DNA of 64,000 bases from Alphaproteobacteria bacterium (GTDB lineage Bacteria; Pseudomonadota; Alphaproteobacteria; Bin95). The stretch lies in NCBI GenBank assembly GCA_963665325.3, contig OZ224045.1, forward strand, positions 1,280,001 to 1,344,000. Reading direction: 5' to 3'. A program made the position numbers and the translations under genes. How positions within the stretch are numbered: position 1 is the stretch's first letter; every line of letters begins with the position of its first letter. This document shows positions 1 through 64,000 of the stretch, piece by piece. Below the pieces are notes generated by a model. That model was not told where the DNA came from and did no database searches. It saw only the letters and a list, made by a program, of their open reading frames with translations.

Positions 1-681
1 ATCGCCTCGCTCATCCGCCGCCTCGACGAGATGGGCGTGGCGCGCAGCCTTTACGATGCGGTCATGTCTTCGGGCGAGTCGGCCTGGGCCGCTCTCAAGC
101 ACCGCGACGACGCCTGGCACAAGCGGCTCGGCCGGTGCTGCCTGCATGTCGGGCCGGAGCGCGACAACGATGTGCGCGAAGGCAACGGGCTGGACATCGT
201 GGCGCAGGTCGAGGAGGCCGACTTCATCCTCTGTACCGGCATCGACGGCTGGGACGAGACCGTGGAGGATTACGAGCCGCTGCTGGCGGCGGCCGCGGCG
301 CGCGCGCTCCCGATGGTCTGCGCCAATCCGGACCTCGTGGTGCATATCGGCGACAGGCTCTCGCTCTGCGCGGGCTCGCTTGCCGTTCGCTATGTCGAAC
401 TCGGCGGCGACGTTTCCTGGCACGGGAAGCCGGACGGCGCAGTGTTCGCCCGCGCGATGGCGGCTCTCGGCTGTCCCGACGAAGGGCGCGCGCTGATGAT
501 CGGCGACGGGCTCAGGACGGACGTCGCCGGCGGCAACGGCTTCGGCATCGACACGCTGTTCCTCTCGGCCGGCATCCATGCGGATGAGGTCGGCTCGCCG
601 CCCGACCCGGCGCGACTGGCGGCGCGCTCCGCCGAACTCGGCGTCCGCCCGACTTGGGCTACGGAGGCGCTTTGCTGGTAG
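1..681 (+). CDS. HAD-superfamily class IIA hydrolase (TIGR01459-like), 5' end outside window
   Basis: Frame open from base 1; motifs CANPDLVV, HGKP and MIGDGLRTDVAG (HAD motifs III/IV). Confidence 0.85.
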   Translation: MASLIRRLDEMGVARSLYDAVMSSGESAWAALKHRDDAWHKRLGRCCLHVGPERDNDVREGNGLDIVAQVEEADFILCTGIDGWDETVEDYEPLLAAAAARALPMVCANPDLVVHIGDRLSLCAGSLAVRYVELGGDVSWHGKPDGAVFARAMAALGCPDEGRALMIGDGLRTDVAGGNGFGIDTLFLSAGIHADEVGSPPDPARLAARSAELGVRPTWATEALCW

Positions 682-694
682 GAAGGCGCTTCGA

Positions 695-1486
695 ATGAGC
701 GTGAGAGTCGAAAAGGACGGCGCCGTCTGGACCGTGATCCACTCCCGGCCCGAGGCGCGCAACGCAATGGATCCGGAAAGCGCGGTGGCGCTTTACGATG
801 CTTTCCGGGCCTTCGAGGCGGATGACAGCGCGAGCGTGGCGGTGTTCTGGGGCGAGGGCGGGGCTTTCTGCGCAGGCTGGGACCTGAAGCACGCCGCCGC
901 GCTCTCCGGCGCCGAGGCCCTTGACCCGTTCGATTTTCCCGACGAGGGCGAGCCGCCCATGGCTGCGATGGGGCCGAGCCGTCTGGAGCTGTCCAAACCG
1001 GTCATCGCCGCGGTGGCGGGGCCGGCGGTGGCGGGCGGCATGGAACTGGCGCTGTGGTGCGATATCCGGGTGATGGAAGAGACCGCCTTCATGGGTGTCT
1101 ATTGCCGCCGCTGGGGCGTTCCCCTGATCGATGGCGGCACGGTGCGTCTGCCGCGCCTGGTGGGTGAGGGCCGGGCGATGGACCTGGTCCTGACCGGGCG
1201 TCGGGTGGATGCGGACGAGGCCCTTGCTACCGGCCTCTGCGAGTATGTGGTGCCCGAAGGCGAGGCCCGGGAAAAGGCCGAGGCGCTGGCCCGTGACATC
1301 GCCCGCTTCCCGCAAAGCTGCATGAAGGCCGACCGGCGGTCTGTCCGCGCGCAGCACGGGTTGAGCGAGCGTGACGCCTTGCGGCAGGAATGGCGGGGGA
1401 GCAAGGCCGAAGTCACGGGGGGCATCGAGGGCGCGGCAAGATTTGCGGGCGGAAAGGGGCGAGGGGGAGATTTCAGCGATGTGTGA
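695..1486 (+). CDS. Enoyl-CoA hydratase/isomerase (crotonase family)
   Basis: RPEARNAMD, AFCAGWDL, KPVIAAVAGPAVAGGMELALWCDIRV; ATG at 695 follows GGAAGG. Confidence 0.92.
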   Translation: MSVRVEKDGAVWTVIHSRPEARNAMDPESAVALYDAFRAFEADDSASVAVFWGEGGAFCAGWDLKHAAALSGAEALDPFDFPDEGEPPMAAMGPSRLELSKPVIAAVAGPAVAGGMELALWCDIRVMEETAFMGVYCRRWGVPLIDGGTVRLPRLVGEGRAMDLVLTGRRVDADEALATGLCEYVVPEGEAREKAEALARDIARFPQSCMKADRRSVRAQHGLSERDALRQEWRGSKAEVTGGIEGAARFAGGKGRGGDFSDV

Positions 1487-1582
1487 CCGGTAGCCCTTCA
1501 GCCCATCGGGTGTGGCTCGCCGTGCGAACGGCCGGCGGCTATCTGCTGGCCGCCGGTCGCTTCGCCCGCATGGAAGGTGGCG

Positions 1583-1954
1583 CTACTCGTCCGCGCGGAA
1601 ATTGAGCTCGATCAGGACCTCGTTCGGGTCGCGGACGAAGATCTGCCGGAGCTTGCCGCCCGGCACCAGCCGGGTCTCGTGCTCATAGCCCTTCTCGCCC
1701 AGGAAGGCGGCGTAGCGGTCGAAGCCTTCGGCTGCGAAAGCCACATGGTCGATGCAGCCGGAGCCGGAGGTTTCCTGATCGTCCACGCCGATCAGGTGGA
1801 CCACCGCTTCCGGGCCGCAATAGAGCCACGCGCCGGGAAAATCGAAATTCGGCCGGTCGCCGTTCTCGAAGCCCAGAATGTCCTCGTAGAACGCGACCGT
1901 CTCGTCGAGCTTGTCCGTCATGATGTTGACGTGCTGGAGCATGGTGAGCGTCAT
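1583..1954 (-). CDS. VOC/glyoxalase family protein
   Basis: HVNIMT...FYEDILG, IDHVAF and QIFVRDPNEVLIEL metal-binding pattern. Confidence 0.9.
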   Translation of the reverse strand: MTLTMLQHVNIMTDKLDETVAFYEDILGFENGDRPNFDFPGAWLYCGPEAVVHLIGVDDQETSGSGCIDHVAFAAEGFDRYAAFLGEKGYEHETRLVPGGKLRQIFVRDPNEVLIELNFRADE

Positions 1955-1968
1955 GGGGGCTGCCTCCT

Positions 1969-3483
1969 TCAGGCTTGGCTAGGCAGGTTGGAAGGGATGT
2001 CGGGGTCGAGAGGATAGATCGGGCGGCGCAGCTTCTTCCAGGGAAACAGGCTGTAGTCCGAGGTCGTCGTTCCCGGCCCGGCGAGCATCACGATCTCGCG
2101 CGCCATCGGCTCGAACCCGGCCCGGAAATGCTGGCGCGACTTGATGAGGACATAGCGCTTGGACGTCGGGTCGATGCCGCAATGGGTGAAGCAGCCGGTA
2201 TCGAACGGCTCGTAGCGGTCCTCGGAAACGACGACCTCGGCCGCGCCCGTGTCCAGCACGACGGTGCGTCCCAGGGACAGCCGCACGCCGGTGAACATCG
2301 GCCCGGTGACGGTAAACTCGCCGTCGGTGATCCGCCGTACCCGCCCGCGGAGGCGGAGCGGTTCGCCCTTCAGCTCCATGGCCGGCATGTCGGTCTTGCC
2401 ACCGACCTCGACCTCGACCTCGGCCCCGACGCCGGCGGCGATCAGCTCCGCCACGGCCTCCGGGTCCGCGAAGGGTCCGGCAACCATGTCCGTCAGGCCC
2501 TGCTGCAGGCATTCGCGTAAGGCGGCCATGACATCCTGGTTGCCGCCGGACCCGGTATTGTCGCCGTGATCGACCAGCAGCACGGGGCCGTCCCCGTCTT
2601 TCATCGCAGCCGCGCGGGACACCGAGTCCGCCATCGGCTCGATCTCGAACAGGAAATCGGCGCGCCGGTCCCAGGCCTCGCCCATCAGGTCGAGCGCCAG
2701 GCGTTCCGCCCTGTCCCGCGGCCCGTGCACCACGGCCGAGATGCCGACATGCTCGATATCGGCGAGGGGGAAGCAGCCGAACACCGAGGCCAGCAGGACC
2801 TCCTCGCTCTCCTCGGCGGCGCGGGCGCGGTCCATGATCGCCTGCATGGGCGGGCGCGAGGGCGAATGCACGTTCATGTGCGGCAGGAGCGGCAGCGAAT
2901 GCCAGGCGGTCGCCGGCGCCGCGCCGTTCATTGTCCCGAGCAGCGCTTCGCCGGCCCGCATGCCGGTCTCGTACATGTCGATATGCGGGTAGGTGCGGTA
3001 GCCGGCCAGCACCGTCGGCAGCAGGGCCAGGTCGCGCGTCAGGTTGGTGTGGAAGTCGAGCGCGACGGCTACCGGCAGGTCCGGCGCCTCGGCCCGGATC
3101 CGGCGCAGCAGCTCGCCCTCGCCGTCGTCGAAGCCCTCTGTCACCATCGCGCCGTGGAGGTCGAGGAAGAGCGCGTCGCAGCCTTCGCGGACCGCTTCCA
3201 GAATGGCCTCGGACACGAGGTCGAGAATGTCATCGGGCGCCGGCGCGCTCGGGTGCGCGTTCGCCGCGACCGGCACGGCGAGCGCCGCGCCCTCGCGTTC
3301 GGCGATGTCGATGAAGGCTGCGAGCGGGTTGTTGGTGCTGCGATAGACGCGCACCGCCTCTTCGCCCCGCGCCGGCCCGTCGGTCGATCCCACCCGCCCG
3401 AAGGCCGCGACGGGCGTGGGAACCGGCGAGAAGCTGTTGGTCTCATGGCGCATCAGCGCCGCAACGAAGCGTTTTCGATTCAT
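1969..3483 (-). CDS. M81 family metallopeptidase (MlrC-like)
   Basis: HETNSFSP, LDLHGAMV, DGEGELL, LDFHTN, YRTYPHID, IKSRQHFRAGF; start at MNRKRF (3483). Confidence 0.9.
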   Translation of the reverse strand: MNRKRFVAALMRHETNSFSPVPTPVAAFGRVGSTDGPARGEEAVRVYRSTNNPLAAFIDIAEREGAALAVPVAANAHPSAPAPDDILDLVSEAILEAVREGCDALFLDLHGAMVTEGFDDGEGELLRRIRAEAPDLPVAVALDFHTNLTRDLALLPTVLAGYRTYPHIDMYETGMRAGEALLGTMNGAAPATAWHSLPLLPHMNVHSPSRPPMQAIMDRARAAEESEEVLLASVFGCFPLADIEHVGISAVVHGPRDRAERLALDLMGEAWDRRADFLFEIEPMADSVSRAAAMKDGDGPVLLVDHGDNTGSGGNQDVMAALRECLQQGLTDMVAGPFADPEAVAELIAAGVGAEVEVEVGGKTDMPAMELKGEPLRLRGRVRRITDGEFTVTGPMFTGVRLSLGRTVVLDTGAAEVVVSEDRYEPFDTGCFTHCGIDPTSKRYVLIKSRQHFRAGFEPMAREIVMLAGPGTTTSDYSLFPWKKLRRPIYPLDPDIPSNLPSQA

Positions 3484-4086
3484 GGGGCGCCATTCTGTCG
3501 GAACCGGCCCGGCATGGCAAAGCGCCGGACGGCATGCACCGGACGCATATCGCGGCCCCGGGCCCGGCTTCGGACAGGTCGGAGACCGGCCAGCCCGGAA
3601 GATTGTTCTCTTTTTCAGGGAAAAATATCCCGAACAGATTGACATATGGAAATCCTGTGGCATTATGGGCCGGAGGAAGGAAGCGGCGTCCGGAGGCCGC
3701 TTTCCGCCACGCCGGAGCCGGATCAAAACCACCTGAGAAACGGACAGGAGAGGTGCGCGCTATGCCTCGCGCGCGCAATCAGGCGCGCGAACCGCGCCGG
3801 CGCCGACGCCCGCCCCCGCCCACGCGCGTTACGCGCGAAACAGGGACCCGTTTGCCGGGCGAGCCGGCGGCGGCGCAAACGCCGCCATTCGTAATGTTCG
3901 CCGCGTTCCGCGCGGCGATTGGAACAAAACGGATACGGAGAACCGATGAGCGATATGCCCACCCTTGCCGCAAGAGGCCCCGGATCGCGGTCCGGGGCGA
4001 CGAATTCCCCCAGCGTCATTCCGGCCGGAGCGCAGCGGAGAGCCGGGACCTCGTGCGGCTCAGCCGGAAACCCCTTTGCGGCGGAC

Positions 4087-4134
4087 CATGACAAAACATG
4101 ACATTTCCGAAGGGCCTCATGACAAAACATGACA
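4087..4134. repeat. Two exact 17-bp direct repeats CATGACAAAACATGACA, giving four CATGACA boxes
   Basis: Copies at 4087-4103 and 4118-4134, read directly from the sequence. Confidence 0.85.
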
Positions 4135-4140
4135 CTTCAT

Positions 4141-4445
4141 CACTAGTGTCCGGTTGAGGCGGAGGATTATTGAGAAAAGGTATTTGGTATCAGGCTGTTA
4201 TGGAAGATTTCAGGTGGTGTCGATTTTTTTTGCCGGCCCGGCGGCTGCGTCCAGGGGCATTCGGACTGTGAGTTCCGGGACATGGTTCATGCTGGTCGTT
4301 TCCTGCGGAGGAGCGGCCATGTCGGGACGAACCCTTTTTGCTCAGACGATGGATTTCCTGCCCTGGACCACATTCGAGCGGATTGTGGTCCGTTATCGGG
4401 GGAACCACCGTGTTCGGACCTTGCGGTGTGCGGAGCAGTATCGGG
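4141..4445 (+). pseudogene. IS4-family (DUF4372-type) transposase 5' remnant with left end, truncated by IS21
   Basis: End-like CACTAGTGTCCGGTT at 4141; ATG at 4319 gives MSGRTLFAQTMDFLPWTTFERIVVRYRGNHRVRTLRCAEQYR, typical of a DUF4372 N-terminus; homology stops at the IS21 boundary. Confidence 0.75.
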
Positions 4446-4555
4446 TGTTAACGGCGGCGGAATAATGCTCCACAGGAAGCGCCCGGTTGGTCGGGTCGCG
4501 GCGGCGCAAAATTGCGCCAGTGATGCCCCCTTGTCCGTTTGGTCGGGGGCGGGGG

Positions 4556-6058
4556 ATGTATGGGGTGGAGCTTTACGCAGCGGTACGACTTGCGGTTGTC
4601 GAGGAGGGTCTGAGCCATCATGAGGCCGGTCGGCGGTTCGGGATCGACCGTCGCACGGTGAAGAAGATGCTGAGCTATTCGGCGCCGCCGGGCTATCGGC
4701 GCCGGAAGCCGGTGCGTCGTCCGAAGCTGGACGGGTTCACCGGGATCGTCGATGCGATCCTGGAGGGGGACCGGGCGCCGGACGTGCCGGTCAAGCAGCG
4801 GCACACGGCGCACCGGATTTTCGAACGGCTGCGTGACGAGCACGGGTTCACGGGCGGCTACACCATCGTGAAGGACTATGTGCGCTCGCGGCGGCAGTCG
4901 TCGCGCGAGGCCTTCGTGCCGCTGCATCATCCGCCGGGCCATGCGCAGGTCGACTTCGGCGAGGCGGTGGTCGAGGTCGGCGGGCGGCGCGAGAAGGTGG
5001 CTGTCTTCTGCCTGATCCTGCCGCATAGCGACCTGTGGTTCGTGAAGGCCTATCCGAAGGAGACGACGGAGGCGTTCCTGGACGGCCATGTCAGCGCCTT
5101 CGCCTTCCTCGGCGGGGTTCCGCTTTCGGTGCTTTACGACAACACGACCCTGGCAGTGGCGCGGATCCTGGGCGACGGCACGCGTCAGCGCACGCGGGCG
5201 TTCACGCCTCTGCAGTCGCACTACCTGTTCCGCGACCGCTTCGGTCGTCCCGGCAAGGGCAACGACAAGGGCAAGGTGGAGGCGCTGGTGAAGACGGCGC
5301 GGCGCAAGTTCATGGTGCCGATCCCAAAGGTGCCCGATCTGGATGTTCTGAACGAGCGGCTTCTGGCGCGCTGCCTGGAGCGTCTCGACGCGCTGCAGCA
5401 GAGCGCGCAGGCGGCGGCGTTGCTCGCCGATCTCGACACCCTGCGCGATCTTCCGGGCGCGCCCTTCGAGGCGTGCGAGCATGTGCCGGGCCGCGTGTCC
5501 TCGACGGCGCTGGTGCGCTACCGGTCGGTGGACTACTCGGCCCCGGCGGTGCACGCCCACAAGAAGGTGACGATCAAGGGCTATGTCGACCGGGTCGAGA
5601 TCGCGCTCGGCGCCGGGATCGTCGCCCGCCACCGGCGTTCCTATGTCCGCGGCGACGTCGTTTACGACCCGCTGCACTATCTCTCGCTGCTGGAGAAGAA
5701 GCCGGGGGCGCTGGACCAGGCGGCGCCGTTGCGCGGCTGGAAGCTCGATCCAGCCTTCGACGCGTTGCGCCGCCTGCTCGAGGCGCGCTTCGGGCCGCGC
5801 GGCAAGCGGGACTACATCCAGACCCTGCGCCTGCTGGAGGACTTTCCGGAGCGCCAGGTGACGGCCGCGGTGCGGGACGCGGTGGCGCGCCGGCTGGTCG
5901 GCTTCGATGCCGTCAAGCACCTGCTGCTGGCGCGCATCGAGAAGCGTCCGGCCCATCTCGACCTGACGCGCTACCCGCACCTGCCGCAGCCCCTCGTCGC
6001 CGCCACCCGGGCCGGCGACTATGCCTCCCTGCTGGCCGGAGGGGGCAGTCGTGGCTGA
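4556..6058 (+). CDS. istA: IS21 transposase IstA
   Basis: N-terminal HTH; DDE motifs AQVDFG, LYDN and KGKVE. Confidence 0.95.
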   Translation: MYGVELYAAVRLAVVEEGLSHHEAGRRFGIDRRTVKKMLSYSAPPGYRRRKPVRRPKLDGFTGIVDAILEGDRAPDVPVKQRHTAHRIFERLRDEHGFTGGYTIVKDYVRSRRQSSREAFVPLHHPPGHAQVDFGEAVVEVGGRREKVAVFCLILPHSDLWFVKAYPKETTEAFLDGHVSAFAFLGGVPLSVLYDNTTLAVARILGDGTRQRTRAFTPLQSHYLFRDRFGRPGKGNDKGKVEALVKTARRKFMVPIPKVPDLDVLNERLLARCLERLDALQQSAQAAALLADLDTLRDLPGAPFEACEHVPGRVSSTALVRYRSVDYSAPAVHAHKKVTIKGYVDRVEIALGAGIVARHRRSYVRGDVVYDPLHYLSLLEKKPGALDQAAPLRGWKLDPAFDALRRLLEARFGPRGKRDYIQTLRLLEDFPERQVTAAVRDAVARRLVGFDAVKHLLLARIEKRPAHLDLTRYPHLPQPLVAATRAGDYASLLAGGGSRG

Positions 6059-6815
6059 GGCGCCCCGCATCCTGCTCGAACACCACCTGAAGAAGCTCAA
6101 GCTGCCGACCGTCCTGCGGGAATACGAGAAGCTGGCCCGCCAGTGCGCGGCCGAGGGGCTGGATCATGTGCAGTTCCTCGCCCGGCTGGTGGAGATGGAG
6201 ACGATCGACCGCGAGCGCCGCCTGGTCGAGCGCCGCATCCGGCAGGCCAGGTTCCCGGTCGTCAAGCAGCTCGAGAGCTTCGACTTCAAGGCCATCCCCA
6301 GCCTCAACAAGATGCTGGTGCTCGACCTCGCGCGCGGCGATTACATCGAGCGGCGCGAGAACGCGATCCTGCTCGGCCCGAGCGGTGTGGGGAAGACGCA
6401 CATCGCTCTGGCCCTCGGCCTCGCCGCCTGCCAGAAGGGCCTCGCCGTGCGCTTCACCACCGCCTCCCAGCTGGTCCACGAGATGATCGAGGCGCGCGAC
6501 GAGAAGAGGCTGCTCCGCCTCCAGGACCAGCTCGCCAGGGTCAGTCTGCTGATCGTCGACGAACTCGGATACGTGCCCCTCTCGCAGAGCGGAAGCGAGC
6601 TGCTGTTCGACATCTTCAGCCGCCGCTACGAAAACGGCGCCACAATCGTCACCTCGAACCTGCCCTTCCAGGAATGGACCTCGGTCTTCGCCAGCGAGCG
6701 GCTCACCGGCGCGCTGCTCGACCGCATCACCCACCATGTCCACATCCTGGAGATGAACGGCGAAAGCTACAGGCTCAAGCAAAGCCGGTCGCGACGACGG
6801 CCCCCCTCCGAATAA
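6051..6815 (+). CDS. istB: IS21 helper ATPase IstB
   Basis: GPSGVGKT, LLIVDELGY, ALLDRITHH; GTG start overlaps the istA stop. Confidence 0.95.
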   Translation: MAEAPRILLEHHLKKLKLPTVLREYEKLARQCAAEGLDHVQFLARLVEMETIDRERRLVERRIRQARFPVVKQLESFDFKAIPSLNKMLVLDLARGDYIERRENAILLGPSGVGKTHIALALGLAACQKGLAVRFTTASQLVHEMIEARDEKRLLRLQDQLARVSLLIVDELGYVPLSQSGSELLFDIFSRRYENGATIVTSNLPFQEWTSVFASERLTGALLDRITHHVHILEMNGESYRLKQSRSRRRPPSE

Positions 6816-7019
6816 CCCGCTTGCTCCCATAGACCACAGGTCCCTCCCACGCGCGGGTCGACGCCAGCCACATGGAGGGCGCGCCGCCCCGCGCGCGGGG
6901 CCCTCCCATGGACTATGGGGACAAGCTACCGCCAAGCCCGTGGTACATCTTTACGCCGCCCCTTTACGCCGCCCCGCCGGTACATTTTTGCTCCGCCGTT
7001 GACAGTTTCTGCACCGCGA

Positions 7020-7048
7020 TTGCGCTACGACATTTTCGCCATTATATT
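7020..7048 (+). promoter_or_regulatory. Putative sigma70 promoter of the AbiE operon
   Basis: TTGCGC-17 bp-TATATT about 30 bp upstream of ATG 7078. Confidence 0.45.
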
Positions 7049-7077
7049 TCTGACATACAAGAGTGCCAAATCGAGCC

Positions 7078-7674
7078 ATGCGCGGCCTTCCGAAACAAAT
7101 CATGGAGCATGCGTCGGCCCTGCCCGAAGCTGCACCGATCTGCCCTGGCACCCTCCTTCACCTGGGCAGGCGGGCGGCAGTGGACCAGGCGCTTGCGCGC
7201 CTCGCACGCGCCGGGCACCTCATGCGCATTTGCCAGGGGGTGTACATGCGTCCCGTCGAGACTCGTTTTGGACGATGCGCGCCCAGCATCGGCAAGGCAA
7301 TCGAGAGGCTCTCGGCCCTGTGGGGCGAGACCATTGTCCCCTGTGGCGGCTCTGCAGCGAACCGCCTGGGGCTGACCGCCCAGAATCCGGTACGGGAGGT
7401 TTACCTGACGTCCGGGCCGAACCGTCGTCTGACGTTTGGCAACACCACCGTTGAACTGCGTCATGCGCCCCGCTGGCAACTGCTGGCGCCACACCGCAAG
7501 GCCGGCGACGTCATTCGGGCCCTCGCCTGGCTCGGCCCGCAGGAGACCGACGACAGTCTGGATGCGGCTCTTCCCGGGCTTTCCCCGGAAGACATGACCG
7601 AACTGGCAGATGCCAGAGCGGTCCTGCCGGCATGGATGGCCGAGCCGGTCAGCGCCCGTCTCGTTCATGGCTGA
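7078..7674 (+). CDS. AbiEi-like antitoxin/transcriptional regulator (DUF6088-type)
   Basis: LLHLGRRAAVDQALARL...RICQGVY winged helix, AANRLGLTAQNP, YLTSG; overlaps the downstream nucleotidyltransferase gene. Confidence 0.85.
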   Translation: MRGLPKQIMEHASALPEAAPICPGTLLHLGRRAAVDQALARLARAGHLMRICQGVYMRPVETRFGRCAPSIGKAIERLSALWGETIVPCGGSAANRLGLTAQNPVREVYLTSGPNRRLTFGNTTVELRHAPRWQLLAPHRKAGDVIRALAWLGPQETDDSLDAALPGLSPEDMTELADARAVLPAWMAEPVSARLVHG

Positions 7675-8707
7675 GATGCGGTTTCAGTTCCTGCCGGCCG
7701 AGGATCGTCGCGACGCCCTGAGGGTCGCTCAGGAGAAGGGCCCGTATCGCGCTTTCCTGCTGGAAAAGGATGTCTGGGTGGTGGCGACGCTGCACGCCCT
7801 CTTCGACGCTCATTTCGGCAGGGACCTCGTGTTCAAGGGCGGGACGTCGCTCTCGAAGGCTTACGGCGCCATCCGGAGGTTTTCCGAAGATGTCGACATC
7901 ACATACGATATCCGCGCTTTCGCCCCGGATCTGGTTGCCGGTGCGGGCGAGGAGGCCCTGCCGCCGACACGCAGCCAGGAACGGCGCTGGACACGGGCGA
8001 TCCGGGCGCGCCTGGCGGAATGGGTGCGGGAAGAAGCCCGGCCGATCGTCGAGCAGAGCCTCGCGGAAGCGGGCTTCGCAGCTCGGGTCCGCGCCGAAGC
8101 GGAGGAACTCTACGTCTCCTACGATCCCCTGTTCGAGGATTACGCCTTCGTCCGTCCGGAAGTGAAGGTCGAGTTCGGCGCACGCTCGACCGGCGAGCCC
8201 AGAGCAGTCCGGAGCGTCTCTTGCGATGCGGCCGGCTTGCTGCCAGAGCTTCAGTTTCCGGAGGCCGGTCCGTCGGTCATGCTGGCGGAGAGAACCTTCT
8301 GGGAAAAGGCCACCGCCGTCCATGTCTATTGCCGCCGGGAGCGTCGGCGCGGCGCGCGCCTGTCGCGGCACTGGCACGATCTGGCGAGACTGGATGACGC
8401 CGGCGTGGCGGACCGGGCACTGGCCGACCGCGCCCTTGCGTTGTCGGTCGCGCGTCACAAGGCGGTGTTCTTTGCGGAGAAGGACGCCGCGGGCGACTGG
8501 ATCGACTACAAGGCAGCCGTTTCAGGCGGACTGCAACTGGTCCCGACAGGATCGGCGCTCGAAGTGCTGGCCGACGACTACGCCAGGATGGTCGCCGACG
8601 GCATGCTGCTCGGCACGGACGAATCCTTCGAACGCCTGATCGCGCAGTGTGCCGGCATCGCGGCGAGAGCAAACAAGCCCGGAGACGACAACGGAGGCGT
8701 CTCCTGA
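7667..8707 (+). CDS. AbiEii/AbiGii nucleotidyltransferase toxin (type IV TA)
   Basis: LEKDVWV, FKGGTSLSK, RFSEDVD, RTFWEK, SRHWHD. Confidence 0.92.
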   Translation: MAEMRFQFLPAEDRRDALRVAQEKGPYRAFLLEKDVWVVATLHALFDAHFGRDLVFKGGTSLSKAYGAIRRFSEDVDITYDIRAFAPDLVAGAGEEALPPTRSQERRWTRAIRARLAEWVREEARPIVEQSLAEAGFAARVRAEAEELYVSYDPLFEDYAFVRPEVKVEFGARSTGEPRAVRSVSCDAAGLLPELQFPEAGPSVMLAERTFWEKATAVHVYCRRERRRGARLSRHWHDLARLDDAGVADRALADRALALSVARHKAVFFAEKDAAGDWIDYKAAVSGGLQLVPTGSALEVLADDYARMVADGMLLGTDESFERLIAQCAGIAARANKPGDDNGGVS

Positions 8708-9302
8708 ACCGGAACCGCCAGCCTGTCGGTTGTCGGACATGATCCGAACCCGCCGATCGTCGTGATCCGGGGCCCTCTTCCCGGTTCGTTGGCAGGCTTT
8801 CGTCACCCATCGGCTTCCGAGATCGGTTCCGGATGGACAAGCTGATGAGAGATCGCAGTCAGTCGTTCGGCGCGGGCGGATCGGCCAATGCCCCGAGGTC
8901 TCCCGCCTCGTCGATCAAGCAGACTTTCATCCAGGCCCGAGAGTGGCTATGGCCACCGGATGGTGGCCATAGGGTGTAAAAGTACCGCGCCGACGAGGCC
9001 TACGGTCAACCATTGCCCCTTGAATGCGCCACTGCACGCTCGGCGACTTGCGAGCGGTCCTCGCCGAGTTCGGGGAAGTGACAGATCGCGACGTGATCGT
9101 CACCGGTGTCAATCGGCGGGGGTCGATGTCGCACGCACACGGCTGGCAGCCGTTCACCCTGACTCTCCACGGTTTCGACGTCCGGGTTGTTGTTAAGCGT
9201 GGAAGATTGACCCCCTGTTGGGGGTTATCGGCGTCCAAAATTGACCCCCCATGGATTGTGTCCATGAACACGCCCTGTCGTTGGACGGACGGGGTGGGGG
9301 AG

Positions 9303-10624
9303 ATGCTGGTTGTGGAGACGATAGCGCGGATCCGTCGGGATCATCTGGTGAAGGGCGTTCCGATCAAGAAGCTGGCGCGGGATTTGAGGGTTTCGAAGAA
9401 CACGATACGCAAGGTGGTTCGGGGCGATACGACCTCGCACAGCTATGAGCGCAAGATCCAGCCGATGCCGAAGCTTGGGCCTTGGGTGGCAGAGCTTGAG
9501 CGCCAGCTGGAGGCCAACGAGAAGAAGAAGCGCCGGGATCGCCTGTCCCTGCTGCAGATCCATGAGGACCTTGGCGAGCTGGGCTACAAGGGCGGCTATG
9601 ACGCGGTCCGGCGCTACGCCAGGGCGTGGCGGCGCCGACGCCGTCTGTTATCGCCGTCGCAGGCCTATGTGCCGCTGATCTTCGATCCGGGCGAGGCCTA
9701 CCAGTTCGACTGGAGCCACGAGTATGCGCGTCTGGCGGGAGCGACGACCAAGGTGAAGGCGGCGCACATGCGGCTGTGCCACAGCCGCATGTATCTGGTG
9801 CAGATCTTTCCCCGCGAGAGCCAGGAGATGGTCTTTGAGGCGCACGAGCGTGCCTTCCGCTTCTTCGGCGGGGTCTGCCGACGGGGCATCTACGACAACA
9901 TGAAGACGGCGGTGAACACGATCTTCGTCGGCAAGGAGCGTGCCTACAACCGCCGCTTCCAGGAGATGTGCTCGCACCATCTGGTGGAGCCAGTGGCGTG
10001 CACGCCAGGGGCGGGCTGGGAGAAGGGGCAGGTTGAGAAGCAGGTGGGAGACCTTCGCGGGCGTCTGTTCGCGCGCAGCCCGCGGGGCCGCTCCTACACC
10101 GAGATCAACGAGTGGCTGATGGATCGGTGCATCGAGGAGGCCAGGAAGCAGCCGCATCCGACGATCGAGGGCAAGACGGTGTGGCAGGTATTCGAGGAGG
10201 AGCGGCCCTTCCTGATGGCATACCGCGGTCCCTTCGACGGCTTCCATGCCAGCGAGGTGTCAGTCTCGAAGACCTGCCTGGTGCGCTTCGACAACAACCA
10301 GTACAGCGTCTCTGCCCGCGCGGTGGGACGGCCGGTGGACGTGCGGGCCTATGCCGAGCGGATCGTCATCCGCCAGGACGGCGAGATCGTCGCCGAGCAT
10401 CCCCGGAGCTTCGGGCGCGGTCGGTTCGTCTACGATCCGTGGCATTACGTGCCGATCCTGACGAGGAAGCCCGGCGCACTGAGGAACGGCGCACCCTTCA
10501 AGGACTGGCAGTTGCCCAACGCGCTGGGCCGCCTGCGAACCCGGCTCGCCGGCCACGACGACGGCGACCGGCAGTTCGTCAAGATCCTCGCGGCGGTGCT
10601 GGAGGACGGGCTGGAGGCGGTCGA
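9303..10624 (+). pseudogene. istA: IstA of element B, 5' part (interrupted)
   Basis: MLVVETIARIRR, AYQFDWS, IYDNMKTAV, WEKGQVE; homology breaks after LEDGLEAV at TCGA. Confidence 0.9.
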
Positions 10625-10771
10625 TGAGCGGGCGCAGGCTTTCAGCGGCGATCAGGGGCTGATCGGCTCGGATTAATCGAGGTTTTGGATTGGGTGCCCC
10701 CCGGCGATCTTGCAAGAAGGCCGCCGGAGGGCTTGTCTCGGTGACAGTGACATCAACCTGAGACGGCCCCA

Positions 10772-11386
10772 ATGTCGCACAAGCTGTTCCGGCACTCCAA
10801 TCTCTCCAACGCCCGGGTTTGGGATTTTCTGAAGCAGGTCGACGCGGCCGAGGCGGAGGCGTGCCGGGCGGCGGGTTGCCCGCGCTGCGGCGGCGCGCTT
10901 CACAGCGCGAGCTACCCGCGCAAGCCGCACGGTCTGGCGGCGAATCTTCGGAACGACGTTCGGCGCTTCAGCCTGTGCTGTTCGGTGTGCCGACGCCGCG
11001 TGAAGCCGCCGTCGGTGCGTTTCTTCGGCAGGCGCTTTTACGTCGGGGCGCTGTTCCTTGTGGTGAGTGCGCTGGCTGTGGCCGGCGGCGCGCGGTTGCA
11101 GACGATCGCGCGGCGGTGCGGGGTTCCGGCCTCGACGCTGAAGCGCTGGCGGCGCTGGTGGCTGGAAGCCTTCCCGCTGACCCGGGAGTGGCAGGCGAGA
11201 CGGGGCGAGCTGGCGGCGCCGCCCGAAGAGGCGCCGCTGCGCCGGCTGCTGCGCATCATGCGGGGCCGTGGCTTCCGCTCGCGGCTGCTGCGGAGCCTGG
11301 TCTGGCTGATGCCGTGGACCGGCTTTTGCGCGCTCGGCGCAGGTCCGGCTTCGCCCGCAGAAAGCGTTTCTATGATGCACGGATAG
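10772..11386 (+). CDS. Zn-ribbon/HTH accessory protein of the transposon (DUF6431-like)
   Basis: CPRCGG and CCSVCRRR cysteine pairs, HTH-like STLKRWRRWW; lies directly upstream of the DDE gene. Confidence 0.65.
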   Translation: MSHKLFRHSNLSNARVWDFLKQVDAAEAEACRAAGCPRCGGALHSASYPRKPHGLAANLRNDVRRFSLCCSVCRRRVKPPSVRFFGRRFYVGALFLVVSALAVAGGARLQTIARRCGVPASTLKRWRRWWLEAFPLTREWQARRGELAAPPEEAPLRRLLRIMRGRGFRSRLLRSLVWLMPWTGFCALGAGPASPAESVSMMHG

Positions 11387-11434
11387 GGCACCGCATCATC
11401 GGCACCTCCACGAAGCAGCGAGGGGGATGCCGGA

Positions 11435-12910
11435 ATGAACAGCAACGACGGGAGCGAGCGTCGCGACCGGTGGGCGCGGTTGCGCTTCGCGGTGGTCGGG
11501 CCGCTTCTGGCCTCGCCGCCGCCGGCGGGGCGGCTGCACGCCGAGCTTGAGCGGCTTGCCGAACGCGAGTGGGATCACCCGTCCGGCAAGGGCCGGGTGC
11601 GCTTCGCGGTGTCCACGATCGAGCGCTGGTACTACCAGGCGCGGGCGGCGGACAACGATCCGGTGGGGGCGCTCAAGCGGCGCCCGCGCGCCGATGCCGG
11701 GCGCCCGCGCGCGATGTCGCCGACGCTGATCGAGGCGCTGCACGAGCAGTACCGGGCGCATCCGTCGTGGTCGGCGCAGCTTCATCACGAGAATCTGGCC
11801 GCGCGGGTCGAGGCCGATCCCGAGCTCGGCCCGATACCGTCCTACGCGACGCTGACCCGGGCGATGCGGGCTCGCGGGCTGGTACGCAAGCGCCGGCGCA
11901 AGTGGCATGAGAGCGAGGCCAGGCCGGCGGTCGAAGCCCGCGAGGTATTGAGCTACGAGGTCTCGCGCTCTCACGCCCTGTGGCACGCCGACATGCACAG
12001 CGCCAAGCGTCGCGTGCTGACCGCCTCGGGCGAGTGGAAGACGCCGATCCTGCTCGGCTTCCTCGACGACCACTCGCGCCTCGGCTGCCACCTTCAGTGG
12101 TACCTCGCCGAGACCGCCGAGGTGTTCGTCCACGGCCTTTGCCAGGCCTTCATGAAGCGCGGTCTGCCGAGGTCCCTGCTGACCGACAACGGCGCGGCGA
12201 TGACCGCGGGCGAGGTCGAGGAGGGGTTGCACCGGCTCGGCATCGCGGGGGTCACGACGCTCGCTTACAGCCCCCATCAGAACGGCAAGATCGAGTCGTT
12301 CTGGGGCACGGTCGAATCGCGCCTGATGGCTCAGCTCGAAGGCGTCGACGCGCTTACCTTGAAGATGCTCAACGACGCCACCATCGCCTGGCTGGAGCAG
12401 GACTATCACCGCCGCAAGCACCGCGAGCTCGGCATGACGCCGCATCAACGCCTGGCCGGGAGCGTCGACGCGTCGAGATCCTGCCCCGGCTCGGCCGAGC
12501 TCAAGGCGGCCTTCCGCATCACCAGGAAGCGCACGCTCAGGCGCTCGGACGGCACCGTCTCGGTCGAGGGCATCCGCTACCAGGTGCCACAGCCGTGGCG
12601 CCACCTGCGCGAGGCCTGGATCCGTTACGCGCGCTGGAACCTCGCCAGCGTCGATCTGATCGACGGTCGAGGCGGCGAGCGCCTGTGCACGCTGTACCCC
12701 CTCGACAAGCGCGGCAACGCCGATGGCGTGCGCCGTCCCGCCGGCCCCGGCGGCAACGATGGCAATGGCGGCGCGGGGACGGGGGAACTTCCGCCGCTGC
12801 TCAAGGGCATGCTCGACGCCCAGGCCGCAACCGGCCTGCCGCCGGCCTGGCTGCCCCATGACAAGACGCCCGGTCCGGGCGAGGACGAAGATCGGGGAGA
12901 TGCGCCATGA
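11435..12910 (+). CDS. DDE transposase/integrase (rve core, Mu/TnsB/IS481-like)
   Basis: LWHADMH, LLTDNGAAM and QNGKIES triad; Mu C-terminal-like RRSDGTVSVEGIRYQVP. Confidence 0.92.
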   Translation: MNSNDGSERRDRWARLRFAVVGPLLASPPPAGRLHAELERLAEREWDHPSGKGRVRFAVSTIERWYYQARAADNDPVGALKRRPRADAGRPRAMSPTLIEALHEQYRAHPSWSAQLHHENLAARVEADPELGPIPSYATLTRAMRARGLVRKRRRKWHESEARPAVEAREVLSYEVSRSHALWHADMHSAKRRVLTASGEWKTPILLGFLDDHSRLGCHLQWYLAETAEVFVHGLCQAFMKRGLPRSLLTDNGAAMTAGEVEEGLHRLGIAGVTTLAYSPHQNGKIESFWGTVESRLMAQLEGVDALTLKMLNDATIAWLEQDYHRRKHRELGMTPHQRLAGSVDASRSCPGSAELKAAFRITRKRTLRRSDGTVSVEGIRYQVPQPWRHLREAWIRYARWNLASVDLIDGRGGERLCTLYPLDKRGNADGVRRPAGPGGNDGNGGAGTGELPPLLKGMLDAQAATGLPPAWLPHDKTPGPGEDEDRGDAP

Positions 12911-13740
12911 ACCGGGAACTGCTCACCTTCTACGGGCTCAAGTGGAACCCCTTCGCCACCGACCTGCCGGTCGACAGTCTCATGGCGACGCCTGCCGTCG
13001 ACAGCTTCTGCCTCAGGATCGAGCGCCACCTGGTGCGCCAGGGCGGCTTCGCCTTGATCGCCGGCGAGCCCGGCGCCGGAAAGAGTGTGGCGTTGCGCCT
13101 GCTCGCCGACCGTCTCGGCCGCTGCGAGGGGCTCAGCATCGCCGCCATCACCCATCCCTCCTCCCGGCTGTCCGACTTCTACCGCGAGATCGGCGAGATG
13201 TTCGGCGTCGACCTGATGTACAACAACCGCTGGGCCAGCTTCAAAAGCCTGCGCGAGCGCTGGCTCGCCCATGTCGACGATACCCGCATGCGCCCCGTCG
13301 TGCTCGTCGACGAGGCCCAGGAGCTGCTGCCCTCGGTGTTCTCCGAGATCCGCCTGCTGGCTTCGACCGACTTCGACTCGCGCGCCATCCTCTCGGTCGT
13401 CCTCGCCGGCGACACGCGCCTGCTCGACAAGCTCCGCCAGCCCGATCTGCAGCCCATCGCCTCGCGCATCCGCCAGCGCCTGGTCATGACCAAGGCCGAG
13501 GCCGGCGACCTCGCGGCCCTGCTCGACCATCTGATCGAGCAGGCCGGCAATCCCGGCCTCATGACCGCGGGCCTCAAGGACACCCTGGTCGCCCATGCCG
13601 ACGGCAACCCGCGGGCGCTCACCGTCATGGCCGACGCCCTGCTCGCCGCCGCCGCCGAGAAGGAGCGCGAGGTCCTCGACGAGAAGCTCTTCATCGAGAC
13701 CCTGGGCGAACCCGCCAAGCCGAGGAGGGCGCGGCGGTGA
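12907..13740 (+). CDS. ExeA-like AAA+ ATPase (TnsC/MuB-like transposition helper)
   Basis: FYGLKWNPF, GEPGAGKS, VLVDEAQ, GNPR; ATGA overlap with the transposase. Confidence 0.88.
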   Translation: MNRELLTFYGLKWNPFATDLPVDSLMATPAVDSFCLRIERHLVRQGGFALIAGEPGAGKSVALRLLADRLGRCEGLSIAAITHPSSRLSDFYREIGEMFGVDLMYNNRWASFKSLRERWLAHVDDTRMRPVVLVDEAQELLPSVFSEIRLLASTDFDSRAILSVVLAGDTRLLDKLRQPDLQPIASRIRQRLVMTKAEAGDLAALLDHLIEQAGNPGLMTAGLKDTLVAHADGNPRALTVMADALLAAAAEKEREVLDEKLFIETLGEPAKPRRARR

Positions 13741-14735
13741 AGGGCTTCCCGACACGGGCGCCGGCGGAGCTCGAAGAGCGCCCCCAGGCGCGCCGCTGGA
13801 TGGTCGAGGCGTTGTGGTCCGAGCAGGGCGTCGGCATCGTCGGCGGCGAGCCCAAGTGCGGCAAATCCTTCCTCGCACTCGACATCGCCGTCGCGGTCGC
13901 CGCCGGCGTCCCCTGCCTGCGCCACTTCCGTCCCGCCGCAAGCGGCCCCGTGCTGCTGTTCGCCGCCGAGGACGCCGGCCATATCGTGCGCGCACGCCTC
14001 CAGGGCATCGCAAAGGCGGCAGGCACCGCGTTCGAGACCCTCGACATCGCCGTCATCGACGTGCCCACGCTGCGTCTCGACCATCGCGCCGATCGCCAGC
14101 GCCTGGTCGAGACGGTGGAGCGCGTCTCACCCCGCCTCGTCGTCCTCGACCCCCTCGTGCGCCTGCACGGCGTCGACGAAAATACCGTCGCCGAGGTCGC
14201 CCCCATGCTGGGCTTCCTGCGCGACATACAGCGCCGCTTCGAAACCGCCGTCCTCCTCGTCCATCACGCACGAAAGAGCGGCGGCTCCCGGCCCGGGCAG
14301 GCGCTGCGCGGCAGCAGCGAACTTCACGCCTGGGGCGATTCGAATCTGTACCTGCGCCGGCGAGACCGCCAGATCCTCATGACCGTCGAGCATCGCGACG
14401 CCCCTGGCCTCGAAGACCTCGAGATCGAACTCGCCGACGACGACGAGCGCCCCGCCCTGCGGTTGCGCGAGACGCCGGAAGACCAGGCGCCGGAGCCGGA
14501 TACCCCCGAACGGCGCATCCTGCAGGCCCTCGCCGACGCCGACGCGCCGCTCTCCCAGCGCCGGATCCGCGAGCGCGCGGCAACCCGGCCCGCAACCGTC
14601 GCCGAGGCGCTGCACAGGCTCGTCCGCGAAGGACGCGTCGAGCGCGCATCCGAAGGCGGATACCGCCTCGCCGCCCTCAACGGCAACGACCGCAGGGACA
14701 CGTTACCGAAAACCGTTACCGCCTCGAACCCCTAG
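13737..14735 (+). CDS. AAA_25 / RepA-helicase-like RecA-fold ATPase with C-terminal winged helix
   Basis: GGEPKCGKS, VVLDPL, LLVHHARK, LRGSSELHAWGDS; wHTH ERRILQALA...LVREGRV; GTGA overlap. Confidence 0.85.
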   Translation: MKGFPTRAPAELEERPQARRWMVEALWSEQGVGIVGGEPKCGKSFLALDIAVAVAAGVPCLRHFRPAASGPVLLFAAEDAGHIVRARLQGIAKAAGTAFETLDIAVIDVPTLRLDHRADRQRLVETVERVSPRLVVLDPLVRLHGVDENTVAEVAPMLGFLRDIQRRFETAVLLVHHARKSGGSRPGQALRGSSELHAWGDSNLYLRRRDRQILMTVEHRDAPGLEDLEIELADDDERPALRLRETPEDQAPEPDTPERRILQALADADAPLSQRRIRERAATRPATVAEALHRLVREGRVERASEGGYRLAALNGNDRRDTLPKTVTASNP

Positions 14736-14762
14736 GGAGAGAGGGTAACGGTAACGGGTAAC
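14702..14762. repeat. Inverted iteron-like hexamer array (GTTACC x2, GGTAAC x3) around CCCTAGGG
   Basis: GTTACC at 14702 and 14715; GGTAAC at 14744, 14750 and 14757. Confidence 0.65.
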
Positions 14763-15008
14763 ACCGCTCCCATTGTCACACTGCGTAAAGCGGCCGGCCC
14801 GTGGCCGGAAGCTTGCTTACGGCCATGGATGCACTCCGTCGGAGGGACGGCGGCGGGTCACCCGAAGGGCCGGAGCGCAGCGCAGGAGCCGCGAAGCGGC
14901 TTGACGCGCCGACGGCCGTCCGACACCCCCGCCGTCACGCCCGGCCCGACGCCTGAAAACCATCGAACAACGTGACCATCCCGCCATCAGATACCGAGAG
15001 CACACTCA

Positions 15009-15205
15009 TCGAGGCGGCCTGCGCCGAGGCGCTCGCCTGCGGCGCCTGCAGCGCCGACGTCGTGCTCAACATCCTCGCCCGGCAGCGCCAGCCGGCACCG
15101 CCGGCAATCATCCCGACGCCCGAGGGCCTGAAGCTCCGCCACCAGCCGGTGGCCGACTGTCAGCGCTACGACAGCCTGAGGGAGGCCGGTCATGGAGCGT
15201 CATGA
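15009..15205 (+). pseudogene. istA: IstA of element B, 3' part
   Basis: EAACAEAL...SADVVLNILAR...[12 protein letters not shown], a typical IstA C-terminus overlapping istB. Confidence 0.88.
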
Positions 15206-15920
15206 TGTGCTGGAGATGATGACCCAGCTGAAGCTCGCAGGCATGCGAGCCGCCTATGACGACATCCTCGCCGACGGGCTCAAGCGCCGTCATCCGGTGC
15301 AGCAGATCATCGGTACGCTGCTGCAGGTCGAGATCGCCGACAAGAGGGCACGCTCGATCAAGTACCAGATGGCGTCCGCCAAGCTGCCCACGGCCAAGGA
15401 ACTGGCCGACTTCGACTTCGCCGGCTCGCCGGTCAACGAGCCCCTGATCCAGGAGCTCGCCGGCGGCGGCTTCCTCGAGGGCCAGCGCAACATCGTCCTG
15501 GTCGGCGGCACCGGCACCGGCAAGACCCATCTCGCCGTCGCCGTCGCGCGCTCCTGCATCCGCAAGGGCGCCCGTGGCCGCTGCTACAACGTCGTCGACC
15601 TGGTGAACCACCTCGAGGCCGAACTCCGTGCCGGGCGCCAGGGCCGCACCGCAGACCAGCTCGTCCGACGCGACTTCGTCATCCTCGACGAACTCGGCTA
15701 CCTGCCCTTCGCCCAAGCCGGCGGACAGCTCCTCTTCCACCTCATGAGCCGGCTCTACGAGCGAACCTCGATCGTCATCACCACCAACCTCGCCTTCGGC
15801 GAGTGGCCGTCCGTCTTCGGCGATCCCAAGATGACCACGGCGTTGCTCGATCGTCTCACCCACCATTGCGAGATCATCGAGACCGGCAACGAGAGCTGGC
15901 GCTTCAAGAACCGCTCCTGA
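15192..15920 (+). CDS. istB: IstB ATPase of element B
   Basis: [32 protein letters not shown]. Confidence 0.95.
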
Positions 15921-16253
15921 CCCGCCGCCGGCCTCCCCTGCGGCCCGGTTGCCCCGGTGGGTCAACAGGGACCCCCCACGCGGCTTCGCTCCGCGTAGCG
16001 TGAGACGCTACACGAAGCCGCGCGGGTCCCCCCTATTGACTACCGGGACAACCTCCACCGTGCCTCTCAGGGGGTCAATTTTGCACGCCGATAGGGGGTC
16101 ATTATTGAAAGCCGATTGACACCTCTCCGGCCACGGCGCGCGGGTTGGGCGCTGAAGAGGTGCGACCGGGTCAGTGCCGCCGCCGCCGTACATGGCAGGT
16201 AGCGTTTGAAGATCGCCACCAACCGCCACCCGCGCGATCCGCTTCATGTACAT

Positions 16254-16320
16254 GCAAGACTCGCTTCTGGCTAGCGGGCTGCTCCTTTGCCGGCCGGGAG
16301 TCGAACCCGCTGGACCGCGA
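16254..16320 (-). ncRNA. Possible group II intron domain I fragment
   Basis: Minus strand TCCAGCGGGTTCGACTCCCGGCCGGCAAAGGAGCAGCCCGCTAGCCAGAAGCGAGTCTTGC resembles bacterial group II intron 5' regions (recalled, not searched); no RT gene nearby. Confidence 0.4.
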
Positions 16321-16700
16321 GGTCGTGTCCCCAAGCGTGGTGTAGCTGACGGCTGGTTGCCACGATCTCCGGCAAGGCCGGTTTGATCAGCGCGCCACAG
16401 CAGGCAGACTGAGCAGGTGATCGTCGCTCATCTGGCTGATGGTTTCCAGGGTCATGTACCTGGCGCACTGACCGGCCCATTCGTCGTTCTGCTCGAGCTA
16501 GAGGGCGCCGACCAGACGGACGATCACGTCGTCGTTGAGGGAGATGCCGACCACGTCCGTACTGTGCTTGATCTCGCCGTTGAGACGCTCGATCAGATAC
16601 GTGCTGCGGAGCTTCGTCCGGTGCTCCTTGGGCAAGGTCGTGAAGGCCAGCAGGTCGGTCTCCGCGTCGTCCATTATGGCGGCGAGCTTGAAGATCTTCG
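16321..16700 (-). pseudogene. IS256-family transposase 3' remnant with right end
   Basis: KLAAIMDDAETDLLAF...IERLNGEIK...VRLVGAL*LEQNDEW...RYMTLETI with an internal stop; terminal CTACACCACGCTTGGGGACACGACC. Confidence 0.85.
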
Positions 16701-16999
16701 TGAAACATGTGACGGCCACGTGTTGTCGGGTGTTGCGGCTAATCTGTGGCGCTGACACAACTTATTGGAAACAAAGTAGTTTTGGACACAACGGGAAGTC
16801 CGAATGGTAGGATCCAGGGTTCCCACAGGAATTCCAATCCCCTCTGTTACCGACCATCTCATTACGCGCGCCATGGGCTCGGACGGCGACGACAATACTA
16901 TCGGCCGTCGGTAGCCGTTGGTCATACCGGCGCCTCTCCGTTCTTCGATCCGGCTCGACCTGCACCCGCAACCGCAATCGACCGGCAATTGCCGGACAA

Positions 17000-17061
17000 T
17001 CAGTCCTCGCGGGCCTCGACGACCACGCGCTTGCGGCCCCGTCGAACGATATAGCCACCCC
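17000..17061 (-). pseudogene. C-terminal fragment of a paralog of the 22045-22308 protein, cut by IS21 A2
   Basis: GGYIVRRGRKRVVVEARED* versus GGYVVRRGRGRVIVEARPD* at 22045-22308. Confidence 0.8.
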
Positions 17062-17171
17062 TGTTAACGGCGGCGGAATAATGCTCCACAGGAAGCGCCC
17101 GGTTGGTCGGGTCGCGGCGGCGCAAAATTGCGCCAGTGATGCCCCCTTGTCCGTTTGGTCGGGGGCGGGGG

Positions 17172-18674
17172 ATGTATGGGGTGGAGCTTTACGCAGCGGT
17201 ACGACTTGCGGTTGTCGAGGAGGGTCTGAGCCATCATGAGGCCGGTCGGCGGTTCGGGATCGACCGTCGCACGGTGAAGAAGATGCTGAGCTATTCGGCG
17301 CCGCCGGGCTATCGGCGCCGGAAGCCGGTGCGTCGTCCGAAGCTGGACGGGTTCACCGGGATCGTCGATGCGATCCTGGAGGGGGACCGGGCGCCGGACG
17401 TGCCGGTCAAGCAGCGGCACACGGCGCACCGGATTTTCGAACGGCTGCGTGACGAGCACGGGTTCACGGGCGGCTACACCATCGTGAAGGACTATGTGCG
17501 CTCGCGGCGGCAGTCGTCGCGCGAGGCCTTCGTGCCGCTGCATCATCCGCCGGGCCATGCGCAGGTCGACTTCGGCGAGGCGGTGGTCGAGGTCGGCGGG
17601 CGGCGCGAGAAGGTGGCTGTCTTCTGCCTGATCCTGCCGCATAGCGACCTGTGGTTCGTGAAGGCCTATCCGAAGGAGACGACGGAGGCGTTCCTGGACG
17701 GCCATGTCAGCGCCTTCGCCTTCCTCGGCGGGGTTCCGCTTTCGGTGCTTTACGACAACACGACCCTGGCAGTGGCGCGGATCCTGGGCGACGGCACGCG
17801 TCAGCGCACGCGGGCGTTCACGCCTCTGCAGTCGCACTACCTGTTCCGCGACCGCTTCGGTCGTCCCGGCAAGGGCAACGACAAGGGCAAGGTGGAGGCG
17901 CTGGTGAAGACGGCGCGGCGCAAGTTCATGGTGCCGATCCCAAAGGTGCCCGATCTGGATGTTCTGAACGAGCGGCTTCTGGCGCGCTGCCTGGAGCGTC
18001 TCGACGCGCTGCAGCAGAGCGCGCAGGCGGCGGCGTTGCTCGCCGATCTCGACACCCTGCGCGATCTTCCGGGCGCGCCCTTCGAGGCGTGCGAGCATGT
18101 GCCGGGCCGCGTGTCCTCGACGGCGCTGGTGCGCTACCGGTCGGTGGACTACTCGGCCCCGGCGGTGCACGCCCACAAGAAGGTGACGATCAAGGGCTAT
18201 GTCGACCGGGTCGAGATCGCGCTCGGCGCCGGGATCGTCGCCCGCCACCGGCGTTCCTATGTCCGCGGCGACGTCGTTTACGACCCGCTGCACTATCTCT
18301 CGCTGCTGGAGAAGAAGCCGGGGGCGCTGGACCAGGCGGCGCCGTTGCGCGGCTGGAAGCTCGATCCAGCCTTCGACGCGTTGCGCCGCCTGCTCGAGGC
18401 GCGCTTCGGGCCGCGCGGCAAGCGGGACTACATCCAGACCCTGCGCCTGCTGGAGGACTTTCCGGAGCGCCAGGTGACGGCCGCGGTGCGGGACGCGGTG
18501 GCGCGCCGGCTGGTCGGCTTCGATGCCGTCAAGCACCTGCTGCTGGCGCGCATCGAGAAGCGTCCGGCCCATCTCGACCTGACGCGCTACCCGCACCTGC
18601 CGCAGCCCCTCGTCGCCGCCACCCGGGCCGGCGACTATGCCTCCCTGCTGGCCGGAGGGGGCAGTCGTGGCTGA
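17172..18674 (+). CDS. istA: IS21 transposase IstA
   Basis: Identical translation to 4556-6058. Confidence 0.95.
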   Translation: MYGVELYAAVRLAVVEEGLSHHEAGRRFGIDRRTVKKMLSYSAPPGYRRRKPVRRPKLDGFTGIVDAILEGDRAPDVPVKQRHTAHRIFERLRDEHGFTGGYTIVKDYVRSRRQSSREAFVPLHHPPGHAQVDFGEAVVEVGGRREKVAVFCLILPHSDLWFVKAYPKETTEAFLDGHVSAFAFLGGVPLSVLYDNTTLAVARILGDGTRQRTRAFTPLQSHYLFRDRFGRPGKGNDKGKVEALVKTARRKFMVPIPKVPDLDVLNERLLARCLERLDALQQSAQAAALLADLDTLRDLPGAPFEACEHVPGRVSSTALVRYRSVDYSAPAVHAHKKVTIKGYVDRVEIALGAGIVARHRRSYVRGDVVYDPLHYLSLLEKKPGALDQAAPLRGWKLDPAFDALRRLLEARFGPRGKRDYIQTLRLLEDFPERQVTAAVRDAVARRLVGFDAVKHLLLARIEKRPAHLDLTRYPHLPQPLVAATRAGDYASLLAGGGSRG

Positions 18675-19431
18675 GGCGCCCCGCATCCTGCTCGAACACC
18701 ACCTGAAGAAGCTCAAGCTGCCGACCGTCCTGCGGGAATACGAGAAGCTGGCCCGCCAGTGCGCGGCCGAGGGGCTGGATCATGTGCAGTTCCTCGCCCG
18801 GCTGGTGGAGATGGAGACGATCGACCGCGAGCGCCGCCTGGTCGAGCGCCGCATCCGGCAGGCCAGGTTCCCGGTCGTCAAGCAGCTCGAGAGCTTCGAC
18901 TTCAAGGCCATCCCCAGCCTCAACAAGATGCTGGTGCTCGACCTCGCGCGCGGCGATTACATCGAGCGGCGCGAGAACGCGATCCTGCTCGGCCCGAGCG
19001 GTGTGGGGAAGACGCACATCGCTCTGGCCCTCGGCCTCGCCGCCTGCCAGAAGGGCCTCGCCGTGCGCTTCACCACCGCCTCCCAGCTGGTCCACGAGAT
19101 GATCGAGGCGCGCGACGAGAAGAGGCTGCTCCGCCTCCAGGACCAGCTCGCCAGGGTCAGTCTGCTGATCGTCGACGAACTCGGATACGTGCCCCTCTCG
19201 CAGAGCGGAAGCGAGCTGCTGTTCGACATCTTCAGCCGCCGCTACGAAAACGGCGCCACAATCGTCACCTCGAACCTGCCCTTCCAGGAATGGACCTCGG
19301 TCTTCGCCAGCGAGCGGCTCACCGGCGCGCTGCTCGACCGCATCACCCACCATGTCCACATCCTGGAGATGAACGGCGAAAGCTACAGGCTCAAGCAAAG
19401 CCGGTCGCGACGACGGCCCCCCTCCGAATAA
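18667..19431 (+). CDS. istB: IS21 helper ATPase IstB
   Basis: Identical translation to 6051-6815. Confidence 0.95.
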   Translation: MAEAPRILLEHHLKKLKLPTVLREYEKLARQCAAEGLDHVQFLARLVEMETIDRERRLVERRIRQARFPVVKQLESFDFKAIPSLNKMLVLDLARGDYIERRENAILLGPSGVGKTHIALALGLAACQKGLAVRFTTASQLVHEMIEARDEKRLLRLQDQLARVSLLIVDELGYVPLSQSGSELLFDIFSRRYENGATIVTSNLPFQEWTSVFASERLTGALLDRITHHVHILEMNGESYRLKQSRSRRRPPSE

Positions 19432-20149
19432 CCCGCTTGCTCCCATAGACCACAGGTCCCTCCCACGCGCGGGTCGACGCCAGCCACATGGAGGGCGCGC
19501 CGCCCCGCGCGCGGGGCCCTCCCATGGACTATGGGGACAAGCTACCGCCAAGCCCGTGGTACATCTTTACGCCGCCCCGCCGGTACATTTTTGCTCCGCC
19601 GTTGACAGAATTCGCGGCCGATGGAGTCGCAGAACATGAACGACTGTTACAATGACCTTCCGATCGGCGAAACCCGAGCCCTGCTCCGGCATTGAGATCG
19701 ACGCCCCCGCTCGGTTCGCCTGGCCGTCCGTGGGCATGGGCCGGGGCTGTCTCCGGGCAATCCGGAACTCGCAACGTGATCGACTTGGGCCCAACTCCCG
19801 TCGCATGGCGATTCGGGCCGCCCGTTCTGTGAACGACTTCCACCATTGGTGGGCCCCTGGGGCCGGACAGTTTCATGCAGCGGCTTTGACCGGCCTGCGG
19901 CGGGTCCATCGTTGGCGCCGGCTCCGCAGAATCAGGAAGGCAGCAGCAAGGGCGAGGAAGACGAGCAGTTCCATATCCCGGCCCGCGTAGCATGTCTCCC
20001 CCGACCGCCGGCACACGGCGGCGGCCTTTTGGACCCGCCCGGTCGGCTCCGCCGCGGGCGCTTCGCACGGGACCCCTGCCGCCGACCCGAGCCCTGCGGC
20101 CGGCTCCGGCGCAAGAGGCGCAATGGTTGCCGCGTACGGCGAGACCCCG

Positions 20150-21409
20150 TCAGCGACCCGCCGGTGACGGGTGCAACCGCATGCGGGCGACCGTAAAGAC
20201 CGCGAGTGCGATGTGGACTGCCGCAGTGAAGGAGAAGAGACCGGCCGGTCCCATGAGGTTCATCGCGACCGAACCCGCGAGAGATCCGCTGACAGCGCCG
20301 AGCGAGAACAGCAGCAGCAAGCCGCTCGAAGCCTCGACGAAACCGCCGCTTTCAACCGAATCGTTCATATGCGCCGCGCAAAGCGTGTAAAGGGGAAGAG
20401 CGGACAGGCCGAACAGAAAGAAGAAGACGAACGGACCCAGCTCCCACCTCCAGATGCCGGCGCAAAGAGCCGCGCCGGCGCCGGCAATCGCGCCGGCAAT
20501 GCAGGCGAGAACCACGACGCCCCGCCTGTCGGTACGGTCCGACAACTGCGCGAGCGGCCACTGCGCCATGGCTCCCGCCATGACCGCGATGCTCATCAGG
20601 ACGGCCGCCAGGTCGCTACTCCAGAGGATGCCCGTCTGGACGAAGACGGGCGCCAGCGACCAGAACGCACCATTGGTCAGGCCGACCGCGGCAATGCCGG
20701 CGAACCCGACCCAGCACCGCCGACAGCGGCGAAGCACGCCAAGCCGGACCTCAGCGGGGCGGCATGGCGCCTCGGCCCGGCTGAAGGCAACGGGCAGGAC
20801 AGCGAGCGATATGAGGATCGACGCGCCTGCGAACAGGGCGAAGGTTCGGGGGTCGCCCAAGGTCAACAGCAACTGCCCGGCGGTGATGACGGTGAAGTTG
20901 ACGATCCTGTAAATCGAGAAGACGCGGCCGCGGTTCTCGTTGGTGGATTTTTCGTTCAGCCAGCTCTCGATGACCATGAACAGCACGGCGAGGCTGAACC
21001 CGGAAAGGGCTCTGCAGAACCACCAGACGGCAGGCGCGACCACCACGGCGTGCGCCAGTCCCAGCGCAGAAGCGAGCGACACCATGGCCGCGAAGGTCCG
21101 GACATGCCCGGCGCGGTGCACGACATGCGGGCCGGCGAAGCAGCCGATGCCGAACCCGAGGAAATAGGACGCTCCGAGAACGCCGATATCGAGCGTCGTG
21201 AAGCGTTCCGCATGGGCCCGGACCGGAAGGAGCAGGTTCTGGAGGCCGTTCCCCATCAGCAGAAAGGCGGTGCTGAAGAGCAGGGCCGCGATCGGGGCTA
21301 CAGTGCCGATGGCAAGGTGGACGCGCCCCGGGGGCGGTATGCCCGTCGTTACCCGGTCGCCGCGTCCGGCTGCAGGAGCCGGCGCGCCAGTGGTGCCGGC
21401 ATCCGGCAA
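20150..21409 (-). CDS. MFS transporter (YcaD-like); true start uncertain
   Basis: Multiple hydrophobic segments; RAGHVRTFA, VIESWLNE, RGRVFSIY, QWPLAQLSDRTDRR. Confidence 0.88.
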   Translation of the reverse strand: MPDAGTTGAPAPAAGRGDRVTTGIPPPGRVHLAIGTVAPIAALLFSTAFLLMGNGLQNLLLPVRAHAERFTTLDIGVLGASYFLGFGIGCFAGPHVVHRAGHVRTFAAMVSLASALGLAHAVVVAPAVWWFCRALSGFSLAVLFMVIESWLNEKSTNENRGRVFSIYRIVNFTVITAGQLLLTLGDPRTFALFAGASILISLAVLPVAFSRAEAPCRPAEVRLGVLRRCRRCWVGFAGIAAVGLTNGAFWSLAPVFVQTGILWSSDLAAVLMSIAVMAGAMAQWPLAQLSDRTDRRGVVVLACIAGAIAGAGAALCAGIWRWELGPFVFFFLFGLSALPLYTLCAAHMNDSVESGGFVEASSGLLLLFSLGAVSGSLAGSVAMNLMGPAGLFSFTAAVHIALAVFTVARMRLHPSPAGR

Positions 21410-22044
21410 GCAGCGCTCACGACAGGGCGACTGCAGATTATCCTTGCGGTCGTCGGAGGCGATTTTCCAGCCTGCCTGTTTTGCAATCCGGTACAGAAGA
21501 TATGGAAAAGAAAACCAGACCTTTAAGGCTTCAGGTCGATATAATTAACTTATAGTCGGTAGATCAAGAACTTTCGAAAGCGTCGATTCTTCTGCCTCTC
21601 GAATGCGAACCGGACATTCCCTTAATTGCCTTCTGCCTGCACCGCTGCCCTTGGCACAGGGAATTTCGTGTTAAGGTAGGAGTGAAGGAAAGGCGCCTTC
21701 AGGGCCGCTTTTTTCAATCCTGAAGGTGAAGGAGCCGGGGAGCCGTGCTGGAAACAGATGGGAGATATATCCCCGGCGCAAGGGGTCCCATGGCATCGCA
21801 TGACGAAGCGTGATTCTGGACAACGCCGTGACACGTGATGAGGACGCAGGCCCAAGGTCGACAACGGATTTCGGTATCGCCCCCCGCGCCGAAAGTTATT
21901 GCCGAACCCCGGGCAATTTGACGAGGCAGGAAGGCTGGAAATACGATCGGCGCGGCCACGCCGACACAACAGCTCCGAACCGTTTCCGCACCCGGTTTGC
22001 GGGCAACTCCAGTCGAGGCCTTGCGGCGGTTTCAGTCCGACAGC

Positions 22045-22308
22045 CTAGTCCGGCCGGGCCTCGACGATCACGCGCCCGCGCCCGCGCCGGACGACATAGC
22101 CGCCTCGCCGGATCATCAGCTTGCCGTCTTGAACCAGGTCCCACAGAGCATCGGCGATAACGTCGGCGTCTTTATCGCCTTCCGGCTCATCACTTGCCTG
22201 GGCGAGCCATTTTGCAAATGCCTCGTCGGCAATGGCGGAACCCACAGATTTGCGAAGCGCGTTGAGCTTTCGAAGCTGGCCCTTTGTCAGGCTCGTCTCG
22301 TCGACCAT
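22045..22308 (-). CDS. Small conserved hypothetical protein (87 aa)
   Basis: MVDETSLTKGQLRKLNALRKSVG...; AAGGA upstream; a paralogous fragment at 17000-17061 conserves the protein sequence. Confidence 0.7.
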   Translation of the reverse strand: MVDETSLTKGQLRKLNALRKSVGSAIADEAFAKWLAQASDEPEGDKDADVIADALWDLVQDGKLMIRRGGYVVRRGRGRVIVEARPD

Positions 22309-22437
22309 GCGGCGAGGTCCTTTCGTATCTTTATGGCGAACGCGCACCGCAATTACAGATATCGAGATGACTGCACAACACTTTGTGCATGGCCGTACAA
22401 AATGTCGACCTGCACTGCAGGGCAAGCGCGCCCGCGA

Positions 22438-22516
22438 TGTTGGCGGAGCGGAACAATGCTCCACAGAAAGCGTCCGGTCGGTTTGGCGGCAGTACAATTG
22501 TGCTCCGCTGTTGACA
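22438..22516 (+). mobile_element. 79-bp miniature IS21-A derivative (fused left and right ends)
   Basis: TGTTGGCGGAGCGGAACAATGCTCCACAGAAAGCGTCCGG matches the A1 left end; GTACAATTGTGCTCCGCTGTTGACA matches the A1 right end. Confidence 0.8.
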
Positions 22517-22670
22517 GCTCGGTGGGAAATGCACGAACGGAGCAGGCTTGTTCCAGCCGGAATTCCATTGTCGTGCATCCAGCCCAATGGCCCACCGATG
22601 TCGAGCCCGCGCGAAGGGATTGCAGCCTTGGGCCGAAAACCCTGCCTTCAGCCCTCCGGGAACCCGAAGT

Positions 22671-22910
22671 CTATTCTTTCCCGCCGATCAACTCGGCATG
22701 CGGGGCCAGATGTAGCGGTCCTGTCCTGCGGCGGTCGCCGCCAGCGCCCGTGATCCGCAGGAGTTCGAAAAGTACGCGGATCTCCGCCCCCGGCGTCTCG
22801 CGTTCCCAGCGTTCGACCAATGCGTCGGTGGCCTCGCGCGTTGCGCGATACCGCACATCGACGTTCCCACCCGGGCGAAAACGCTCCAGTCGATAGCGCA
22901 TCTCGTTCAT
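22671..22910 (-). CDS. Hypothetical protein
   Basis: ATG preceded by a GGAGAGG-like RBS; plausible composition only. Confidence 0.35.
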   Translation of the reverse strand: MNEMRYRLERFRPGGNVDVRYRATREATDALVERWERETPGAEIRVLFELLRITGAGGDRRRTGPLHLAPHAELIGGKE

Positions 22911-23424
22911 GACGACATTTCGACCTCTCCGCCCCCCTGCCCGGCAATGCACGGCGAAGGGTAGGCCACAATCTCCTGAGGGGGTCCTTGCAGCAGCAGG
23001 AGTCCCGAGCCTCCGATCAACCAACGCTCAGCCACCCGGAGCAATGGTGATGAGGTTACGACATCTGCTTCGCCTGGCACGGACAAACAGCTTTGTCACA
23101 TGGTCGCATTCGGGATCGGCAGCATCGTGACCGTTGCGGACGAATGGATGTCGACAGCAAGGCCGGCGACCCCGTTTGCATCTATTGGGACCTGGTCAAC
23201 GCAGGCCACACATGACCGAGGCGGCGGCAAGCCGTGTTCCGTTCGCGTGATAGCCTTTGCGAGAATTAGACCGGATCCCGGCCGGAGACCTCCTGGCGTC
23301 CGCCGACGTCTCCTGACGACGGACACGACGGCGAAAGCCGGAGAACAGCCTTGCGAGGGTGCGTGCGGGGCGGCCGGAGAGCGCCGCCCCCGCCGCGCCA
23401 ATGCAACCCTCGACGGAGACTGGC

Positions 23425-23610
23425 ATGAACCTGAATCGGCCCCAGGGCCGAACCGCTAATCCGGGAGATCCCACTGAGTTGGCTCGCGCTCGCCCCCGAG
23501 AACGTCCGCAAGACGCCGCCCGATCCCCGGGCCGACGCCAAGCTCAAGGCCTTGATCGCCGCGCTCGGCCTTCTGGAGAATCTCGTCGTCCGCACCGATG
23601 AGCCGTATGA
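23425..23610 (+). pseudogene. ParB/Spo0J N-terminal domain fragment
   Basis: IREIPLSWLALAPENVRKTP...ALGLLENLVVR; out of frame with ATG 23425 and truncated. Confidence 0.65.
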
Positions 23611-23743
23611 CGACCGCCCGACACGTAGTCTGATACGGTTGTGATGAGTTCTTCCATCCCGCCACGCCGGCGGGATTCGGTCCGTCCGCCAACCTATCTC
23701 TGTAAGCCCCTTTTTCAAGGGGTCGATGTCACCGGGTCCAATA

Positions 23744-23884
23744 TAACTTGTTGATATTATTCAATTGAACTTGTATTTTGGAAAAATGCCACAATGAGCG
23801 GACCCTCTCTGGCGGTGGGAGAGGGGATCGGAAATCATGTGGGGAATACGGACCGTTCCTTGTAAACATTTGAAGTAATTGATT
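23744..23884. promoter_or_regulatory. AT-rich att-like region with IHF-consensus sites and a tRNA-3'-end-like motif
   Basis: TAACTTGTTGATA at 23744 matches YAANNNNTTGATW; near match at 23872; TGGCGGTGGGAGAGGGGA at 23810-23827 is the reverse complement of ...CCCACCGCCA. Confidence 0.4.
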
Positions 23885-24323
23885 AATTTTCAAGACTCCG
23901 TTCGAATTAAGTTGGCATTTTGCCGGCCGTCTTTGCTGTTTGGCGTCAGCTGCGGAAGCCGGCGCCGAAAACTGGTGGATCGACCACCTCACACGATGTT
24001 CTTCGGAGAACCGCGACAGCCACATCGTCAACGCGATAATCCAAATATGCATGCGTGCGAAGCGCGCCCCAGCGGAGATTGGCAAGCACAGCTCTCCTGT
24101 CGCGCCTCCCGAGGCCTGAGTGGTTGGATCAACCTTTGCGTCTGGGGTATGGCCAGCCGGGGCATGCGGGGTGTTGCGGAGCGGGGTCGTGACCGGACGA
24201 GTGCAGAGCAGGTCCGCCAAAGGCCTCGATAGCCAGCTGCGAGCGGGATTCCGTTGCATGCCGTGCAAAGCCGCAAACTGCCGAGGTTGCATTACGACTC
24301 CGGCCCTTACTGGATCGGATCCC

Positions 24324-27059
24324 TTATATCTTTCTGCTCAGCATCAAATCCTTCAAAACAGGATCGCCTACTGAGCCTTCGCGCATGGCCGACAACTGTC
24401 CGTGTATCGCGTCAAACTTCCCGTCGGCCTCCAACCGGAATTCCTCATCTTCCTGCACCGCCTTGAAGCCGAACGCGTCCTCCTTGCGCCGATAGATGTC
24501 GAACAGGTGGACCTCCGGGCCTTTCATGCCAGGCAAGGGCTTCAGGCCACTGATGATCAGCGGGCTAAGGTTCAGGGCCAGTCCCCGTTCCGGCGAAATC
24601 AGGAACACAAGGCCGGACGGAACACCCTGTTCGCCTTTGTAATCGAACAGATTTCCGAAGGGAGCGTGTGGACCCTGGATGCTGCGGAATATCCCTTCGA
24701 AGCTTCCGAAGGAGAACTGTGCTTGCCGCACGTCCTCAAAGTACCCCATGTGGTTTTCTGCGAAGGACTTCGCCAGGACATTGCCGACCAGCCCGATGAT
24801 GCGGGGATAGTCTAGACCGCGGGCGACCTTTCCGTGCTTTGCCTGCGCGACTCCGTTGACGGCTGCGTTCAATTTCGACGCAAAATCGCCCGTCGTCAAC
24901 GCCACGGCATACTCGGCGAAGACGGCTCTGTCGCCCAGCGCCTTCGAACATTTGTTCAAGAGGTCCCACAACGGACCCGCCGACCGGTGTTCGTATCCCT
25001 TGAACATCAAGGACGACGATGTACCCGCTTCCGCGAGACACTCCACGTAACAGACGTAGGCAGCCACGGAAAGCATGCATTCGAGGGTTTCCCGGCCCCA
25101 TTTCTGGAGGCCGTCCTTGCTTGTCTCTGCGATGAAGCAGGCAAGTGGATACGCCATCGGATACGGGAGCACTTGCACGAGGTCACCTAAATCCCGCCAG
25201 GTACTGTCCTTCGACCTATGCTGGAATTCGTCGACATCGGCGTTCTTCACATATGAGAACGCCGATGTGCTGGTTCCAAAATCGAATCCCAAATAGGTGT
25301 CGCCAGCCACTTCCGCCGCCGCAAACGTCATGTCCATGTAAAACGGATTTCCATCGACGATGACTTGCCGCCCACGATTGCCGCCACGCCCGTAGATGAA
25401 CTTGGGCAACGCGGTGCCGTCGCCGCGAACGGTAAGCTCGATCTCGATCGTGCCGCCGAACTTCGTTCCGCCCGGCGTTTCGACCCTCTTGTCCACGAGA
25501 TTATGGAGGTTGTCAAAGTCCTCTGGCTCGAACGACGCTCTCAAGAAATAGTAATCCAGATAGAGCGACGGCGTCGTGGACAGCTTGGTCTTCCACCTGA
25601 GCGGTTTGTCTATTCTTCCTCTCAAGCTGCTGGCCGAAGGTAACAAGACTCCGTTCTCGTAGGTTTCTCTGGGAAGATGATCCGACGACGGCCGATAGCG
25701 CCGGGTTTCAGGCCCGTTTCCGTTGGGATCGAGCGACAGGCACAGTCTGTTATAGGTCACCGCCCGGAAATCACCTTCCCCCTTGGTATAGTATCTACGG
25801 GCGCATTCGACCGCCAAACCCTTTGCGACAATCTCCTGAAAGTCTTCCGACAGCTCCAAAACCTGCGCATCTGCCAGATCGCTTCTGAGATCTCGCTCGA
25901 TCAGTTGAGTCAACCAGCGCATGTTCGACGAACCGCCGGACAGCAGAACCACGGAAAGCGACTTTCCCCCGAGCGCTTGTGCGGCCCGGGTCAAGCCGCT
26001 CCTTATGGCCGGCAGCAACTTCTGTCTCCACACCCGATCTTCGAAGATCCGGCGTATCCGGGCCGCATCAAGCCGAATTTCTATACCATCCGGGTTTGCA
26101 GAGAACGGTCGGCGTGGCACCCGTACGCGAATCGCCGCGGCGTTGCTCAGATCAGCGTCGACTCGCCAGTCTGGAATGTTCGAACAAATCGAAATCTTGG
26201 CATCCTCAACGTCCCGCAGCAGCGTCCGATAGGTACCGAAGAAGCATAGAGTATCGTCGCGAAATTCCGACAGATCCGCTGCGTCGTAGTTCTTGACTTG
26301 GTCGAACCTGTCTATGGCTTTTCGAACAGCCGTCTTGCTCTCCTTCTTTTCGATCGCCTCGAACAAGAGATCGGCGGCGATGAGTTTATTCACATAAAAT
26401 CCACCGACAGGGATCGAACTCGCGGACAGAGGGCGGGAATGACGACCGCCCTGGCTGATGTCGCCCTCCGCCGTAGTTTCAATTACCGATACGTCAAACG
26501 TTCCTCCCCCGAAATCCATTACAAGCGCAATGTGCTTTTGCTTCTGTGCGATAAGCGCATGCTTTAGCCCGTATCTGTAATACTGGAAAACCGCAAACGG
26601 CTCCGGCATAAAATCGACTTCCTCGAACTTCCCGTGCAGGATTCTGCGTAAAGCCGCTCGATAATTCGCCAGCCATGAGTCAGTTGCTGCCTCTCCTCCA
26701 CCCAAGGAGAGAGGCTCCGCGATCAGGATACGTTTCGGATAGGGTTCTCCGCGTAGCTCCAATTCATCCGCCAGCTTCGCGAGAACACCGTCACAAAAAT
26801 CTTTGGCTGTACCGATGGGCGATCGTAATGCGGTGCCGTTGAGGCCGATAGCTCTTGCGGCCAACGCGGCCGGACCCTTCATTCCCAACTCGATCTTGAA
26901 GTCGTCCCGCAAGTGCTCCGTGAGAGCGGGCTGATCCAAAGCCTCGTGGCCAATGACAGGCTTACCGTCATTGTAGTAGACAGCGGTGGGAATGGTTCGG
27001 GCCCCGTCAATAGGGGTCAACTGCACCGCAGTAATAAAGAGCTCCTTTTTGCTGCTCAC
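24324..27059 (-). CDS. Hsp70/actin-like ATPase domain protein (911 aa), apparently circularly permuted, with an extra C-terminal domain
   Basis: GARTIPTAVYY, PEPFA, MDFGGGTFDVS, VLLSGGSS; phosphate-1-like LGFDFGTSTS sits near residue 590; GTG start with GAGAGG RBS; lower GC than the flanks. Confidence 0.8.
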   Translation of the reverse strand: MSSKKELFITAVQLTPIDGARTIPTAVYYNDGKPVIGHEALDQPALTEHLRDDFKIELGMKGPAALAARAIGLNGTALRSPIGTAKDFCDGVLAKLADELELRGEPYPKRILIAEPLSLGGGEAATDSWLANYRAALRRILHGKFEEVDFMPEPFAVFQYYRYGLKHALIAQKQKHIALVMDFGGGTFDVSVIETTAEGDISQGGRHSRPLSASSIPVGGFYVNKLIAADLLFEAIEKKESKTAVRKAIDRFDQVKNYDAADLSEFRDDTLCFFGTYRTLLRDVEDAKISICSNIPDWRVDADLSNAAAIRVRVPRRPFSANPDGIEIRLDAARIRRIFEDRVWRQKLLPAIRSGLTRAAQALGGKSLSVVLLSGGSSNMRWLTQLIERDLRSDLADAQVLELSEDFQEIVAKGLAVECARRYYTKGEGDFRAVTYNRLCLSLDPNGNGPETRRYRPSSDHLPRETYENGVLLPSASSLRGRIDKPLRWKTKLSTTPSLYLDYYFLRASFEPEDFDNLHNLVDKRVETPGGTKFGGTIEIELTVRGDGTALPKFIYGRGGNRGRQVIVDGNPFYMDMTFAAAEVAGDTYLGFDFGTSTSAFSYVKNADVDEFQHRSKDSTWRDLGDLVQVLPYPMAYPLACFIAETSKDGLQKWGRETLECMLSVAAYVCYVECLAEAGTSSSLMFKGYEHRSAGPLWDLLNKCSKALGDRAVFAEYAVALTTGDFASKLNAAVNGVAQAKHGKVARGLDYPRIIGLVGNVLAKSFAENHMGYFEDVRQAQFSFGSFEGIFRSIQGPHAPFGNLFDYKGEQGVPSGLVFLISPERGLALNLSPLIISGLKPLPGMKGPEVHLFDIYRRKEDAFGFKAVQEDEEFRLEADGKFDAIHGQLSAMREGSVGDPVLKDLMLSRKI

Positions 27060-27190
27060 TTTGTCATCCCTCTCCCATTCGATTCGCAAAGCTCGAGCGG
27101 TCCATTGAAACGCCGGCAGCCCAGATACTATGCAACACAGCCATTCAGTGTTTTTTGCACAATCCACTCTGTTTCGGAACCCATCCGATC

Positions 27191-27246
27191 TAATTTGTTG
27201 ATTTCATTGGATGCAAGTCCAACATGGCGAGTGTAACCGGTTGATT
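27191..27246. promoter_or_regulatory. Two IHF-consensus sites
   Basis: TAATTTGTTGATT (27191) and TAACCGGTTGATT (27234). Confidence 0.45.
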
Positions 27247-27739
27247 TGTCGAGATCTTGGGCTTGTTTTCCGCCCATGCAGGGGATTCTGTGACAATCGG
27301 GGTTTTGGGAAGCAGATCTTGTCACGTTGGCCCGATGCCCGTGCCAGTTGCGGGACCGCTGCGCACCGCCTGAGGCGGTAGGATGCCGTCGGGTAAACCA
27401 ACACTGTGGAGCGGTTCCATGCCAGTGCCGCAGTCTTCCTCGTGCTCGTCCATTCATGGTTCGGGCTTGCCCGGTCTGTTTGCGGAGGCGCTGTCGGGGC
27501 TAGCCGCGGTTTATCACGAGCCGCTTGCTGCGGCACCAAGCGCGACGGTATTCGAGGAGGCCGAGCGGTGTGTTCGGGGGAGCGTGAACGCGCTGAGTTG
27601 CGAGGTTCTAGTGGCTTGGATCAAGGGCCTTGACGGCGGGGCGCTGCGGGTCGGTCGGACCGGGCAGCGACGGTTCCGTGTGGCGGTGACGCCTGAGCAC
27701 GTTCCTCCCGGTGACCTACAGGCGGGCGCACTATCACAA

Positions 27740-28315
27740 GGCGTGAGCCGGCGCTTGCTCGTGTCCGTGGAATGGCTGCCGACGGTCTGGGGCGGCGAGA
27801 ACGGGTTTGCGGAAATCGACGAGGCGGACGAGATCGCGGCTGCGGTGCTCAATCACTACAACCGGGTCGCACGGGAACTGGCCGAGGAGCCGGAGGCCTA
27901 CGCGCCGGTCATGGAGGTCGACCGGGCCGACGGCGAGCTGCTGTGGGGGCCGTGGATCAACGGCTTCGAACGCGCGATGCGGCTGCGCGCCGATGCCTGG
28001 GACGCCGTCGCGTTCGGCGATGACGAGGAGGCCGCGGCGTCGGTCGGCACGATCCTGGCTATGAACGCCTTCGACCAAGGCGAATCGGAACTGACCGAGG
28101 AAGAGGAGGACGAGATCGACCGGACGGAGCCGGACCTGATCCATTCGATGGTGCGCCACCTGACGGCGCGGAAGTCGGCGCGGCCGCTGCACCGGATCGG
28201 TCCTGGGGATATCGCGTTCGACGAACCGCCGGCCCATGGACGCCACGCGGTGAGCGATGAGCCCTACCTCTGCGGGTCCGGACGCACATACGGGCGATGC
28301 TGCGGTGCACACTGA
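27740..28315 (+). pseudogene. UPF0149 (YecA-like) protein with degenerate SEC-C motif; N-terminus appears replaced
   Basis: EWLPTVWG, VLNHYNRVA, WINGFERAM, and C-terminal DEPYLCGSGRTYGRCCG (SEC-C with the first Cys lost). Confidence 0.7.
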
Positions 28316-28384
28316 GACGGCCGGAAGGTCTGGAAGCACGCCGGCGAAGGACGATTCGAAACGGGCGGCGACCCGTCGAGCTGC

Positions 28385-29677
28385 TTGTCCCTAGACGACG
28401 CCATATACGAGGTGTTCGGGCCGCTGCCGCAGGGCGCGCCGGGCAACGACGCCTCGACGCTGCGTGCGCTCGATGCCGTGCCGAACCGCAATGCCGTCCG
28501 ACGGGTGCTCGACCTGGGTGCAGGGCACGGCCGCACGACCCTCGCCCTGGCGCAGGCGTTGCCGGATACCCGGATTACGGCCGTCGAGATCCATGCGCCC
28601 TTCTCCGAACGGATCGCCGAACGCGCCCGCGAGACGCGCGTTGCGGACCGGGTCCATGCGGAATGCGGGGACATGGCGAAGATCGATGTTGCCCCAGAGA
28701 GCATCGACCTGATCTGGGCGGAAGGATCGATCTATGTCGTGGGCATGGAGCGGGCGTTCGCCATGTGGCGCCCCTGGCTTCGTGCGGGCGGCTGCGTCGC
28801 ATTCAGCGACTTCGTTTGGTGGACCGGCGATCCATCGGAAGAGGCCCGTGCGTTCTGGGCGGTGGAATATCCGGACATGGCGACGGAAGACGCAATCCGG
28901 TCTCGCGCGGAGGCCGCCGGGTATCGGGTCGTCAGCAGCTTCCGCATGTCGAGGGAAGCGCATGATGCCTATTACGTCCCGCTGGAGGCGCGCGTCGCCG
29001 AACTTGCCGGATGCGCCGATACCGGGGTCCGCAGAGTGCTTGAAGGCATTCGAAAGGAAATCGACGTCGTCCGGCGCTTTCCCGACGAGGCGGGCTACAC
29101 ATTCTTCACACTCCAGCGCGGTGACGGCCGCGCCGGGGCTGCCGGCGGCAACGGCTGGACGAGCGGATCGGATGCGGCGAGACAAGCGGCAGGCCGGCGA
29201 CGCGGGCCGATCTGGCCCGGGCAGACGACGAGACGGTCGGGCTGTCGCGTGTATCGGGTCAGTCGGCCCTGCCGCATGCTTGGCCGGCGCGTGGCGGCAG
29301 GTTATATGTTGCTGAAATGTTCCCTATTTCGTGAGAAGCCTCCATGCACAAGGAAGACAGCCTGCCGGCGCCGCACGATGAAGTGCTCTTCGATATCGAG
29401 ATGGCGCTCAGCAAGGAAGAGAAACTGTGGCCGAAGCGCTACAGGCCCGGCGACCACAACCGCCTCAGACCCATGGCGCGCGCGATCCTCGAGCATCTCG
29501 AACTCTGCGGCCTGCGGTTCTTCCGCAAACCGCCCGCGCCGAGACACAGCACGCCGGATCCTTGGGGCGGCGCCGGAACAGGGAAGGAAAGTGGCTGAAG
29601 GGGGGTGTTCGCCGGTCACGACGAAAGCGCCGCCGCATGGGCACGCATCGCTTCGCTCATCGAGACCGCGAAGCTGA
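28385..29677 (+). CDS. Class I SAM-dependent methyltransferase (homology ends near 29125; the remainder looks like read-through)
   Basis: VLDLGAGHG, DLIWAEGSIY, LRAGG, GYTFF. Confidence 0.8.
   Translation: MSLDDAIYEVFGPLPQGAPGNDASTLRALDAVPNRNAVRRVLDLGAGHGRTTLALAQALPDTRITAVEIHAPFSERIAERARETRVADRVHAECGDMAKIDVAPESIDLIWAEGSIYVVGMERAFAMWRPWLRAGGCVAFSDFVWWTGDPSEEARAFWAVEYPDMATEDAIRSRAEAAGYRVVSSFRMSREAHDAYYVPLEARVAELAGCADTGVRRVLEGIRKEIDVVRRFPDEAGYTFFTLQRGDGRAGAAGGNGWTSGSDAARQAAGRRRGPIWPGQTTRRSGCRVYRVSRPCRMLGRRVAAGYMLLKCSLFREKPPCTRKTACRRRTMKCSSISRWRSARKRNCGRSATGPATTTASDPWRARSSSISNSAACGSSANRPRRDTARRILGAAPEQGRKVAEGGCSPVTTKAPPHGHASLRSSRPRS
29344..29598 (+). CDS. Hypothetical protein
   Basis: ATG with GAGAAG upstream and globular-looking sequence; overlaps the methyltransferase read-through tail. 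Confidence 0.45.
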   Translation: MHKEDSLPAPHDEVLFDIEMALSKEEKLWPKRYRPGDHNRLRPMARAILEHLELCGLRFFRKPPAPRHSTPDPWGGAGTGKESG

Positions 29678-29823
29678 ACCGCGTCGAACCCTATGCCTGG
29701 CTCAGGGACACAATCGAAGCCATCGCAGCAGGCCATCCCTACAGCCGCATCGACGAATTTCTACCCTGAAACTTCCCGAGCTCGTCAAGCTGAAAGCCAA
29801 GTGCCCCGTTCGCACCCATTTAT
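29608..29823 (+). pseudogene. IS66 TnpC C-terminal remnant
   Basis: FAGHDE...WARIASLIETAKLNRVEPYAWL...RIDEFLP*NF. Confidence 0.85.
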
Positions 29824-29916
29824 CTCGTCTTCTGCCATGCCGACACGACGCTCCTAGAACTAGCGGGCTCCGCCGGTCTGCGATAGACAATCGAAGAATG
29901 CTTGCTGAGGGAAAAT

Positions 29917-29991
29917 GACGATCTCAGCCTCGACGACTGCGAAACCCGCTCCTGGCGCGGCTGGCATCGCCATATCAGCCTCGTCTTGGCT
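29917..29991 (+). pseudogene. IS701-family transposase fragment
   Basis: LSLDDCETRSWRGWHRHISLV resembles the IS701 GLDHxExRSWxGWHRH motif. Confidence 0.65.
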
Positions 29992-30011
29992 GTAGACCCG
30001 CGCCGGCGACT

Positions 30012-31199
30012 TCAATCTCCGAACCATCCTCGCGCCACGCCTTCGGGACATTTCGGATCGTGTTCCCGGAACCAAGCAATGGACCAAGCCTCACGCTCTC
30101 TTAGGATTCGGCAGTAGAAATCCATATTTCCCCGGTGGGTGTAGTAGTACCAGTGATCCCAGATTTCCCCCGGATTGTCGCCCGATATCTTAACACCGAA
30201 TTGCCCGAGCCAAGTACGCAAGCACCCTCCGTCTATCTGCAAATCTATCCATCGATCGGCACCTTTGCGGGCCTCGAGGCCGTTATGACCGACAACCTGT
30301 GTGTTGGAGAAGAAGCCCTTGGGACCGAAATTTTCGGCCAGCTTGTCAAGAATGTCGTTTTCGCGACTGACAATATTATAGAACTGCGGCCCTTGACTGC
30401 CGCTCCATCGTCGGCGTTTTGCCACCTCGGCGATACGGCTGTACATGATTTGCGCTTCCCCCGTGTACTCCGACCCGCCGAGGAGGATCACTCGGCCCAT
30501 GCTCTCGAGCAAACGAAAATTATGCTTTGCGGCGATCGCGAGCGCCCGGACGACCACTACCGACCCCAGGCTGTGACAGAAGATGTCGATTGGCCGACCT
30601 TCGGAGGAAAGCATGTCGGACAATGCCCGCAAGACTCGGAGCAGCGACCACGACGCGGAGCGTCCTAGGTCGTAGGCGCGAGCGTAGAAGTTCTGGCCAT
30701 GCGAAATCAGCGACGTCGCAGGGCCCGGCTGACTGTACCATCCGAACGCGACAGCCAACCCATGCTCGCCGTCATCAGCTTCCTGGAACCCAAGACGGAG
30801 AGGCCAGCCGGTCGTATGGTGGCGGATTTCTTCCCCCGCATCGCCTGCCGAGAAGTGAAAGATCCTTCCGTGGGGATTGTCGGTTTCCTTTGGATCGCGG
30901 GTGACTGCGACCCTGGGGTCGAACAGAAATCCGTTGACCATCACCGCCACCGGGGCGTGGGGCGGAAGCTTCGGCACTGCTCTCGCCAGCGCGCTCACGA
31001 GGTACTTGTCGAGCGGGGATTCTTTCCTGAGCGCTGCGGCGCGCAACCGGCCCGAACCCTCAACAAAGGTGCTCGACTCCAAGAAGCCGTGCTCACGGCC
31101 TGCGGAGGAGTCGAAATCTACATCTTCCAGGGTGCCCAACGGGGTCGGGGCGAAGAGGCGATCCTTGACGAGCGACAGGCGGACGATCGACATGTCCAT
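30012..31199 (-). CDS. Alpha/beta hydrolase (DUF900-like)
   Basis: VMVNGF, nucleophile elbow IFCHSLG, RENDIL and C-terminal WDHW. Confidence 0.75.
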   Translation of the reverse strand: MDMSIVRLSLVKDRLFAPTPLGTLEDVDFDSSAGREHGFLESSTFVEGSGRLRAAALRKESPLDKYLVSALARAVPKLPPHAPVAVMVNGFLFDPRVAVTRDPKETDNPHGRIFHFSAGDAGEEIRHHTTGWPLRLGFQEADDGEHGLAVAFGWYSQPGPATSLISHGQNFYARAYDLGRSASWSLLRVLRALSDMLSSEGRPIDIFCHSLGSVVVVRALAIAAKHNFRLLESMGRVILLGGSEYTGEAQIMYSRIAEVAKRRRWSGSQGPQFYNIVSRENDILDKLAENFGPKGFFSNTQVVGHNGLEARKGADRWIDLQIDGGCLRTWLGQFGVKISGDNPGEIWDHWYYYTHRGNMDFYCRILREREAWSIAWFREHDPKCPEGVARGWFGD

Positions 31200-31615
31200 T
31201 CTTCCGTCAACGTGGCACCGCTGGATAGGAAGTCACCGACGGGCGCATTCTCCCCAATTCGACATCGAACGCAAATCTGACGCTCCGATCGCCGCGCGAC
31301 GGGATCCTGCGAACGGAGCAGAATCCGCGCGGCCCGAATGTTGAAAATCCTATAACATCTAAATGAACCGATTGACACCTCGTTCGCCTTCCCTCAGCAT
31401 CCCGGCCTGAACGTTACTTCCCACCTTACTCCAGACCACTACTGATGGCACTGCGTACACCAGCACCTCGTCCCCAAACCTGAGTAATCCCAGCCTTCCG
31501 CCATGCGTCACCGCTTAGCAAGCTATGGACTTTCAGCCTTGTTCTTCGTTGGACCAATTAACACCACCCTCAGTTACCTACTATCGCAACTTACGCGATA
31601 ATCAACGAGGCGCAA

Positions 31616-32356
31616 ATGCAAATTATTTCTTGGAATATTTTGAATAGAAACAAGGACATTAGCACGTTATACAGCTTTCTCAATGAGACTGACGCGGACG
31701 TCTATGTGTTTCAAGAACTCGCAGAACATCATATAGCCGCAATCGAAACACTTCCAGGATATACGCTTCACAAAGCCCTCGACTTCATCGAAGGTGAAGA
31801 GACCGCATATCTCGGTATTTTGACGCGACTTCCTTCCTGCAATCCAAAAATAATCGTTCACAACCCCGACCTCCACATAAGCCCCTCCTGGATCGGTCGG
31901 CGAAACGCTTGGCGAGAGTGCATAGAATCCTTATCAATTACTGTTAGAGATGGCGATCAAAGCGTACGAATCATTAACGCTCATCTTGTCTGTGCCGCCT
32001 CCCCAAGTGTGCGAATTGTTCAGCTAGAAGACATTTCACAACATTTTGAACATAACGAGCGAATTCTATTGTGCGCTGATTTTAATACATTTGCCCGGCC
32101 CTGGTACAACTTTATACTAGGGTGGTTTTTCGGTTTTAAAGTTCATGACTTACGGACAAACGAAATCGCATCCTTGAAAACCTTTTCAGACAAACACGCC
32201 ATGCATAGGGCATTTGTTAATGTCGTCACTTTTCCGCGATTCAGATTGCAACTTGATAATATGCTAGTCAGAGGACTCCACGTCACTATGAGCCGAGTAG
32301 GGACTTACACCTACGGATCAGATCATCGGCCCCTAATTGCAACGTTCGATAGCTGA
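31616..32356 (+). CDS. Endonuclease/exonuclease/phosphatase (EEP) family protein
   Basis: IISWNI, FQE, NAHL, ADFN, LDNM, GSDHRP; low GC. Confidence 0.9.
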   Translation: MQIISWNILNRNKDISTLYSFLNETDADVYVFQELAEHHIAAIETLPGYTLHKALDFIEGEETAYLGILTRLPSCNPKIIVHNPDLHISPSWIGRRNAWRECIESLSITVRDGDQSVRIINAHLVCAASPSVRIVQLEDISQHFEHNERILLCADFNTFARPWYNFILGWFFGFKVHDLRTNEIASLKTFSDKHAMHRAFVNVVTFPRFRLQLDNMLVRGLHVTMSRVGTYTYGSDHRPLIATFDS

Positions 32357-32365
32357 GGTGAACAT

Positions 32366-33517
32366 ATGATAACAACATGTCCTTCCTCTCATGATCGATT
32401 AGTAATGGATCAAAAAGCACTATACTCTTTGTATTTATGTTTGTTCATAGTTGCCAGTCTGGGCCATAGTCTTGCTTACTTTGGTCCCTTTTCTAGCGAA
32501 TTATGGTGGTACTTAGACGGCAACTACGCATGGGTATTGGGAATACAGCGTATAATGGTAGTTGCGCTCCTATCCATATTTGCGCTGAGGAATATGAGGT
32601 TAATATCATCACAAGTTTCGTCAAATCGACTTCTGAATCTCTTTCCCAAGAGAAGGGCGGCCCGTATTTTATTCGTGTTATCGTTGATAGGTCTGCCAGT
32701 ACTGGTTTATTTTCTCGGTCAAGGCGCTATTTCTTCTGCTGAAGACAAGGGCCGCGAGGTGGCGCCACAATCTGAGATCAAGGAGGTGTGGCTGCCATAT
32801 ATCTGGTACTCTCTTTATGTGTATGCACTTTGGGGGGGAATGTTCATTTATTTCCTATACTGTGTAACAGTTAGCGGTATAAACGATATTAATTGGATTC
32901 GAGCAAACGGCGCGCGCCTTGTTGATGAGATCGAGAAACAAACCGCAACGGCGCAGAAAATGTCAGCGGAGCTCGATAACGTTGAGATGCTCTTTCAGTC
33001 GCATGTGGAAGCCGTGCGCGATATCGGACAACGCAATGCAGTAGCGGTTTTAGTATTGGTTCTCGCGTTAATGCACGAGAGGTTGCTGGCCGAGTCGGTG
33101 ACATTAATTTCTCACGAGTTAGCAAAAAGCGCAATTTTGTGTATGATGCTGTTTACGGTTGTTGTCGTTGTTTTGGTATTGCGACCGTACGCTAAACTTT
33201 GGGAGAATGTTTCGTCGACTAGCATGATGTTGGCGGCGAAGACCTCAAGTTTGGGAGATACAAGGGGATATGGTCGTTGGATCAGTTTTTACCGGATTGT
33301 GAAGACGGAGAATAGTCCGGGAAGATTAGTGAGGGCGATACTCATGGGCGGAGGAGTTAGCATGTCACTTATTGTGAGCGTGGCCGGGTTCGCGTTTAAT
33401 GTTCTCGGTGGAAAAGGGGACGGGTTTATAGACGTGTCAAAGGCAATTATCCCAGAATGGCTGATTGAGAGTATTTGTAATTTGATCGTATTTCTGGGAA
33501 GTCAATCTCCCCATTGA
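32366..33517 (+). CDS. Hypothetical multi-pass membrane protein
   Basis: Several hydrophobic stretches; GAGGTG RBS; starts 9 bp after the EEP gene; low GC. Confidence 0.75.
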   Translation: MITTCPSSHDRLVMDQKALYSLYLCLFIVASLGHSLAYFGPFSSELWWYLDGNYAWVLGIQRIMVVALLSIFALRNMRLISSQVSSNRLLNLFPKRRAARILFVLSLIGLPVLVYFLGQGAISSAEDKGREVAPQSEIKEVWLPYIWYSLYVYALWGGMFIYFLYCVTVSGINDINWIRANGARLVDEIEKQTATAQKMSAELDNVEMLFQSHVEAVRDIGQRNAVAVLVLVLALMHERLLAESVTLISHELAKSAILCMMLFTVVVVVLVLRPYAKLWENVSSTSMMLAAKTSSLGDTRGYGRWISFYRIVKTENSPGRLVRAILMGGGVSMSLIVSVAGFAFNVLGGKGDGFIDVSKAIIPEWLIESICNLIVFLGSQSPH

Positions 33518-33742
33518 GGCCGTCTGTCTAGCAAAACGGGGTCTCGAAGCGAGTAACCCGCGTTTCGCCCATGGCGCCGCGCGCGCCAAGCCCTGGCCCT
33601 ATCGCGTCCTCATTGCCGGAATACTTTCACGGTTAAGCAGGTAACCGTTTGACGTATTCTTCGTTAGTACAGGACGAACTAAAAAGTAAGTGCGTGTCCT
33701 TAGCACGCCCAGGGGCACGGGCTCCAAGATTTGACGTAACGG

Positions 33743-34110
33743 GTGCGCAGGGTTGTGGCCCGCGCCGGGCGCGGCGAGGATCCCTGCAAGGCGCGGGAGG
33801 CGGTCCTGGCCACGCCGACGCTTGAGGACTTCTTCGAGGCCTACAGGTCCGCCGACGAGAGTCGGTCACCGCGAACCGTCGAGGCTTACCGCTACGAGAT
33901 GAAGCGCTATCTCGGCGATTGGCTGTCCAGGCCACTCGAGTCCATCGACGCCGAGGAAGTTCGGAATGGTTTCGAAAGATTCACCGACAATAACGGCTGG
34001 TCCGCCGCCAAACGGGCAATCTCGCTGCTGCGTTCCCTCTACTGCAAACCCTGCGCCGGCATCGAAACCCTGCACAACCCGGTCAGACACTGGCTCGCCG
34101 AGGGCGCCCA
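33743..34110 (+). pseudogene. Tyrosine integrase N-terminal/core-binding fragment
   Basis: GEDP...PTLEDFFEAY...SPRTVEAY...YLGDWLSRPLESI...AISLLRSLY...NPV; no catalytic domain follows. Confidence 0.65.
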
Positions 34111-34358
34111 GGATAGCGCCTGTGACAGGGAAGGACAGCGGCTGAAGGGGGGGGACGATTTTGCTTCTCCTGGAGCGGCCCCCGAACCGGCTGTCGGTGT
34201 CGTACACGTGCTCGCGGGAGGCTGCCCCCTTTCTCCCGTCCCGCTCGGCGGGAGGGCCTCTCAGCACTCCATTTGGCCCGGTTCCGCCCGAAACCGCGAT
34301 TGCCGGTGTCGCCGCGGGCGTTCGAGAGTTTCGGGAACCGCGCTATCGTCGGGGGAGA

Positions 34359-34834
34359 TCAACGCTCGAAGTGGTAGGCGATCTCGTCGAAGCGGTCGCG
34401 GGGAAAGGCGAACACGAACACGAGCGGCTCCGCCCCCGTGCAGCGCGGCGCATGCCGGACGTCGGGCGGGATGTAGACCGCACAGCCGGGCCCCACCGGC
34501 TGCGACCGGTCCCCGATGTCCACCTCGCCCCGGCCGCTGACGATGAAATAGATCTCGGCAGGCTCATGGCGGTGACCCGTCAGCTCCGCGCCCGGCGCCA
34601 CCTCGGCAATCCCGGTAGCAAGGCCCCGGGTCTCCGTCCGCTCGCCGGCGATCAGCACCTTCCAGCGGTCCCTTCTCCCGCGGCAAGGCTGGCGTCTTCG
34701 CCGCCTTCCCACTCGAGATCGGCCTGGTCGACAATCGCAGGTCTCGGTGCGAACAAGGAAAAACCCGTCGACCCGCCGCCGGGCCAGCGGACCTCTAGGT
34801 CCGGTTCGTCATGCACGATCGCGCAAGCATCCAT
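34359..34834 (-). pseudogene. Cupin resembling DddK/DddW DMSP lyases, with a frameshift near 34670
   Basis: RWKVLI...GIAEVAPG...HRHEPAEIY...VYIPPDVRH...FPRDRFDEIAY; upstream frame MDACA...AGEG joins only with a 1-bp change. Confidence 0.7.
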
Positions 34835-35118
34835 GGGGTCAGGCCTCGGTTCGCACGAGTGCGCCGTTGTCGGGACGAAGGGGCGGCACGACCGGGACAT
34901 GACAGGCTGAAGGGCGACAGGAACCGACGAGCAGCGACATGACGACCCCATCTCCCGGAACAGCTCAGTCGCCTGCTATCGGCGCCGTGTGTCTGTGCCG
35001 GGAAGAGAATCGCCCGTGACAGAGGACCGACACTTGTCGCGATGCGACCGGCAACAAGCCCGGATGCGACCTTCGGACAAGAAAACGCCAACGGGAGCGG
35101 GAAGCCGACCTTGTCGGG

Positions 35119-35493
35119 CTATGGCGCCCGCCCTGTTTCGGTCAGCGGAAAGGGCTCCTCCGGGAGATGGGACGGCGTGCCGGCGGGCAGGCCCGCATAC
35201 CGGTACCAGGTCTGGTCCACCGAATTGTGCCAGCGCTCCAGGCGCCGGAGAATGAGCGCGACGAGTTCGCCGCCCCTTTCCGCGCAATCCGCCGCGGGGC
35301 AGAAGGCGACGAGCCTCCGGGGATAGTGCCGTTCGAAACAGATCCGGCCGTCATGGACCTCGACCCTCATCCAGCCGGGTTCCCCGAAGCAGGTTCGCCC
35401 GCACAGCGAGCATGACATCGCGCCGGAGACGGTCTGGCGCCCGACCAGGGCCTCGACCTCGTGAATGCCGCTCGGGCTCCGGAGCGCGGTCAC
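35119..35493 (-). CDS. Hypothetical Cys-containing protein
   Basis: CSLC and C...C pairs; follows the AAA gene on the same strand. Confidence 0.45.
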   Translation of the reverse strand: MTALRSPSGIHEVEALVGRQTVSGAMSCSLCGRTCFGEPGWMRVEVHDGRICFERHYPRRLVAFCPAADCAERGGELVALILRRLERWHNSVDQTWYRYAGLPAGTPSHLPEEPFPLTETGRAP

Positions 35494-35548
35494 GCGGCGG
35501 TCCCCGTGAACGCGTTTCCCGGCTCGCCCGGAATGTCGGCCCTCGCCA

Positions 35549-36760
35549 TCAGTGCATCACCGGGCGGCTGGCCAGGTCCTGCGCCCGCTCCAGCATCCGG
35601 TTGACATCGCGCAGGGAGAGCCGACGCGGCAGCAGGGCGGGCGCCCGATCGAGGGCCTCGACCACCGCATCCACCGCCGCATCCGGAAGCTCCATCGCGG
35701 CACCCCGGCGGCGCGCGAAGCCCTGCAGCTGGTCCGGCGTCACGTCCGGGATGTGCAGCACCCGGCAGCGGCTCACCAGCGGCTCCGGCAGGGTGTCGAG
35801 CGTATTGGCGGTCATGACCCAGCTGAGATGGCTCATATCCACCCGGACCCGGAAATACGGGCAGTCCCAGGCCCGCGAACTCTCCGGCTCCAGCAACCCC
35901 AGCATGGCCGGCAGGAACGCCGCCGAGGTCCCGCGCGTGGTCGTCGGGCTGCTCGCCTTGCAGATCTCGTCGACGATGACGACGGGGTTCGCCATCCGCG
36001 CCTCGATCATGGTCTCGAGCGGCCGGCCGGGCTGCTGGGTCGCCCAGCCCTTCTCGGTGCCGACCAGCGAGAAGCTGGCGAGCCCCTTCGAGGTGTCGAT
36101 CATGCAGGCGGGCAGGTCCAGGCACGCGGCGAGCCGACGGGCCCAGGCCGTCTTGCCGACGCCCGGAGGCCCGACCAGGAGGAGCGGCCCGATCCGGACC
36201 GGCGTCCCCTCGCGGGCGCTGCGCCGGAGCGCGTCCCAGGCCGCCTTCGTCGCCGGGGCCATCCAGGGCATCTCCTCATGCAGGGAGGCTGCGATCTCGT
36301 CGGCCCGGTGCTCCGAGGAGACCGTCACCGCCGGCACATCGCCCAGGAGAGGGCGCAGGCGCTCCTTCTCCCCCTTGTCCTTCAGATGTCCCAGGCCGCT
36401 CGCCCTGTGCCGGCGCTCGACCACGGCGTCCACCCGGCGCTTGAGGCGGGCCTGAGCGAGCGCGGGAAGCCCGAAACTCGACAGGCCGACCTCCTCGCGC
36501 AATTCCCAAAAGTCCCCCCGCCGATAAGGCGGCGCCGGCGCAGGAGCGGACTCTTGCTCCCGTTCCCGCAGATCGCCGAAATACGCCAACAGCAGGCGCC
36601 GTTTGCGCAGCCCGGTCAGGAACGCCGTCAGGCGCTTCTCAATCGGGGCGCGGGCGGTGTCGATGACCGGGAGGTCGATCAGCCGGACGGTATGTAGCGG
36701 GGCCGGACTCCCTCCGGCCGGGCGCCGAAGAGCGCCTTCAGGATCGTGGCGGGCTTGCAC
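35549..36760 (-). CDS. Lon-like AAA+ ATPase without protease domain (start uncertain)
   Basis: LLLVGPPGVGKT, NPVVIVDEICK, DMSHLSWVMTAN, PEPLVSR. Confidence 0.82.
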   Translation of the reverse strand: MQARHDPEGALRRPAGGSPAPLHTVRLIDLPVIDTARAPIEKRLTAFLTGLRKRRLLLAYFGDLREREQESAPAPAPPYRRGDFWELREEVGLSSFGLPALAQARLKRRVDAVVERRHRASGLGHLKDKGEKERLRPLLGDVPAVTVSSEHRADEIAASLHEEMPWMAPATKAAWDALRRSAREGTPVRIGPLLLVGPPGVGKTAWARRLAACLDLPACMIDTSKGLASFSLVGTEKGWATQQPGRPLETMIEARMANPVVIVDEICKASSPTTTRGTSAAFLPAMLGLLEPESSRAWDCPYFRVRVDMSHLSWVMTANTLDTLPEPLVSRCRVLHIPDVTPDQLQGFARRRGAAMELPDAAVDAVVEALDRAPALLPRRLSLRDVNRMLERAQDLASRPVMH

Positions 36761-37214
36761 AAGGGTTCCCGGCTGTTGGACCGGGCTCCACTCCGTCGGG
36801 GTCTGTCACACCTCGTCCGGAGCCGTTCTACATCATCGAAGGGCGGACGGCCTCCCGGGCACTCCCGCCCCCCGGACCGTCATCAGCTGACCTTGATTTC
36901 CGGCGCGCAACCTATGCCAAACCGATTGTCGTGACAATCGGCAATTCAGGCTGCAGGCCAATCTCCGGATTGACTGCAAGCGCTCCGGAGAGCCGAAATC
37001 CGACAACCCCGGGATCCCTGCCCGTAACAGACCCGAACGATGACGCCCGCGCCAGACCCCCCGGGGCGCAATCGCTGAGGTCCAGTCACGATACAGGATT
37101 TTTATTCTATTTGTATTCATGCAGATTTCGCCAATGACACAGCCAGTGAAAGTGCGGCTGGAATCGGGCCTTCGGGGTGCCCATACTTTCGGCTTCATTG
37201 TCGAATCGTGTCCC

Positions 37215-37309
37215 AATATCATGTTGATATTATGTAATAATATCAGAAAAAGGACTTTACAGGAGGCCCCTCCGGCGTTACAATAGGGAGCTCTTCGAGG
37301 AGGAAGAGC
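37215..37309 (+). promoter_or_regulatory. Promoter region of the 633-aa gene: operator-like palindromes, sigma70 promoter, hairpin around the RBS
   Basis: AATATCA-TGT-TGATATT and TGATATTA-TGTAA-TAATATCA; TTTACA(37256)-17-TACAAT(37279); GCTCTTC-GAGGAG-GAAGAGC. Confidence 0.65.
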
Positions 37310-37310
37310 C

Positions 37311-39212
37311 ATGGCTATGACGCCCCGCACGCTCCGGGTCCCCGAGACCGCCAATGCCCGGATTCTCGGCGATATGTTCCCGATACAGACCAATCACTGC
37401 CGCACGCCGGGCTGCGCCAATTTCGGCGTGCCGGCCCGCACCAGGCCCGGCAAGAGGGGTCCGAGCAGGGATCGCGATCCCCATTACGCGCTGATCTCGA
37501 CCTCGAAGGGCCAGGAGCCGGCTCTCAGGTGCAAGGCGTGCAACGGCAAGGGCGCCATCCGCTCGAACGCCGCCATCGCCGAGGAGGTCGAGCGCATCGC
37601 CGATTATGCCCGGCCGCTGGAATACCGCTTCGCCTGCAAGACCCCGGGTTGTCCCAATGAGGGGCGCTCCGTCGGCGAGCATCGCCAGCTCTATACGAAG
37701 TACGGCTACTACAAGACACCCGAGAACCCGATCTACCGGTGCAAGAGCTGCCTGCGCAACGTGCTCGTCTCGCACAAGGCTCCCAGGATCCACGCCAGGA
37801 ACCAGTCGCTCGCCGCCGACGTGTTCTCGCGCATTGCCAACAAGTCGCCCATGCGCCGCACGGTGGAAGGCGCCGGGCTCAGGAGCCATGCCGACTACTA
37901 CACCATCCTCGATTTCATTCATCGCCGCTGCTGCGATCTGAACAGCGCTGTCACGCGCTCCTTCCTGACCGGCGCGCGCCGCCTGCCGGCCGGGATGAAC
38001 ATCGCCATCGACTCGCAGTCGCTCATGGTCAACTGGCCGAGCAGGGCCCAGCGCCGCACGGTCGAGATGACCTCCTGCTGCAGCGTCGATGCCGCTTCGC
38101 GCTTCATCCTTGAGCTGGACGTCAATCACGATCCGCGGTTCGACCCGTTCGACGTCAACTACGAGTCCGCCGAGTTGGGCGACATGACCCGCAAGGAGGC
38201 GTTCCGCAAATATGCCCGCTTCTGGCTCGCCGGCGACGAGATGCGCAGCAGGAGGACCGGCCAGAGGCGGATGGGCCGCGAGGCCGCCGAGCAGGCCGTC
38301 GGAGACATCCAGGACGCCTTCCGGGCCGCCAATGCCTATGAGGACGTGGCGGAGATGGAGATCGTGCCGGGGCAGGGGCCCCTGCGCGACCACATGCTGC
38401 GCTCCGGCATGCTGGTGAAGACCGGCTACCGGACGCTCGGCCACATGTTCGTGCTGCGGGAGATCCTGAAGGGCGCCGGCGTGGAGCGGCTCCAGCTCTG
38501 CATGGACCAGCATCTCTCGACGATCTCGTCCTTCATGTGCGCCTTCCAGGAGCAGATCGCAGAAGGCGCCGCGCACGGCTTCCTGGTGCGCTTTGACAAG
38601 AACTGCGCGGTCGACGAGCGCGACCGGCTCTACGACGAGGCCATGCGGCAGCTGCGGGCCTTCGCCCGGGCGCGGGCCCTGGAGGGCATGGACAGGGAGG
38701 AACTCGGCCTCGAGATGATCCGGACCGCCTTGCGGGCCGGCGGCCTGCCCGAGCATGGCTGGCTGCGCCATCCGGTGCCGACGAAACAGGAGCCCGGCAA
38801 GCAAGTCCGCTGGATCACCGAGAATGCGGACACGGAACTGGACCCCCGCCTTCGCGAGGGCAGGCTGGCCCGGCTCTATCTCGGCGCCTCGCTCGGCCGG
38901 GTCGACAATGTCTTCGAACTGACCCGGCGGTTCCTCTCACCCCTGGAGCGGCCCTTCTACACGCCGAGCGGCGGCTGGAACCAGGTCTGGTACGGCTATG
39001 CGCCCTACAACCCTGACATGGTGCGGAAATATCTCGACATCTTCCGGGTGGTGAACAACTTCATCCACACCGGCAAGACGGACAGGGCCACGCCCGCCAT
39101 GCGGCTCGGCTTCGCCGACCGTCCGCTCACCTATGCCGACGTGCTGTGGCCGGGCGAGAAGATCCCCAGGCCGAAACGCACGCGTCGCAAGGGGCGCGGG
39201 TTGAAGGCCTGA
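37311..39212 (+). CDS. Large multi-Zn-finger protein with IS1-like transposase features (633 aa)
   Basis: Four Cys pairs (CRTPGC, CKAC, CKTPGC, CKSC); acidic candidates IAIDSQ, LCMDQ, RVDNVF; C-terminal NF...TPAMRLG typical of IS1-type transposases. Confidence 0.7.
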   Translation: MAMTPRTLRVPETANARILGDMFPIQTNHCRTPGCANFGVPARTRPGKRGPSRDRDPHYALISTSKGQEPALRCKACNGKGAIRSNAAIAEEVERIADYARPLEYRFACKTPGCPNEGRSVGEHRQLYTKYGYYKTPENPIYRCKSCLRNVLVSHKAPRIHARNQSLAADVFSRIANKSPMRRTVEGAGLRSHADYYTILDFIHRRCCDLNSAVTRSFLTGARRLPAGMNIAIDSQSLMVNWPSRAQRRTVEMTSCCSVDAASRFILELDVNHDPRFDPFDVNYESAELGDMTRKEAFRKYARFWLAGDEMRSRRTGQRRMGREAAEQAVGDIQDAFRAANAYEDVAEMEIVPGQGPLRDHMLRSGMLVKTGYRTLGHMFVLREILKGAGVERLQLCMDQHLSTISSFMCAFQEQIAEGAAHGFLVRFDKNCAVDERDRLYDEAMRQLRAFARARALEGMDREELGLEMIRTALRAGGLPEHGWLRHPVPTKQEPGKQVRWITENADTELDPRLREGRLARLYLGASLGRVDNVFELTRRFLSPLERPFYTPSGGWNQVWYGYAPYNPDMVRKYLDIFRVVNNFIHTGKTDRATPAMRLGFADRPLTYADVLWPGEKIPRPKRTRRKGRGLKA

Positions 39213-39307
39213 GCGCAATCGGGCGCGCCGTTCCGCGGCCAGCGCCAAGCGCTGGTTGCACACCTAGAACAGAGCACGGCCACGCCCGGAAGCACTACCC
39301 TTTTGTG

Positions 39308-41809
39308 TCATACTCGTGGTGCCACACGGGCCGCAACTCGTATGTCTTCCATTTGCACACCGAGGCCTATAAGCGTTTGTCTCAACTCATCAAAAACCGG
39401 CTGTTCGCCCCTCGGATCAGATATGGTCAAAATCGCCGTAAACGGAATCCCGTGCTCCGGCACCTGTTCGTTCGAACGAGTCAAATAGTCCACAAACAAT
39501 CGCCAATTCGATGATCTTCCCACTCCGACAGGCATACTACGTTCATACACCTTTACGGGACTCCACTTCAATCCATGTTGAATTCGTTCCGCCTCAATAA
39601 TTCTCTGATCTCCTCCCTCCGGAAGATATACAGGCCGCAATTGCCTTTCCCATCCCCCCATTAGATTTTGTTGCTGTAACGCCGCATCTACATTTACGCG
39701 CACAAATTCCGACCCGAAATTGCCATCCAGGGGAGGACTGGCAACCAAGGTGAGGCGAGAGCGTCCCCTGCAATTTCCCTTTTCTCCTACTAGCGAGGGT
39801 GGCCAGGAAAACTGAAACGATATCTGCTGATCCCTCCTTATGCGCGATGCAAATACCAAGGTGATTGAATGGTCATCCGTTTCCAGTATCCGCTCAGCGG
39901 ACTCGGGTACTCCAAACCCTACCAACTGTCGAGCCACCTGCATGAGTGATTTCGATTGTAGCGGTTTAGGCACTTGTGCGTGGTGCAATAGCAATGCAAT
40001 GAGCGTTTCCCGAGAAACATCACCCTCAATTGCGTGCTCCAACGAAGCGGCAATCTTGGCTATCACCGGGGTTGCGTAGCTCGTTCCGCATCCGCTAACG
40101 ACTACTCCATCCGGCCTGACCGAAAACAGGCCATGCTCTGTTGGGTTGCCCTCTGGCGAACCCGACCCACCAACATGTGCCAAATCCGGTTTCACGCCAG
40201 TGCGCAAACCCGGTCCCCGCCGGCTGAACCGCGCCGGCGCGAATGGCACAGACGTACCGACCCCAGGCGGATTGACGGCCGCTACCGCTACGTTTCGAAC
40301 ACTCTCTGCCGGCGTCAGCAACCGATCCTCCGTTGCCGCCGCAAGTTGTGCCAGCGCTCGTGCGTCATCGCTCGGCCACTCGGGCCTCTGATCCCTCGGC
40401 TCCACATTGCCGACTGATACCAGGACAATGGCGTCCTGATCCTCAACAATTCTATCCAACCGCAGCGCATGGGGGTCATATCGGTCGAGTGAAGCCGGTC
40501 TCTTGATATTCAAGCTCATATTGTAGACACGCACACCGTGTCTCGACCGCGCCTCACCAATGGCTGTTTCCACCTCGTCGAAAAACTGCAAGACACCGTG
40601 CGGATAGTATGACGAAAACGCCTCCGTATCGTCCTCTCGCGGAAATACGGCTATATCCACAAGCTCGGCACCGTCCTCTTCCGGACAGCATTCCTCCCCG
40701 TTCAACGCCCTTCCCATCACCGCCAACCCGCCTATGAACGTGCCATGGTCATGGCTCGCATGTTCGCTCGCCAGGATATTCCATCGATCGATTACCCAAT
40801 CAGACAGAACCTCCCCCAAGCCTCCATCAATAATCCCTATCTTGGGGTAAGAGCGGCTTGTTTGTCTGTGTGGCACTGGAGCCACCGACCCGACGTCTTC
40901 CGTAATGCCGATACTCGGGCGCACCACTATGGCCGGTAACGATATTCGCCTTACAAGCGGATGCGCTTCCAGAAAGGTCAAGAGCCGAAGATGTTTTTCT
41001 TCGGAGGAATCAAACGGGACAACACTTCCCGTCCGCTCAGAGACGGTCGGCGAACCAAGCAGCATGGCCGTACTGTCGCTGGAACGAGAAATGTGCATTG
41101 CTACTGCTGCACGGTCCATATTTCGGGTCCCCAGGCGCCTGACCGACAATCCTCCCGCAATACCCTCGAGACCTGCAATAAACGACTCAAAAAGCCGGGT
41201 GTGGCTTCCGTCTAGCCCATTGACCACTCCCTTCGTTGGCGGCATCTCAAATAACTCGACTTCATAGCTGCTGCCGGTGATAGGGTTCGAGAGCCAAGCG
41301 ATGGCGCTCTCCAAAGAAAATTCCCGTCGATCATCTCTACCAAACAGCTCGATGCGTTCTATCGCACCGGCTTCGCTTCTCCGCGCCGAAGGGTACGGAA
41401 CATCTTTTTGTTTATTCGGATCGAAGCGCCACGCCAATATATCTTCCGCCTTAGTAATTTCATTCACAACCTCATGAATCGCTTCCGGCTTCACCTTGAA
41501 AATCATTACGCCGAGATCTTCACCCCCCACCAGCGCGGCGCGGTTGGAACGGAACAATGCACTCACTGGCCGATGGCTTTTGGCCCAGGCTGAGCGACGC
41601 AAAGTGACCTTTATGTATCCGATGTCACTGTAAGGAGATTTGGCGAGAGCATCAGCTATTGAACCAAGCTCAGCAATAAGTTTCGCCTTGTGCCGACTAA
41701 ACTCGTCATTTGCTCCTACGAAAAATTCCTTCTTCGGTCCTCCACCGGATTTTTCCCGGTTTTGTTCGAAGTTTTCGGGATTAAGAATTACTTGTATCGG
41801 ACCAGCCAT
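39308..41809 (-). CDS. S8 subtilisin-like serine peptidase (IetS-like)
   Basis: Catalytic triad GIIDGG, HGTFIGG, GTSYATP; also VKPDL; lies downstream of an AAA ATPase. Confidence 0.9.
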   Translation of the reverse strand: MAGPIQVILNPENFEQNREKSGGGPKKEFFVGANDEFSRHKAKLIAELGSIADALAKSPYSDIGYIKVTLRRSAWAKSHRPVSALFRSNRAALVGGEDLGVMIFKVKPEAIHEVVNEITKAEDILAWRFDPNKQKDVPYPSARRSEAGAIERIELFGRDDRREFSLESAIAWLSNPITGSSYEVELFEMPPTKGVVNGLDGSHTRLFESFIAGLEGIAGGLSVRRLGTRNMDRAAVAMHISRSSDSTAMLLGSPTVSERTGSVVPFDSSEEKHLRLLTFLEAHPLVRRISLPAIVVRPSIGITEDVGSVAPVPHRQTSRSYPKIGIIDGGLGEVLSDWVIDRWNILASEHASHDHGTFIGGLAVMGRALNGEECCPEEDGAELVDIAVFPREDDTEAFSSYYPHGVLQFFDEVETAIGEARSRHGVRVYNMSLNIKRPASLDRYDPHALRLDRIVEDQDAIVLVSVGNVEPRDQRPEWPSDDARALAQLAAATEDRLLTPAESVRNVAVAAVNPPGVGTSVPFAPARFSRRGPGLRTGVKPDLAHVGGSGSPEGNPTEHGLFSVRPDGVVVSGCGTSYATPVIAKIAASLEHAIEGDVSRETLIALLLHHAQVPKPLQSKSLMQVARQLVGFGVPESAERILETDDHSITLVFASRIRRDQQISFQFSWPPSLVGEKGNCRGRSRLTLVASPPLDGNFGSEFVRVNVDAALQQQNLMGGWERQLRPVYLPEGGDQRIIEAERIQHGLKWSPVKVYERSMPVGVGRSSNWRLFVDYLTRSNEQVPEHGIPFTAILTISDPRGEQPVFDELRQTLIGLGVQMEDIRVAARVAPRV

Positions 41810-41816
41810 GGCTTAG

Positions 41817-43001
41817 TTACCCTTGGTCTGTGTTCTTGCTGAGTTGACGACTGATTGTCGATGGCGAGCGGCAAGATACTTCAGCTATGTCGTTTGCAGA
41901 AAAGTTAAGTTCGGGATCACTTTTCATTCCACGGAACAAATCGATAGGACGCCCAAATAGCAGAGCGCGGCGGGCATTGTGTACGCGGGCACTGTTCAGG
42001 GTAGAAAATTGTCTCATCGTCTCTATGAGATTAAGAGGAGCATCCTTGGATAGGGCGACGGCTTTCTTGTATGCTCGGATGATGAGTTCGATTTCGGCGC
42101 CTGTGCACCCTTTCGTGATCCAAGCCATCAGTCGCACATGGTTGTCGGGGGCAGCAACGGGAAAGAGAAAATGGTGCGCAATACCCACACGCATTGAGAA
42201 GTCGGGCTTGGGTATTTCGAGCTGAACTTCGAAGCGACGCCAGACAGCGCGGTCGAGCAAAAGCTCGTGATTTGTAATAGCAATGGTTAAACCAAAGGAC
42301 TGCCGGCCGTCTAGATTTTGAAGAAGAGCGTTCACCACGCGCTTTATCTCGCCAACTTCCTGGGGATCGTCGCGGATCTTGGCAATAGCGTCGAATTCAT
42401 CGAGGAGGAGAACGCATTGGTTGCGATTAGCGAAAGTAAATAGGCTTCTGATATTTCTTGCAGTTGTTCCCAAAAAGGAAGAGACAAGACCATCTAATCG
42501 TACCAAGACGACCGGGAGGGACAGCTTGAAGGCGATCCAAAGTGCAAGCCGGGTTTTCCCGGTCCCCGGGGGGCCGTGAATGAGGCAGGTTCTCGGGGGG
42601 TGGAGGCCGACTTCGGATAGTTGGTCGAAATTGGCCCATTCTTCGATGATAGTGGTGATTGCTGTAGTTACCGCCGGGTTGAACAGAGGGGCATGGGGTT
42701 GGATGTCTTTCGGGAAAACGAGTTCTGCCAGGGGAGCAGAGGTTTCGCGATCAACAGGAACGGGGGTGGTAGGGGTGAGAATCCCATCGGGGGATTGCAG
42801 GCGGGAGCGTGCAAGCTGGCTCGGGGCTACCTCTCGTGTTCGCGCGGCCTCGGTAAGCAGCCTCGTTAGAGTCGCGGCTTGGGTGCTGTTTCCATTTCCC
42901 GCCAAGGCATCGCGCAACCGCTCAATCTGCTTTCTGACCGCAGGAGAGGGGTCTGCCATAGCCGATCGGCAGAGTGCCTGAATGATTGCAAAGTGCTCCA
43001 A
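41817..43001 (-). CDS. AAA+ ATPase (IetA-like) with C-terminal HTH
   Basis: HGPPGTGKT, SSFLGTT, LLDEFDAI, GEIKRVVNALLQ, LDRAVWRRF; HTH-like SANDIAEVSCRSPSTISRQL; TTG start after GGGGAG. Confidence 0.9.
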   Translation of the reverse strand: MEHFAIIQALCRSAMADPSPAVRKQIERLRDALAGNGNSTQAATLTRLLTEAARTREVAPSQLARSRLQSPDGILTPTTPVPVDRETSAPLAELVFPKDIQPHAPLFNPAVTTAITTIIEEWANFDQLSEVGLHPPRTCLIHGPPGTGKTRLALWIAFKLSLPVVLVRLDGLVSSFLGTTARNIRSLFTFANRNQCVLLLDEFDAIAKIRDDPQEVGEIKRVVNALLQNLDGRQSFGLTIAITNHELLLDRAVWRRFEVQLEIPKPDFSMRVGIAHHFLFPVAAPDNHVRLMAWITKGCTGAEIELIIRAYKKAVALSKDAPLNLIETMRQFSTLNSARVHNARRALLFGRPIDLFRGMKSDPELNFSANDIAEVSCRSPSTISRQLSKNTDQG

Positions 43002-43080
43002 ACCTGTCTCCCCCACACTGCAAGACTGGGCGTCTCTCGAAGGGTCGATACTCCAATGTGACCTTCGAAGCAAGGGAAAA

Positions 43081-43109
43081 TTGCATGAAATGCAGAAAAC
43101 TTGCATGAA
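43081..43109. repeat. Direct repeat TTGCATGAA x2 upstream of the ATPase/peptidase operon (candidate operator)
   Basis: Copies at 43081 and 43101, 20 bp apart; a partial TTGCA at 43122. Confidence 0.5.
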
Positions 43110-43216
43110 GTGGAGAATTTATTGCAAATAGGGGTATTTTATCTCATCGCTGGCTGTTTTGGCGCGCTGTGCGGCTGATCTCTCAATCACCCGATCCCTT
43201 GATGGGGTAAGCACGT

Positions 43217-43687
43217 TCAGTTGTATTTCGCCTGATATTTGCGGGTGCGGCTCCAGGCGGCCAGCATCAGGCGCCTGTAGGCGCAGGTTTTCCCGAACGC
43301 GGGACAGGCGTAGCGGGCCATGTCCCGGGCTTCGTCTATGGCATCGCCGCTGCCGGCCGGATCGGCGCCAGCGTCCAGCGCCGCCTCGATGAACGCCGCA
43401 TTGGCGGAGCTGATGGCGTAGTCGAGCGGCTTCCGCCCGTATCCCTCGCAGATTTCGGGATCGGCTCCGGCCTCGAACAGCGCTCGGGCCACCTCCCCGA
43501 CGGCGTTGTCGGCGGCGGCGTAGTGCAACGGCGTGCAACCGCCGGCGTCCCTGGCATCGGGATCCGCGCCAGAGGCTACCAGATCGTCGATTTCGGCGCG
43601 GTCCTCGGCCATGGCGGCAGCGACATGGATGAATTGCGCCCCGTAGCCCAGCCGGAACCGCCCATGCATGCCGTGGGCATAGATCAT
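43217..43687 (-). CDS. Ankyrin repeat protein
   Basis: GADPDARDAGGCTPLHYAA, LFEAGADP, GRKPLDYA, LDAGADP. Confidence 0.85.
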   Translation of the reverse strand: MIYAHGMHGRFRLGYGAQFIHVAAAMAEDRAEIDDLVASGADPDARDAGGCTPLHYAAADNAVGEVARALFEAGADPEICEGYGRKPLDYAISSANAAFIEAALDAGADPAGSGDAIDEARDMARYACPAFGKTCAYRRLMLAAWSRTRKYQAKYN

Positions 43688-43834
43688 GATTGCAGGTCGT
43701 TCGCTGCTTTTCTTCCCGATGCTTCAGGCGGCTTACACCGGAGCAATCGGGAATGCCACGGTCTCGAACCGGGCAGGGGGATCGAGACGGCGGTCTCGAT
43801 ATCCGGGATCGCCCGCGATTCATCCAGCCAGCCG

Positions 43835-44896
43835 TCACGCGGCGTCCTGCGGTTCTTCCGGCTCGCGCTCCAGCAAATCGTCGATCTGGCCGCCGCCGGC
43901 ATGCTGTTCGAGCAGTTTCGCGAATTTCAGCCCGGCCCAGCCTCTCGTGAACGGCCTGCTTTCATTGAACATCGCCATGGTCTGGGCATGGAGCCTGTCC
44001 AGGATCGCGGCCAGGTCCGCTCCGGTCAGCGGGTGGACATCGGTGCGGCCCCGGCAATAGAGCTTGTGCAGCCTGTAGCCGATATGACTCAGTTCGCGGA
44101 TGCCGAAGACGAGGAACTTCGCCCGGTCGCGGTGCCTTTCGTCCAGTCTTCCCGGCGCGTCCTGGAGCCGGAGCCGCACCCGGCCGTCGGTCAGGTCGGC
44201 CTTGCTGACCATGAGGCAATAGACGCGCTTGCGTCCTTTTTCCTTGAGCGCCTTGTCCACATGGCGGACGGCGCTGTCCCATTGTTCCTTGACGGTCTTG
44301 TTGCGCAGTCTTTGCCCCTGGCCTTCCTGCATGGTGACTTCGCCGATCACGGTGAAGCCTTCGTAGTCAGCGCGGACATCGGGCTTGCCCTGCGGCGTGT
44401 GGCCGTAGGGGATGCCGCGCAGCCGGCCTGTCCTGTGCACGCGGCAGGGACACAGCGCGGTCTTCGGATCGCCCAGGCAACTGAGCAGCAGGGCGACGAT
44501 CAGCTCCAGGCCGACCCCCTTGGGATAGAAGCGCTGCTGTTTCTTCAGCAATCCGGTCGCGGGGGCATCCTCGCCGCCGCCCCGGTCGCCTTCACCCTCA
44601 CCCCGGTCGTCCCGGCTGTCTTCGCCATCCTCCGCGAGGGCGGCGTCGCGCGCTGCCGCCTCAAGGGCGGCCTTTTGCTGCTCCTCCTCGTCGAAGGCGG
44701 CCCAGTATTTCTGCGCGGTCTCGTGGTCGAAGCCGATGGCCGGATAGACATAAGCCGCGCTCACGCTGTCGTGGTTGTTGCAGAGCTGGGTCGCCGCGAG
44801 GTCCAGTATGCGGGGATCGACGTCGATCCCGGGATCGGGAAAGCGGATCCGGCCCCTGGACCCGGGGCCGACCAGGACGCGCGCCGTCAGCGTCAT
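43835..44896 (-). CDS. PD-(D/E)XK nuclease resembling the AlwI/FokI type IIS cleavage domain (353 aa)
   Basis: HTPQGKPDVRADYEGFTVIGEVTM...Q...SAVRH; ATGA-coupled to the upstream gene. Confidence 0.6.
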   Translation of the reverse strand: MTLTARVLVGPGSRGRIRFPDPGIDVDPRILDLAATQLCNNHDSVSAAYVYPAIGFDHETAQKYWAAFDEEEQQKAALEAAARDAALAEDGEDSRDDRGEGEGDRGGGEDAPATGLLKKQQRFYPKGVGLELIVALLLSCLGDPKTALCPCRVHRTGRLRGIPYGHTPQGKPDVRADYEGFTVIGEVTMQEGQGQRLRNKTVKEQWDSAVRHVDKALKEKGRKRVYCLMVSKADLTDGRVRLRLQDAPGRLDERHRDRAKFLVFGIRELSHIGYRLHKLYCRGRTDVHPLTGADLAAILDRLHAQTMAMFNESRPFTRGWAGLKFAKLLEQHAGGGQIDDLLEREPEEPQDAA

Positions 44897-45777
44897 CGCC
44901 CACCCTCCGGCTTCGTCTTCCGCTTCCCGCTCTTGCGGGTTTCGAGCGGGAACAGCCACTGCACACCGCCGGGAAAGCCTTCCGGGACCAGCACGCCGGC
45001 ATCGCAGAGCATGAGCGCGCTCGATTTGGCCGCGGCGATCTGCTCGCCGTTCGGGGAATAGTCCTTCTCCACCCGGTCGGCGGCACCGTCGGCCATGACG
45101 AGGGCGGCATATTCGAGGCCGCCCCCACCGACATCGAGCCCGGCCAGGTCTTCCTCCCGGTCGCCCACGATCGTCCCGGCGAAATCCACGGGCCGGGGGG
45201 CTGCCGGCCACCCGTCCTCGTCCTTCTTCGTCGCGTCCGCCTCCGACAGCCAGAAATGGAAGCGCATGAACTCGGCGAGGCAGAGCGCCGGACGGTAACA
45301 GGCCGACTTCGGGACATCGTCCTGCTCCTTGCCGAGCTTTTCGATCGCCCGGCGCACCTTGCGCAGCCGCCCGGCCACCGCGCGCGCCACGTAATCCCGC
45401 CCGGTGACGCTGTAGCGGCTGCGAACGGCCCGGCGCAACGCCCGCTTGCGCTTCATGCAGCGATAGCCCTCGGGCGTCACCCGGTCCTCACCGTCCACGA
45501 GTTCGAGTTGCCGCAGCTGGACGAGGCAGTCCTCCGCCATCCGGGGCAGGATCTTCGACCAGTCCGGGATCGCCGGATAGCCGTCCTCCTCTGCCGGCGT
45601 CCCGAACAGCCCGAGCCCCTCGAGATGCTCGTCGCTCAGGCCCTCTTCCTCGATCCGGGCCTCCAGCACTTCCAGGGACGTGCGGCCGCGCGGGCGCTCC
45701 GCCGCCAGCGCGTCCAGAGCCGAGGGCAGGAAATACAACTCCTGCTGAAGGCCGGCCAGGAAGAGCAGTTCAGCCAT
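44893..45777 (-). CDS. Hypothetical protein, possible winged-helix DNA-binding module (294 aa)
   Basis: LVQLRQLELVDGEDRVTPEG is wHTH-like; start overlaps the upstream stop by 8 bp; host-like codon usage. Confidence 0.7.
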   Translation of the reverse strand: MAELLFLAGLQQELYFLPSALDALAAERPRGRTSLEVLEARIEEEGLSDEHLEGLGLFGTPAEEDGYPAIPDWSKILPRMAEDCLVQLRQLELVDGEDRVTPEGYRCMKRKRALRRAVRSRYSVTGRDYVARAVAGRLRKVRRAIEKLGKEQDDVPKSACYRPALCLAEFMRFHFWLSEADATKKDEDGWPAAPRPVDFAGTIVGDREEDLAGLDVGGGGLEYAALVMADGAADRVEKDYSPNGEQIAAAKSSALMLCDAGVLVPEGFPGGVQWLFPLETRKSGKRKTKPEGGR

Positions 45778-47722
45778 TGCCGAGCCTCCGGGTCATCTCC
45801 CTTGCCTCCCGCCAGCCCAGGCGGAAGTCGGGCTTGCGCGCGATCGGCCGACCGCTCCGTTCCTCCCAGGGCAGCAGGCCGAGCCAGTGCGCCGGGTGTT
45901 TGCCCCGCGCCAGCGAACGCTTCGGGCGCGTGAAGTTCATGGCGAACCAGGCGGCCCAGAGCTTGAAGCACGCATATTCGGCGTTCACCATCGACTTCGC
46001 GAAGCTGGAACCGGATTCGGCGCGCATGCCCGGCCGGGCGACGGCCTGGGACCGCCGGCGCAGGGCGCCGATCGCGGAGTCCACCGATTGCGGGCTGGCA
46101 TCCTCCAGGAACGCGTCGATCTGCTCGCAGGGCGGCCAGTCCCGGTCCGGTCCCTGCGACAGCCACAGCACGGCAAGGCGCGTATTCTCCCAGCCTGCCC
46201 GCTCGCGCCACCCCCAGCCGCCCCGTTCCGACCAGGCGCCGTGCATGACCTTCCTGAAGAGCTCCGCCTTCGCCCGGGTGAGCCGCCGCGGGTCCCCGCC
46301 TCCCAGGAGGTCGGGGCCGTCCTGCGCGAGTTCCTCCCCGATCCTGTCGCGCCAGGCCTCGCCGAGCCGTTTCGTCTCGGACGTCCAGGTCGGCGCGGAG
46401 GTTTCGGAGAACCTCGCGCGACCCTCGGAGCCTGCGATCTGCACCACCGCGATCTCGGCGCGGCGGATATCGTCGTGCCCGTCCCCGTCACCCCCTTTCG
46501 TGGCGGCGGGGGTCCGCATGTCCCCGGCGAAGACGGCGGCCGCGCTCCGGTATGCCGTGTATTTCCCGTCCAGCGACAGGGTGACCCGGTCGAACCGGGC
46601 GGTCTGCTCCTTCAACACCATGAAATGCGCCAGTTCGGCATATTCCTCGCGCATGAACAGCGCCCCGGCGCCCAGATAGGAGTATTTGTTGCCGCGAAGT
46701 GCGGCGTCCCCGTGGTCGGTGCCGAAGTGGAACAGGTGGTCGAACCGCCGCTCGGCGACGGGAAGACCGCCGTCGGCCATGGCTGCGGCCGGATCCTCCG
46801 GCGGCAGGTTCTCCTTCCCGAAAACCGCGCAGGGATGGGCGCCGAGCACGAAATAGGTGGCGGGCTCGTGGAAGCGAAGCGCCGTCACCAGCACCGGGAG
46901 CCAATGGAAGCGGGGCCGGTAGGCCTTCCTCGGCCTGCGCAGCGAGCCGTACAGCGTGTCGGTGCGCAGCGTGGCGACGCCGTTGAACGGGCTGTCGTCG
47001 GGACCGGGGTCCCTGCCGCCGTTCTCCCGGACGAACAGCCGGCGAAGCTGTTCCGTGCAGTCCCGCGCCATGAGGGCGGCGGCGTTGTAGCTCTGGTAGT
47101 CGCGGACCCGCTGTCCGACATTCCTGACCGCCGCCTCGTAGTGGCTTGCATTGCCGCGCGGATCTTCCTCTTCTTCCAGCTCCTCCAGCGTCTCGCGTAT
47201 CCCCCGGCCCTTGCGCACGTTCCAGAAGATCGTCGCCAGGCGCGCTTCCAGTTCGCCCGGCTCGTCGCGGCCCAGATGCAGGCGCGTGGGGCCGCCCAGG
47301 CTGAAGGTCGTCGTGCATTCCCGGCACCTCGCGCGATCGCGCGCATGCGCCTCGTAGCGGTCGCTGTGCTCGAAGACATTGATGCCTTCGTTTGCGCAGC
47401 CCGGCTTGCCGCACGCGGCGAACGGGATGCTCTGGCGCTTGAACCACACATAGGCCGCCCGCAGCGAGCGGTTCGACAGCAGCCGCGATATCATCCCGCA
47501 GGCCCCGCACCGGTAGCGCCGGTCGGCCAGGAAGCCGCGTGCCGGTTCGACCGTGTAGCGCCCGGCATAGCTCCCGCGGTCGGGCGCCGGCCCGAAATTC
47601 GGGCACATCGGGTTGCGGCAGAAATTGGCGTTAAAGGTGAACCCCGGCCCGATCTCCGGGAACGGGATCGGGTCAAAGGCGCAAAGGTCGGCCTCTGCCA
47701 TGCGCCCGGTTGTTCCCGCCAT
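45770..47722 (-). CDS. Divergent paralog of the 633-aa Zn-finger/IS1-like protein (650 aa)
   Basis: CRNPMC, CGAC, CGKPGC, CREC; LRTDT, LSLDG, SVDSA; NF...HPAHWLG; GGGGAG RBS before ATG 47722. Confidence 0.75.
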   Translation of the reverse strand: MAGTTGRMAEADLCAFDPIPFPEIGPGFTFNANFCRNPMCPNFGPAPDRGSYAGRYTVEPARGFLADRRYRCGACGMISRLLSNRSLRAAYVWFKRQSIPFAACGKPGCANEGINVFEHSDRYEAHARDRARCRECTTTFSLGGPTRLHLGRDEPGELEARLATIFWNVRKGRGIRETLEELEEEEDPRGNASHYEAAVRNVGQRVRDYQSYNAAALMARDCTEQLRRLFVRENGGRDPGPDDSPFNGVATLRTDTLYGSLRRPRKAYRPRFHWLPVLVTALRFHEPATYFVLGAHPCAVFGKENLPPEDPAAAMADGGLPVAERRFDHLFHFGTDHGDAALRGNKYSYLGAGALFMREEYAELAHFMVLKEQTARFDRVTLSLDGKYTAYRSAAAVFAGDMRTPAATKGGDGDGHDDIRRAEIAVVQIAGSEGRARFSETSAPTWTSETKRLGEAWRDRIGEELAQDGPDLLGGGDPRRLTRAKAELFRKVMHGAWSERGGWGWRERAGWENTRLAVLWLSQGPDRDWPPCEQIDAFLEDASPQSVDSAIGALRRRSQAVARPGMRAESGSSFAKSMVNAEYACFKLWAAWFAMNFTRPKRSLARGKHPAHWLGLLPWEERSGRPIARKPDFRLGWREAREMTRRLGNG

Positions 47723-47834
47723 CGCTACTCCCCCCTGCGGTTCGCGACCCCGGATCGGAGTCCGGGGTTGGCCGCGAGCCACTCCAGGGTCCGCTCATCG
47801 GCCTTTTCGTCTTTGCATCCGGCACGCCCGCCGT

Positions 47835-50800
47835 TCAGAACCGCGCCGTCAGCCGGATACCGAGACTGTGCTCGGGCTCTGCATTGTCGTTGGCGCTCTC
47901 CTGCCGCCTGGCCTCGAAGGAGAGCTCCAGCGAGCCGATGCCGCCGGGCCGCGGGTCGCGGGCGAACCGCCAGCCCAGGCTGTAGTCCCGCCGGCCTTCG
48001 GACATCCCGAAGCCCAGCTCCGGCGTCGAGGTGAACCGGTCGCCGAACGCCCCGAAGCCGTAGCCGAGCCGCAACTCCAGGCGCCGGCGGTCGAGCTCGT
48101 TGCCCTCGTCGTTGGCCGCGAGGCCCTCCAGCGTGGTGCGGCCGAGCAGCGCGTCCGCGCCGCCCCTCGCCGACAGGCCCATGGTCTGGGTGAGGCTCAG
48201 GCTCGGGCCCCGGTCCGTGCCCGGCGCCGGGTCCCAGCCGAACGACCCCGCGATGCCGCGCTGGCTGAACCCGGCGCTCTCGTGGGTCAGCAGGCCGCGC
48301 CCGCTCACCTCCGCCCGGATCCCGGTCCCCGGGTCCGACCAGGCGAGACCGCCGCCGAGGTCGAGCCCGAACCCGGTCTCCGCGTCGCCGCCGTCATGGC
48401 GCACGCCGGCCTCGAGACGGGGCTCAAGCGTGCCCGTGCCGATGGCGAGGCCCCGCCACGTCCCCTCGAGGCCGAGCCGCAGGCGCGTCACGTCGCCTTG
48501 CGCCGCCGCCAGGTTGCGCGCATCGTCCTTGCTGCCCCGGACCGCCTCCGAGGAGGTCCGCACGGCAAGCGCGTCGGTCTTCACCGCAAGCTCCGGGCCG
48601 CCGCCCGCCGGCGCTTGCACCACCGTCCCGCGCAGGCCCGCCGCCCCCATCATCAGGTCCATGTCGGTCCGGATCGCCGCCCGGGGCGCGCCGTCGTCAT
48701 CCTCCGGCGTCAGCGTCAGCGTGCCCGCGCCGTAGCCCGCCACGCCCCACACCGTCACCCGCTCGCTCAGCGCGTGCCGGCCCCAGGGATAGAGGCCGGT
48801 CAGCGTCGAGGACACCGTCCCCGCGCCCGCCTCGCCGCGGTAGCCGCCTTCGCCGCGGCTGTGCGACAGGATCAGGCCCAGCGTGCTCCGCTCGCGCGCC
48901 CAGTCCGCGCCCAGCAGTCCGCTCGCCACCTCGCCGTCCAGCGTGAGCCCGTCCTCGCGGCCGTCGAAACGCGACACCGCCGCCCGGCCCCACAGCGACA
49001 CCGCGCCGGGCGCGCCGTCCCCGGGCGCCGCGGTCAGCGAGAACGAGCTCCCCAGCAGCAGCGCGCGCTGCGTCACCGTGCGCGTCTCCAGGCCCGGCCG
49101 CTCCTCTTCCTCCGCCGCGCCCCGCAGCCACGCCGCCAGCCGGCGCTGCCCTTCCTCGGCCTCCGCCCCGGTCTCCCGCGCGCGCTTCGCCAGCGCCGCA
49201 TCCGCCCCGAACAGCGGGCCGAGCCCGATCCGCCGGCCCGCAAGGCTCACCTCCGCGCCCGGGGTCCGCGGCGCCCGCATCCGCGACTCCACCGCATCGA
49301 TCACCTGCTCGGCCACCGTGCGCCCGAACCGCGCGAGCCACGCCTGCGGCATCAGGTCGGTGTTCTCGATCGTCCCCGTCGCCTCGCCGTCCGCAATCCG
49401 CGCCCCCGACGGGTTCGAGAGGCGCAGCACCAGCGTCTCGTTGCCCTCGTCGTGCAGGTCGTCGAGCACGGCGACCTCGACGGTCTTCGCCGTCTCGCCC
49501 GCGGCGAAGGTGAGCGTCCCCGACGCGGCCGTGTAGTCCTCGCCCGCCGTCGCGGTCCCGTTCTCGGTCGCGTAGTCGACCGTCACCGTGTCGTGCCGCG
49601 TCCGGTCGAGCGTGACCGCGAACGCGAGCACCGCTCCGGCCGCCTCCTCGACCGTGGCGTCGGCGACGCTGATCGCCACCGGTCCGGGGATCGTCACGCT
49701 GATCCCCGTCTCGAGCTTCCCGCCCGCGGCGGTGCAAAGAGCCCCGGCGGCGGCGCAGTCGGCGGTCGGGTTGAGCGTGACGGCGATCGGCCGGAAGTCA
49801 TGGGGCCGAAGCGCCGAGCGGTAGAGCTTGTTCGTGTCGTCGAGCGGCTTCACGCCCCACTTTGCGGCTCGCGTCATCGTGAGCGACGCCGCCACCGCGT
49901 TTCTGCCTCCGGTGGGCGGCTCGCTGAAGCGTACGTGCAGGTCGAGGCGCGTCTTGCCCTGGTGCTCCTTGGGCACGTTCTCGAATGTGGCGGTGATGGG
50001 AGCCGGCGGCGGCGGCGCCGAGGCCGGTCCCGGGACGGAGAAGCCGATCAGGCTCTCCAGCTTCCGCCCGTCGCTTGTGCAAAGGGCGTTCTCCGCCGTG
50101 CAGTCGGTCGTCGGGAAAAGCGACAGCCGCACGTCGGCGTCTCCGCTTGGTTCGATCTCGACCCGCCGGTGCGCTTCGTCGCCGTTGGCGGCGCCGCCGA
50201 CCACGCGCACGCGCAGGATGGTGCCCCCGCTGATCTGCAGCGCTGCCTTGATGTTGAAGTTCTTCACGTTGGCGGGCGCTTCGCTGAAGCGCAGGAACAC
50301 GTTGAACGCGCTCGCCCCGTCGTGGGTGCCGGGGCCGTCCTCGAACGCTGCGGTGAACGGCCCGGCGTCCTCGCCCTCGACCGTCGCGGTCACCGTCGCA
50401 GAGAGGCCTTCGCCCCCGGCGGTGCAGAGCACGCCCGGGTCGCCGCACGCGCCGCCCGCCTCGACCGTGAGGGTGATGTCGCCGGCGCCGTCCGGGTCGA
50501 CGGTGATCCGCCACTCGTCGGTCTGTCCGTTGACGGAGGTGGCGCTGCCGACCGACCCGCCCGTGACCTTGACGACGTTGTCGCGCACGTCATCCGCGTC
50601 ATTCGCGATGGCCTCGCTCAGCACGATGCGGAAGGTGAACGGCGTCGCGCCGTCATGGCTCCCCGGGACGTCCTCGAAGGCCGCGGTCAGCGCCGCCGCC
50701 TCTTCCTCCTGCGTCGCGCTCTGGAGCGTGCCGGTGCACGCCAGCCACACGTCCTCCTCGGGCTTGCAATTGTGGAGCCCGACGCCCGCGTTGTAGCAGT

Positions 50801-53800
50801 GGTGCAGCCCGGTCGGACCCGGAGACCCCGCCGGCCTCCAGTGCTTGTCGGTCTCCGAGACGCAGCGCACGTCGTCGAGCCAGATCTTCAGCGTTTGCGC
50901 GGCCTTGCCGGCGTTGGAGACCATCGCGCCGGTCTCGAATCCCGCCCACCGGCAGGCCAGATGCGCCGCCTGGTTGGGCACCTTCGTGCTTTCGGGGGTG
51001 CCGGGGTCGTCGAAGTCGCGGTCGAAGCGGTCGTCGCACACCGAGCCCCATCTGCCTCTGAAGAACACCTCCAGCCGGCCCTCGGCGTCGCCGTCCGCGG
51101 GGTCGTAGGCGTTGCCATTCCCGTCGGTCAGCTGGGTGTCGCCCTTGTCCGCCTCCGTGGTCCGGTTGGTCACGGGCCAGTTCGCAAACGTCGCCACCTC
51201 CTTGCCGGACCCGTCCTCGAGCCGGTTGTCGTCGTCCGTCCCGGGCACCGTGTAGCCCACTGTCACCGTGTCGCCGGGCGCCACCGCCGAGGCCAGCGTC
51301 AGCGTCACCCTGGCGCCGTCGATCGACGGGGCGCCGCTCAGCGTCACCGTCGCCTCCGTGCCGCTGCCGGACGGCGTCACCTTCACCGTGAAGGCGCCGC
51401 TGGCGAGTTTGGACGCCGCCGCCAGCGGCTCGTCGAAGGTGATCACAAGCTCGTCGCCGTCGACCTTGGCGGAACTCACCGCCGGGGCGGTGGTGTCGGA
51501 CCGGGTCACCGTCACCGTGTAGGTCTTCATCGTCGTGCCGTCCTCGGCCGTCACCTTCACCTTGATGGTGTTCTCGCCCACCTCGAGCGCCACCTGCTGG
51601 CCCGTGGCCACGGTGTCGTCGTCGGGGATGTCCACGTCACCGGCGTCGAGGTAGTCCGCGCTCGCGCCGCTGTCGGAGAAGGTCGGCGCCACGGTGATCT
51701 GCGAGACTCCGTTCGCCACCGTCGCGGTGTAATTCTCGGTATTCGACGCGAACGCCGGCGTGAGGTCGACCGAGGCGGTGCCCGCGGTCAGGACGAGGGC
51801 GCTCAGGGTGGCGTCGTCGGACACGCCGGTGTTGTTGGTCACCGGATAGTCGGTCTCCGCAGACGCGTCGAGGCCCGATAGGTCCTGCAGCGGGCTGGAC
51901 GTCGGCACCGCGTAGCTCACCTTCACCGTGTCCGAGGCGACCACCGCCGCCGTCAGCGTCAGCGTCACCTTCGCGCCGCTGATCGTCGGCGAGCCGCTCA
52001 GCGACACCGTAGCCTCGGTGCCGCCGGACGGGGTCTTCTTCACCGTGAACTGGGCCAACGCCGGGACCGAGCCCGTGTCCAGGTTCTCGTGGTAGGTCAG
52101 CACCAGCGAGGTGGCGTCCACCGTCGCCCCGGTCAGGACCGGCGGCAGGTTCGCGCTCACCGTCACCTTCTGGCCGTCAAACCAGGCCAGGTCCGCGGGA
52201 CGGGACCATTGGTACGTATCGTCGTTGGTGGACTCGGAATCCGCATCAGCCGCGAACGTCGTCCCGCCGAAGTTGAACGTCGTGCCGCGCGGCACGCGGC
52301 CGGTCTCGAAGCTGATCACCACAAGTTCGGCCTGCAAGACCGACGTCGACTCGTTCAGCCGAAGCCGATCGACGACATAGGTCGTCCCCCCATGTGGAAG
52401 GGTCTTGTTGGCAAGCGTTCCTTTGTCCCCCTCCTCGAATCCGTAATAGACCGCAACTCCCTGATTATCCGCCTCCACCGTCATCGTGGTGCACCAGTTG
52501 GCGCCGGCGGCCTCGCGGACGGAGCAGGCCTCCGGCGCGGCGATCACCTCAATGTCGAAGGTGTCGCTCACCGTGGCGTTCGTCGCGCCCGAACCGTCGT
52601 CCGCCGTCACCTTCACCGAGACCGTCCCGACGTCCGTGTCCGCAGGCGTGCCCGAGAAAGTCCGCGTCCCGGCGTCGAAGGAGAGCCAGGTCGGCAGCGT
52701 CGTGTCGTCGTCCTGCGCCGCCGTGTAGGTCAGCGCGTCGCCAGTGTCCGTGTCGTCGAAGGTGTCATCATCAAACGTGAAGCTGAACGCCGTTCCCGCC
52801 TGGGCCGACTGGTCCGGGATCGCATTCGCGACCGTCGGGGCGGTGTTGGTCGCGCCGGTGTTGTTGGTCACCGGATAGTCGGTCTCCGCAGACGCGTCGA
52901 GGCCCGATAGGTCCTGCAGCGGGCTGGACGCCGGCACCGCGTAGCTCACCTTCACCGCGTCATCGGTGGCGACCACCGCCTCGTCCAGCGTCAGCGTCAC
53001 CTTGGTGCCGCTGATCGTCGGCGAGCCGCTCAGATCCACGTCCTCCTCGCTGCCGCCCGACGGGGTCTTCTTCACCGTGAACTGGGCCAACGCCGGCACC
53101 GAGTTCGTGTCCAGGTTCTCCGCATAGGTCAGGACCAGGGAGGCGCCGTCCACCGTCGCGGAGACCAGCGTCGGCGGCAGGTTCGCGCTCGCCGTCACCT
53201 TCTGGCCGACGAACCAGGCGAAGCCCGATGGCAGGTTCCAGGCGTACGTACCGTTCGTCCCATCCGCGGTGAACAGGCTTCCGCCGAGATTGAACACGGT
53301 GCCCGGGTGGATGAAGGCGTTCAGCTTCACCGACATCACAGTATCGGTATGTTGGATGTGCGTGATGGACCAAGTCCTACCGCCGTATTCGATATCCCGG
53401 TCGTCCGCGTCCATCGATCCGTAGGCATTGGGCCCTTTCCACCCGTAGAGGGCGGAATTGGCGTCCGTCCCCACCGTCAGCGTCGTGCACCAGTTGGCGC
53501 CGGCGGCCTCGCGGACGGAACACGCCTCCGGCCCGGCGATCACCACGATGTCGAAGGTGTCGCTCACCGAGTCGGTGCCGTCGCTGGCCGTCACCTTCAC
53601 CGAGACCGTCCCGACGTCCGTGGCCGCGGGCGTGCCCGTGAAGGTCCGCGTCGTGGCATTGAAGGAAAGCCAGGTCGGCAGATTACTGTCGTCGTCCTGC
53701 GCCGCCGTGTATTCCAGCGTGTCGCCGGCGTCGGCGTCGTCGAAGGTGTCCGCCGGGAACTGGTAGCTGAACGCCGTCCCCGCCTGAGCCGCCTGGTCGG

Positions 53801-56800
53801 GGATCTCATTCTCGACCGTCGGGGCGTTGTTGGTCGCGCCGGTGTTGTTGGTCACCGTATGGTCGGTCGAGCCGAAGCCGGCTGCGGCGATCCCGGACAC
53901 GTCCTGCACCGGGTTCGTCGCGGGCACCGTGTAGCTCACCGTCACCGCCTGGCCGCTGCTCACCGCCGACGCCAGCGTCAGCGTCACCTTGTCGGCGGCG
54001 ATGCCCACGTTCGACGGATTCGCCGCCGCGCCGCTGTCCACCGATACCGAATACGCGCCCACCCCCGGGACCGAGCTCGTGTCCAGGTTCTCCACATAGG
54101 TCAGCACCAGCGAGGCGCCGTCCACCGTCGCCCCGGTCACCTCGGGCGGCAGGTTCGCGCTCACCGTCACCTTCTGGCCGACAATCCAGGCAAGGCCCGC
54201 GGGAAGGTCCCACCGGTACCTGGTGTTGTCGCTGTGTTCGGACGCCGCGTTCGCCGTGAACGACTCCCCGCCGAAGTCGAACGCCGTGTCGTGCGGCACC
54301 CGCCCGGTCTGGAAATCGACGATCACTCCATCGGTGCCGCTGTTGGCGTCCCAGATCCAGACACCGCGCACCTCCCACGTTCGGCCATGGTCGATGGTGC
54401 CTTCGACGAGCCCGCCGTAGTCGTTGTGCGCGAAACCGTAGGCCGTGCCGGAGCCCCCGGCGCTCTCCCCCACCGTCATCGTCGTGCACCAGTTGGCGCC
54501 GGCGGCCTCGCGGACGGAACACGCCTCCGGCGCGGCGATCACCTCGATGTCGAAGGTATCGCTCACCGTGGCGTTCGTCACGCCCGAACCGTCGTCCGCC
54601 GTCACCTTGACGGAAATCGTCCCCACGTGCGTGTCCGCAGGCGTGCCCGAGAAGGTCCGGGTCCCGGGGGTGAACGTCAGCCAGGTCGGCAGCGTCGAGT
54701 CGCCGTCCTCCACCGCCGTGTAGGTCAGCGTGTCGCCGGCGTCGGCGTCGTCGAAGGTGTCATCATCAAACGTGAAGCTGAACGCCGTTCCCGCCTGGGC
54801 CGTTTGGTCCGGGATCTCATTCTCGACCGTCGGGGCGGTGTTGGTGACGGGCCTCGACAGCGCCAACCCCACGGAGCCCGCCGTGGCCCAGTCGAGAGTG
54901 GTGTTGGACCAAGTGTAGCTGTTGATGTGGCCGAGAGACACGGAATGAGACGCAGCGCTCGCGTCGAAGGTGGTATTGCAGACATGCAATCTCAGAGCCG
55001 CCCGGTCGCCTGCGGGCAACTCGCTCTCCAGAACAAAGGCGAGGTTCGTGGGCGTTGAGTAGATTAAATTGTCACCTCCAAGGGTGATGCCAATGATTGT
55101 GTGATCGTCTCCTCCCAAATTGACTGTATTGTCGGAAAGATCGCCAAGATTTTCATTGAATCCGAAAAAACCAACAGTTGAACCAAACAAGAAAGACGTT
55201 CCCACCGTCAGGGTGCCCGACCAGACCTCGACGCGGTCGTCGCCCAGGCTGTCGATAGTGCACACCGACTTCACCGCGATGTCGAAGGTGTCGCTCACCG
55301 TGGCGTTCGTCTCGCCCGAGCCGTCGTTCGCCGTCACCTTCACCGAGACCGTCCCCACGTCCGTATCCGCGGGCGTGCCCGAGAAAGTCCGGGTCGAGGC
55401 ATTGAAGGAAAGCCAGGTCGGCAGCGTCGTGTCGTCGTCCTGCGCCGCCGTGTAGGTCAGCGTGTCGGCGGTGTCGGCGTCGTCGAAGGTGTCCGCCGGG
55501 AACTGGTAGCTGAACGCCGTCCCCGCCTGGACCGCCTGGTCGGGGATCTCGTTCTCGACCGTCGGGGCGTTGTTGGTGGGCGTGGGCGTGATGGTGGTGC
55601 CGACCGGACAGATCTGCGTCGCGGTGCGCAGGCACACGGGCACCATTGCGCCGATCGCGAGCGTGGTCGCGAACTGGCTGCTGCTGAGCGACGGCGCGTT
55701 GGCGAGCAGCCACGTGTCGGTCCAGGCAACGTCCGTATTGCCGCGACCGCTGGAACCGCTGAAGGGCAGCCTCTCGCCCGCCACCTCCAGAACGAGGCCG
55801 TCCGCGTGCGACCCATCGAAGTCCAAGCCGTTGTGGAGTGCTGCAAAATAGAACGTCCCAGTCCCCACAGCCTTGGATAGCGAGCTCACGGCCGCGTGCA
55901 CGCTGTTATAGGTAAGCGCGCTGTCGGCGAGGGCTCCTTTTGTGCCACCGGAGTTATAGCCCCGCCCCCCATCGGTGATCTCCCCCACCGTCATGGTCGT
56001 GGACCAGAGGGGAGTGGTGTCGGCGCTCACCACGATGTCGAAGGTGTCGCTCGCCGTCAGGCCGCCCGGATCGGTGGCCGTCACCTTCACCGAGATCCGC
56101 CCGACGTCCGTGTCCGCAGGCGTGCCCGAGAAGGTCCGCGTCGTGCCGTCGAGGGAAAGCCATGCCGGCAACGCCGTGATGCCGTCGGCCAGCGTCGCCG
56201 TGTAGGTCAGCGTGTCGCTGTTGGCGTCGCTGAAGGTGTCCGCCGGGAACGTGTAGCTGAATGCGGTGCTCGGCGTCGCCGTCTGGTCGGGGATCGGATT
56301 GTCGAGCGTCGGGGCGGAAAGATCCGGACAGGTCTGCGCCGCGGTGCGCAGGCAGACGGCCATCTTGTTGCCGACCGCGAGCGTGGTCTGGTACTGGCTG
56401 CTGCTGAGCGACGGCGCGTTGGCGAGCAGCCACGTGTCGGTCCATCGAACGGTAGTAGATGTGCGATTGTCGGCACCGCTGAAGAGCAGCTCCTCGCCCG
56501 CCACCTCCAGAACGAGGCCGTCCGCATGCGACTGACCGAAGTTCGCTTCGCCGTGGATAACACCAAATTCGAAGGGATCAGCCCCCGACTCTTTGACCAA
56601 GACGCCCACTCTCGTGTCAGTGCTGTTATAGGTTAACTCTGCGTCGCCCATAGTTCCATTTGACCAAGAGGCGTTGAACCCTCGGGCCGCATTGCTGGTT
56701 TCCCCCACCGTCATGGTCGTGGACCAGATGGGGTCGGTGCCCTGCGCCTGGGCCGGCGAGGCGAACGTGCCCGCGAGCGCCAGGGCGAGGCAGGCCCACA

Positions 56801-57155
56801 GCAGGCCGGCCGCCGGGGCGAGGCGCAACCGGCGCGGCAGGCGCCCGGCGAGCGACGAGGCGGGGGCGGCAAGCCCCGCTAGGGAGCGGGGGCGGAAGCT
56901 CAGGCGGCGGGACGGGCGCTCCCGCCGGGCGCTCTCGGCGCGGCCCATGGCGTCAGCCGCGCCGCGCTGAAGTTGAACGAATCGCAGTGAACCGCCCGGA
57001 CGCCGGACGCAGCTCGGCTCTCGGCTCTCGGCTCTCGGCTCTCGGCTCTCGGCTCTCGGCTCTCGGCTCTCGGCTCTCGGCTCTCGGCTCTCGGCTCTCG
57101 GCTCTCGGCTCTTACTTACCGGGCCTGCAACATCCCCCTTCTCGCAGAGAAACAT
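47835..57155 (-). CDS. Giant autotransporter-type adhesin with putative Ig/cadherin-like, SwmB-like, SRCR and Calx-beta domains and a C-terminal beta-barrel
   Basis: Signal-like LALALAGTFASPAQA; repeated NAPTVENEIPDQ...LPTWLSF...RTFSGTP; ATVDGASLVLTY; SRCR EGRLEV...WGSVCDD; TATAGEDY...GTLTFAAGET; AWLARFGRTVA barrel ending in Phe. Start uncertain. Confidence 0.88.
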   Translation of the reverse strand: MFLCEKGDVAGPVSKSREPRAESREPRAESREPRAESREPRAESREPSCVRRPGGSLRFVQLQRGAADAMGRAESARRERPSRRLSFRPRSLAGLAAPASSLAGRLPRRLRLAPAAGLLWACLALALAGTFASPAQAQGTDPIWSTTMTVGETSNAARGFNASWSNGTMGDAELTYNSTDTRVGVLVKESGADPFEFGVIHGEANFGQSHADGLVLEVAGEELLFSGADNRTSTTVRWTDTWLLANAPSLSSSQYQTTLAVGNKMAVCLRTAAQTCPDLSAPTLDNPIPDQTATPSTAFSYTFPADTFSDANSDTLTYTATLADGITALPAWLSLDGTTRTFSGTPADTDVGRISVKVTATDPGGLTASDTFDIVVSADTTPLWSTTMTVGEITDGGRGYNSGGTKGALADSALTYNSVHAAVSSLSKAVGTGTFYFAALHNGLDFDGSHADGLVLEVAGERLPFSGSSGRGNTDVAWTDTWLLANAPSLSSSQFATTLAIGAMVPVCLRTATQICPVGTTITPTPTNNAPTVENEIPDQAVQAGTAFSYQFPADTFDDADTADTLTYTAAQDDDTTLPTWLSFNASTRTFSGTPADTDVGTVSVKVTANDGSGETNATVSDTFDIAVKSVCTIDSLGDDRVEVWSGTLTVGTSFLFGSTVGFFGFNENLGDLSDNTVNLGGDDHTIIGITLGGDNLIYSTPTNLAFVLESELPAGDRAALRLHVCNTTFDASAASHSVSLGHINSYTWSNTTLDWATAGSVGLALSRPVTNTAPTVENEIPDQTAQAGTAFSFTFDDDTFDDADAGDTLTYTAVEDGDSTLPTWLTFTPGTRTFSGTPADTHVGTISVKVTADDGSGVTNATVSDTFDIEVIAAPEACSVREAAGANWCTTMTVGESAGGSGTAYGFAHNDYGGLVEGTIDHGRTWEVRGVWIWDANSGTDGVIVDFQTGRVPHDTAFDFGGESFTANAASEHSDNTRYRWDLPAGLAWIVGQKVTVSANLPPEVTGATVDGASLVLTYVENLDTSSVPGVGAYSVSVDSGAAANPSNVGIAADKVTLTLASAVSSGQAVTVSYTVPATNPVQDVSGIAAAGFGSTDHTVTNNTGATNNAPTVENEIPDQAAQAGTAFSYQFPADTFDDADAGDTLEYTAAQDDDSNLPTWLSFNATTRTFTGTPAATDVGTVSVKVTASDGTDSVSDTFDIVVIAGPEACSVREAAGANWCTTLTVGTDANSALYGWKGPNAYGSMDADDRDIEYGGRTWSITHIQHTDTVMSVKLNAFIHPGTVFNLGGSLFTADGTNGTYAWNLPSGFAWFVGQKVTASANLPPTLVSATVDGASLVLTYAENLDTNSVPALAQFTVKKTPSGGSEEDVDLSGSPTISGTKVTLTLDEAVVATDDAVKVSYAVPASSPLQDLSGLDASAETDYPVTNNTGATNTAPTVANAIPDQSAQAGTAFSFTFDDDTFDDTDTGDALTYTAAQDDDTTLPTWLSFDAGTRTFSGTPADTDVGTVSVKVTADDGSGATNATVSDTFDIEVIAAPEACSVREAAGANWCTTMTVEADNQGVAVYYGFEEGDKGTLANKTLPHGGTTYVVDRLRLNESTSVLQAELVVISFETGRVPRGTTFNFGGTTFAADADSESTNDDTYQWSRPADLAWFDGQKVTVSANLPPVLTGATVDATSLVLTYHENLDTGSVPALAQFTVKKTPSGGTEATVSLSGSPTISGAKVTLTLTAAVVASDTVKVSYAVPTSSPLQDLSGLDASAETDYPVTNNTGVSDDATLSALVLTAGTASVDLTPAFASNTENYTATVANGVSQITVAPTFSDSGASADYLDAGDVDIPDDDTVATGQQVALEVGENTIKVKVTAEDGTTMKTYTVTVTRSDTTAPAVSSAKVDGDELVITFDEPLAAASKLASGAFTVKVTPSGSGTEATVTLSGAPSIDGARVTLTLASAVAPGDTVTVGYTVPGTDDDNRLEDGSGKEVATFANWPVTNRTTEADKGDTQLTDGNGNAYDPADGDAEGRLEVFFRGRWGSVCDDRFDRDFDDPGTPESTKVPNQAAHLACRWAGFETGAMVSNAGKAAQTLKIWLDDVRCVSETDKHWRPAGSPGPTGLHHCYNAGVGLHNCKPEEDVWLACTGTLQSATQEEEAAALTAAFEDVPGSHDGATPFTFRIVLSEAIANDADDVRDNVVKVTGGSVGSATSVNGQTDEWRITVDPDGAGDITLTVEAGGACGDPGVLCTAGGEGLSATVTATVEGEDAGPFTAAFEDGPGTHDGASAFNVFLRFSEAPANVKNFNIKAALQISGGTILRVRVVGGAANGDEAHRRVEIEPSGDADVRLSLFPTTDCTAENALCTSDGRKLESLIGFSVPGPASAPPPPAPITATFENVPKEHQGKTRLDLHVRFSEPPTGGRNAVAASLTMTRAAKWGVKPLDDTNKLYRSALRPHDFRPIAVTLNPTADCAAAGALCTAAGGKLETGISVTIPGPVAISVADATVEEAAGAVLAFAVTLDRTRHDTVTVDYATENGTATAGEDYTAASGTLTFAAGETAKTVEVAVLDDLHDEGNETLVLRLSNPSGARIADGEATGTIENTDLMPQAWLARFGRTVAEQVIDAVESRMRAPRTPGAEVSLAGRRIGLGPLFGADAALAKRARETGAEAEEGQRRLAAWLRGAAEEEERPGLETRTVTQRALLLGSSFSLTAAPGDGAPGAVSLWGRAAVSRFDGREDGLTLDGEVASGLLGADWARERSTLGLILSHSRGEGGYRGEAGAGTVSSTLTGLYPWGRHALSERVTVWGVAGYGAGTLTLTPEDDDGAPRAAIRTDMDLMMGAAGLRGTVVQAPAGGGPELAVKTDALAVRTSSEAVRGSKDDARNLAAAQGDVTRLRLGLEGTWRGLAIGTGTLEPRLEAGVRHDGGDAETGFGLDLGGGLAWSDPGTGIRAEVSGRGLLTHESAGFSQRGIAGSFGWDPAPGTDRGPSLSLTQTMGLSARGGADALLGRTTLEGLAANDEGNELDRRRLELRLGYGFGAFGDRFTSTPELGFGMSEGRRDYSLGWRFARDPRPGGIGSLELSFEARRQESANDNAEPEHSLGIRLTARF
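57013..57112. repeat. Tandem repeat (CTCGGCT)14 in the 5' region of the adhesin gene
   Basis: Fourteen perfect 7-mers at 57013-57110 plus CT; translates as (REPRAES)n on the minus strand. Confidence 0.95.
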
Positions 57156-57554
57156 CCGTCCACCCCCAAAGCCAAACTTCCAATGCAAGCGGCACCGTTC
57201 CCTCGGAGGGCCCTACGAGGCGCTGCGCGACCGAGGTCAAGACCACGTTTCAGTGGAAGGATGGCAAAAACTTCATGGACACAATGTGAATAATCTCGTT
57301 TATTCAGTGTTACTTTCATGTAATCCATGCCGGAATGGCATGGACTAAGGCCCCGTTAGGCATTCGCCGGGGCAGCGGCGCGCGTCAGCGGCGGTCCGAT
57401 TCGCCCGGCGATTCGCATCGCAATCCAAGGGAACCGGACGGACGGGCCGGGGCCTGCCGGCCCGCCTGCGTTTCATCTTGTCGCCACTGATATCCGGCCA
57501 TTATTCACGCACCGTTCATGAATAATCTGGAAGACTGGCCACCGGCGTCCGGAC

Positions 57555-59156
57555 GTGTCGGGGCGCAGCGGCAGCGGAAGGGCCATTCGATTGAGCGAGG
57601 CGGACCGGAGACCCCGGCTGTTGCGCGCCGCCGCCACGGTCGGCGCGTTCACGGTGGGCGGCCAGGTGAGCGGCTATGCGCGCCACGTGGCGGTGGCGGC
57701 GGTGCTCGGCGCCGGCCCGCTGGCCGACGCCTTCTTCCTCGCCTTGCGTGTGCCGGGCCTGGTCTCGCGGCTGTTTGCCGGACGCGGTGTCGGTGCGGTG
57801 TTCATCCCGATGTTTACGCGCCGGCTCGCGCGGAGCGGTGCGATCCCGGCGCGCGCGTTTGCCGGCGAGGTGCTGTCGTTCACCGCGGCGGCGCTGGCGG
57901 TGCTGACTGCGGGGCTGGAGCTGGCGGCGCCGTGGCTCGTTCCCCTGCTCGCCCCGGGCTTCGCGGGTGAGGCCGGGCAGGCGGCGCTGACGGCGGGGCT
58001 GCTGCGGATCCTGCTTCCCTTCATGGTGTTCGCCGCGCTCGCGCAGCTTCTCGGCGGCATGCTGAACGGGCTGGGACGGTTCGCCGCCGCGGCCGCGATG
58101 CCCACGGTGTTCAACCTTGTCGTGATCGCGGCGCTGCTCGCGTTCGCGCGGGGGTCCGGGACCCCGGCCCACGTGCTGGCCTGGGCCATCGCCGCGGCCG
58201 GGGCGGCGCAGCTCGCGTTCCTGGCGCTTGCCTGCCGGCGCGCTGGCGTCTTCCCCGCTCCCGGACCCATGCTGCCGTCGCGGCGGGTGCGGCGGTTGAT
58301 GCGCCGCGCGGCGCCGGCGGTGGCCGGGGCCGGGGCCGCGCAGGCGATCCCGTTGACGGACCTCGCCCTGGCCACCCTGCTGCCGGCGGGCTCGGTGTCG
58401 TTCCTGTACTACGGCGAACGGGTGGCGCGGCTGCTGCCTTCGGTCGTCGGGGCCGCCGCGGCCACGGTCCTGCTGCCGCACCTGTCCAGGCGCGGCGGCA
58501 GGGGCGCCGCGGCGGGGCGCCATGACGCCAACCGCACGCTCGAGGCGGTCGTGCTGCTGGGCCTGCCCGGCGGCGTGGCGCTCGCGATCATCGCCGAGCC
58601 CCTGCTCGCGGCGCTGCTCCAGCGCGGGGCGTTCGGAGCCGACGCGGTGGCCGGGACGGCGGCGGCGCTCGCCGCCTATGCCGGCGCGGTGCCGGCGTGG
58701 ATGCTGTCACGCAGCCTCGCCGCCGTGTCCTTTGCCCGCGGCGACGCGGGCACGCCCATGCGCGCGGCACTTGCCGCCGCCGCGCTCAATCTCGTGCTGA
58801 GCCTGGCGCTGATGGCGCCGCTGGGCCATGTGGGGATCGCGCTGGGCACCACCGTTGCCGTGTGGGCGCAGACGGCTCTGCTCGCGCGCGCGCTCGTGCG
58901 CCGGGGCGCGCTCGCGCCGGACCGGCGCCTCTATCGCCGGGCCGGCGCCGCGGCGGTGGCCTCCACGGTCATGGCGGGCGCCCTGTGGTGCGTGCGCCTG
59001 TGGCTCGGCGAGAGCGCGGAGGCCGGCGAGCTCGAGCGCATTGCGCGGCTCGCGGCGCTGGTGGCGGCGGGCCTCGGCTGCTACGCGCTGGCGGCCCACG
59101 CCACGGGCGCGCTGCGCTGGCGGGAGCTGGCCGGGCGCCCCGGCGGGAAGAGCTAG
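57555..59156 (+). CDS. murJ: Lipid II flippase MurJ/MviN-like protein
   Basis: LGAGPLADAFFLALRVP, VFIP, LAPGF, SFLYYGERV, LQRGAF, GHVGIALGT. Confidence 0.8.
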   Translation: MSGRSGSGRAIRLSEADRRPRLLRAAATVGAFTVGGQVSGYARHVAVAAVLGAGPLADAFFLALRVPGLVSRLFAGRGVGAVFIPMFTRRLARSGAIPARAFAGEVLSFTAAALAVLTAGLELAAPWLVPLLAPGFAGEAGQAALTAGLLRILLPFMVFAALAQLLGGMLNGLGRFAAAAAMPTVFNLVVIAALLAFARGSGTPAHVLAWAIAAAGAAQLAFLALACRRAGVFPAPGPMLPSRRVRRLMRRAAPAVAGAGAAQAIPLTDLALATLLPAGSVSFLYYGERVARLLPSVVGAAAATVLLPHLSRRGGRGAAAGRHDANRTLEAVVLLGLPGGVALAIIAEPLLAALLQRGAFGADAVAGTAAALAAYAGAVPAWMLSRSLAAVSFARGDAGTPMRAALAAAALNLVLSLALMAPLGHVGIALGTTVAVWAQTALLARALVRRGALAPDRRLYRRAGAAAVASTVMAGALWCVRLWLGESAEAGELERIARLAALVAAGLGCYALAAHATGALRWRELAGRPGGKS

Positions 59157-59157
59157 G

Positions 59158-60159
59158 GTGGCGGACCCGGCGGGCAGCGGGCGGCCGCGCGAGCCGGTGC
59201 TGGTGACCGGCGGCGCGGGCTATGTCGGCAGCCACATCGTGCTCGCCCTGCGCGACGCCGGGCATCCGGTCGTGGTGCTCGACGATCTGTCCACGGGCGA
59301 TCGCCGGGCGGTCCCTCCGGGAGTCCCCCTGGTCTGCGCCGACGCGGCCGACGACGGGACGGTCCACGCCACGATCGCGCGCCACGGCGTGGCCGCCGCC
59401 GTGCACGCGGCGGCCGACGCGGCCGACACCCCGGCGGCGGCGGCGCGCAACCGGGCCATGACCGGGGCGTTCGTCGGCGCCTGCGCCGCCGCCGGCGTGC
59501 GCCGGCTGGTGCTCACCTCGAGCGCCGCGGTCTACGGCGCCGGGCCGGCGGGCGCGATCCCCGAGTCCCGGTCCCCTGCTCCGGCCCGGCCCTATGGCGC
59601 GGGCAAGCTCGCCTGCGAGGCGGCGGTCAGGGAAGGCTTCGGCGTGGACGGATACGCCTATGCGATCCTGCGCTGCTTCAACGTGGCCGGCGCGGACGCC
59701 GCGGGCCGCGCCGGGCCGCGGGCTGGCGAATCGCTGGTGGCGGCCGCCTGCGAGGCGGCGCTCGGGCTGCGCGCGCCGCTCGCGGTGTTCGGCACGGACT
59801 ACCCGACCCCCGACGGCACCTGCATCCGCGACTACGTGCATGCGGAGGATGTCGCCGGGGCCCATGTCGCCGCCCTGGACGCGCTCGGGCGGGGGCTCGG
59901 TGCGGCGACGCTCAACTGCGGCACCGGCCGGGGCCACTCGGTGCGCGAGGTGCTGGCGGAGGTGGCCGCGCGCGCCGGGGCCGCCGCGGGCGGAGCCGCC
60001 GGCCCCCGCCGGCCCGGCGATGCGCCGGTCTCGATTGCCGCGATCGGGCGGATCGGCGAGACGCTCGGCTGGCTCCCGCGCCACGGGGACCTCGGCGCCA
60101 TCGTGCGCTCCGGCCTCGCCTGGACCCGGCGCCTTCGCCGCGGGGCCGCCGCCTCGTGA
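59158..60159 (+). CDS. galE: UDP-glucose 4-epimerase-like NAD-dependent epimerase
   Basis: VLVTGGAGYVGSH, SSAAVYG, YGAGK, LRCFNVAGA, GTDYPTPDGTCIRDYVH, RRPGD. Confidence 0.8.
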   Translation: MADPAGSGRPREPVLVTGGAGYVGSHIVLALRDAGHPVVVLDDLSTGDRRAVPPGVPLVCADAADDGTVHATIARHGVAAAVHAAADAADTPAAAARNRAMTGAFVGACAAAGVRRLVLTSSAAVYGAGPAGAIPESRSPAPARPYGAGKLACEAAVREGFGVDGYAYAILRCFNVAGADAAGRAGPRAGESLVAAACEAALGLRAPLAVFGTDYPTPDGTCIRDYVHAEDVAGAHVAALDALGRGLGAATLNCGTGRGHSVREVLAEVAARAGAAAGGAAGPRRPGDAPVSIAAIGRIGETLGWLPRHGDLGAIVRSGLAWTRRLRRGAAAS

Positions 60160-62096
60160 ACCGTCCGGCGGTGGAGCGTGGGCTGCTCGCGGCGGTTCAC
60201 GCCGGGCTGGCGCTGGTGCTGCTCACGCCGCTGGCCTGGGCGCCCGAGACCTACCATCCGTTCGCCATCGGCAAGGCGGCCTATGCGCGCTCGCTGATCG
60301 CGGTGACCTTCGCGCTGTGGGCGCTGCTCGTCGCGGTGGCGCCGCGGTGGGGCCCGCGGCCGGGCGCCATCCTCGCCGCGCTGGCCGCGGGCCTCGCCGC
60401 GGCGGCTGTCTCCGCCGGGCTGGGCGTGAGCCCGCAACGCAGCCTGTGGTCGACCTACACGCGCATGGACGGCCTGGTGGAGAGCGCGCACTGGTTCGCG
60501 TTCGCCCTGGTGCTCGCCGCGGTGCTGCGCGGCCCGCGCGGCTGGAGCCGGCTGCTCAACGCCAACCTCGGGGTGGGCCTGGTGGCGGCGCTGGTGGCGA
60601 TCGCGCGCTTCCATGCGCCCGACGCCCCGATCCTCGATGCGCTGCCGTCCGAGTCGCGCTTGCCCCGCATCAGCGCCACCACCGGCAATCCGACCTTCCT
60701 CGCGGCGTATCTGCAGGCGATCGCATTGCTCGCGGCCGGCTTCCTCGTCCGCTCATGGGCGCGCGCGGCCCCGTCGCCGGGCGGGGCCGGGCGCGGCCGG
60801 CGGGCGCCGGGGCGGACCTCGCACGGGCCGGCCCGGCTGTTCTGGGGCGCGACGGCGGTGTGCGCGGCCTACGCGCTCGTGCTCACCGGCTCGATCGCCG
60901 CGCTGGCGGGGCTGGGCGCCGGCGCCGCTGTTGCGGCCGCGCTGTACGCGTGGCTCGGCCATTCGCCGCGCGCGCGGCGGCTCGGACGCCGGAGCCTGGC
61001 CGCGCTGTGCGCGGGCGCGGCGGTCCTTGTCCTCGCGATCGGCATCCGCGCCGCGGGATCCGGCGCATCGGATGCTTACCGCCCGGCGTTCGACACCATC
61101 TTGCTGGAGCGCATCACGAGCGTCGAGCGGATCGGCAACACGCTGCGCCCGCGCCTGGACAACTGGCGCGCGGGGCTGCACGCGTTCGCGGAACGCCCGC
61201 TGTTCGGCTGGGGCGCCGGCAACTATTTCGTGGCCGCGGCCCGGCACATCCCCCGGCACGCGCAGGGCAACCGCGTCGACGACCACGCCCACAACGTGCC
61301 GGTCGAGGAGGCCGCGACCAAGGGCATCGCCGGGCTTGCGGCCTACCTCCTCCTGTGGGGCGCCACCGCTGCGGTCGTGCTGCGCCACGCGCGCGCCGCC
61401 GGCCCACGCGAACAGGCCCTGACGATCTTCGCCGGCGCGGCGCTGGCGGGCTGGTTCGTCCAGAGCCAGACGCTGTTCTACTCCTCGTCGAGCTGGCTGC
61501 AGCACATGCTCCTGCTCGGGTTCGCGATGCGCCTGGAGGCCGACGGCGCGGACCGGGACGGGCGGGCGCTGGCGCGCTGGCGGACGTGGCTCGCGGGGGT
61601 ATGCGATGGTATCGCCCGGGCCCTGCGGCGGGCGCCGGCCGCACGGATCGTGCTGGCCGCGGCGGCGGTGGCGCTCGCCGCCGGATCGCTCGCCGCCAAC
61701 CGCGCCGCGCATGACGGGGCCGCGGCGATCTACCGGGCGGAGTTCTCCGGGCGGTTCCTGGAGGACCTGGAACGCTCCATGCGCGCGTTCGAGCCGCTCG
61801 CCAACGGTCCGCGCGCCATCCTGTTCAACAATGTGGCGGCCAACTGGCCGGTGCTGACCGCCAATCGCCCGGCCGAGGCCCGGCGCCTGCAACAGTGGAC
61901 GCAGCGCGAGGCGGCCGCGGCGCTCGCGGCCGAGCCGCAGAGCTGGGTCGTCCACCACGCCCTGGCGCGGCTCTACGCCCGGTTCGCCACCACCGACCCG
62001 AGCTTCGCAGCGCCGGCCCGGCGGCACCTGGAGCGTTCGCTGGAACTGGCCCCCAACCTGGATCCGCTCGCACCGCCGCCGGCGGACCCGCCATGA
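60156..62096 (+). CDS. O-antigen ligase/polymerase (Wzy_C) family membrane protein
   Basis: TTGNPTFLAAYL, W...ERPLFGWGAGNY, HAHN; many TM segments; GTGA overlap. Confidence 0.85.
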   Translation: MNRPAVERGLLAAVHAGLALVLLTPLAWAPETYHPFAIGKAAYARSLIAVTFALWALLVAVAPRWGPRPGAILAALAAGLAAAAVSAGLGVSPQRSLWSTYTRMDGLVESAHWFAFALVLAAVLRGPRGWSRLLNANLGVGLVAALVAIARFHAPDAPILDALPSESRLPRISATTGNPTFLAAYLQAIALLAAGFLVRSWARAAPSPGGAGRGRRAPGRTSHGPARLFWGATAVCAAYALVLTGSIAALAGLGAGAAVAAALYAWLGHSPRARRLGRRSLAALCAGAAVLVLAIGIRAAGSGASDAYRPAFDTILLERITSVERIGNTLRPRLDNWRAGLHAFAERPLFGWGAGNYFVAAARHIPRHAQGNRVDDHAHNVPVEEAATKGIAGLAAYLLLWGATAAVVLRHARAAGPREQALTIFAGAALAGWFVQSQTLFYSSSSWLQHMLLLGFAMRLEADGADRDGRALARWRTWLAGVCDGIARALRRAPAARIVLAAAAVALAAGSLAANRAAHDGAAAIYRAEFSGRFLEDLERSMRAFEPLANGPRAILFNNVAANWPVLTANRPAEARRLQQWTQREAAAALAAEPQSWVVHHALARLYARFATTDPSFAAPARRHLERSLELAPNLDPLAPPPADPP

Positions 62097-62210
62097 GCCA
62101 CGCTCCCGGCGCGCTCCGCGCGCGCTTCCTTCAGATCGGCTTCGGGCACGGCGGCACGACGGCTCCCGCCGCCTTCCTCAACCGCTGCGCGTTCCCCCGC
62201 GTGCACGGCA
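62093..62210 (+). pseudogene. Degenerate sulfotransferase-like N-terminal fragment
   Basis: FLQIGFGHGGTTAPAAFLNRCAFPRVH aligns with GTTAIALFFNRSGIPAVH of the gene at the window end. Confidence 0.5.
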
Positions 62211-62403
62211 TCGGACCGGGTCCCCCCGAGCGGCCGTGCGGCTTCATCGGCGTGCCGCGCGTCTGCGCGCGCCTGTATACGCATGCAAGTCCCCGGACGG
62301 CGCCGCTTGCCGAAGCGCCGGCCGCCCGGGTCCCGGGACCGGTGCGGCGGGCGGCGGCGCCACTGCCCAGGCGCCGCGTCGAGACGCTGCTGCGCCGGCG
62401 ATC

Positions 62404-63399
62404 ATGAACGACGTGCGCCAGCCCGCGGTGTCGGTCATCGTGCCGGCGCGCGACGAAGCCGCGCACCTGCCGCGCGCGCTGGACTCGGTCCTGGCGCAGG
62501 ACTACTGCGGCGCCGTCGAGGTCATCGTCGCCGACGGCTCGCAGACCCCGGAAACGGCGGCCGCCGTGCGGGCCCGCTTTCCCGGCGTGCGCATCGTGCC
62601 CAACCCCCGCCGCCACATCCCCGCCGGGCTGAACGCCGCGCTCGGCGCCGCGTCGCACGACATCGTGCTGCGCTGCGACGCGCGCTGTGAGCTGCCGCCG
62701 GACCACGTGCGCAAGGCCGTCGCCACGCTGCTGCGCACCGGCGCGGCCGCCGTCGGCGGGCGCCAGCGCCCGCTGGGCGACAACCCCTTCACCCGCGCGG
62801 TGGCGCTGGCCATGACCATGCCGCTCGGCGCCGGGGGCGCCCGCTACCGGATCGGGGGGCGCGCCGGGCCCGCGGATACCGTCTGGGCCGGCGCGTACCG
62901 GCGCGCGGCGCTCCTCGCCGCCGGCGGCTTCGACGAACGCCTCCGGCGCAACGAGGACTACGCGGTGCACTTCAGGCTGCGCGAGCTGGGCGGGACGGTC
63001 TGGTTCGATCCCGACCTGAGCGCGGGCTACCGGCCGCGCGGGACCCTGCCTTCGCTGGCCCGGCAGTACTTCGACAACGGACGCTGGAAGTTCCGCATGC
63101 TCTGCCGCCATCCGCGCTCGCTGCGCGCCCGTCAGCTGGCGCCCCCGGCGCTGCTGCTCGGCCTCGCCGCCTCGGCGGTGCTGGCCGCCTCGGGTGTGGC
63201 CGGGGCGGGGCTCGTGCCCTTCGCCTACGCCGCCGTGCTGGCGGGCGCCCCGGCCGCCAGCGCGCGCGCCCGTCGCGACCCCCGCGCCGCACTCCTGCTG
63301 CCGGCGGTGCTCGCCACCATGCACCTCGCCTGGGCCGCCGGGTTCCTCGCCTCCGTCAGCGCGCGGGCTTGCTCAGCAGGTTCTTCACGGGCCGCTTGA
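62404..63399 (+). CDS. GT2 glycosyltransferase (ExoA-like)
   Basis: VSVIVPARDE, VADGS, RCDAR, GGFDERLRRNED, LARQYF. Confidence 0.9.
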   Translation: MNDVRQPAVSVIVPARDEAAHLPRALDSVLAQDYCGAVEVIVADGSQTPETAAAVRARFPGVRIVPNPRRHIPAGLNAALGAASHDIVLRCDARCELPPDHVRKAVATLLRTGAAAVGGRQRPLGDNPFTRAVALAMTMPLGAGGARYRIGGRAGPADTVWAGAYRRAALLAAGGFDERLRRNEDYAVHFRLRELGGTVWFDPDLSAGYRPRGTLPSLARQYFDNGRWKFRMLCRHPRSLRARQLAPPALLLGLAASAVLAASGVAGAGLVPFAYAAVLAGAPAASARARRDPRAALLLPAVLATMHLAWAAGFLASVSARACSAGSSRAA

Positions 63400-64000
63400 A
63401 GCGCTGCGGAACGCGTTCCTTGACCGCGACCGGCATGGCCTTCGCCAGCAGGTTGCCGAACACGCTCATCGTCGCGTTCTGGCGCGTGTAGTAGCGGGCA
63501 CAGGCGCGCGGCACGCCGACGAAGTCGCTCAGCCGCTCCGGGGGATCGGCCTCGATGTCGAACACCAGCAGTTCGTCGGCCGGGATCTCAGCGACCACCC
63601 TGCGATGGTGCTCCTCCCAGTCCCGGAGCAGGCACTGGCGCACCCGGGCGGGGTCCGCGGTGCCGAACCGCAGCTCGTACTGCGCGGTCATTTCGCGCCG
63701 GCCCCGCCGCGCCTTGTGGGCCATCACGCTGCGCACCCAGTGCTCCGGGGGGCGGGTGTTGAGGATGAAGCGCCCGCCATAGGCGGCCCGCAGCTCGCCG
63801 TAGTGCTTGAACGCGTCGAAGAAGTCGTCCGCGCTGTTCCAGTTCATGTTCGTGAACGCCCGGTAGCGCTCGTCATAGCCGGCCAGCGGCCGCTCCCCGG
63901 CGGCGAGGTTCGCCCGCATGCGCTGCGCCAGCCGGCCGCGGTCGAAGTGCACGGCGGGGATCCCGGACCGGTTGAAGAACAGCGCGATCGCCGTCGTGCC
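63356..64000 (-). CDS. Sulfotransferase-family (P-loop) protein, 5' end outside window
   Basis: GTTAI, FILNTRPPEHWVRS, LLVFDIE. Confidence 0.7.
   Translation of the reverse strand, partial: GTTAIALFFNRSGIPAVHFDRGRLAQRMRANLAAGERPLAGYDERYRAFTNMNWNSADDFFDAFKHYGELRAAYGGRFILNTRPPEHWVRSVMAHKARRGRREMTAQYELRFGTADPARVRQCLLRDWEEHHRRVVAEIPADELLVFDIEADPPERLSDFVGVPRACARYYTRQNATMSVFGNLLAKAMPVAVKERVPQRFKRPVKNLLSKPAR

Follow-up and report, generated by a model that had tools for sequence, protein, structure and literature searches.

A Tn6049-type transposon with a predicted RepA/DnaB-like helicase gene in an alphaproteobacterial genome

The element and its insertion site

The window analysed here is a stretch of 64,000 nucleotides from an Alphaproteobacteria bacterium (contig OZ224045.1). 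Within it, an insertion sequence of the IS21 family is interrupted by a transposon of four genes, and conserved non-coding DNA lies between the last of these genes and the right end. The features are listed in Table 1.

Table 1 Features of the transposon and of the interrupted insertion sequence, in window positions.
Feature	Position	Strand	Remarks
Interrupted 2546-bp IS21-family IS, left part	9188..10624	+	5' part of istA
Target-site duplication TCGA, left copy	10621..10624	.	4 bp
Whole transposon	10625..15008	+	4384 bp; one of 24 genome copies
Left terminal imperfect inverted repeat	10625..10650	+	Starts TGAGCGGGCGCAGGCTTTCAGCGG...; relatives have TGAGCG...TTTCAGCGGG in common
Zn-ribbon + HTH_23 protein	10772..11386	+	204 aa; homologue of the first Tn6049 gene, 39% identity
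DDE transposase, HTH_32 + rve	11435..12910	+	491 aa; 50% identical to Tn6049 transposase
AAA_22 ATPase, MuB/TniB/ExeA-like helper	12907..13740	+	277 aa; ATGA overlap with transposase gene
Predicted AAA_25 RepA/DnaB-like RecA-fold helicase domain + C-terminal winged helix	13737..14735	+	332 aa; GTG start, GTGA overlap
Tandem-hexamer palindrome (GTTACC... / GGTAAC GGTAAC GGGTAAC)	14702..14762	.	Spans helicase stop codon
Conserved non-coding hairpin-rich motif	14782..14930	+	81-90% identical between elements
Right end, two direct CCATC(G/A)(A/G)A...CG.GA sites	14960..15008	+	14960-14983 and 14984-15008
Target-site duplication TCGA, right copy	15009..15012	.	4 bp
Interrupted IS21-family IS, right part	15013..16121	+	3' end of istA; istB 15192-15920

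When the element and one TCGA are removed in silico, the rejoined site is a 100% gapless match to seven uninterrupted copies of the IS in the same genome, while an eighth uninterrupted copy has one gap relative to it. The istA frame is rejoined as well (...LEAV-E-AACAE...). The original prediction, which placed the insertion precisely inside istA with the frame restored, is thereby borne out. The empty site is also present in public contigs (joint X8, 10620 to 15009; four runs examined).

Among the 24 genome copies, 21 are 100% identical, two carry a one-base indel and one is split by another IS. The duplications that flank them measure 4 bp in 8 copies, 5 bp in 10 and 6 bp in 2; four copies have none. 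This is a real, autonomous and very recently active transposon, given that 21 of the 24 copies are identical, that a duplication of its own flanks each of 20 copies, and that the empty site could be rebuilt exactly. That the insertion is recent had also been proposed originally.

The element begins and ends with TGAGCGGGCG...AGCACACTCA, which is of the TG..CA type that was first described. The short similarity then noted between the ends turns out to be a pair of imperfect terminal inverted repeats, with about 14 of 24 positions paired in a manual count. In relatives these repeats are perfect and up to 24 bp long. At the right end, the second CCATC site is itself the terminal inverted repeat, and its last letters are CTCA.

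The 4-bp TCGA duplication is correct for this site, but it is not a fixed property, since the length ranges from 4 to 6 bp across copies. TCGA had also been put forward as a possible target consensus. With other copies collected, it accounts for 1 of 51 duplicated sites, and these 51 insertion sites have no consensus at all, the maximum being 0.39 bit per position. One IS21 family has been struck twice independently, at different positions.

The transposition core and its relatives

The gene content is as originally described, with the last three genes linked by ATGA/GTGA overlaps. In the Zn-ribbon protein, C36, C39, C69, C70 and C73 are invariant across 10 relatives; its AF2 model is poor (pLDDT 58). 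Atlas neighbours of this protein are DUF6431-like, which served as a lead only, and Pfam confirmed this family in 0 of 10 members.

The transposase has D186, D251 and E287 as candidate catalytic residues and matches phrog_310 of PHROGs at 2e-40. Its rve and HTH_32 scores are below the Pfam cut-offs and Mu-transpos_C is not found by Pfam; residues 1-384 do align to a transposase having this domain (PF09299). The next gene product matches Pfam AAA_22 at 5e-20 and phrog_296, 'DNA transposition protein', at 1e-23, and there is a faint match to MuB in the PDB (E 0.056). These matches support the predicted combination of a Mu-like DDE transposase with an AAA+ helper. In such a core, the transposase would cut and join the TG..CA ends and the ATPase would act as a target-capture helper of the MuB/TniB type. 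The Zn-ribbon/HTH protein, a putative DNA-binding protein, would complete it. Such a core would be able to insert almost anywhere, with staggered cuts 4-6 bp apart. Among the four genes there is no family match to a resolvase, TnsA or TniQ.

A promoter scan found no sigma-70-like site. RNA-library contigs of relatives, from the public contigs of four runs, cover all genes.

The element almost certainly belongs to the Tn6049 family, judging from protein homology, gene order and ends. The three core proteins have homologues in the same order in Tn6049 of pMOL30, where tblastn finds them at 39%, 50% and 52% identity (E-values 8e-19 for the Zn/HTH protein, 1e-120 for the transposase and 5e-84 for the AAA_22 ATPase, which is called 'gspA' in Tn6049). 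The ends are related too: TG.GC....GCA is common to both, and both have a double CCATC site at the right end. Counted by hand, the 12-bp imperfect terminal repeats starting with TG (TGAGCGGGCGCA vs TGTGCATAAGCA) have 7 of 12 positions in common. Next to the 4-6 bp seen here, the duplication of Tn6049 is 6 bp on pMOL30, and 4 bp on P. aeruginosa pHS87a according to PMC4739549. Both elements are multi-copy in their hosts. Tn6049, at 3.5 kb, is 0.9 kb shorter, and PMC2864759 reports 12 copies in Cupriavidus metallidurans CH34, with no helicase.

A 2012 table (Table S5 of PMC3414803) gives the family gene order as Mob prot - TnpA - ATPase - UF, with a fourth-gene column that varies between lineages. 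The order here fits, with the Zn-ribbon protein in the 'Mob' place, followed by the DDE TnpA, the AAA ATPase and a fourth gene. It is this fourth gene that differs. In Tn6049 its product has 71 aa and belongs to no known family, and helicase, palindrome and motif are absent; Tn6049 and its betaproteobacterial relatives have a protein of 71-114 aa ('UF') instead of the AAA_25 gene. Here the fourth protein has 332 aa, with an AAA_25 domain and a winged helix. The small proteins have no detectable similarity to this protein or to its winged helix.

The Tn6049 type is already named, and it is poorly described, as had been said of this family. The available parts of PMC2864759, PMC4739549, PMC3414803, PMC3384475 and PMC13192273 hold no mechanistic work on Tn6049. 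Helicase-bearing relatives of Tn6049 were not found described in the literature searched.

The pairing of a DDE transposase (N-terminal HTH, rve) with a downstream AAA+ helper gene is shared with phage Mu (MuA/MuB), Tn552 and Tn5053/Tn402 (TniA/TniB). These also have TG..CA ends and more than one site at an end. Unlike the element here, they have a fixed 5-bp duplication; the element in turn has no resolvase, TnsA or TniQ gene and carries a helicase of its own. Mu transposition is replicative and uses host fork-restart proteins. In IS21, too, an AAA+ helper accompanies the DDE transposase; it is IstB there and AAA_22 here. The best NCBIfam match for the transposase is IS481 (NF033577), but its 124 bits are far below the cut-off of 224. 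IS481 elements are single-gene. Membership was rejected on the score, and on four genes in 4.4 kb versus a single-gene IS of about 1 kb.

The helicase gene and its non-coding partners

The fourth gene is predicted to encode a RepA/DnaB-type helicase with a RecA-fold core. The AAA_25 domain (PF13481) is found at 5e-36. A profile made from 39 homologues has RepA of RSF1010 as its best match (1g8y, E 1e-17), followed by DnaB and RadA. The AF2 model is good (pLDDT 89), and its top Foldseek hits are DnaB, RadA and RepA, the last with a TM-score of 0.75. Invariant residues are K43, E78, D79, D138, H176, H177, K180 and R191. Distant homologues include fusions with DnaB_N or DnaA_N. The family of AAA_25 plus winged helix is large, with 489 clusters at E<=1e-30; the helicase search gave 7823 hits, with over 120 clusters at 72-86% identity.

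Of the solved structures, RSF1010 (IncQ) RepA is nearest to the AAA_25 domain, at only about 19% identity. RSF1010 pairs this helicase with the RepB' primase and oriV, and has hairpin priming sites. Here, hairpin-forming DNA lies near the helicase gene, and a helicase-primase pairing occurs in sister elements. The differences are that the helicase here is fused to a winged helix, that no RepC-like initiator is seen, and that the carrier is a transposon and not a plasmid.

Around and beyond the stop codon of the helicase gene are a palindrome of tandem hexamers and a hairpin-rich motif. The palindrome is a candidate binding or loading site. It was rejected as a terminator because there is no T run. 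The hexamers vary in concert between lineages (GGTAAC, GGGAAC, GGAAAC, GGAACCG), and each repeat class goes with its own opening residues in the predicted recognition helix (RP, RN, RA, RH). This pairing holds in 20 of 20 distinct variants, a count that covers only variants caught by the search pattern used. The most divergent member, L088, has an RN helix and yet different repeats. In the tree of the ATPase domain, 8 of 14 inner branches are open. Possibly each helix/repeat class has a single origin, and the match between helix and repeat may reflect linkage of neighbouring DNA. Concerted change of the hexamers is also expected if only structure matters, as the arms of a hairpin co-vary.

The hairpin-rich motif folds better than shuffled sequences, with a z of -3.8 as RNA and -3.3 as DNA. 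Rfam has no family for it at E<=1 over 10500-15100. Six element types carry a DUF3991+Toprim gene, which is DnaG-like and primase-like, and seven others have the hairpin motif in the same slot. Among these types there is no clear case of the two together.

The helicase also occurs outside the Tn6049 family. A second transposon family from sponge and marine metagenomes, here Family B (L106, L107, L111), has a helicase 69-73% identical to the one described here (71% for L107), and at its right end likewise hexamer repeats and a conserved motif. Family B has a DDE + AAA_22 core too, but its transposase is just 29% and its ATPase 27% identical to those of the element. Its transposase has Mu-transpos_C by Pfam, and its ends differ, with repeated AATAATCCGGGAAA sites and a final ...GAGACAACA. 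Set against each other, 71% for the helicases and 29% for the transposases indicate a module that moves between transposons.

This module is accessory: it is absent from Tn6049, it sits on a second transposon family, and copies with a broken gene have spread. The last point comes from one Paracoccaceae MAG, in which the helicase gene is split near residue 160 in all copies, with no intact copy found in that genome. Three 8.08-kb composites there are 100% identical, each with its own duplication, and share a helicase frameshift, with matches 1-71 / 71-160 at all three loci (the sequence was read in L080). The core can transpose without the module, which would act as an enhancer.

What the module may do

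The fourth gene and the Zn-ribbon protein were originally thought to take the place of TniQ; in this reading the two would stand in for TniQ/TnsD and select the target. Each protein has a DNA-binding domain, the winged helix in one and the Zn-ribbon/HTH in the other, and a TniQ-family match was not found in the element, both of which fit. The Zn-ribbon protein is nevertheless a core gene of Tn6049, which works without an AAA_25 gene, and elements with a broken helicase have spread. The 51 sites without consensus, TCGA occurring once, and the two independent hits on one IS21 family at different positions also speak against a selector, and the class of the winged helix tracks repeats inside the element, not target DNA. 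Target selection by these two proteins is very improbable, and the helicase is better seen as an accessory module than as a substitute for TniQ.

It had also been asked if the AAA_25 gene might be variable cargo. At the level of the family this is right, as the fourth slot is variable and filled by proteins of 71-114 aa that fit no known family in Tn6049 relatives. Within the helicase-bearing clade the gene is conserved, with constant position and orientation. Over 78 pairs from 13 elements its median dN/dS is 0.32, and the three genes of the core lie at 0.32-0.39, which indicates purifying selection equal to that on the transposase. This selection, translational coupling to the core operon and the concerted hexamer changes all point to a working module. 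The module could still be a passenger or selfish hitchhiker with no part in transposition, captured by chance; examples would be the remnant of a replication unit from a plasmid or integrative element, or a gene for host benefit or conflict. Horizontal exchange of the module, the size of the AAA_25 + winged-helix family and continued spread without a working helicase gene agree with this. Coupling to the transposition operon, through the GTGA overlap, does not. Neither do the conserved non-coding partners that travel with the gene, the fact that the helicase carriers found so far, in both families, are Mu-like DDE + AAA_22 transposons, or the lack of a meaningful defence match by PADLOC in the element. 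A mere passenger seems unlikely.

Another possibility is that the element is a hybrid of transposon and plasmid, in effect a minimal replicon. Helicase and winged helix would together form an initiator-helicase, with the inverted hexamers as its origin, and priming would fall to the hairpin motif or to the Toprim protein. Self-replication would then take place on an excised or copied-out circle, or in situ on the integrated copy. Inverted arrays of short repeats do adjoin a gene for an initiator-like helicase, and among solved structures this helicase is closest to the replicative one of plasmid RSF1010. The primase-like gene of sister elements, the fold of the hairpin-rich motif and the travel of the whole module as a unit between transposon families point the same way. 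A junction of the right end to the left end was not seen in the public contigs of four runs, which is weak evidence, as contigs cannot show rare forms. The element contains no DNA polymerase or partition gene, and the 273 bp 3' of the helicase gene have no obvious AT-rich unwinding region. A tblastn search of plasmid records gave only four matches, all at 31% identity or less. A self-sufficient replicon is quite unlikely.

The reading preferred here, put forward tentatively, gives the module the task of linking transposition with DNA replication. The winged helix would place the helicase on the hexamer array, and as transposition proceeds the helicase would open a replication fork or drive one through the element. 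The replicated template could be a Mu-type strand-transfer intermediate or a copy-out intermediate. Priming would be supplied by the hairpin motif, or in sister elements by the Toprim protein; that a Toprim gene fills the slot of the motif in those elements speaks for a link to replication. With its own helicase, an element would depend less on host fork-restart proteins. Taken as a whole, the explanation of a Tn6049-family element with an accessory replication-coupling module falls a little short of an even chance.

GC skew was computed for five contigs and has no replichore pattern. A raw tally of insertion orientation put the top strand opposite the locally G-rich strand in 18 of 24 copies; this signal was dropped because of clustered copies and a weak skew.

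A broader idea, and a rather doubtful one, is a minimal, portable unit of replication that is present in, and exchanged between, two Mu-like transposon families and lets the transposon start its own replication. The unit would consist of an initiator-helicase, with a winged helix that reads an inverted iteron array, and of a priming signal or primase. Replication would start on the intermediate of transposition, or else on the transposon as a free circle. If true, this would be a bacterial DDE transposon that brings its own entry point for the replisome.

To our knowledge, Mu is the only replicative or copy-out DDE transposon for which the way of acquiring a fork has been worked out in detail. 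A family in which a replicative-type helicase comes with a repeat array that matches it, and in some members with a primase, would allow direct tests of how transposition and replication are linked. It also comes with natural controls: elements with no helicase (Tn6049) or with a broken one, elements bearing either motif or primase, and four helix classes with four repeat classes. The helicase-bearing family is widespread and abundant. The element counts among the main forces that reshape the genomes of these sponge-associated bacteria, having 24 copies here and dozens more in MAGs of relatives.

An active transposon with a Mu-like core

Deleting the element and one TCGA in silico yields an empty site that is 100% identical, ungapped, to seven intact copies of a 2546-bp IS21-family IS found by searching the same genome. 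An eighth copy matches it with one gap. Because the reconstructed sequence matches intact IS copies, both limits of the insertion are exact, and its removal restores the istA frame. This bears out the original prediction of a precise insertion in istA with a TCGA duplication, and the gene reading agrees with its four genes joined by ATGA and GTGA overlaps. These encode a Zn-ribbon/HTH protein, a DDE transposase, an AAA_22 ATPase and an AAA_25 helicase with a winged helix. A second copy of this IS also holds the transposon, at a different position; the two IS copies were independent targets.

The genome (five contigs, 5.58 Mb, 67% G+C) carries 24 copies of the transposon. Twenty-one are identical over all 4384 bases, two have a one-base indel, and one is interrupted by a 2070-bp IS. 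A 120-kb stretch of contig C1 contains seven copies, six of them in one orientation. GC skew in this region is unusually strong, at +0.13 to +0.17 per 50 kb; elsewhere in the genome there is no replichore pattern.

The core is Mu-like. The best NCBIfam model for the transposase is IS481, at 124 bits versus a cut-off of 224. In PHROGs, the DDE protein matches phrog_310 'transposase' (2e-40) and the AAA_22 ATPase matches phrog_296 'DNA transposition protein' (1e-23). Transposase residues 1-384 align with a metagenomic transposase bearing Pfam Mu-transpos_C, and D186, D251 and E287 are invariant across seven relatives. No resolvase, TnsA or TniQ was matched among the element's genes.

Coordinates of the element, its parts and related loci (G000, the window's own genome, with contigs C1, C2 and C4; L-numbers, loci from relatives or metagenome contigs)
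Feature	Position	Length	Remarks
Whole transposon	window 10625-15008	4384 bp	ends TGAGCGGGCG...AGCACACTCA
TCGA duplication	window 10621-10624 and 15009-15012		flanks both element ends
Interrupted host IS	window 9188-10624 and 15013-16121	2546 bp	IS21 family; at least 8 other copies in genome
Another, different istA-like gene	window 17103-18674
Palindrome	window 14702-14762		three tandem hexamers per arm, across helicase stop codon
Downstream motif	window 14782-14930	about 150 nt	81-90% identical between elements with 72-87% identical proteins
Tn6049 copy on pMOL30	L091:3195-6711	3517 bp
IS splitting one transposon copy	G000:C1:2290873-2292942	2070 bp	CTAG flanks; 12 identical copies in genome; at element position 4108-4111
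Cluster of seven copies	G000:C1:1.98-2.10 Mb	120 kb
Copies with swapped flanks	G000:C2:25283-29666 and G000:C4:930514-934897		CGACC and ACGG pair across copies
Family B transposon with helicase module	L107:55-3682 (also L106, L111)		Mu-transpos_C transposase and AAA_22 ATPase; left part and any Zn protein lie off the contigs
Motif with family B right end	L102:3439-3700		helicase gene absent from the upstream 3.5 kb
RIT-type insert	L080:8786-12507		helicase split at about residue 160 in L080-L082
RIT-like block	G000:C1:446362-452348		large and small tyrosine-recombinase-like ORFs; exactly mid-palindrome of degraded related element

Tn6049 family, ends and targets

The original prediction of a poorly described family is supported. 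The family has a name that dates from 2009-2010, but no description of helicase-bearing Tn6049 members, or of the module they share, was found in the literature searched. In a tblastn search of plasmid records, the best full-length transposase matches, at 50% identity, are in Cupriavidus metallidurans and on P. aeruginosa pHS87a. The Tn6049 copy on pMOL30 encodes a first protein of 181 aa (39% identity to the Zn protein), a transposase of 479 aa (50%) and an ATPase of 277 aa (52%). Its fourth slot differs: it holds a 71-aa protein without known family, where our element has the AAA_25 helicase, and no AAA_25 gene was found in this copy. Paraburkholderia relatives and one genome from the phylum sample share the Tn6049 layout, with a fourth gene of 71-114 aa. 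Transposase matches at E<=1e-40 occur in 2 of 400 other genomes sampled from the phylum.

Tn6049 has been described as 3.5 kb long and present in 12 copies, with its 'gspA' ATPase remarked upon (Janssen et al. 2010, PMC2864759). Its relatives have been listed with the order Mob prot - TnpA - ATPase - UF, where the UF cluster varies by lineage (Van Houdt et al. 2012, Table S5, PMC3414803). The portions of PMC2864759, PMC4739549, PMC3414803, PMC3384475 and PMC13192273 used here contain nothing on mechanism.

Target-site duplications were measured as the longest exact match between both flanks. Among the 24 copies in the genome, eight have 4 bp, ten 5 bp, two 6 bp, and four have none (2 bp or less). 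Across 36 copies of six related element types the numbers are 15, 16, 0 and 5. Mismatched flank pairs seldom match over 4 bp, in 4 of 552 cases. The predicted 4-bp duplication is right for the window copy but not as a fixed length. The pMOL30 copy of Tn6049 has a 6-bp flanking duplication, and the one on pHS87a has 4-bp flanks (PMC4739549).

Among the four copies in this genome that lack a duplication, two (C2:25283 and C4:930514) have reciprocally swapped flanks. This fits recombination between copies, an unresolved cointegrate, or an assembly mis-join at the 4.4-kb repeat. The same pattern is seen in L038 and L039, from a related MAG.

No target consensus emerged from 51 duplicated sites, where the maximum at any position is 0.39 bit; there is a weak C at -4 and a weak G at -2. 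TCGA, put forward as a possible consensus, is one site in these 51. The terminal repeats are imperfect in our element and reach a perfect 24 bp in relatives (L037); those of the relatives all start with TGAGCG and finish with CGCTCA. The right end has two direct CCATC... sites, as does that of Tn6049 on pMOL30.

The fourth gene and its non-coding partners

The fourth gene is a helicase by nature. A profile from 39 homologues finds the RepA helicase of RSF1010 first (1g8y, E 1e-17), then DnaB and RadA. Foldseek ranks DnaB, RadA and RepA at the top for the AF2 model (pLDDT 89). Walker and catalytic residues are invariant, and in PHROGs the protein matches primase and helicase families. Of 8000 candidates scored, 7823 match the protein at E<=1e-5, with more than 120 clusters at 72-86% identity; at E<=1e-30 its matches comprise 489 representative clusters. 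Distant homologues carry fused DnaB_N, DnaA_N or MerR-type domains; in our element a winged helix makes up the last 80 residues.

A search for relatives found 196, of which 80 were kept as loci, all in MAGs. Most are from Alphaproteobacteria with many copies each; short contigs assigned to other phyla account for some. By tblastn, all four proteins are matched in 73 loci, with the order conserved in nearly all; the other seven are without one or two genes, some ending at a contig edge. Identities are mosaic gene by gene, for example 63/82/88/69% versus 87/77/72/79%, a pattern indicative of recombination between elements. Near-complete copies on contigs of 3.6-6.5 kb (L011, L012, L013, L036, L046, L049, L079) are binned to Dehalococcoidia, Gemmatimonadota, Acidimicrobiales, Acidobacteriota and Chloroflexota MAGs. 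They reflect either genuine cross-phylum spread in sponges or mis-binning of repeat contigs.

The hexamer units of the palindrome change together between lineages. Repeat class pairs with the residues that start the predicted recognition helix in 20 of 20 distinct variants caught by the search pattern (GGTAAC with RP, GGGAAC with RN, GGAAAC with RA, GGAACCG with RH); both features adjoin on the DNA, however, and independent changes cannot be read from the ATPase-domain tree. The most divergent member, L088, has an RN helix and different repeats. Since a hairpin does not require concerted change of tandem units, the pattern suggests that a protein recognizes the repeats.

The downstream motif is hairpin-forming, and RNAalifold predicts 47 pairs for it, five with compensatory changes. 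Fold z-scores on the plus strand are -3.8 (RNA) and -3.3 (DNA), and weaker on the minus strand. Rfam has no match for it. The loops GCGNAGC and CCCGAAGGG resemble the highly stable DNA mini-hairpins described for single-strand phage origins. Six element types have a 289-aa DUF3991+Toprim_2 protein where others have the motif, and seven have the motif but lack a Toprim gene. Three types end in short tails that contain neither, and the assignment of L079 is ambiguous. Our genome holds no homologue of the Toprim protein.

The module is conserved, mobile between transposons, and dispensable

Scanning metagenome contigs for the motif's 39 most conserved positions gave 13 loci. Three of these (L106, L107, L111) have motif and helicase (69-73% identity to ours) at the right end of a different transposon, family B, whose transposase is 29-33% and ATPase 27% identical to ours. 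Its ends are unlike those of our element, with repeated AATAATCCGGGAAA sites and the terminus ...GAGACAACA. Six further loci show a family-B-type end after the motif. L102, without a nearby helicase gene, is a remnant or a helicase-less variant.

In a Paracoccaceae MAG (L080-L086) the helicase gene is split near residue 160 in every copy, by three-integrase (RIT-type) or larger inserts, and the genome yielded no intact copy. RITs have been reported inside Acidithiobacillus Tn6049 relatives (Van Houdt 2012, PMC3414803). Three 8.08-kb composites there are 100% identical and share a helicase frameshift (matches split 1-71 / 71-160 at all three loci; read directly in L080), yet each is flanked by a separate duplication of 4 or 5 bp. 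The composite therefore moved after the helicase gene had died, unless a since-lost copy helped in trans.

The helicase is dispensable for spread, because Tn6049 multiplies without it and broken-helicase copies spread. Together with the lack of a consensus in 51 sites, this leaves unsupported the original prediction that the AAA_25 and Zn-ribbon proteins replace TniQ. Dispensability might suggest that the module is mere cargo. Across 78 pairs from 13 element types, median dN/dS is 0.32 for the helicase, as for the transposase, with 0.39 for the Zn protein and 0.38 for the AAA_22 ATPase; we regard mere cargo as unlikely. The module might also be an autonomous replicon, with its RepA-like helicase; plasmid records hold only four helicase matches, all at 31% identity or less, and we consider this reading unlikely too.

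Our preferred reading is that the winged helix would bind the hexamer repeats, and that the module would feed replication into transposition. The motif and the Toprim protein may then be alternative priming devices.

Follow-up and report, generated by a model that had tools for sequence, protein, structure and literature searches.

Gene and Flanking Sequences

The protein described here is encoded on the minus strand at positions 24324..27059 of the window, the whole 64-kb stretch of DNA that was analyzed, and comprises 911 aa, the length implied by the original coordinates, between a GTG start codon at 27059 and a stop codon at 24324-24326, with a reading frame that is open throughout. The minus-strand ORF spans 24324-27167 and would encode 947 aa if counted from an upstream GTG. 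The GTG at 27059 is the likely start codon, with a Shine-Dalgarno-like sequence, GGGAGAGGG (27068..27076, minus strand), read directly 8 nt 5′ of it, an MSxxKxLF start common to homologs and the 911-aa version, and a length in keeping with family members of ~900-915 aa. The N terminus reads MSSKKELFITAVQLTPIDGARTIPTAVYYNDGKPVIG and carries no DxG motif, and neither does the 36-aa upstream extension of the 947-aa ORF, consistent with the original prediction that the N-terminal phosphate-1 motif is missing. The G+C content of the gene, 0.55-0.60, is lower than the 0.65-0.72 of the flanking segments 18000-21500 and 27500-29000, so that its description as a low-GC gene also stands. The same sequence was present in contigs of the public runs X1 and X3, the X1 piece covering 4002 bases with zero differences; in these metagenomic, fragmentary contigs no clean empty site or cassette boundary was seen.

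The gene had further been said to be flanked by IHF-like sites, and the motif WATCAANNNNTTR indeed occurred three times in the 64-kb window, at 23744-23756, 27191-27203, and 27234-27246, in each case beside the gene. The chance expectation was 0.19, and three matches were reached in 0 of 100 shuffles, which ignore the locally lower G+C. Two of the sites are contained in an imperfect direct repeat of 25 nt, whose copies share 80% identity and stand 3447 nt apart (neither assigned to a strand): the upstream copy at 27184..27208 holds the site at 27191-27203 and the downstream copy at 23737..23761 holds that at 23744-23756, and the second upstream site at 27234-27246 lies outside the repeat copy. 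The link between these copies and the gene is putative. Scans for promoters (3 vs. 2.0 +/- 1.4) and terminators (7 vs. 4.5 +/- 2.5) did not rise above shuffles. Two downstream minus-strand ORFs, 23729-24292 and 23266-23718, had no Pfam or PADLOC match, and the former, the sole ORF compared, did not resemble either of the two small genes downstream of the Bradyrhizobium homolog. Both are probably noncoding, and hence no operon partner is proposed.

Domain Order and Predicted Structure

Residues 8-425 (25785..27038, minus strand) form an Hsp70 nucleotide-binding domain (NBD) that runs from the equivalent of β3 to the C-terminal helix and lacks β1-β2, as delimited by VIA-align and the AF2 model. 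Within it lie, on the same strand, K55 (FKIELG; 26895..26897), which by position we take to correspond to the catalytic lysine of Hsp70, the phosphate-2 motif DFGGGTFD (residues 182-189; 26493..26516), and the adenosine-binding motif LLSGGSS (residues 372-378; 25926..25946), the latter two being in the normal order, as predicted. An interdomain linker (GDFRAVTYNRL) and an SBD-β-like β-sandwich follow at residues 430-575 (25335..25772, minus strand; VIA-align). Only behind the SBD-β-like domain does the phosphate-1 motif appear, as YLGFDFGTSTS at residues 589-599 (25263-25295), within YLGFDFGTSTSAFSY at residues 589-603 (25251-25295); this agrees with the original placement near residue 590, whose interval of 25263-25292 falls inside the latter range. 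The motif is part of a relocated β1-loop-β2 hairpin, residues 588-605 (25245..25298, minus strand), identified from DSSP, residue invariance, a hairpin profile, and a complex model. The remainder of the protein consists of a family-specific helical bundle (residues 606-768; 24756..25244, minus strand), with conserved RSAGPLW (692-698) and KH(G)K (741-744) segments and an invariant H742, and a β-rich C-terminal domain recognized from DSSP (residues 770-911; 24327..24752, minus strand), with conserved G772, F774, E775, G789, F791, R792, P833, and D854.

Sequence similarity to Hsp70/DnaK (PF00012) is low. The Pfam HSP70 match was confined to a 33-residue stretch, 163-195 (21.9 bits vs. a cutoff of 20.6), and the NCBIfam DnaK model scored 23.2 bits vs. 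a cutoff of 648. The full-length AF2 model had a mean pLDDT of 83.7, with a pLDDT of 93 for residues 591-600 and DSSP strands at 588-593 and 598-605. Using VIA-align, model residues 8-423/428 aligned to many Hsp70 NBD chains at Z 24-29 (e.g., 7rax, Z 25.3, rmsd 3.8, 344 aligned, chain 20-393; 1nga, Z 24.8, chain 22-381), and Foldseek matched Hsp70 NBDs at E 4e-17 to 1e-13. Against chains containing both NBD and SBD-β (DnaK/BiP), the alignment extended to model residues 572-579 and chain residues up to 501-530 (6eof, Z 26.4, 450 aligned, chain 45-530; 4b9q_D, Z 24.7, chain 20-501), and in docked states NBD and SBD-β superposed as one body (6eof; 7krv_A, Z 25.8). The two-lobed, actin-like ASKHA NBD superposes on that of Hsp70/DnaK, as do the linker and SBD-β (Z 24-29, 330-450 residues aligned); the phosphate-2 motif, the adenosine motif, and the presumed catalytic Lys and Glu are also conserved. 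In contrast to Hsp70/DnaK, where the phosphate-1 hairpin is N-terminal, all 50 structural rows listed began at model residue 7-11 against a chain residue of at least 19; for Escherichia coli DnaK (7krv_A, 7rax, and 4b9q_D), model residue 8 aligned to residue 20. Beyond model residue ~579, only two of the rows listed continued, reaching 615-623. No Hsp70 α-helical lid was aligned, and VIA-align gave no lid row for the bundle at 606-768. An additional 300-aa module with no clear structural relative is appended.

The place of the hairpin was examined by complex prediction, in which residues 1-440, residues 578-625, ATP, and Mg were supplied alongside three controls. Residues 585-606 were docked at the canonical β1-β2 place with ipSAE values of 0.88, 0.88, and 0.83 vs. 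0.00 for the best control; the mark used for ipSAE is one that 116 of 157 solved complexes and 2 of 215 mismatched pairs attain. The runs agreed in at least 85% of contacts, with a partner pLDDT of 68. Contacts linked 590-592 with strand 111-113, 591-593 with helix 411-419, and 599 with T25, and the GGGT loop (184-187) touched the relocated hairpin; in the model these are the contacts expected of β1-β2. The placement is read from the contact list and confidence values of one predictor rather than from a permutation-aware superposition. The predictor may have drawn on its memory of solved Hsp70 NBDs, and the result shows that the split parts resemble an intact NBD rather than proving the protein's own fold. 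The hairpin could also insert in trans into another protomer. Sequence, structural alignment, and models nonetheless converge on the predicted arrangement, a permuted NBD whose phosphate-1 loop is supplied after an SBD-like domain, with the models putting the hairpin in the nucleotide pocket beside the GGGT loop rather than away from it. We consider the permuted Hsp70 topology very probable.

Conservation Across the Family

The family alignment comprised 66 full-length relatives with identities down to 29%, and the layout was identical in every one of them. G591, D593, F594, and G595 of the hairpin were invariant in 66/66 members, as was F54 together with K55. The same held for the ATPase residues K55, E153, D182, G184, G186, D189, S374, G375, G376, and D593, a set that includes the conserved positions of both the phosphate-2 and the adenosine motif. 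An N-terminal DxG hairpin was found in 0/66 aligned full-length members. All 13 of the more distant Hsp70-like relatives inspected carry the canonical N-terminal DxG hairpin, some of them reading IDFGTSTSS. When the N-terminal hairpins of these 13 canonical relatives were made into a profile, it matched all 66 family members internally, at ~574-695 and mostly at 580-612, and did not match the N terminus of any of the 66. As judged from the aligned sequences, the missing N-terminal hairpin is a trait of the family and not a truncation; homologs with an intact N-terminal motif, which would have indicated the latter, were absent by both the alignment and the hairpin profile.

The C-Terminal Module

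The C-terminal module was modeled with a pLDDT of 93.0 and a pTM of 0.90 as a helical bundle followed by a β-rich domain. The last ~290 aa had been described as helical, which applies to residues 606-768 but not to the β-rich residues 770-911, about half of the tail. In a model of the C-terminal part alone the hairpin still formed (strands 13-19 and 24-30), with a pLDDT of about 79-80. Comparison of the module with the PDB and BFVD by Foldseek gave no match at E <= 1e-3, and VIA-align over 48,161 chains peaked at Z 7.0, with no row at Z >= 8, where the tool itself calls a Z of 8-13 common for helical bundles. The best ESM Atlas scores, 0.84 and 0.82, were under the 0.9 lead level. Pfam gave no match on residues 607-911 or on a 46-aa hairpin piece, and a PDB sequence profile of the module returned nanobody-level noise alone (E >= 0.016). 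No nuclease, protease, or other toxin motif or known enzyme fold was found in the tail by Pfam, PDB, and structural searches. A profile search among proteins of 172-608 aa gave 44 matches, all judged to be fragments or broken copies of the family, which leaves the module without an independent occurrence among proteins of that size range.

A HEPN-like tail with a degenerate RxxxxH had been proposed, and our results do not support this assignment. The best rows for the bundle (~612-768) were the Roquin N-terminal region (4txa and 4qik, Z 7.0 and 7.0); MNT-associated HEPN chains followed at Z 5.5 (1jog), 4.8 (5yep_B), 5.3 (8xdj), and 4.6 (2hsb). These rows aligned 110-125 residues, all fell under the Z of 8-13 common for helical bundles, and they were interleaved with GPCR bundles, a range of Z 4.6-7.0 that stays within noise. 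Pfam gave no HEPN match. The Rx4-6H motif of HEPN proteins is absent: the invariant H742 is preceded by K741, positions 735-738 are unconserved and hold no Arg, no Arg is conserved 4-6 residues before H742, and R692 is 50 residues away. To call the C-terminal module an effector is a guess, and a sensor or oligomerization domain is equally possible.

Distribution, Mobility, and Defense Context

Loci were gathered with a seven-row alignment and a sample of the matches was listed. The search with the full-length alignment placed at least one full-length relative among the 43 loci listed, and the C-terminal query alone retrieved the closest relative only. No conserved neighbor emerged in 22 loci or in 89 loci among the matches listed, in agreement with the original prediction of a stand-alone gene, and neither set contained a conserved J-domain/DnaJ or GrpE-like partner nearby. 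Nucleotide similarity to the closest relatives (L049 and L050) was confined to 24321-27121; for relatives at 87% and 78% protein identity it stopped at the gene borders, in L049 at the stop codon. Intact relatives of ~900-915 aa with the same start and layout occur across many phyla, and no credible copy was found in 400 other genomes sampled from the phylum. Among the matches listed, mobile-element genes were found within 3.8 kb in 8/20 genome or plasmid loci and broken copies in 4/18 genome loci. IS21 genes are present in the window. The distribution is rare and patchy, in mobile or defense-island contexts.

The original prediction named a sensor-effector defense protein as a possibility. 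We scrutinized the loci using PADLOC. Among the matches listed, defense proteins within ~4 kb were clear in 5/20 genome loci and present in 11/40 metagenome loci; about 44 of the 60 loci listed had no PADLOC neighbor, many of them with short flanks. Individual copies were wedged between HmaA and HmaB (L063), placed 18 nt after a type I HsdR (L066), or found after PglZ-BrxL (L087) and LmuA-LmuB (L076), and a truncated copy adjoins the DISARM gene product DrmD on a Bradyrhizobium plasmid (L048 remnant). In the window, divergent neighbors matched PDC-S12 (E 1.5e-13) and mad2 (E 2.8e-15). Some loci were housekeeping-like, e.g., L055, with SecA, TilS, and DnaX, which together with L060, L065, and L067 is among those without defense neighbors. 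The protein itself had no convincing PADLOC model match. Its one weak match, to PDC-M61B (E 0.0012, 15.6 bits, 69 residues at 172-240), overlaps the phosphate-2 region and probably reflects the shared Hsp70-like motif only; unlike PDC-M61, a multigene candidate, the present gene stands alone. The context makes a defense function plausible, by guilt by association from neighboring genes. We regard a defense or conflict role as a serious possibility that stops just short of probable.

Interpretation

In canonical Hsp70, the β1-β2 phosphate-1 hairpin is followed by the rest of the NBD, the linker, and SBD-β. The order proposed here would be the rest of the NBD (8-425), the linker, the SBD-β-like domain (~435-575), and the hairpin (588-605), which is predicted to fold back into subdomain IA and complete the ATP site; SBD-β would therefore be tethered to the ATPase at both ends, and in the model it appears in a docked, ATP-like arrangement. 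From β2 of the hairpin the modeled chain runs directly into the helical bundle and the β-rich domain. Since all ATPase residues are invariant, we take the protein, on sequence grounds, to be probably an active ATPase. A ligand at the SBD-β-like domain may change ATP turnover, as in Hsp70 allostery, and the covalent connections of the phosphate-1 hairpin to both the SBD and the tail could relay the nucleotide state mechanically to the C-terminal module. That module would deliver the output, and H742, which is invariant, may serve in it as an active-site or contact residue. The single-gene cassette would travel via plasmids, transposons, integrative elements, and defense islands. The gene most likely functions without partners, as a sensor-effector of the conflict or anti-phage (abortive-infection) type. 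A naturally circularly permuted Hsp70 serving as such a single-gene conflict/defense sensor-effector is the best explanation of the data, one that we hold with measured confidence.

A different function for the same topology is conceivable, namely a specialized chaperone or stress protein carried on mobile elements, with the C-terminal module as a lid replacement or client adaptor and no conflict role. The NBD and SBD-β are Hsp70-like with intact ATPase residues, a helical domain after SBD-β is where Hsp70 has its lid, the tail is free of nuclease, protease, or other toxin motifs, and the four loci named above have no defense neighbors. We nevertheless consider this unlikely. The cassette is rare and patchy, with no credible copy among the 400 other genomes sampled from the phylum; it behaves like one mobile gene and is often broken; copies sit inside loci of the Hma, type I RM, BREX, and Lamassu kinds; and no J-domain or GrpE-like partner is conserved nearby in the loci listed.

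The topology itself could be questioned if the internal DFG hairpin were the vestige of a second, degraded ASKHA/Hsp70 domain left by tandem duplication and now part of the C-terminal module, the first NBD working without phosphate-1 or being an inactive nucleotide binder. Permutation by duplication predicts such an intermediate, the hairpin does form in the C-terminal-only model, and some defense-linked Hsp70-like proteins, such as CnuD of CoCoNuT systems, are thought to be poor ATPases in the available part of the source (PMC11090510). However, the complex model docks 585-606 at the β1-β2 place (0.88 vs. 0.00), the pLDDT of the hairpin climbs to 93 in the full-length model, the region behind it is helical with no ASKHA chain match, and the invariance of GxDFG along with all other catalytic residues in 66 sequences would be hard to explain, which makes a vestige highly improbable. 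The prospect of an artefact, a 5′-truncated, frameshifted, or mis-started dnaK-like pseudogene, is negligible. Pfam HSP70 does recognize only 33 residues and the upstream in-frame GTG does lengthen the ORF to 947 aa, but the added 36 aa hold no DxG motif, the frame is open throughout, the same sequence recurs without differences in the public-run contig, and the many intact relatives of the same start and layout in many phyla rule it out through family-wide conservation.

With a circularly permuted sensor-effector as the preferred reading, a bolder version can be put forward tentatively, although we think it the less likely to hold in full. The protein would be the first case in nature of a circularly permuted Hsp70 NBD-SBD unit, making the chaperone cycle a one-protein immune switch in which the hairpin acts as a mechanical tie-rod between a permanently docked SBD-β that senses phage or foreign polypeptide and a new, H742-centered effector fold, fired by ATP hydrolysis or by release of the hairpin; the copies lodged in operons of Hma, type I RM, BREX, and Lamassu systems may be back-up guards of those systems. 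Defense genes embedded in restriction loci are known, e.g., the anticodon nuclease PrrC inside the type Ic hsd operon, and the placements HmaA-X-HmaB, hsdR-X, pglZ-brxL-X, and the remnant beside drmD resemble it, although embedding is seen in a minority of loci and there is no sequence or fold relation to PrrC. A guard function of the embedded copies, argued from this analogy, is pure conjecture.

Hsp70 is among the best-studied molecular machines, and its allostery hinges on how the SBD docks to the NBD and how the two phosphate loops are positioned. The natural family described here would alter both: phosphate loop 1 would come from behind the SBD, both ends of the SBD would be anchored to the ATPase, and a new domain would hang directly on the catalytic hairpin. 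It may offer a natural test case for Hsp70 allostery and a model from which ATP-gated switches could be engineered. If the defense reading is true, an Hsp70-based single-gene system would be added to the anti-phage repertoire, along with a new effector or sensor fold that has no solved relative.

The protein also bears a likeness to CnuD/CnuCD of CoCoNuT systems, in which, as far as the available part of the source describes it, an NBD/SBD unit is followed by a helical domain in a defense-island setting; CnuD belongs with McrBC-like CnuB/C GTPase systems and has HEAT-like repeats and degenerate ATPase motifs, and a permuted NBD is not mentioned in that part (Bell et al., eLife 2024, PMC11090510). 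By comparison with this description of CnuD, the permuted family has no conserved partner in the loci listed and its ATPase motifs are invariant. No McrBC-type Pfam match was found among 123 neighbors scanned. Full-text searches of the open literature yielded no account of a permuted Hsp70 or ASKHA ATPase, and the databases name the relatives only as "Hsp70 family protein," "molecular chaperone," or "hypothetical protein."

Gene identity and motif order

The gene under study was read as an ORF on the minus strand of the window (27167–24324), and its family-consistent start is GTG 27059, which yields a protein of 911 aa. Homologs share its MSxxKxLF beginning, and GGGAGAGGG is located eight bases upstream of it. 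The gene, present as one copy in its own genome, has a G+C of 0.55 to 0.60 versus 0.65 to 0.72 in adjoining stretches. Library searches recognized little of the protein: Pfam identified HSP70 over residues 163–195 only (21.9 bits), NCBIfam DnaK scored 23 bits where its cut-off is 648, and PADLOC returned a single weak row (PDC-M61B, E 0.0012). On motif reading, the N-terminus carries no DxG motif; DFGGGTFD (residues 182–189), LLSGGSS (372–378), and YLGFDFGTSTS (589–599) occur in that order along the chain.

A word-indexed search, in which 7999 candidates were scored, recovered 488 relatives at E ≤ 1e-3, the 120 listed being 598 to 977 aa long and mostly about 900 to 915 aa. When 50%-identity representatives were searched exhaustively, 432 fell at E ≤ 1e-3, of which 155 were at E ≤ 1e-30. 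Across an alignment of 66 full-length members, with identity down to 29%, invariant residues were found in the nucleotide-binding domain (NBD; F54, K55, E115, P116, E153, D182, G184, G186, D189, S374, G375, and G376), in the internal hairpin (G591, D593, F594, and G595), and in the C-terminal module (H742). No phosphate-1 motif was present at the N-terminus of any of the 66. Judged by these sequences, the absent N-terminal motif and the internal hairpin motif are together a family trait, and the missing motif is thus real, as originally predicted, rather than the product of truncation.

Probable relocation of the phosphate-1 hairpin

The AlphaFold2 full-length model, built on the 66-row alignment, had a mean pLDDT of 83.7 and a pTM of 0.67. 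Residues ~8–575 matched the Hsp70 NBD and the β part of the substrate-binding domain (SBDβ) in both Foldseek (E from 4e-17) and VIA-align (Z 24 to 29). In all 50 VIA-align rows listed, the model range began at residue 7 to 11 and the chain range no earlier than residue 19; model residue 8 was paired with residue 20 of Escherichia coli DnaK (7krv_A, 7rax, 4b9q_D) and with residue 22 of Hsc70/Hsp70 NBDs, which indicates that the protein begins at the β3 equivalent. By comparison, all 13 more distant Hsp70-like relatives whose N-termini were read had an N-terminal hairpin of the usual kind. In three actinobacterial canonical relatives this hairpin reads (I/V)DFGTS(T/A)SS, which resembles the internal motif of the window protein. 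These three nonpermuted proteins (loci L005, L006, and L020) also carry a following FKRDLG, close to FKIELG of the permuted family, and on both likenesses they are candidates for its nearest unpermuted relatives.

A profile made from the N-terminal hairpins of the 13 canonical relatives found its best match internally in 66/66 family members (E-values referring to this set of 66 sequences), starting at 574 to 682 and mostly at 580 to 612; in the window protein it covered residues 590–606. It matched the N-terminus of no member, and its sole other matches were weak and fell on the phosphate-2 hairpin at about 167–203. The full-length model has strands at 588–593 and 598–605, with a pLDDT of 93 over 591–600 that falls to about 79 to 80 across the hairpin in a C-terminal-only model.

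Prediction of a complex between residues 1–440 and 578–625 with ATP and Mg scored 0.88, 0.88, and 0.83, compared with 0.00 for the best of three controls. Among solved complexes, 116 of 157 attain the score mark, as do 2 of 215 mismatched pairs; these counts are rough here given the custom alignment and riding ligands. At least 85% of contacts agreed between runs, and the partner pLDDT was 68. Residues 590–592 were placed against strand 111–113, which we take to correspond to the 'AVITVP' strand that adjoins β1 in Hsp70, 591–593 against helix 411–419, and 599 against T25 of the N-terminal strand (β3 equivalent), with the GGGT loop 184–187 also in the interface. As modeled, these contacts are those of canonical β1-β2, and the segment lies neither away from the nucleotide pocket nor at the start of a separate second domain. 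Intact Hsp70 NBDs already known to the predictor may account for this pass. Conservation, structural alignment, the profile test, and the controlled complex prediction all support the central proposal of a permuted NBD enclosing the SBD.

Architecture and predicted activity

The resulting order is an NBD from β3 to its C-terminal helix (residues 8–425), a linker GDFRAVTYN (~426–437), an SBDβ-like sandwich (~435–575), the phosphate-1 hairpin (588–605), a helical bundle (606–768), and a beta-rich domain (770–911). Circular permutation of the NBD and SBDβ as a unit, with new termini between β2 and β3, is supported, and would leave SBDβ tethered to the NBD on both sides. In VIA-align, the two domains superposed as one body on docked states, namely AMPylated BiP (6eof; Z 26.4, rmsd 5.1, 450 residues aligned), the DnaK 'stimulating state' (7krv_A; Z 25.8), and ATP-bound DnaK (4b9q_D; Z 24.7). 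The catalytic residues of Hsp70 are all invariant here (Lys after β3, Glu in the 'EP' strand, and, from both phosphate loops, Asp and Thr), from which we infer a probable active ATPase.

Full-text literature searches turned up neither a paper on this permuted Hsp70-like family nor a description of any permuted Hsp70 or ASKHA ATPase. Among described proteins, CnuD of CoCoNuT systems, also Hsp70-like, comes nearest (PMC11090510), differing from this family in partners and motifs. The passages of PMC3710099 consulted link HEPN to no Hsp70 fusion of this kind.

The C-terminal module

Residues 576–911 folded alone (74 rows) with a pLDDT of 93.0 and a pTM of 0.90. For this module, Foldseek gave no row at E ≤ 1e-3 against either PDB or BFVD, VIA-align gave none at Z ≥ 8 among 48,161 chains, Pfam gave no match, and neither a PDB sequence profile nor the ESM Atlas returned anything useful. 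The best VIA-align rows for the helical part were the Roquin HEPN/ROQ region (4txa and 4qik, Z 7.0), followed by the HEPN proteins 1jog (5.5), 8xdj (5.3), 5yep_B (4.8), and 2hsb (4.6), all interleaved with GPCR-type bundles. The tail lacks the HEPN-defining Rx4-6H motif: no residue is conserved 4 to 6 positions upstream of H742, which is itself invariant and follows a nearly invariant K741. Hence, the HEPN label given to the tail in the original prediction is not supported, and the structural likeness is a lead, not a match. Further conserved positions are RSAGPLW (692–698), N760, G772, F774, E775, G789, F791, R792, P833, and D854.

A profile search of proteins of 172 to 608 aa gave 44 matches, all fragments or broken copies of the permuted family, so the module was not encountered independently at these lengths. 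In the public metagenome run X4, an identical contig holds just 1.1 kb from the 3' end of the gene (hairpin and C-terminal module; window 24327–25443), at much higher depth than contigs on the flanks and with loose ends at 24177 and 25369; it may represent a variant context or a mosaic.

Distribution and mobility

ORF clustering of 22 loci, and also of 89, revealed no neighbor family common to more than a handful of loci, larger clusters consisting of the gene and of shadow ORFs within it; the gene thus does stand alone. Nucleotide similarity to the closest relatives was confined to 24321–27121 for L049 (87% protein identity) and 24379–27078 for L050 (78%), and the gene appears cassette-like. 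The gene is also rare: no credible match occurred in 400 other genomes sampled from the phylum, the single row (E 5.7e-4) having three in-frame stops. Hosts comprise Alpha-, Beta-, Gamma-, and Deltaproteobacteria, Nitrospinae, Acidobacteria, and Verrucomicrobia. Copies were broken in 4/18 genome loci, with homologs split into at least two ORFs in Mesorhizobium delmotii (L051), Sphingomonas spermidinifaciens (L053), an Acidobacteriaceae MAG (L061), and a Sphingomonas MAG (L064); these are frameshifts, decay, or assembly errors.

Mobile-element genes were located within 3.8 kb in 8/20 genome or plasmid loci: conjugation genes (L047, L059), Tn7-like TnsA/B/TniB (L056), a recombinase and RepB (L054), ParA (L057), a Tn3-type gene and integrase (L061), RepB primase and IS21 (L062), and an integrase (L066). 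The window itself holds an integrase-like ORF and IS21-family IstB (15192–15920) and IstA-like transposase (17103–18674), the latter two marking the region as a mosaic of mobile DNA. A patch of very low G+C (0.42 to 0.46) at 31500–33000 contains an EEP-family nuclease/phosphatase ORF (31616–32356) and a 383-aa ORF without a match.

The IHF-like flanking sites originally noted were borne out, all three matches to the IHF consensus in the 64-kb window adjoining the gene. Two lie inside a 25-nt imperfect direct repeat (23737–23761 and 27184–27208; 80% identical, 3447 nt apart) that brackets the gene together with a ~570-nt low-G+C noncoding tail, and the third is at 27234–27246. The repeat and its IHF-like sites may have a regulatory function or may be left over from insertion of a cassette.

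Defense gene neighborhoods

Sampled loci were scrutinized with PADLOC. Among 123 ORFs in 20 genome loci (E ≤ 1e-10), clear defense neighbors were found in five: ZacA and ZacB (L047), a type II MTase (L049), HEC-05, MTase, and Vsr (L054), HmaA, HmaB, NsnA, and WYL (L063), and type I S and R (L066). L056 (Tns), L058 (kinase, RtcR-like), and L059 (coupling protein matching mad8) were ambiguous and left uncounted. For metagenomes, 111 ORFs in 40 loci were searched (E ≤ 1e-12) after removal of 35 ORFs from ten loci that seemed, from their ORF layouts, to duplicate others (L074, L079, L083, L088, L096, L099, L104, L111, L118, and L128) and of two further ORFs (L098 and L101). Defense neighbors occurred in 11 of the 40, namely L068, L076 (LmuA/LmuB), L084 (DRT-type RT), L087 (PglZ, BrxL), L089, L098, L103, L105, L106 (DrmD), L115, and L131. 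Most loci had no PADLOC defense neighbor.

In a Verrucomicrobiia MAG (L063:3722–13013), the gene is flanked by HmaA (SNF2 helicase) on one side and HmaB (DUF1156 adenine methylase) on the other, its stop overlapping the HmaB start; a WYL regulator precedes this group and a GmrSD/NsnA-like gene comes after. Elsewhere, the gene starts 18 nt after hsdR of a type I hsdS-hsdR pair (L066:4031–9996) or lies directly 3' of BREX pglZ-brxL (L087:796–9005) or Lamassu lmuA-lmuB (L076:1408–8015). These three homologs may be cotranscribed add-ons to other defense systems. A truncated copy adjoins DISARM drmD on a Bradyrhizobium japonicum plasmid. Such neighborhoods are suggestive of a defense role, not proof of one, and the role is plausible from genomic context.

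On a Bradyrhizobium barranii plasmid (L047:10727–11859), two small genes that overlap each other (103 and 274 aa), neither with a Pfam match, come after the homolog, and ZacA/ZacB-like genes come next. The window ORF at 23729–24292 (187 aa) has no similarity to either small gene. The divergent neighbors of the window gene, both on the plus strand, encode a UPF0149/SEC-C protein (27383–28315; PADLOC candidate PDC-S12, E 1.5e-13) and a class I methyltransferase (28385–29677; mad2, E 2.8e-15). mad2-like methylases also adjoin homologs in L049 and L098.
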